From Candidatus Thorarchaeota archaeon (GTDB lineage Archaea; Asgardarchaeota; Thorarchaeia; Thorarchaeales; Thorarchaeaceae), in the NCBI GenBank assembly GCA_038893995.1, contig JAWAQK010000003.1, positions 1 through 24,699 on the forward strand: a stretch of DNA of 24,699 bases, written 5' to 3'. The translations under genes were made by a program, and so were the position numbers. Positions 1-24,699 of this stretch are shown piece after piece. The number at the start of each line of letters is the position of its first letter. Positions within the stretch are counted from its first letter, which is position 1. The notes below the pieces were generated by a model. It saw only the letters and a program-made list of their open reading frames with translations. It was not told where the DNA came from and did not search any database.

Positions 1-2
1 TG

Positions 3-1709
3 GCCCGTCTTGCAGAGGGAATGATGGTCGCAGTCAAGAACTTCCGAAGCCGGTCTGCTGCCAGTGCGAAGGAGAACATCCAGAGTTTCACCGTGATGGT
101 GGTGTCAAGGATATGGCCGTTGCATTACGGACTGAGCGGTCTGGATGACAGTCACTACTATCCGCTGCAGATGGAGGTCATCGAACAGGCTGTACCCGAC
201 TGGGACACAGACGACGAATCATCGATGATGATCCACATGAGTGCTGTGCCCATCAATTACGACCTCGTTATCGGACCGGACGGTGAGATCGAGTTCACGA
301 AGGGATTTTCGTATCCCCTACTCGGCGCAAAGGCATACATCGTAAACCATGAAACTGTCAACAGCATATACAACAAGAGAGTCCGAGAGGCCCTGGGCTT
401 CACGAAGAAGTTCACATCACCTGACCCCAGGAAGGACCCCCGACTGGGTCTGCTTCGCATGTTTGAAGACCCGAACACCGAGATACCCGTATACGTCGAC
501 CTGCACAAGCTCATTCGTTATCACTTTGGAGTCTTCTCGTTCACAGGGGGTGGAAAGAGTAATCTGATATCGAACATAGTGAGGAGGGTACTCTTCCACA
601 CAACAGACACGAAGGTCGTCATATTCGATATCAGCTGCGAGTATCCGTTTCTCCTGTGTGATGTAGTCGCAGACGACGGGTTGAGATCATGTGTAGTCCT
701 TGAAGAGGAGGTCGCCAACGCTGAGCAATTCTCCTGCTCCGTCGTCAAGCCCCGAAAGTTTGAGGACGATCCGCTGGCAAACAAGGCGCTGGAGGACCTA
801 TACAACAAGAAGAGGGTTGTCCATTACAACAGAGAGGCTGGGGATGTACCCAGCTTTGGTAGCCTACTGGCAGACATGATGTACATGAGGGACGGTATTG
901 ACAGGATCACGTATCTGGAGGCTGCTGACACCATCAGAGGCTTTGTCAAGGACTACATGAAAGAGCACAACAAGTCGGAGAAAGACGAACTCGACGAGAA
1001 CTTCATCGACGAGCTTGATAGATTCAGTAAGCGAACAATGGAGGAGTATGCAGTCCATGAGAAGGCCGCACTCTATGCGTGGGGCACCACTCGACACAAG
1101 ATGAAGGACAGTCTCCGACGAGCCAGAGAGGCAGTGCGGACCGGAGTGACTGTGGGAGATATCGTGAACATGCTCAAAGGAGAGGAGAGGCTCATCTGCA
1201 TATCGATAGCTGAGCCGTCTATTCTCAGAGACATCGTGGTGAAGCTCACTGAGAGTGCTCTCGGACTGAGAAAGAGAGAGTTCACTGTCAAGCCTCAGAT
1301 ACTCTTCGTGTTCGATGAGGCCCAGGAGTTCATACCTCAATATGTGTCGGAGGACTTGAGACGGTGCAGCCATGCTGTCGAGAGACTGTTGAGGCAAGGC
1401 AGAAAGTACGGCCTTGGCGGCGCGATTGCCACTCAGAGGGTCGCGCACCTCAATACAAACGTCTTGCAGCAGCTCCACACGTTCTTTGTCGGTACTCTGC
1501 CAAGGCCCTATGACAGGAGCGTCGTGAGCAACTCCTTCCAGATCGATATCACCATGATGGACAAGACGCTAGAATTCCCACCCGGCTCCTGGTTACTCTC
1601 CAGCTATGTGGCCACCGGACTCGATAATGTACCCCTCTTCATCCGAGCTGACAACGTGGAGGAGGCGATTGGTGCACATCTGAAACAGTTCAGAGGAGCA
1701 TCACAGTAG
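3..1709 (+). CDS. HerA/FtsK-family (DUF87-type) P-loop ATPase, probably 5'-truncated by the window edge
   Basis: HFGVFSFTGGGKSN Walker A, VIFD strand, ILFVFDEAQEF Walker B, RQGRKYGLG arginine-finger motif and ATQR sensor are all HerA-clade hallmarks. The frame is open upstream of ATG 21 to the window edge (ARLAEG-MM...), so the true start is probably outside the window. Confidence 0.88.
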   Translation, partial: ARLAEGMMVAVKNFRSRSAASAKENIQSFTVMVVSRIWPLHYGLSGLDDSHYYPLQMEVIEQAVPDWDTDDESSMMIHMSAVPINYDLVIGPDGEIEFTKGFSYPLLGAKAYIVNHETVNSIYNKRVREALGFTKKFTSPDPRKDPRLGLLRMFEDPNTEIPVYVDLHKLIRYHFGVFSFTGGGKSNLISNIVRRVLFHTTDTKVVIFDISCEYPFLLCDVVADDGLRSCVVLEEEVANAEQFSCSVVKPRKFEDDPLANKALEDLYNKKRVVHYNREAGDVPSFGSLLADMMYMRDGIDRITYLEAADTIRGFVKDYMKEHNKSEKDELDENFIDELDRFSKRTMEEYAVHEKAALYAWGTTRHKMKDSLRRAREAVRTGVTVGDIVNMLKGEERLICISIAEPSILRDIVVKLTESALGLRKREFTVKPQILFVFDEAQEFIPQYVSEDLRRCSHAVERLLRQGRKYGLGGAIATQRVAHLNTNVLQQLHTFFVGTLPRPYDRSVVSNSFQIDITMMDKTLEFPPGSWLLSSYVATGLDNVPLFIRADNVEEAIGAHLKQFRGASQ

Positions 1710-1754
1710 TGTGCGCCACGCCGATCGTAGAGCATTACTATCAGGTCTCGGGAA

Positions 1755-1781
1755 GTCCAGAGGCCTTCTGTGACTCTGGAC
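1755..1781 (+). terminator. Stem-loop downstream of the HerA-like gene
   Basis: GTCCAGAG (1755-1762) / CTCTGGAC (1774-1781) perfect 8-bp inverted repeat about 45 nt after the stop. A terminator role is inferred. Confidence 0.35.
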
Positions 1782-1878
1782 CAGCAGGGGGAGTAGTCGT
1801 TCGTATGAAGCACATTCGCGGTCGGAGATGTCACACCATGGCGAAAGACTTCTATTGTCCTTGTACTCCCTGAGCCTC

Positions 1879-2583
1879 ATGGCACACTCAGTCGACGTTC
1901 ACGAAACTCATAGCAGGCGGGTCCTAACGGTCTTCGTGATGCTTGCAGCAGTCGTGATCACACTTGTCATGATGAACGTGGTCGGTATTGTCTTTGTGAG
2001 TCTAGGAGTGCCCCTCTGGCTTGTACTCATCATCGTGCCAGGTTCTCTGATTGGAAGCATATTCAATATCCCTCTCACGACAATTGTCAGCGATACTGCC
2101 GAGTGTACACACCAGTACGTCACACTGTGGGGAATAACATATCGAGTCTATCCCCCTGACTGCCCTGGAAGGACCCACGTGAGCGTGAATGTTGGCGGTG
2201 CCATCATTCCGGTCCTGGTAAGCCTGTATCTGATGGCAAGCAACCTGTATCTCCTGGCACCAACTATGGTCGCCGTAGTCATAGTGGCGCTGCTCGTACA
2301 TCAGGTCGCTCGCATCGAGCCCGAGGTTGGGATTGTGACTCCCGCCCTGCTACCGGCACTGATAGCAGGTATGTCCGCCGTCTGGATCGGTAACTTGGTC
2401 GGTGCCCTTGGTGGTCATTACGTGATTGCATACGTCGCCGGCACTCTAGGAACACTCATAGGGGCAGACCTGCTCAACCTGGACAAGCTGCACCAACTGA
2501 AGGCGGGAAAAGCATCGATTGGTGGGGCTGGCACGTGGGATGGAGTCTTCTTGACAGGCATCATCGCCGTGTTCCTGGTATGA
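1879..2583 (+). CDS. DUF1614 family integral membrane protein
   Basis: GSIFNIP, VNVGGAIIP, GTLGTLIGADLLNL and ASIGGAGTWDGVFLTGI motifs typical of archaeal DUF1614, with several hydrophobic helices. Start uncertain (ATG 1828 or ATG 1879). Confidence 0.85.
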   Translation: MAHSVDVHETHSRRVLTVFVMLAAVVITLVMMNVVGIVFVSLGVPLWLVLIIVPGSLIGSIFNIPLTTIVSDTAECTHQYVTLWGITYRVYPPDCPGRTHVSVNVGGAIIPVLVSLYLMASNLYLLAPTMVAVVIVALLVHQVARIEPEVGIVTPALLPALIAGMSAVWIGNLVGALGGHYVIAYVAGTLGTLIGADLLNLDKLHQLKAGKASIGGAGTWDGVFLTGIIAVFLV

Positions 2584-2613
2584 CGGTCTCCCTTGCACCA
2601 GACCGCAACTCCG

Positions 2614-3150
2614 TCACAGGGCCAACTTCACTCCCAATGCTTTCTCCAGTTTCTTGATCTTCGGTGCGATCACGTAGCGGCAATACGGCTGAGAGGGATT
2701 GCGCATGAAGTACTCACGATGATACTCTTCAGCCGGGTAGAAGGCGGTGAAGGGCTCTACCGATGTGACGATAGGCCTGTCATACTGGCCACTCGCACTG
2801 AGTTGCTCGATCAGCTCGACTGCGGCCCTCCGCTGTTCATCGTCATGGTAGAATATGACGGACCTGTACTGGGTTCCGATGTCGTTACCTTGACGGTTCA
2901 GAGTGGTCGGATCGTGTATCGTGAAGAATACATCCAGGAGGTCACCATAGCTCACGACTGATGGATCGAACTCAATCTGGCATACCTCCGCATGACCGGT
3001 CTCACCCGTACATACCTCCTCGTATGATGGGTCGGCTGTGTGTCCTCCAGAGTACCCAGGAGTCACCGATACCACGCCCCTCACGAGTCTGAAGGCGGCC
3101 TCGACGCACCAGAAGCATCCTGCTCCGAAGGTTGCAAACTGCATGGTCAC
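2614..3150 (-). CDS. msrA: Peptide-methionine (S)-S-oxide reductase MsrA
   Basis: GAGCFWC active site, [46 protein letters not shown] and a C-terminal YC resolving cysteine. Confidence 0.97.
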
Positions 3151-3242
3151 GAATCGATCTGAGTGCTAATTAGCCCACACTTGTAGGCACAGACAGTCAC
3201 CTATGACGCTCTCAGTTTCAGAATGAGATACAGCTGAAAATC

Positions 3243-3260
3243 ATTGATATTGATATCAAT
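3243..3260. promoter_or_regulatory. AT-rich palindrome in the divergent msrA / membrane-protein intergenic region
   Basis: ATTGATATCAAT (3249-3260) is a perfect 12-bp palindrome, preceded by a tandem ATTGAT (3243-3248). Confidence 0.4.
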
Positions 3261-3308
3261 CACTACCATAAGCTATTTACCACAGTATCATGGGTTCGTC
3301 GATCAGAG

Positions 3309-5579
3309 GTGTGCACACTGAAAGACAGAAGGGCCGCAGGTATACTTGCGTGGCCCGTGGGCCTCCCTGCAGCTGCCCTCATCGGAGTCGCGTATGTCAT
3401 CTCCAATCCCAAATGGGACTCTATCACTACAGCAACATCAACCTACTCGCTCCTGGCATTCCTAAGCATAGCTATTGCTGCCTGTCTGGCTAATCTATTG
3501 AGGGCAGAACCGTCTTCAGCCAATAGGGTCCTTCTTGCCACCCTGTCTTACTCGGCGATCATCTTCGGCGGAGCGGCTGTGTTCTACGTTGTGAGTGGTG
3601 CTGAGCCTGTGGCGCACGCCGGGCCGGGGGGAATATTCCTCAATCTTGTCGCCTTCTCAACGACGGGGCTATCTTCGTTGACGTATTCGTTGATGTTGCG
3701 AAGGCCCCGCTTGGGAGAGTCGATGTTTGAGAGGAGAGGGGCGGTAGGGCTCCTGATCGCCGTTGAAGTGGCCCTGTTCGTAGTATGCATGTACCTATCG
3801 CGGCAGCCACTGGGAGAACTCTTCATCGTTGCGGGCCGTATGGTCGGCGGTGTTTCCATAGTGTCTTATGTCATTGCGGCCCTGCTCACTCTGACTGCAC
3901 GAGACCAGGACACTGTCATCGATAGGGTCAGGCTTACAATAGCATTTGTGCTGCTTGCGTCCGCAAGCTCAATACATTTCTCGATACTGCCTTCGCCATC
4001 CGCGTTCTGGCTACTCTCGATGGGCCTCATGATGGTCGCATTCATGTTTGCCACCATGGCGACAGGGTTCCCGTTTCTCATGTCCACAGGTGTCGAGGCA
4101 CGTAGTGCATATGCGGTCGTAGCCGCCCTGATCGCGGTGGCTGTAGTACCGGTCCTCATGGCCAGCGTAGTATCTCGAGTGCTTGACGTGAGTCAGGTCC
4201 CTGACCTCGGTGCCACCATTGTGATCCATCTGGGAGGTGCGGTGCTTGCTGGCGCAACGGCATATGCGATGTACAACAGGTCTATCCACATGCCCATGCC
4301 GTTCCACATTCCACTCGTACTGCTCCTGTCTTCATGGTCTGTCTTAGAGATCGCGCTGGTCTTCACCAGATTCCTGCCACACTACGGGGTTGTCGAAGAA
4401 TCAATGGTGCCCTACGTAGTGGGAGGACTCATATCGGTGATGATGCTCTATACCACAAACCTGAGGCTCCTGAAGATGGCACCATCGAGGAGTATGGTAC
4501 TCGAGGGCAGGGCTGTTGGGGTCGGCATCCTCATAGTCGTGGGGGTCATCATTGCCAGCGAATATGCCTGGTGGGAGGTCGTCGCAAGAGTCCCGGGTCT
4601 GTACCAGACGTCCATAGGGGAAGCAATGATGCTGAGCCTGGGACTCCTGTCCCTCTTTGTACTGCTCAACTTCGTCATGCTACTTGTCCTGATGTCAAAG
4701 GGCCGGATCACAGTAGATTACGTTGGAGCCCTCTCATCGACCGTATGGATCGCAATAATCATCATGAAGGCGAACTTCACGGACTACACACCTGGATGGT
4801 GGAGTGCAGAGATTCTACTGCTTGCTGCCACCATACTGTTCCCGCTGATACTCCTGGCCACATATCTGAGAGAGAGGAGGGAATCGGACCAGCTTCGGGA
4901 TAGACTCGGCCTCTACCTGCGACTTGTTGGCGAAGAGATCGCCGACGAGCATAGGTCGAGTATTGAGAAACTAGACTGGCTGAGCAGAAGGCCCAACATG
5001 ACCAACGGAGATCTGAGTGCAATCTCGGAGGCACTCAGCAGCGTCACTCGAGCTGATGATCTGTTCACGATCATGAGCAGCTTTCTGACAGAGGCTCCAT
5101 TGTCTGAAGAGAAGTTGGAAACTCTCGACGTCGCCAAGTGTCTTACAACAGCAATTGAGATGATACAGCCGAATCTGCAGTTCGAACTGCCATCTGTTGT
5201 CATGAAGTGCCCTCCAGGTGGGTGCCTAGTCAATGCAAATGCCATGCTCAGCCATGCATTCTCCAGACTCGTGATAGGGGTCGTAAATCGACTTGGCTCT
5301 CCCGACAGGATGGAGGTAGAGATCAGCGGTACTGAGATGAATGGAAAACAGGCATGGATGACTTCTGTGACCTTTCAGATCAGAACAAGTCATTTAGAAC
5401 TGAAGAGAGAACTTGTGCGAAGATATTCCGTAGAGGGAATGAGAGTAGCACCAGAGTTTGCCCTCGCTCAACGATTGATCGAGATGATTCATGGAGACCT
5501 TCAGCTTGATGCTGATGTTCAGGAAGACAGTCTGATTGTCACAGTCCGAGTCATACTCCTTGCAGCAACGGTCACGTAG
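3309..5579 (+). CDS. Polytopic membrane protein (roughly 15 TM segments) with a degenerate histidine-kinase-like cytoplasmic C-terminal domain
   Basis: About 520 aa of consecutive hydrophobic segments, then a charged helix (ERRESDQLRDRL) and a soluble ~230 aa region with HisKA/HATPase-like spacing (LETLDVAKCL; VNANAMLSHAFSRLV; FALAQRLIEMIHGDLQL; VTVRVIL). Exact start uncertain. Confidence 0.7.
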   Translation: MCTLKDRRAAGILAWPVGLPAAALIGVAYVISNPKWDSITTATSTYSLLAFLSIAIAACLANLLRAEPSSANRVLLATLSYSAIIFGGAAVFYVVSGAEPVAHAGPGGIFLNLVAFSTTGLSSLTYSLMLRRPRLGESMFERRGAVGLLIAVEVALFVVCMYLSRQPLGELFIVAGRMVGGVSIVSYVIAALLTLTARDQDTVIDRVRLTIAFVLLASASSIHFSILPSPSAFWLLSMGLMMVAFMFATMATGFPFLMSTGVEARSAYAVVAALIAVAVVPVLMASVVSRVLDVSQVPDLGATIVIHLGGAVLAGATAYAMYNRSIHMPMPFHIPLVLLLSSWSVLEIALVFTRFLPHYGVVEESMVPYVVGGLISVMMLYTTNLRLLKMAPSRSMVLEGRAVGVGILIVVGVIIASEYAWWEVVARVPGLYQTSIGEAMMLSLGLLSLFVLLNFVMLLVLMSKGRITVDYVGALSSTVWIAIIIMKANFTDYTPGWWSAEILLLAATILFPLILLATYLRERRESDQLRDRLGLYLRLVGEEIADEHRSSIEKLDWLSRRPNMTNGDLSAISEALSSVTRADDLFTIMSSFLTEAPLSEEKLETLDVAKCLTTAIEMIQPNLQFELPSVVMKCPPGGCLVNANAMLSHAFSRLVIGVVNRLGSPDRMEVEISGTEMNGKQAWMTSVTFQIRTSHLELKRELVRRYSVEGMRVAPEFALAQRLIEMIHGDLQLDADVQEDSLIVTVRVILLAATVT

Positions 5580-5783
5580 AGGGCGTCTTGACCCCGATGA
5601 CAGGTACAGTTCGTCGGGTGCCCATTTGATTCCGCGGGTGAACACATAGGTCGGCTGAAGTCTCGGTTGCACAGCTCGGGAATATTGGGCGTGACACGGG
5701 CTCCATCCAACGCGGAAACAACTGGCGACTGGCAGAACCAAGAGGTAACGAGTCTCGTCCTTGTTTGTGCTCCCTGATTCCTG

Positions 5784-5796
5784 CAAAGGGTTATAT
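5784..5796 (+). promoter_or_regulatory. Archaeal BRE/TATA promoter for the 5832 gene
   Basis: CAAAGGG followed by TTATAT (5791-5796), about 35 nt upstream of ATG 5832. Confidence 0.55.
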
Positions 5797-5831
5797 CCCA
5801 GAAACAGGATGACAGGGTTCCGGGCGTACCC

Positions 5832-8159
5832 ATGAACAAACCCAGACTCGTTCTAGTAATAGTCGTCTTGTCAGTCATGCTTGCCAGCATGTCAACAGTT
5901 CCTGTTGCGGCAGCATACGTCAGTACGACAGCGGAGTCCTTCCAGCGCCAGTATGAACCGGGGACCAACAATCACACCTACGCGTATGTTGAACCCAGTC
6001 GAATCCCGTACAACTCGAGGACATGGCTACATGCTACCGGCGTCGGGACGAACATGAGGTCATACCGCTACAGTAACGCCGGCTGGGATCTCGTCACGTC
6101 GGCGTACTCCGGCGATGAGGACCAACTGTTCCTGTGGGCACAGCATTCGTCGTACCCTGGGAACTCATTCTCCAATACCACAATGTTGCCAACGTTCTAC
6201 GACGTGATTGGCAGCGCCAACGAGCCAACAGGTATCAATACCACCGTGATCAGATACTCATTCCAACTCACCATGAATACCGTCAACACAGTAGTGTTGA
6301 ATCCTGACGTTGCAACGTATGGTGCTCTCGCCATCGGGACGGAGGAGTTCGTACATCTAGTTGTTTCGTCAAGACTGGATGCAGTCACATGGGCAGTGGT
6401 GGTATACGACTCCCGGGGCAGAGAGATGGCAAACGTCGAATCCGCGGAAGGAGACACCATTGTCATTCCGTTCAGGCCCTCAGGTCCGGGCACATATACT
6501 GTCCTCATAGAGACCGACACTTCAGCCCAGGGACTGGTACTCTTTGACATCAACCCAGTTGCCGTCAACCCTATACTCCTAGGAGACGGACAGCTGGTGC
6601 AGGGAGTCCTCGCAGGGAGTGAGCTTGTCGTCGAGAGCGATGGAAGTGTAGTGCACAAGGAGAAGATACCTTCAACGGTGACATACAGGTGCCAGTCGGA
6701 CGTCGTGTCGAGCATAAGCTACTCGTTCAACTACCCCGAGCTCAGTGTGCCTCTCGTTCCCACGTACCCGGTGTCGATCGCTGTCGAGAGTGACGCATTC
6801 ACTCAGTACTATGACATCGGGAGACGCTACAGGTGGTCCGCATCAACACCTCAGACTGGCGTGTATCACTACCGCTCCTTCAGGGGAGAGTCGTACTATG
6901 TCACTGTGACAGGAGCGGACAATGTTGAGTATGCTATTCTCAACAAGGCAGTGCCGACAGGCGACCTGCCGGTCAACACGGAGTTTCAGGTCCGGAATTT
7001 TGATGGCTATTCAAGAAGGATGACGTACGAACTGAATCTGAATGAGGACCACATCATGAATGTCAATGGCACCGTGCCGTCGGGAACGATCACGTGGAGG
7101 GTGTGGACTGTCTATGACAACAAGATGCATATCCTCCGCACTCTGTCATTCTCCGCAACAATGCCTAGCGCTCCACTCTACTACTTTCCAGCTGGCAAAT
7201 ACGTTGTTGAGGTCGAGATGTCATCTGGTGCCATGGGCAAATTTGAGTTCAACATCGGGCCAATCGTCAGTGATTCGTCTGCTGTCATTCCCCGCATAGG
7301 AGGCTTTCTAGTCAGCTCTCACGCCATGAGATACTATAACATGACCTTCAGACTGCTCAATCTCGACAACATCACTGTGAACACTCGTGTGGAGGTCTGG
7401 GACCGGTATTCCATTCAGCAGTCTAGTGTTGTCGTGAACCTCGCGAACAAGTGGAACGGTACGCACTGGTTCCCACATGAAACATATCTCAACTACACTG
7501 AGATAGTGACAAACAACAGGCTCACAGAGGGGTATTTCATAGTCGCAGTCTGCACTAACAGTGCGACTGACAACACTGGCTCAGGGGTACCGCGACCAGA
7601 CTACCCAGTCAGATACAATCTGACTGTCTACGATCATGAGACTTTCTACTACAATGACATTGCGGAGCTAACCGGCGGGGCGTCTGCGCCACTGGAGTAT
7701 AACTTCACGACAAGCTTGACTCAGGCCACCGAGAGATACTCTCTCAGACTGAATGTGCCCAAGGGCGTATGGTTCAATGTCACCGTGATCGCTTCTAGCG
7801 CAAGTGCCTTCAGTGCAGAGTTGCTCCATCGATGGCAGCAGAGGACTCATAGGGTCCCCTGGAACAGGCTGAACGACAACCTCGTTGGCAACATCGGCAC
7901 CCAGCTCTCGTTCCAATTCGGCTCGATCAGCAGCTCACTGACCCTGGCTGTGCAGTTGACAAGGACTGCAGGTGTGGCGGGCTATCTCTACATCCGGATA
8001 GTCCCTCTGAAGACAGACCAGTTTGAAGTGCCTCCACCACTGACCCCGCCGCAACCTGGTCCGCTTGACATCCTCGGTCCATACCTCATCCCAATTGGAG
8101 TGGGTGCTGCTGCAATCGTGATAGTGACTGTTGTGTACTTCAAGAAGTTCAAGAAATAG
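5832..8159 (+). CDS. Secreted, C-terminally membrane-anchored beta-rich cell-surface protein (putative glycoprotein)
   Basis: Signal peptide MNKPRLVLVIVVLSVMLASMSTVPVAA; beta-strand-rich body with many N-x-S/T sequons (NHT, NTT, NGT, NMT, NIT, NYT, NLT, NFT, NVT); Pro-rich linker, TM helix and basic tail KKFKK. Confidence 0.8.
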   Translation: MNKPRLVLVIVVLSVMLASMSTVPVAAAYVSTTAESFQRQYEPGTNNHTYAYVEPSRIPYNSRTWLHATGVGTNMRSYRYSNAGWDLVTSAYSGDEDQLFLWAQHSSYPGNSFSNTTMLPTFYDVIGSANEPTGINTTVIRYSFQLTMNTVNTVVLNPDVATYGALAIGTEEFVHLVVSSRLDAVTWAVVVYDSRGREMANVESAEGDTIVIPFRPSGPGTYTVLIETDTSAQGLVLFDINPVAVNPILLGDGQLVQGVLAGSELVVESDGSVVHKEKIPSTVTYRCQSDVVSSISYSFNYPELSVPLVPTYPVSIAVESDAFTQYYDIGRRYRWSASTPQTGVYHYRSFRGESYYVTVTGADNVEYAILNKAVPTGDLPVNTEFQVRNFDGYSRRMTYELNLNEDHIMNVNGTVPSGTITWRVWTVYDNKMHILRTLSFSATMPSAPLYYFPAGKYVVEVEMSSGAMGKFEFNIGPIVSDSSAVIPRIGGFLVSSHAMRYYNMTFRLLNLDNITVNTRVEVWDRYSIQQSSVVVNLANKWNGTHWFPHETYLNYTEIVTNNRLTEGYFIVAVCTNSATDNTGSGVPRPDYPVRYNLTVYDHETFYYNDIAELTGGASAPLEYNFTTSLTQATERYSLRLNVPKGVWFNVTVIASSASAFSAELLHRWQQRTHRVPWNRLNDNLVGNIGTQLSFQFGSISSSLTLAVQLTRTAGVAGYLYIRIVPLKTDQFEVPPPLTPPQPGPLDILGPYLIPIGVGAAAIVIVTVVYFKKFKK

Positions 8160-8167
8160 CGGGGGTC

Positions 8168-8206
8168 GGCCTGGGCACACCAGGCCTCTCCCGTCTCTTT
8201 CTATTC
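8168..8206 (+). terminator. Hairpin plus pyrimidine tract between convergent genes
   Basis: GGCCTGG-gcaca-CCAGGCC (8168-8186) followed by TCTCCCGTCTCTTTCTATTC, immediately after stop 8159. Confidence 0.5.
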
Positions 8207-8251
8207 TGACTCGTGGGGTGTCCAATTGGCGGTGGATAGACCGTCCGTGAC

Positions 8252-10042
8252 TCACTTGTCTTCAAGTGTCTTCTTGAACATCTTCGCGAACTCAGCGAAC
8301 TGGTCAATCCCTTTCTGCCAAGATGACTCCTTCGTCACGTCAAAGCCCACCACGGCAGCAAGCTCACGGGGGCTCTTGCTAGAACCAGCTGCAAGCAGCG
8401 ACTTCAGGACAGGGACGAATGCCTTGCCCTGCTCCTTGTATAGCCGGTACATTGCATAGACGAACAGCTGAGCGTATACGTAGGGGTAGTTATAGTACCT
8501 GTAGTTCGGCAGGTAGAAGTGGAGCTTCATGGTCCACCACCACTTCATCTCAGGCAGCCACTCGACCGAATCGCCGTACATCTTGTCTCTTGCCTTCAAC
8601 CACAGCTGGGAGACAGTCTCGCCGTCGAGGTGTTCTCCGTTTGAGATGGCCTCGTACAACATTGTCTCAAACCAGACTCTGGTCGAGACTTGGAATGCAG
8701 CCTCCCCGAACTCGTCGAGTACCTTTGCAAGTATGCCCCTACGTTCTGCCGCCGAGCTAGCCTTGGACAAGAGTTTCTCGGTGAGGAGCAGCTCGCCGAA
8801 GATCGAGCCAGTCTCCGCTATGCAACTGCCGATACGATAGTTCACTGGCGTCTGCGCCCTCGAACCAAGGTAGGCATGAAGCGCGTGTCCCAACTCGTGG
8901 GCCTGAGTGAACACATCACCCATCGTCCCATTGAAGCTCTGTAGGATGTAGGCACTCTTTCCAGCAAACCATGTTGAACAGAAGGCACCCGACCTCTTTC
9001 CATTCCTGACCTCGGCGTCAATATGTCGCCTGTCGTACATCTCTCTGATGTAGTTGCCGGCCTCCTCATCGAAGGAGCTATACGCATCGAGGATGATCTC
9101 ACGAGCCTCATCCCACGTGTAGGTCTTGTCTGGTAGGTCGGGAAGCGGAGCGGTTATGTCCCAGTTGCCAAGCCGCTTGAGTCCCATTGCCTTGGCCTTG
9201 AGCTCGAGGTACGAACGGTACACCTTCACGTTCTTCTCTATGGTCTTCATCAGGGCGTGAATGGCCTCCTCATCGACATCGTTGTCGATCAGGCTCTGAG
9301 TCATGGGACTAGGCCACTGACGTAACTTGCAGACCTGAAGATGGTCGGAACAGACCGCACGGAGTGCAGATGACCAGATTATATGGTCCTTGCCCAGTCC
9401 TGAGTAGACGGTCTCGTGAGCACGACGCCGAAGGTCACGATTGGGACTCTCGTACAGGCCTACCATCTTTCCGTATGGAAGGACCTGCTTCTTTCCGTCT
9501 ATCTCAATCTCAAAGGTGCGCGTGGCCAGCCAGTCTCCGTGGAGTTGGTTCCACGCCTCTATGCCATTCATGTCCTTGACTATTATGAGCCGCTCGAGCT
9601 CTTCACTCAGCATATGGGGTACTCTTCGCAGTATCCTCTCCAGGAAGTGTCTGTAGTCCTTGAGGACAGGATCCTGGACGAGATCTGGCCTAGACTTCAA
9701 GAGTCGACCCAGCTCCAGCTCTACAAACGCGAGGTTCTGGCCGACCTCTGCACCACAGTTTCTCGAAGTCTCATGCAGTTGCTTGGCGGTCTCGTTTGTC
9801 ATGTCAGCAGAGTACATTAGCGAGGCATACATGAAGTAGCCCTCATGCTCAAGCTCGAGACGCTCGAGCTCACGAATCAGGTCGAGGACCTCCCGGGCAT
9901 TGTATGACTCGATCTTTCCCTGGTGCTTTGACCTGAACTCCCCAGAGGCGCTAACGGACTCTTTGATCTTCCCAGCAATCCGGTCCGGATCATCGACCTC
10001 TACCAGCTGGGACAGGTCCCAGCGCATCTCCTGCGATATCAT
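8252..10042 (-). CDS. pepF: M3B family oligoendopeptidase F
   Basis: N-terminal WDLS motif, HIDAEVRNGKRSGAFC, HELGH (HExxH) zinc motif, downstream AETGSIFGE and HFY...YYNYPY. Length 596 aa fits the family. Confidence 0.93.
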   Translation of the reverse strand: MISQEMRWDLSQLVEVDDPDRIAGKIKESVSASGEFRSKHQGKIESYNAREVLDLIRELERLELEHEGYFMYASLMYSADMTNETAKQLHETSRNCGAEVGQNLAFVELELGRLLKSRPDLVQDPVLKDYRHFLERILRRVPHMLSEELERLIIVKDMNGIEAWNQLHGDWLATRTFEIEIDGKKQVLPYGKMVGLYESPNRDLRRRAHETVYSGLGKDHIIWSSALRAVCSDHLQVCKLRQWPSPMTQSLIDNDVDEEAIHALMKTIEKNVKVYRSYLELKAKAMGLKRLGNWDITAPLPDLPDKTYTWDEAREIILDAYSSFDEEAGNYIREMYDRRHIDAEVRNGKRSGAFCSTWFAGKSAYILQSFNGTMGDVFTQAHELGHALHAYLGSRAQTPVNYRIGSCIAETGSIFGELLLTEKLLSKASSAAERRGILAKVLDEFGEAAFQVSTRVWFETMLYEAISNGEHLDGETVSQLWLKARDKMYGDSVEWLPEMKWWWTMKLHFYLPNYRYYNYPYVYAQLFVYAMYRLYKEQGKAFVPVLKSLLAAGSSKSPRELAAVVGFDVTKESSWQKGIDQFAEFAKMFKKTLEDK

Positions 10043-10062
10043 GTGAAAGGCGCACTCACAAG

Positions 10063-10075
10063 CATCTTAAAGATG
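10063..10075 (-). promoter_or_regulatory. TATA-like element of pepF inside an inverted repeat
   Basis: CATCTT-A-AAGATG. On the minus strand TTTAAG lies about 25 nt upstream of the pepF ATG (10042). Confidence 0.4.
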
Positions 10076-10171
10076 AAACGGACGTGGCAACGGCGATCTT
10101 GCCATCAGCGCGACGCCGCATGCGCAAGACAACATGTTTTTCTCAACAGATCACCAACACGCCGCCGACAA

Positions 10172-11230
10172 ATGGCACTGGACGATGTCGAGGGATATTA
10201 CTACAATCAGACCATGAGAGAGTACTTCGACACAGTCAGGCTGTATGCTCTGCAGCTGGAGATCAATACTGACTGCGGGCAGTCATGTAGATTCTGTTAT
10301 GTCCGGCGAACGGTGGGACCTGGGAGACGGCTTCCGAGAGAATTCGTCATGTCTGTTCTGGACCAGGCCGCCAATCTTGAAGTCAAGACCATTGAGTGGC
10401 TTGGGGGAGACCCGTTGAGACATCCTGATTTCTGGGACATGCTCTCCTTTTCCCGGTCGCTGGGTCTCACCAACAACATCTGGAGCACTGGCGACCTGCT
10501 CACTGATCCCAGGCTGATAGAATTCCTACTGGATGATGATGCACATGGGATAGTCTCGTTCCATCTTGACACGCTCGATCCGTCGGTGTACAGGCAGCTT
10601 TCGTCGACCTCTCCCGAGTTCGTCAGTCGCGTACTCTCCAATGTGCAAGAACTGATCAGACAGGGAGTCCAACCTGAACGTCTCTACAACTGCATGACAT
10701 TCACCAGGCTCCAGGCAGGCAACGATTTCAGGAACACCGTGAGGACTCTCTCAGAGAACTACGGGGTGATCACCGGTATAGTTCCCTACAAGCATGTGGT
10801 CGATGACCCGTCCCTCGTGCACCTGGTTCCCACTGCAGAGGAGATACGTGATGCCCTGTCGTTCAGAAACACCCTCATATACGGAGGACGACTTCCCATC
10901 ACGCCTCAGTGTGTGAGCAAGTTCTACTGCGGTACCACGTGCTCTCTTACAGTGAACAGGGAACTCACTCCGTGCACCAGGATACGATATGCGGTCAATA
11001 GGGTCTCTGGAGATGACTTTCTCACACCCTTCAGAGAGTCGCGGTCCCTGCTCCTGAAGGAATCCATGCGGAGGTCAGAACATCTCTCAGATCAGTGTCG
11101 GAACTGCAGATACAGTCCGGTGTGTTGGGGATGCCGAGGCAATGCTTGGTACTACGGAGGTGATTTCTTGGGAAGCGATCCCAAGTGCTGGTATTTGTCC
11201 ACGCAACACTCTCCGTCACTGGACACCTAA
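10172..11230 (+). CDS. Radical SAM protein with C-terminal SPASM domain
   Basis: CGQSCRFC (CxxxCxxC) and GGDP motif; SPASM cysteines C...LTPC...CRNCRYSPVCWGCR...DPKC. The likely start is ATG 10172 (352 aa); the ORF-track extension from 10043 abuts the pepF start and looks non-coding. Confidence 0.9.
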   Translation: MALDDVEGYYYNQTMREYFDTVRLYALQLEINTDCGQSCRFCYVRRTVGPGRRLPREFVMSVLDQAANLEVKTIEWLGGDPLRHPDFWDMLSFSRSLGLTNNIWSTGDLLTDPRLIEFLLDDDAHGIVSFHLDTLDPSVYRQLSSTSPEFVSRVLSNVQELIRQGVQPERLYNCMTFTRLQAGNDFRNTVRTLSENYGVITGIVPYKHVVDDPSLVHLVPTAEEIRDALSFRNTLIYGGRLPITPQCVSKFYCGTTCSLTVNRELTPCTRIRYAVNRVSGDDFLTPFRESRSLLLKESMRRSEHLSDQCRNCRYSPVCWGCRGNAWYYGGDFLGSDPKCWYLSTQHSPSLDT

Positions 11231-11768
11231 CATGGACTCCCCGTTTTCGCCCTGACCAGACCCCATCGAGCAAGCTGAGATGAACCTGGTCAGTGAGCCC
11301 GAGTGTCGGAACAGGATAGAACACTTCCGCCGGTGAGGGAACGATGAGAAGCCAGCTCACGCAACACGCTGTGGCACAGGCAGCCGGGTCAGTCTCACGT
11401 CACTTGTAGGGCGCAGTTATCAGAAGCGGCCTGAGAAGAGACCTGAATGTGACGAAGAGGATGTGCGCAGTGGACCCATATGGGCACTCACGTCCCAGAG
11501 TGGAGAGCGACCTACCGTGGAGTGTTCTTCAGTGCACAGGGCAGCTCTAGTATCCCTTCGTCGGTCTATGGGGCCTCACTCCGTTCGTGAAGTCCTGTGC
11601 AGCAGGTAGTGAGGGGGTCAGTATCTGTCATGGATCGTTCTGCCACAGCGAGCAGAGTCGTCAATCCTGCAGATGCTGATGTGCTCTTGAATCCGCAGAG
11701 TGTGACCCTGCCCACCTGACGCACTTGCGTGAGGCGGACAGGGCGCGTCAGATGATACACTCGCTGTG

Positions 11769-14700
11769 CTATTGAGGTCCACGTCTACTGAGGATGACGA
11801 GAGCTGCCACAATGCCCGCCATCCCAGTCCCAAGCAACAGTGCCACTGCCAATGGGTCCCAGACCCAGTCTGTCGGCTGCCCTGATGTGTCCGGACCAGG
11901 CGGGTGCGGGCACACCATGACCATCACCGTACTGGCAGCCCTGTTGCCACCTGTGTCCAACAGCTCGAGGGTGTAGTTGTGGAGCCCCAGCCCAAGCCCA
12001 TCTACAGAGAAAGTCAGGGTTCCTCCATACCACGGTCCAGAGTCGATCATGGTACCATTACGGAATAGTCTGTAGGAGTTCGGATTGACGTCAGTCCCGT
12101 TCCACGTTATTGTGTGGCCTGTGGTCCCTATCTCGTATGCGAACCAGTCCGGAGAGCTGATCCACGGGGAAAAGTCGACCACACAGACCACGACCTCGTC
12201 AGATGCGCTGTTGCCGTACGTGTCATAGACCCATAGCGTGAACACATATGTTCCAATGTCCAGGCCCACTATGTCGACAGAGATACTTCCACCATCCCAC
12301 GAGCCTGAACTGACGACTGAGGAATTTCGATAGACCACGAAGGAATCAGGGGTAGGGTCCGACGGATGCCATACTATTGGTGGCTCGTATGTGTCAAAGT
12401 TGTAGCACCGGTCGTACGGATGGTCAATCGAGGGGGGACTGTCGAATACCGTGACCAGGACCGTGTCTACGTCTGAGCACCCCATTGTGTCATTAACGAA
12501 CAGTGTGTAGTTGAACGTGCCAAGGTTGGATGTGTCGACAATCACATTGATCGCCTTTCCATCCCACGATGAAGACTCCCGTACGATGCCGTTCACGTAG
12601 AGCACGTAGCTGTCAGGATACTTCGAGTATGCAATCCACTGGATGAAAGCATTCGGCTGACCCCTCTGAACCGAGACATCACTGTGATCCACGATATTGG
12701 TGGGTCCGGTCGGGTAGCGATCGACATTGTTTCCCGGGCCGGGTACATAGTAGACAACGCCTGTAGTGTAATCCTTCCACCAGTTTCCTGTTGAGACACC
12801 ATCGTCCCACCGGTTGCTAGACTTGTATCCATATCCATTGCCAAGAGTGTTGTCCCCAAGCTCATTGTCGTAGACGATATTGGAGTCTGCACCCACATGA
12901 AGCTGAATGCCATATTCGTGGTTGTAGAACACGTAGTTGCCCACAATCAGTGCTGAGTCAGAGTCCTGCAAGAATAGACCATCCATCCCATTAGCACTGA
13001 AACTACTATTCAGGATGTGAGCCCAGTTCGAGTAGGTAAGATAGAGCCCATCCTGAGCATTGCAACAGAACTTGCTGTTGGTAATTCTCGCGTAGTTGCA
13101 CGACCTGAGCATCGCCCCATCGAGTGTGTTCTCCTCGAATGTGCAGCCATCCACAACCAGGTCACTCACACCGTAGGCATAGAGCCCGTACTCATTCAGA
13201 CATGCGTAGGTGTTCAGGATATGGATCGTGGACGAACTTGATATATAGACTCCATACTCGCACTGTGCCACAGAGACTCCGACCAGTGTGCAGTTGGAGC
13301 ATGTCGACAGGGATACTCCAAGACCAGCACGTACTCGTGACTCAACCACTTCGCAGTCATTACAGGAGTATAGCCGAATTCCGTAGGATGTGCGACCAGT
13401 GACTGTGTTATTGAATGCCAGGGATGCAATGCAGCTGCGCATGTATATCCCATAGGTGCAGTCCGCCATCGAGTTGTTGACGATGCGTATGTCGTGACTG
13501 AAAGCAGAAGCGATGGCCATCGATGCGCTCTGAAAGATACCGTCCCGGACCGTGATTCCAGAACAGTTTAGCATGAACACTTGCCCATAGTTGGTCCCGT
13601 TGATGGTCAGATTAGTGGCTCCATCCAGATAGGCTATTGGCTTGCCGTTCACGCTCGACCCGGAGAAAGAGTGGACCCAGTATTCTGGCAGGCCGCCCGC
13701 GATCACAATTCCACAGTCAGTCATGGACGTGTCTACGACACCGCAGTTCACGGACGATGCAAGGTAGACGCCCATGAGTCCCCCAGAGAGCGAGCTCTCG
13801 ACCAGGCTGCATCTCTGTGACATGATGAACGTCACGTCTATGTCAGCATCCTCACCCGACATGCCACTCACCGTCAGATCTGAACAGTTGGCTGCCAGTA
13901 TCTGGCCATAATCACCACCATTCACCATGACCCCCGACTGACTGAGGAAGTACCCGAGTGACTTCCCATTGACTGTATTCGACAGTACTGAGTGTGACCA
14001 GTGTGAGAGATCGCTTCCCCCGACGACCAACCCGTCGTGTTCAAACAGGTTGCCTCGGACAGTACAAGTCTCCGAGTAGTACAGGTATATCCCGTAGTCG
14101 CCATTGCGACTGACGTGGTTGTCTTCCAGTGTGCATCTGTCGCCCCTGTTGTTCAGGTAACCGCAGACATTATTGTCGACAAGATGGTTGCCTTTGAGTA
14201 GACAGTCGTCCGACTCGTACGCATCAATCCCGTTCTTTCCGCTGAGAGAGACCGTGTTGTTCACAATAGTGAGACCGTCACAGTTGTACATGTAGACTCC
14301 GTGCTTCGCAGATCTCTGAATGGTGTTGTTCACGATCACAGACGACTTTGCACTGTCCATCCACATGCCCATGTACCTCGAGTCTGCAATCGTGTTGTGA
14401 CTGAAGATAGATGCAGATCCTGTGCCCTGAAGCCGGATGCCGCTGCCGCGACAGTCTAGTAGCCTGTTATGTGAGACATCGCACGAACCGGTCCCGCCCA
14501 CGTAGATCCCATTCCATGCATTGCGAACCGTGCAGTTGGTCACCGAGACATCTGTGCTTGACGACACCCAGATGCCATCACCCTTGTTCTCGACAGTGAC
14601 GTTGACCACCGCCGCATGGGCAACTGACTGGACAATGAGACCTGACCCCGATGGACCTGTCACTGAGCGCAGGATACAGTTCCTGATGACAAAATAGACA

Positions 14701-15011
14701 GTCGTGGAGTAGATCTTGATACAGTCAGTGTCTGAGGCTATCAGCAGTCCCTCGATCCGATAGGGGTCTGTGGGAGTGCCACGCCCCGGCCACCCCTGTG
14801 CAACAAAGCCAGAGTCACCATAGATGGCTATAGGGCTATGCACCTGATATGAGGACACATATGTCACGGGTGCGGTCGTCTCCGCATGACGGTCCTCCGT
14901 AGTGCCATGCTGTACCGTCTGTGTGATCAACATCGGCGAGACCGACGCGATAAGACCACCAGTAACGAGTAGTATCAGCAGAGAAAATACAGAAACACAT
15001 CTTTCCAACAT
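11769..15011 (-). CDS. Large secreted right-handed parallel beta-helix (NosD/CASH-type) protein with three C-terminal Ig-like repeats and a TM anchor
   Basis: Signal peptide; HSPIAIYGD..GWPGRGTPTDPYRIEGL cap; many N-x-x-x-N/GIY PbH1-type repeats; two VNGK..YGQ..NCS inserts; NRWDDG..GNWW cap; three ~87 aa repeats; terminal TM and basic tail. GGGGG SD-like element upstream. Confidence 0.88.
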   Translation of the reverse strand: MLERCVSVFSLLILLVTGGLIASVSPMLITQTVQHGTTEDRHAETTAPVTYVSSYQVHSPIAIYGDSGFVAQGWPGRGTPTDPYRIEGLLIASDTDCIKIYSTTVYFVIRNCILRSVTGPSGSGLIVQSVAHAAVVNVTVENKGDGIWVSSSTDVSVTNCTVRNAWNGIYVGGTGSCDVSHNRLLDCRGSGIRLQGTGSASIFSHNTIADSRYMGMWMDSAKSSVIVNNTIQRSAKHGVYMYNCDGLTIVNNTVSLSGKNGIDAYESDDCLLKGNHLVDNNVCGYLNNRGDRCTLEDNHVSRNGDYGIYLYYSETCTVRGNLFEHDGLVVGGSDLSHWSHSVLSNTVNGKSLGYFLSQSGVMVNGGDYGQILAANCSDLTVSGMSGEDADIDVTFIMSQRCSLVESSLSGGLMGVYLASSVNCGVVDTSMTDCGIVIAGGLPEYWVHSFSGSSVNGKPIAYLDGATNLTINGTNYGQVFMLNCSGITVRDGIFQSASMAIASAFSHDIRIVNNSMADCTYGIYMRSCIASLAFNNTVTGRTSYGIRLYSCNDCEVVESRVRAGLGVSLSTCSNCTLVGVSVAQCEYGVYISSSSTIHILNTYACLNEYGLYAYGVSDLVVDGCTFEENTLDGAMLRSCNYARITNSKFCCNAQDGLYLTYSNWAHILNSSFSANGMDGLFLQDSDSALIVGNYVFYNHEYGIQLHVGADSNIVYDNELGDNTLGNGYGYKSSNRWDDGVSTGNWWKDYTTGVVYYVPGPGNNVDRYPTGPTNIVDHSDVSVQRGQPNAFIQWIAYSKYPDSYVLYVNGIVRESSSWDGKAINVIVDTSNLGTFNYTLFVNDTMGCSDVDTVLVTVFDSPPSIDHPYDRCYNFDTYEPPIVWHPSDPTPDSFVVYRNSSVVSSGSWDGGSISVDIVGLDIGTYVFTLWVYDTYGNSASDEVVVCVVDFSPWISSPDWFAYEIGTTGHTITWNGTDVNPNSYRLFRNGTMIDSGPWYGGTLTFSVDGLGLGLHNYTLELLDTGGNRAASTVMVMVCPHPPGPDTSGQPTDWVWDPLAVALLLGTGMAGIVAALVILSRRGPQ
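11910..12700 (-). repeat. Three tandem ~87-aa Ig-like repeats (protein-level) in the NosD-type protein
   Basis: Recurring pattern I..W...D..PDSY..Y.NG.....G.WDG..I...V..L..G.YNYTL.V.DT.GN...D.V.V.V seen three times in the translation. Boundaries approximate. Confidence 0.8.
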
Positions 15012-15055
15012 GTTTTCCCCCTGTTGTATGCCGTGGGCTTGTTGCTACGCCTGTC

Positions 15056-15070
15056 GATATAAAGATTCCC
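15056..15070 (-). promoter_or_regulatory. BRE/TATA promoter for the NosD-type gene
   Basis: Minus strand reads GGGAATC-TTTATA-TC, about 47 nt upstream of ATG 15011. Confidence 0.55.
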
Positions 15071-15535
15071 TGAACATGTCTACATGACAAATAAGCATTG
15101 GAAGCTCTCATCAGGAACGCAGCGTGACTAGCGCCGTTCAGGCTATGACTCAACGGTACCCAGGACAGTACTGTGCGACGCAGAAATACAACATGACCTG
15201 TCGCGGGAGAGCGGAAAGCCCCGCCCTGGCGTGCGCACCACCTCAGGGGATATCCATGGCAGGTCGTACAGCCATATCGTCAACTCAGGAGATCAGAGGA
15301 CCCATGTCGAGAAGGGCATGAATGATGTCTCGTGAACCCAGAAGACAGGAACATGCTGCACTGGACTCAAGGACACAGAATGATTGCACTACAACTCTTG
15401 ATGTTCGTCTTCGGCTCTTGACACACATGATGGTGACCGGGATCTGAAGCTTCATCACGCTCTCGAGAGTACTACTAGACCACTGCTCGACTGTAAACTC
15501 GGCTCGAATTTGGACGGGGCAATGAACCCTGAAGT

Positions 15536-15578
15536 CGATGAATGGGGAAGGCCGTGTCTGTCGCCTTCCCACACATCG
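15536..15578 (-). terminator. Long imperfect hairpin immediately 3' of the DUF2341-like gene
   Basis: GGGAAGGC (15545-15552) / GCCTTCCC (15563-15570), closed by outer CGATG / CATCG, starting 13 nt after stop 15591. Confidence 0.45.
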
Positions 15579-15590
15579 GTCCACTGCAGT

Positions 15591-18500
15591 TCATGTGCCC
15601 GTGGCCACACGAACTGTAGTGTAGTAGTCATTCGTTTCGGTCTCGGATGGGTACCCAGGGTGACTCCATACGACGTGGTACAGCAGAGTCAGCTCTGCCG
15701 GTCCTCCGTACCACCTACCGAAGTTCCAACCCAGGTGGAGAGCGAGCGCAGCCGCCGTCACTCCTTCTTCCCGGGGGTAAGAGCAGTCCACGTTGCCCCA
15801 CATTCCGGGCGATGAGTGAGGATTTAGGCTGTTTCGATAGTGAGATAGGACCAACTGTCCGAGACCCATCACACAAAACGAAGCAGCAGTACCTAGCAAA
15901 GGATACGGGCATCCAAAGTAGAACGCGGCCAGATCCACGACGACGCCTACGCCAAAGGCGAGAAGAGACACGAGATTGCTGTAATATTGTATGTCAAAGG
16001 CCCCAACGGCGTATCCCCTGTCGTTAGCCTCGACAAAGTACGTGTGACCGTCATATGGCACCAGATCCGCATCTCCTACCGAGACCAGGAAATCGACCGA
16101 AACTTGTTGGATGATCCAGCCGGGTCTTGACTGAACATAGATGAACGACATGATACCTAGGCGGACCATATCCGATGTCATGGCACTCACAACTTTGGTC
16201 ACTGCAACTGCGGATCCCTGGCGGTCAGCGCCAGGTTCAAAGCCGAGGGTCATGGATGGAGCCCCTATCACCGTTCTCTCGCATATGGATAGAGTGCACT
16301 CGTCAATGTATGCACTGAAGTAGTCAAACGGACCATCGATTGCAGGCTTGCCAACGATGAGAACGCTCAATGAGGAAAGATCCATTGGAAGCGGGACAGG
16401 CGAGCAGACTGACACAGAATGCCACCCAGCTGTAGAAGGCGCGATGTAGACCCAACTGCCAGTCAGTCTGTACACATTTTGACTGCCACTTCGGCGGTAG
16501 GTCAGTTCTACTCGGACTTGAGACGGAGTATCCCTGTACGCCACCAGACAGTCGATGCAGACGCTCTTGCCTCTGATGGCATCGTACTTGAAACACTCAC
16601 TCTCCTGGACTGTCTGTGACAGGCACCATTGCTTCAGACCCTGGGAAGCAGCAACCATCCACGCACCTGTGCCCACGCATTTCTCATTTGTCCACTGCCC
16701 CGGACCATCCCAGTACTGCGCACAACTACTTGTGTCGAAGTTCCCATTTCTAACGGGGTTCTGGAAGGGAGCAATGGGATCCACAGGGTTGGCGATCTTG
16801 ATTCCTCTGGAGGCCACCTCAATATTCCAATAGATCACCCGCCACTCAGAATAGTGGTAAGGATCTGAAATCAATTTCACATATGTGTACAGCCTGATTT
16901 CTGCAACCTCTCTGAGGTTGAAACCAGATGCGATAATAGTAGGTGGAGATATGTAGCCATAGGAAGTGACATCCTTACAATATGCATGCACCATCCCGCT
17001 AGCGTCTCTGGAGATGCCAAAAATGCGGTGGATAGAGTCAGTGGGGAATTCGAGGCGGACGGCTTTCTCCAGACCAATCTGTCCGTTTGTCGAATATGCC
17101 CAGACATGGGGTACCTGGGAGGCCAAGTAGCTAGTGTAGGAGATCGATGCCACAGGTGCCCCAGTCGCAGAGTAGAGAGCAAGCCCAAGATCGACGCACG
17201 GAGGACTAAAGCTAGCCCAGGAGGAGAATGAGATTTCAGCCTCTACCTCGAACTCCCTCTCGAGGGAAACATGCTGAATGAAGTTGTAGCCTCTGTAGTC
17301 GTCATCCGCACCAGAACGTTCTTCGGCCATTTCCAGTCTAGAGTCACGCAGGACATAGTCGAAGCCGGGTGAATTCACCGGCTGCACGGTCCAGGACGGG
17401 TGGAGGTTTGGCGTCATGAAGTGGTCTGCAACAAAATCCCACCGACCATGGGCTGGCTCGACATCTACCGCCCGCCGGACGGTGACCATGTCGACGTAGC
17501 ATTCGGCCGGATAGTTCAGACCATATTGGCCCAGAGCAATTCCACCCTGCGTGAACGTCGAGTCCGAAGCGTATAGTCCGAGGATCGGAACGTAGTAGGT
17601 ATTTCCGTGAACCTGAACCGATATCTCAAACCAGACATTCCTCGTGAGCGCAATATCCTTGCTCTGATATTGCTGGAAATGCGGATATCCTTCCCACACA
17701 CCAATGGAGCTCGATTCTGGACCCATGTACAGTAAGTAGCCCTTTGAAAACAAGTCGGATGTGTAGTCCTGCTCCCTCCACCATACGAGAGGTACTTCGC
17801 TGGCGATCAGCATTCGAACGGTGAGGACGTACGGCATCCCTCCGTCTTTCCACTTGGAGGAAACATACAGTCCGTCCGTGTTGCCGCTCAGTCTAAGACA
17901 ACCATCAGACACAGAGATGGTGCCACGCACATGTTTCCACTTGTTAGTGTTTAGGGACGAACCGGAAAAGTCATCAAAGAAGAGGAAGGTGGCGTCACCA
18001 TTGCTGGTGCTCGAGGCCGACATGTGGCCATAGAATATCCCCACCGTGACGTCGCTGTCTAGACTGACATCGATCTTGACCCAGAAGACTGCATAGTCAC
18101 CATAAGAGACCTCTGAGATGTAATGGTTGAATACGTGTGTGCCTCCCGCCAACGTGAAACGCACGTCAGCAAAGTCTGGACGGCAGTGTTCCTCCAGGTA
18201 GACATGCTCTCCGTAATTGACTCCATAGCCATAGTGCACCACGAAGCGCACCTGGTACCCTGTCCCTATGCCAGGTACGCCCTTGATCAAGTGTGAGATG
18301 GAATAGATCCAGGGGGTACTGGGTGTCACATAGTGGTTGGTTGTCGTCGTGACCTGTGCGTCTGGGTTCATGCTCAGGTCGCCATAGACCTCGACTGCCA
18401 TGAAGCGGATGTACAGTTGAGTCCCTGGCATCAGATCGTTGAACACATGCTGGTACTTGCCTCCAATGTAGCTCATCGGATACCACACGGAACTGCCGTA

Positions 18501-19025
18501 GATCTGGTAGTATACCTCACGTGAGACGTAGGGATCGCAGTGCCATGTGACGCTGAGTGATATCTTGAGTGAAAACGGGTCGGGAAACCCGTAGGACGGT
18601 TGACTGATCGTCGGAGGTGCAGGTGGAGGCGGTGGAGGCGGCGTATAGACGGTCATATAGATAGTTCCTGCATTGGTAGTCTCGTCGAGTATGTAGACCG
18701 TCTTCTGTGAGTCCACGTACCCGGACTTCGACACCTTCAGCACCACGTAATCAGGTCCTACGGTGAATGTCCTGGAGAATGTGAAGTAACCAGTAGTTGA
18801 CGTCGTTGTCGATCCAAGGAATGTCGAGTACTCGCCGTAGACACTCACAGTGGCCCCGGAGATGGGCAAGTTGGTCCCACTCTCCTTGACATAGCCATAG
18901 ACGGTGTAGGTAGTCCCCGGCGGTGCAACTGCATCAACAGTGGCCGCTAACTGTACCAGAAAGACTAGGAGAACAGCAACTAGAGTGTATTCTTTCCTGA
19001 ATTTCACATGAACATCTCCCAACAC
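15591..19025 (-). CDS. Large secreted multidomain protein: carboxypeptidase-regulatory-like domain, poly-Pro linker, DUF2341-like domain, lectin/CBM-like domains, C-terminal domain with a hydrophobic hairpin
   Basis: Signal peptide; VYGYVKESGTNLPISGATV...TGYF...VSKSGY (carboxypeptidase-regulatory-like); TPPPPPPPAPP; CRPDFADVRFT...AVFWVKI...IFYG...NGDATFLFFDDF (DUF2341 pattern); VRNGNFD...YIDECTL (CBM-like). The start may be GTG 19007, which follows GGAGA. Confidence 0.8.
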   Translation of the reverse strand: MLGDVHVKFRKEYTLVAVLLVFLVQLAATVDAVAPPGTTYTVYGYVKESGTNLPISGATVSVYGEYSTFLGSTTTSTTGYFTFSRTFTVGPDYVVLKVSKSGYVDSQKTVYILDETTNAGTIYMTVYTPPPPPPPAPPTISQPSYGFPDPFSLKISLSVTWHCDPYVSREVYYQIYGSSVWYPMSYIGGKYQHVFNDLMPGTQLYIRFMAVEVYGDLSMNPDAQVTTTTNHYVTPSTPWIYSISHLIKGVPGIGTGYQVRFVVHYGYGVNYGEHVYLEEHCRPDFADVRFTLAGGTHVFNHYISEVSYGDYAVFWVKIDVSLDSDVTVGIFYGHMSASSTSNGDATFLFFDDFSGSSLNTNKWKHVRGTISVSDGCLRLSGNTDGLYVSSKWKDGGMPYVLTVRMLIASEVPLVWWREQDYTSDLFSKGYLLYMGPESSSIGVWEGYPHFQQYQSKDIALTRNVWFEISVQVHGNTYYVPILGLYASDSTFTQGGIALGQYGLNYPAECYVDMVTVRRAVDVEPAHGRWDFVADHFMTPNLHPSWTVQPVNSPGFDYVLRDSRLEMAEERSGADDDYRGYNFIQHVSLEREFEVEAEISFSSWASFSPPCVDLGLALYSATGAPVASISYTSYLASQVPHVWAYSTNGQIGLEKAVRLEFPTDSIHRIFGISRDASGMVHAYCKDVTSYGYISPPTIIASGFNLREVAEIRLYTYVKLISDPYHYSEWRVIYWNIEVASRGIKIANPVDPIAPFQNPVRNGNFDTSSCAQYWDGPGQWTNEKCVGTGAWMVAASQGLKQWCLSQTVQESECFKYDAIRGKSVCIDCLVAYRDTPSQVRVELTYRRSGSQNVYRLTGSWVYIAPSTAGWHSVSVCSPVPLPMDLSSLSVLIVGKPAIDGPFDYFSAYIDECTLSICERTVIGAPSMTLGFEPGADRQGSAVAVTKVVSAMTSDMVRLGIMSFIYVQSRPGWIIQQVSVDFLVSVGDADLVPYDGHTYFVEANDRGYAVGAFDIQYYSNLVSLLAFGVGVVVDLAAFYFGCPYPLLGTAASFCVMGLGQLVLSHYRNSLNPHSSPGMWGNVDCSYPREEGVTAAALALHLGWNFGRWYGGPAELTLLYHVVWSHPGYPSETETNDYYTTVRVATGT

Positions 19026-19404
19026 GATGTTGCAGGTATGCCCCGCGAGTTTCCGTGTGCTTGCGAAACCTTATCAAGGTTTGCTCTGGCCCGTCCCGGT
19101 ACGGGCACGATGAGTGGCTGAGAGGCATCGTGTGGCGCACGTACAGCGGTCAGGGCGCCCTCGACCGGGGGTGGCCGTCGTTCTGTTTCCGCAAGCCAGT
19201 TGACGCTTCACACGGGCACCGGCCGGATGACTAGGATGTACGGAATCATGAGTCAGGGATAGCCCAGCGAATACTACTGGACCCCCGGACAGGCTAGACA
19301 CCCCGTCGACGACATAGGAAAGTTCAAGACTAGACGGAAAACCCAACTCATGGAATTGACTGAGATGGGCCATTCTGACACGTGACGACTCCGAGGGACT
19401 ACAA

Positions 19405-20286
19405 GTGAACAGGCCGATGATAATCGTTCATGGTGGCGCAGGGAACTGGAAGGAAGAGCGACTGCCAGCAGCCATCGAACATGTCACGAGGGCTGCAACC
19501 ATCGGAATGGGACTGCTGAGCAGGGGACTTCATGCCCTTGATGCTGCAGAGGCCGCCACCGCATACATGGAGGGCTGTGGCGCCCTCAATGCAGGTGTCG
19601 GAGCTGTCAAGAACACTGATGGCCAGACCGAGCTGGACGCCATGATCGTGGACGGGGTTGCGCTAAGGTCAGGGGCGGTCATGGCTGTGACTGGCATCAG
19701 ACACCCGATCAGTCTGGCAAGGTACGTCATGGAACGTACGCCACACAGTCAGTTTGCAGGAGAGGGCGCTAGGAGGCTCTACCAGACCATGGTCTCTGAG
19801 GGCTACAGAAAAGAAGTTGAACCTGGGGTCACAGCATTGCCATCGGAACTGTCCGTGGGGCCATGTGGGGTCACCGACACCGTGGGATGCGTGGTAGTTG
19901 ACACAGAGGGAAGAATAGCATGTACCTCATCCACCGGCGGGATATCGGGAAAGATGGTGGGCCGTGTAGGCGACTCGCCAGTCTTTGGTGCAGGGGCGTA
20001 CGCTGACGAATACGCAGGCGCCTCCGCGACGGGCCAGGGAGAGCACATCATCAGAGTCTTGCTCACCCATACTGTAGTGAGTCTCATGCGCCAGGGACAG
20101 GACCCGTGGAGAGCCACTCGGGAAGGTATGAGGCTCCTCGAGTCAAAGACTGGGGGCATGGCAGGCGTGATTGCGGCAGACCGCGACGGAGAGTTTGGCC
20201 TCTACACTAATGCGAGAGCGATGCCGACGGTCCTGATACGTGGCGGGCAGGTCAAGAGGTTTGTGTACCGGGAGGAGATGGAGTGA
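19405..20286 (+). CDS. iaaA: Isoaspartyl peptidase / L-asparaginase type 2 (Ntn hydrolase)
   Basis: IIVHGGAG, NAGVGA, ELDAMI, autocleavage site DTVG (Thr nucleophile), TSSTGG, GRVGDSP, GAGAYAD, SATGQGE. Confidence 0.93.
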   Translation: MNRPMIIVHGGAGNWKEERLPAAIEHVTRAATIGMGLLSRGLHALDAAEAATAYMEGCGALNAGVGAVKNTDGQTELDAMIVDGVALRSGAVMAVTGIRHPISLARYVMERTPHSQFAGEGARRLYQTMVSEGYRKEVEPGVTALPSELSVGPCGVTDTVGCVVVDTEGRIACTSSTGGISGKMVGRVGDSPVFGAGAYADEYAGASATGQGEHIIRVLLTHTVVSLMRQGQDPWRATREGMRLLESKTGGMAGVIAADRDGEFGLYTNARAMPTVLIRGGQVKRFVYREEME

Positions 20287-20365
20287 GTAGATCTCTCATC
20301 GACCTGACACCGCCAGACCTCGTAAGGCCGGCCGTTCAGGGTCGGCTGTGACTTATCATGACGCT

Positions 20366-20794
20366 CTAGCCCTTCTGGGAGGTCAGCTGCTCCAGCACGG
20401 AGTAGTACTCAGCCAAGGGTCGAAGGCCCTGGAGTGCCGTGACGGGTCTGGAGTTTCTGAAGACGATGACTGTAGGCACCGCATATACCTGCATCTGAGT
20501 GGCGGTCCGGAGGTTGGTGTTGACATCCACCTTACCGAAGAAGACACGGCCCTCAAACTCTCTCGCCATCTCCTCGATCATCGGAGCCAAGGTCCTGCAG
20601 GGCGCACAGTGTTCTCCGAAGAAGTCGATGAGCGCATTGCGTGTCCGGCCTATAGTCGACCAAAAGGTGGAGTCTGTGAGGTGATGGACTCTCCCATCAG
20701 CCAGTGGTTCCGTTACTCTCTTCTCAACTGCCTGTCGCATCATGTTGAGCATCTTGCGGCGCCTTATGACAGCAAGCTCGTCATCCTCGGCCAT
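20366..20794 (-). CDS. Thioredoxin with N-terminal helical extension
   Basis: IDFFGEHCAPC (CxxC), FGKVDV, cis-Pro motif VPT. GGTGAGG SD precedes ATG 20794 (MAEDDELAVIRRRK). Confidence 0.9.
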   Translation of the reverse strand: MAEDDELAVIRRRKMLNMMRQAVEKRVTEPLADGRVHHLTDSTFWSTIGRTRNALIDFFGEHCAPCRTLAPMIEEMAREFEGRVFFGKVDVNTNLRTATQMQVYAVPTVIVFRNSRPVTALQGLRPLAEYYSVLEQLTSQKG

Positions 20795-20899
20795 TGTCCT
20801 CACCATCGGTTGTGTACAATTCATGCACAACCGCCTCTGTATTTAGGGATTCTGATATGGAGACCAACCAGCACAAGATCCGACAGTGTGAGATCAGGG

Positions 20900-22195
20900 T
20901 CAGCGTGGTGAGGCAGATCTCACGTACCTGAAGAACCACAGCAGGACCGCGATTCCTACCATGACCATTGCGATGGCCGCGACGAAACTGCCTCTGTAGG
21001 CATCGGCATTCGTGAAACCCTGACTGATGAGGATGTCTGCTATCGGCCCCGTGAGCAGTGTGGCTGCGATTCCCCAACTCAGGAAGGATGTGGCATTGTA
21101 GTAGGCAAACAACCGGCCACGATATTCTTCGGGAGCCATCCTCGCAACGATCGAGTAACTTGAGGCCTGGATGATGACCTGAGAGCTACCCACAAGGAAA
21201 GACGAGATCAGGGCCAGCATGAAGGAGGGCGTGAAGATGAGCCACGATATTGCAGCTACCGCCATCATGGTCCCTAGTACCATCACCCGGTTATCACTGA
21301 CCCTTGCCCCGACTGAACCGATGACCAGCCCCGCGATCATGGATGCGATGCTCCCCACGTTGCTGTAGAGGGCAATCCCCTCTCCGGATGCGTTGAATCC
21401 TGTCGGGTCGGAGAGAAAGAGGCTGGTGATTGTAGCGATGGAGTTCCTTCCAAAGTTGATGAGGATGAGAGCCGCGATGAATATCAGATAGCTGGTACGC
21501 AGGCCGGAGGGAAGATCGCTCAGCCTGTGCGAACCCGGCTGTCTGTCCGTACCCGGGCGGTCCAGCTCGTCTACTCTGCGGACGCGGACAGTGAAGTAGA
21601 CAATGAGGGCTGAGACAACCATTATGGCAGCGGCGATGTAGAATATGGTCCCGCTGGCGAACCCTGATCCCCCCTCATAGAGAAGACCTCCAAGGTACGC
21701 ACCTCCAAGCCCTCCAAATCCCCCAATTATGGAGAACTGACCCATGATCCTCTTTCTCTCGTCTGCCTCGGTCAGCTCAGAGATCAGGGCGGACCAGCCG
21801 ACATTGGACATGCTCCAGAACACCTCGATCCCGCCCAGGCTAAAGATTATCACGTATCCTGCGGGGATCAACCAGTTCAGCCCAAGGAAGTACATGTGTC
21901 CCGAAACCATGAAGATGTGTCCAATGCCGGCAAGGATCTCACCTATGACAACGAACTCGGTCGGCATTCTGTATCGGTCCAGTAGCCTGCCCCAGACGAG
22001 TGATTGTGTTCCAGCGTTGGCAAGCATCCCCACTGAGGCCATCAGCGTGACCTCTGTCGTCGATAGACCCAGCGACCTGAGGTAGATCGACAGAAAGGTG
22101 TACACTATGGCGCGCCTGAAGAAGGCTAGGACCTCGAATGTCGATAGTCCCGTGAACTCCCTTGCATTGATCCGAGAGTAGCTGAGTAGCCTCAA
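20900..22195 (-). CDS. MFS transporter
   Basis: About 12 TM helices in two halves; motif A-like WGRLLDRYR; second-half PEEYRGRLFAYY. Confidence 0.9.
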   Translation of the reverse strand: MRLLSYSRINAREFTGLSTFEVLAFFRRAIVYTFLSIYLRSLGLSTTEVTLMASVGMLANAGTQSLVWGRLLDRYRMPTEFVVIGEILAGIGHIFMVSGHMYFLGLNWLIPAGYVIIFSLGGIEVFWSMSNVGWSALISELTEADERKRIMGQFSIIGGFGGLGGAYLGGLLYEGGSGFASGTIFYIAAAIMVVSALIVYFTVRVRRVDELDRPGTDRQPGSHRLSDLPSGLRTSYLIFIAALILINFGRNSIATITSLFLSDPTGFNASGEGIALYSNVGSIASMIAGLVIGSVGARVSDNRVMVLGTMMAVAAISWLIFTPSFMLALISSFLVGSSQVIIQASSYSIVARMAPEEYRGRLFAYYNATSFLSWGIAATLLTGPIADILISQGFTNADAYRGSFVAAIAMVMVGIAVLLWFFRYVRSASPR

Positions 22196-22528
22196 GTTGG
22201 ACGCGGGTCGGACTGCAGCACCAGATATCAGTTTCTATGAGAGCGCGATGCCTCAAGCGCCCAAAGGGAGACTTGCAGCCGTACATCGACTGGACCCCCA
22301 TTCTAGCCTACCGTGCCAGTAGGGAGTGATCATGATCTCCACAGACAGGTGTCCAATTGGTCGGTCGACTCAGAGTGAATCCAGGACCGTGGGCCCACAT
22401 CTCCTCGTTGACTGACAGAGATGCTGCTGCGACCACTGAGACAGAATGGAATCCTGACGCGACTGGCATGCCAGTATGCAACTATTGCTGTCAATGGGGA
22501 AACTCAAGACAGAAGGACGGCACTGTGA

Positions 22529-22957
22529 TCACTCCTTCGAGCTGGGGGAGCCGAGACCGAGGAGACTCCTGACGAGCATTACGACCCTCTCGCTCATGGA
22601 CGTGGCACGTTCGGCCTCTGCGGGGTCATTGTAGTATCTGGACGGTATTCCGCCTGGCAGGCCATTTGGATATCGAGTGGGTATGTAGTAGTCGTCCAGT
22701 CGTCCGACTGAGGCAAGTTCGGTAAAGGCATTGTCAACCTCCGATGCTGTCTGCAAGAGGGATGTGACAGAGTGTGTGAGCAGCGGACCAAGACCGCGGC
22801 TATACAGGAATGCCTTCAGTGCCTTCTCTGCACTCTGCTGGCTGAGGTACAGGGCAAGGTAGTATCGCCCCTGTTGAGCAAGAAGACGCGCATCGCGAAG
22901 CTCGTCCTCGGCCTGTGTCAACCATCGGATTGCCTCGTTTCTTGGATCAGACCTCAT
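22529..22957 (-). CDS. HEPN domain protein (toxin of an MNT-HEPN pair)
   Basis: WLTQAEDELRDA, ALYLSQQSAEKALKA, THS and YIPTRYP, typical of archaeal HEPN proteins. Overlaps the MNT stop by 11 nt. Confidence 0.92.
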   Translation of the reverse strand: MRSDPRNEAIRWLTQAEDELRDARLLAQQGRYYLALYLSQQSAEKALKAFLYSRGLGPLLTHSVTSLLQTASEVDNAFTELASVGRLDDYYIPTRYPNGLPGGIPSRYYNDPAEAERATSMSERVVMLVRSLLGLGSPSSKE

Positions 22958-23291
22958 ACAGAACTTGTCCCCTCTCCATTATGGTCCTGAGCAGGGTGCT
23001 TGATGGGAGATCGTCCGCCAGTTCCTTGCTAGTGAATACCAGCAGGTCACATGCCACTGTTCGGCGTACGTGGGAGCCTATTATCTCGCGCCACTCCCTG
23101 CTCGACCGGTCAGGAGGCATTACGACAAGCAGGTCTATGTCACTCCACTCATGGACCTGGCCAGAGACCAGCGAACCGAACAGGATGATGCGTTGAGCCC
23201 CCACCCTGGCGAGCTCCTGCACCAGATCATCTAGGGCGGCCCGTAGTCGGACCTCGTGCCTCCTGCGCCGTTCCAGGATGTCCTGAATCAT
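22947..23291 (-). CDS. Minimal nucleotidyltransferase (MNT antitoxin)
   Basis: ILFGS...SDIDLLVV (GSx10DxD) motif, 114 aa, G..LY C-terminus, overlapping the HEPN gene. Confidence 0.93.
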   Translation of the reverse strand: MIQDILERRRRHEVRLRAALDDLVQELARVGAQRIILFGSLVSGQVHEWSDIDLLVVMPPDRSSREWREIIGSHVRRTVACDLLVFTSKELADDLPSSTLLRTIMERGQVLYEV

Positions 23292-23322
23292 GAAGACCCA
23301 TATCTAATACAGGAGTGTGTTC

Positions 23323-23330
23323 TTAAAAGC
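23323..23330 (-). promoter_or_regulatory. TATA box of the MNT-HEPN operon
   Basis: Minus-strand GCTTTTAA about 32 nt upstream of ATG 23291. Confidence 0.45.
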
Positions 23331-23461
23331 ATGGTCAGGAGAGAGAAGCAGTCTGTTCCCATGGGAGGCCAGCTGGGTCTGCTCCAGACCTGCTAGTCAT
23401 CACCTCGTTCGGAGCATGCATTCTGGTGATCGACATCTTCTCCGAAACTATCAGAACAGGT

Positions 23462-24216
23462 CTAGGGACGCGCCCTTGGCCATAACGGACCACTGGCGAT
23501 CAAGACATCGCCTCTGTTCACGACGATGAGCCGGTCCCGGGGGAGAGGTCTCCAGGGCTCGTCACTGAGGTTCTCGATCGTCGTTACGAGGTATGCCTGT
23601 CCGTACTGCTTCGATCTCCAGAGGTAGTACATCTGCTGGTGTTCGCCGTCATTGAATACGTATAGGTTGTCACCGTCAGTCAGGAGGATGTTCATCTTGC
23701 CGCCATACTCCTCCTTCAGTCTCTTCAGGCCCCGCTTGATGCCCGGATAGATACCCCTGAGGTCGGCTCTGTCAACATACTCCTCAAGCCGGTCCATGAT
23801 GAAGGAGAATGCCCTGGCAGAGTCAATATCGGACGGGGGATTGACCCGAGACGGGTAGTCGTTCTCTTCGATATTGCGGATAGTACCGTTGTGCGCAAAC
23901 AACCAGTCGCGTCCGTGAAAGCGTATCATGAACGGATGTGAATTGCATGAGTCTTTCCTACTCGAACAACTGGTAGCATACCTCACGTGCGCAACGATTG
24001 TCCTGCTCCTTGCAGCATGCACCACCTCATAGAACATCTGGTCCAAAGAGTTCCCAGTGACTGCGGCATCGGCAGACTTCTCCACGATCCCGCGTGTGTC
24101 GCAGAAGTAGCCAATACCCCAGCCATCTCTGCACCAGGCCCCCCTTTGAGCGAACACTGGCAACGACATCGTTGCCCTGTCGGGCTCGTTGCAGCTCATT
24201 CGAATAGCTCACACAT
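23462..24216 (-). pseudogene. Class II glutamine amidotransferase-like (YafJ/EgtC-type) gene with a frameshift at codon 6 (pseudogene, sequencing error or recoding)
   Basis: The body has DGWGIGYF, AHVRYAT, NSHPF, LFAHNGTI and IDS motifs. The minus strand from 24216 reads ATG TGT GAG CTA TTC GA ATG AGC TGC AAC: MCELF followed by a 2-nt codon remnant before MSCNEP. Confidence 0.8.
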
Positions 24217-24546
24217 CACTCAATCCCTTTGAATTGTGATTGTGCGCCTGCTATTACATCTATTCCCATCAGCGAGAGACCGGTGAGAACGACAACAGGA
24301 CTGCTCATGCTCTACCTTAAACGAAACTGGGGGGTGTGTGGCCCCCGGACCGGCCCATGCACCCAGGCGACCTTCTAGTCTCTTTCAAGACGCTAGTTGA
24401 TCAGGTCTTCAGAGAAGGCACTTCCCTCCCAGACGCCTCTGCCTGACTTTAGTTTCTCCTTGTGCGACGTTCCTGATGGTTCCCATGATACATCGATACG
24501 CGGCCATCATCACTGGAGAACTCATGCTGACTAGACATCCCGACCT

Positions 24547-24561
24547 CGAAACACATAATTA
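24547..24561 (+). promoter_or_regulatory. Putative BRE/TATA-like element upstream of the cmr1-like gene
   Basis: CGAAACACATAATTA about 32 nt upstream of GTG 24593; GGTG SD-like element at 24584-24587. Confidence 0.35.
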
Positions 24562-24592
24562 GGACGGTGCTAACTCGTCCAGCGGTGTTGGA

Positions 24593-24699
24593 GTGGAGTC
24601 TGTTGATGTTACCATAGAAACTATTACTCCTATACATACCGGCGGCATGGGTCCAGAGGATAATGCGATCCGGGAGACAGGGATAATGGGAGGTCTGCG
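24593..24699 (+). CDS. cmr1: RAMP superfamily protein, Cmr1-like (type III-B CRISPR-Cas), 3'-truncated by the window edge
   Basis: Translation from GTG 24593: MESVDVTIETITPIHTGGMGPEDNAIRETGIMGGLR. This matches the RAMP N-terminal pattern (T-x-T-P-h-x-x-G-G ... G-x-L-R) with the ETGI.G.LR variant I recognise from Cmr1. An in-frame TAG at 24560 bounds the start. Only 35 full codons are visible. Confidence 0.75.
   Translation, partial: MESVDVTIETITPIHTGGMGPEDNAIRETGIMGGL

Follow-up and report, generated by a model that had tools for sequence, protein, structure and literature searches.

Subtype III-C is the least studied subtype of the type III CRISPR-Cas systems, and in the literature we found neither a solved structure nor a biochemical study of it. 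We take its prototype to be the MTH326-like locus, MTH328-MTH323 of Methanothermobacter thermautotrophicus. The family, with its Csx11-type Cas10, has been described (PMC3150331, PMC11229360); its loci contain no cyclase sites and no known effectors, half of them have a recognisable HD motif (PMC11229360), and cmr1 is the first gene of the module (PMC10120712).

The locus examined here, from a Candidatus Thorarchaeota genome, shares with known III-C loci the six-gene order, a Csx11-family Cas10 without cyclase residues, a match to the III-C-specific Cmr5 model, the first place of cmr1 and the absence of linked effectors that respond to cyclic oligoadenylate (cOA). In contrast to them, it is only 23-38% identical to any relative found; its Cas10c reads HL for HD, the Asp being absent from about one third of the examined relatives as well; its Cmr1 has a 19-residue Q/G-rich insert and its Cmr6 an N-terminal extension; and no array adjoins it. 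Our explanation as a whole, in which an artefactual gap splits the start of a cmr1 gene that heads a III-C operon with a presumed RNA-cleavage-only output, is one that we hold with high confidence.

The start of cmr1 at the window edge

The window, that is, the whole stretch of DNA analysed, comprises the first 24,699 bases of the 80,784-base contig C3, part of an assembly of 2.33 Mb in 82 contigs that is 91% complete. The runs holding this DNA are hot-spring metagenomes. EF-2 of the genome is 80-85% identical to Candidatus Thorarchaeota proteins, which bears out the Asgard origin proposed in a first-pass annotation of the window. A second EF-2-like gene (G000:C1:59445-61511) contains one in-frame TGA between two matching segments.

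That annotation had described, at the right edge of the window, an open reading frame absent from the ORF track and had read it as the Cmr1-like start of a type III-B operon. We found the frame as a GTG-initiated one that stays open to the last base and reads (M)ESVDVTIETITPIHTGGMGPEDNAIRETGIMGGL followed by two bases of the next codon. It was missing from the ORF track because it is listed solely when open-ended ORFs are allowed. An in-frame TAG (24560-24562) leaves the GTG as the sole start ahead of the RAMP motif, and the N-termini of the three closest homologs (MEQIDIDI..TPIHTG) line up with it. The encoded peptide comprises the N-terminal RAMP strand, a T-P-x-x-T-G-G loop and the start of a G-x-L-R-W-W helix.

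The 5' signals reported for this frame fared less evenly. A partial Shine-Dalgarno-like GGTG is indeed present, but it is weaker than had been implied, since full GGAGG(TG) sites precede the operon-internal genes cmr6, cas10c, cmr4 and cmr3. The AT-rich ATAATTA lies about 35 nt ahead of the start codon, overlaps the in-frame TAG bounding the frame on its 5' side and, by its position, is a plausible TATA-like element. From such sequence features we infer a promoter, a transcription start site and transcription of the genes as an operon. When the intergenic region was searched for a CRISPR repeat-like element or a spacer target, neither was found.

Table 1. Features of the locus and its flanks; coordinates on C3 beyond the end of the window share the window numbering
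Feature	Position	Strand	Remarks
HEPN gene	22529-22957	minus	overlaps MNT gene
Minimal nucleotidyltransferase (MNT) gene	22947-23291	minus	overlaps HEPN gene
GATase-like gene	23462-24199	minus	class-II glutamine amidotransferase (GATase_4, 1.6e-32); divergent from cmr1
Intergenic region	24200-24592		393 nt; common to cmr1 and the divergent GATase-like gene
AT-rich ATAATTA	24555-24561	+	CGAAAC before it; candidate archaeal TATA/BRE, from sequence
Partial Shine-Dalgarno-like GGTG	24584-24587	+	5 nt ahead of GTG; putative function
cmr1, 5' end	24593-24699	+	GTG start; codons 1-35 and two bases of codon 36
TGCG, last four window bases	24696-24699		second copy at 24710-24713, directly after 10 Ns
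10-N run	24700-24709		scaffold gap
cmr1, past the gap	24714-25680	+	322 further codons
cmr6	25677-26843	+	388 aa; PADLOC 3.1e-75
cas10c/csx11	26833-29718	+	961 aa; PADLOC III-C model 2.1e-137; TIGR02682 349.6 bits (cut-off 248.95)
cmr4	29718-30611	+	297 aa; TIGR02580 122.7 bits, over cut-off
cmr5	30590-31024	+	144 aa; III-C-specific model 1.4e-23
cmr3	31021-31860	+	279 aa; PADLOC 4.4e-47
P-type ATPase gene	downstream of cmr3	minus	other flank of the cassette

The window stops exactly at the run of Ns, which is a scaffold gap and not the end of the contig. When the TGCG overlap on its two sides was collapsed, the frame was kept and ran on without an early stop, giving a single protein of 357 aa, so that the expected continuation of the ORF beyond the edge was found. 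The ten Ns and one of the TGCG copies are an assembly artefact. The junction, MGGL-R-WWYGLI, is identical in the three closest full-length homologs (P0002-P0004; 332-336 aa, 37-38% identity, called Cmr1 by JGI), with no residue missing or added. A Logan contig from run X2 (record 4) bridges the gap (L002:137-691): 14 letters are omitted at 297, namely the ten Ns and the duplicated TGCG, and there are no other differences. X2 is a hot-spring metagenome of another sample, but that sample and the likely source sample belong to one study.

The same site could be read as a misjoin of two different molecules, one carrying the fragment ahead of the gap and the other the genes beyond it, in which case the edge ORF would not be the start of cmr1. 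Ten Ns are a scaffolder's placeholder, and contigs of the probable source run, X1, end exactly at both sides of the gap. Yet the independent X2 contig bridges the site, the junction restores the family-invariant R-W-W-Y in frame, and on the TIGR01894 profile the two pieces abut, the 35-aa fragment covering positions 1-31 and the post-gap part positions 33-165. A misjoin is, in our judgement, scarcely credible.

Thus, cmr1 appears truncated because a spurious gap, made up of 10 Ns and a duplicated overlap of 4 nt, splits it. As a consequence of this gap the public gene call for Cmr1 on C3 holds only the last 208 of the 357 residues, with no Pfam domain match, and the gene model can be corrected by a join across the gap.

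With its 35 codons, the edge ORF forms the beginning of a Cmr1-type (Cas7-group) RAMP gene; on this point the first-pass annotation was right. Taken alone, the 35-aa fragment matched the N-termini of four PADLOC Cmr1 profiles (best E 1.2e-5, profile positions 5-37), while the post-gap part matched Pfam RAMPs (2.1e-10) and several PADLOC Cmr1 models (best 3.5e-8). Against TIGR01894, where Cmr1 was scored as two pieces and not joined, the fragment reached 16.4 bits and the post-gap part 23.9 bits, each below the curated cut-off of 28.65 bits, with a rough sum of about 40; full-length homologs at 37-38% identity scored 53.3 and 49.1 bits, over the cut-off. A metagenome scan gave 258 stretches encoding Cmr1 relatives, of which 80 loci were kept. 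In 69 of these the alignment begins no later than residue six, and here T10, T12, P13, T16, G17, G30, G33, R36, W37 and W38 are invariant or nearly so, and the window fragment holds every one of them that falls within its 35 aa.

An AlphaFold2 model of Cmr1 residues 36-357, built on a 47-sequence alignment, reached a pLDDT of 83.9 and a pTM of 0.84. In VIA-align, only four chains matched both of its domains: 9l7c_A from an A. fulgidus III-B effector (Z 10.8, rmsd 4.4, 238 aligned), 8s9u_D, a III-D Cas7 (Z 10.0), 4l6u_B, the AF1868 Cmr1 of A. fulgidus (Z 9.8), and 4w8x, the P. furiosus Cmr1 (Z 8.8). Single-domain Csm3 chains matched model residues 166-322 only, that is, the second domain (Z at most 7.9). 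Solved Cmr1 structures align to the model from chain residue 37-38 on, as expected when the first 35 residues are left out. The fold alone cannot separate Cmr1 from other two-domain Cas7 proteins because the III-D chain scores alike, and a PDB sequence search with Cmr1 matched no chain.

With III-B Cmr1 (AF1868, 4L6U, and 9L7C chain A; P. furiosus, 4W8X) the Thorarchaeota protein shares the two-domain RAMP fold over 218-238 residues (Z 8.8-10.8), the N-terminal strand with its glycine loop, the G-rich loop GAKPQLGYGRF and the first place in the operon. It is, however, only 13-15% identical to the solved III-B proteins and sits in a III-C-specific clade whose signature is an invariant R-W-W-Y together with C-x-x-C-x-x-F-G. 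The Q/G-rich insert (residues 99-117; C3:24899-24955) is absent from the closest homologs; it lies inside a low-confidence stretch (model residues 65-88, pLDDT below 50) and is disordered in the model.

A III-C operon and its relatives

The genes cmr6, cas10c (csx11), cmr4, cmr5 and cmr3 follow cmr1 directly, so the predicted cmr operon does begin here. The six genes are co-directional with overlapping stops and starts, extend over 7.3 kb and form a translationally coupled operon, and all six reading frames are intact. Cmr5 is the Cas11 subunit of the module and Cmr3 its Cas5 subunit. The N-terminal extension of Cmr6 amounts to about 125 aa.

The locus is an ordinary subtype III-C effector operon. 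Its assignment to III-C, and not to III-B as first proposed, follows from the Csx11-family Cas10, the lack of GGDD and the order cmr1-cmr6-cas10-cmr4-cmr5-cmr3. A type III-B (Cmr) locus with a cOA-producing, Cmr2-type Cas10 might be suspected from subunit families that are common to the two subtypes: PADLOC tags its Cmr1, Cmr3, Cmr4 and Cmr6 models 'III-B, III-C', and TIGR01894 and TIGR02580 carry III-B names. Nevertheless, the large subunit is Csx11/Cas10c by both models that identify it (Table 1), it is without GGDD, and no Cas10 of the Cmr2 type (TIGR02577) or the Csm1 type (TIGR02578) was matched anywhere in the 91%-complete assembly. Furthermore, cmr6 in second place and cmr3 in last place are the III-C order, whereas the III-B order is cmr1-cas10-cmr3-cmr4-cmr5-cmr6. 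A III-B locus is therefore very improbable.

The same operon order as in this III-C locus was found in six genomes of the phylum and in about 30 relatives overall. An Acidobacteriota MAG has it on a contig that begins within cmr6, and a Ktedonobacteraceae MAG shows the part from cas10c to cmr3, up to the contig end. Among the 80 metagenome loci, all those with at least about 8.8 kb downstream of cmr1 show the order, the cmr4 query being unmatched in two, and wherever the flank of a relative is long enough, cmr1 comes first. Of 400 genomes of the phylum, 10, this genome counted, have Csx11, as do three of 85 other genomes of the family; so sporadic a spread is what one expects of a mobile defence cassette. 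Within the family, identity to the flanking P-type ATPase does not exceed 45%, and the genus consists of one genome, which leaves no empty site to compare.

Some relatives have a variant architecture, in which about 2.3 kb of additional sequence separates cmr1 from cmr6 (L021 (G323:C6) 7151-9535; also L090, L100 and L104); the extra stretch of L100 includes a second, partial cmr1-like match.

A complete and apparently intact III-C module is thereby added to the CRISPR inventory of the Thorarchaeota genome, where two I-B loci, one Cas10d-like gene and part of a further type III module were also found.

Active sites and predicted output of the complex

The GGD[DE] motif is absent from Thorarchaeota Cas10c, where the aligned palm position reads TFMIFVPA, and it was found in none of the 32 Cas10c relatives searched. 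The HD position reads WLHLLGK, that is, HL where HD is expected; in the 32 relatives this position is D in 20, N in eight, M in two, L in one and unclear in one. A later Asp of the HD domain is replaced by His, and the zinc finger is kept. This state of the motifs fits the survey in PMC11229360 (see also PMC3150331 and PMC8730458). A PDB sequence search with Cas10c matched no solved structure. In another genome of the same family, the Cas10c frame is split into ORFs of 544 and 482 aa (L022 (G313:C7) 8071-10991), which could reflect a frameshift, decay or an assembly error.

For Cmr4 we take the Asp in the VVDQP segment of the P. furiosus protein to be the catalytic D26. Thorarchaeota Cmr4 keeps an Asp (IGGIDNT) that aligns with the Asp of this segment (PDB 4RDP).

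In the mechanism that we propose, the six proteins would form a complex on a crRNA that Cas6 has processed and that arrays at other places in the genome provide in trans. The 8-nt 5' tag of the crRNA (expected AUUGAAAG) would be held by Cmr3 and Cas10c, and at the 3' end Cmr1 and Cmr6 would form a cap and assist in the capture of target RNA. Cmr4, as the backbone, would use its conserved Asp to cleave bound target RNA every 6 nt. By analogy with the III-B Cmr complexes of Pyrococcus furiosus and Saccharolobus, crRNA-guided binding of target RNA and its cleavage by Cmr4 are to be expected. The III-B Cas10 (Cmr2), in contrast, makes cOA and often has an active HD, whereas the Thorarchaeota Cas10c has neither motif and the locus has no nearby partner of the Csx1/Csm6 type. 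Because Cas10c is without both the cyclase motif and the HD Asp, the predicted output is cleavage of target RNA only, with no cyclic-oligoadenylate signal and no HD DNase.

In the literature we found no demonstrated activity of any III-C complex, or of a complex without both Cas10 activities. A Cas10 of this kind sharpens the question of how III-C protects the cell, a question that is not specific to this locus, as the HD loss recurs in about one in three of the examined relatives. The by-products of the analysis are the corrected cmr1 gene model and one more III-C Cas10 without both activities.

Flanking genes and the supply of crRNA

On the upstream side, no counterpart of the divergent GATase-like gene was found beside the loci of about 88 relatives, and the gene has no PADLOC match. 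We therefore rejected the idea that its place beside III-C operons is conserved; it is probably not related to the operon. Farther upstream lie genes for an MFS transporter, an asparaginase and large surface proteins. Downstream of the operon are the P-type ATPase and genes without a PADLOC match. Within about 13 kb upstream, where part of the window ORFs were scanned, the only defence-related match was to the MNT-HEPN pair, and to its MNT half only (PDC-S09). The right end of the window had been proposed as the boundary of a defence island. The MNT-HEPN pair upstream speaks for this in part, but the description is overstated for a compact 7.3-kb cassette flanked by GATase-like, MFS and P-type ATPase genes.

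The MNT-HEPN pair itself (22529-23291, minus strand) is 1.3 kb away from cmr1, on its upstream side. Between cmr6 and cas10c, three metagenome loci (L090:4865-5552, L100:6174-6791 and L104:14676-15318) contain pairs with 38% identity to it. At the pair, L090 and L100 are 86% identical in nucleotide sequence and L104 has no nucleotide similarity to them; the three loci represent two lineages. A cluster of nucleotidyl-transferases, C3a174, has been described as accessory to III-B/C (Shah et al., PMC6546367). The idea that HEPN substitutes for the lost HD nuclease was rejected, since the three loci with an operon-internal pair all keep the Cas10c HD (WLHDYRK).

A III-C complex whose Cas10 is without both the cyclase site and the HD Asp might, instead of being a simple RNA cutter or dead, signal by an undescribed route independent of cOA. 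The linked pair, a nucleotidyltransferase and an RNase, would then be a candidate partner; such a pair lies close to cmr1 here and is operon-internal in two other lineages (L090/L100 and L104). We consider such signalling distinctly unlikely, and RNA cleavage remains our preferred output.

The first-pass annotation had also led one to look for cas6, CARF effectors and an array beside the operon; none of these, and no cas1, was found to adjoin it. No CRISPR array was found on the whole 80.8-kb contig C3. A search of C3 for stand-alone repeat-like elements gave one weak match far from the locus, which was rejected as lying within the expectation from shuffles (1-6 matches). On other contigs the genome has 10 array fragments, located at contig ends and belonging to three repeat families, and two type I-B loci (C72 and C48) with Cas6, Cas8b, Cas7b, Cas3 and Cas1 beside arrays. 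C41 carries a Cas10d-like ORF and the only match, a sub-threshold one, to the CARF family PF09651.

In one relative, G116, an array with 58 or more repeats lies some 400 nt away from cmr1. Read in the direction of the crRNA, this repeat ends in GGGGATTGAAAG, the same 12 nt that end the 37-nt repeat family of the Thorarchaeota genome. Because of this shared end beside a cmr1 gene, the 37-nt family would be the most likely source of crRNA, although the basis is thin, being one relative's array and the similarity of the tag. Comparison of the spacers with the genome's own operon and with the region upstream of cmr1 gave only chance-level matches of 13-17 nt, and self-regulation by spacer match, an idea taken from PMC10120712, was rejected on these grounds.

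The same observations bear on whether the cassette is an orphaned or repurposed remnant that no longer protects the cell or serves a purpose other than defence, for instance the RNA-guided silencing of host transcripts. An array is missing from its contig, as are repeat-like elements beyond chance, and neither cas6 nor cas1 adjoins it; HL replaces HD, GGDD is absent, and the spread is sporadic, with three of 85 other family genomes. Against decay stand the six intact frames with their overlapping junctions and strong ribosome-binding sites, the retained Asp of Cmr4 and the retained zinc finger of Cas10c. About a third of the relatives' Cas10c proteins have likewise lost the HD Asp in operons that are otherwise intact. 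In addition, the genome's array fragments, at least 10, and its Cas6 genes could supply crRNA, and no spacer matches the operon or its upstream region. We thus regard a remnant as unlikely and prefer a functional III-C complex guided in trans.

Two RAMP genes resembling Csm3/Cas7-IIId (G000:C44:19249-20523; L027:9779-11524, minus strand) run off the end of C44. They are a cut-off second type III module, its Cas10 lying outside the assembly. This module bears on any claim of cOA signalling for the genome because the III-C Cas10c is predicted to make none.

Finally, a spacer in an array with 31-nt repeats (G000:C38, about 23601) matches the genome's own C2:66891-66915 at 24 of 25 bases (E 1.2e-5). 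The match covers 25 of the 37 nt of the spacer and could mean that the spacer partly targets its own genome or that it matches an integrated element.
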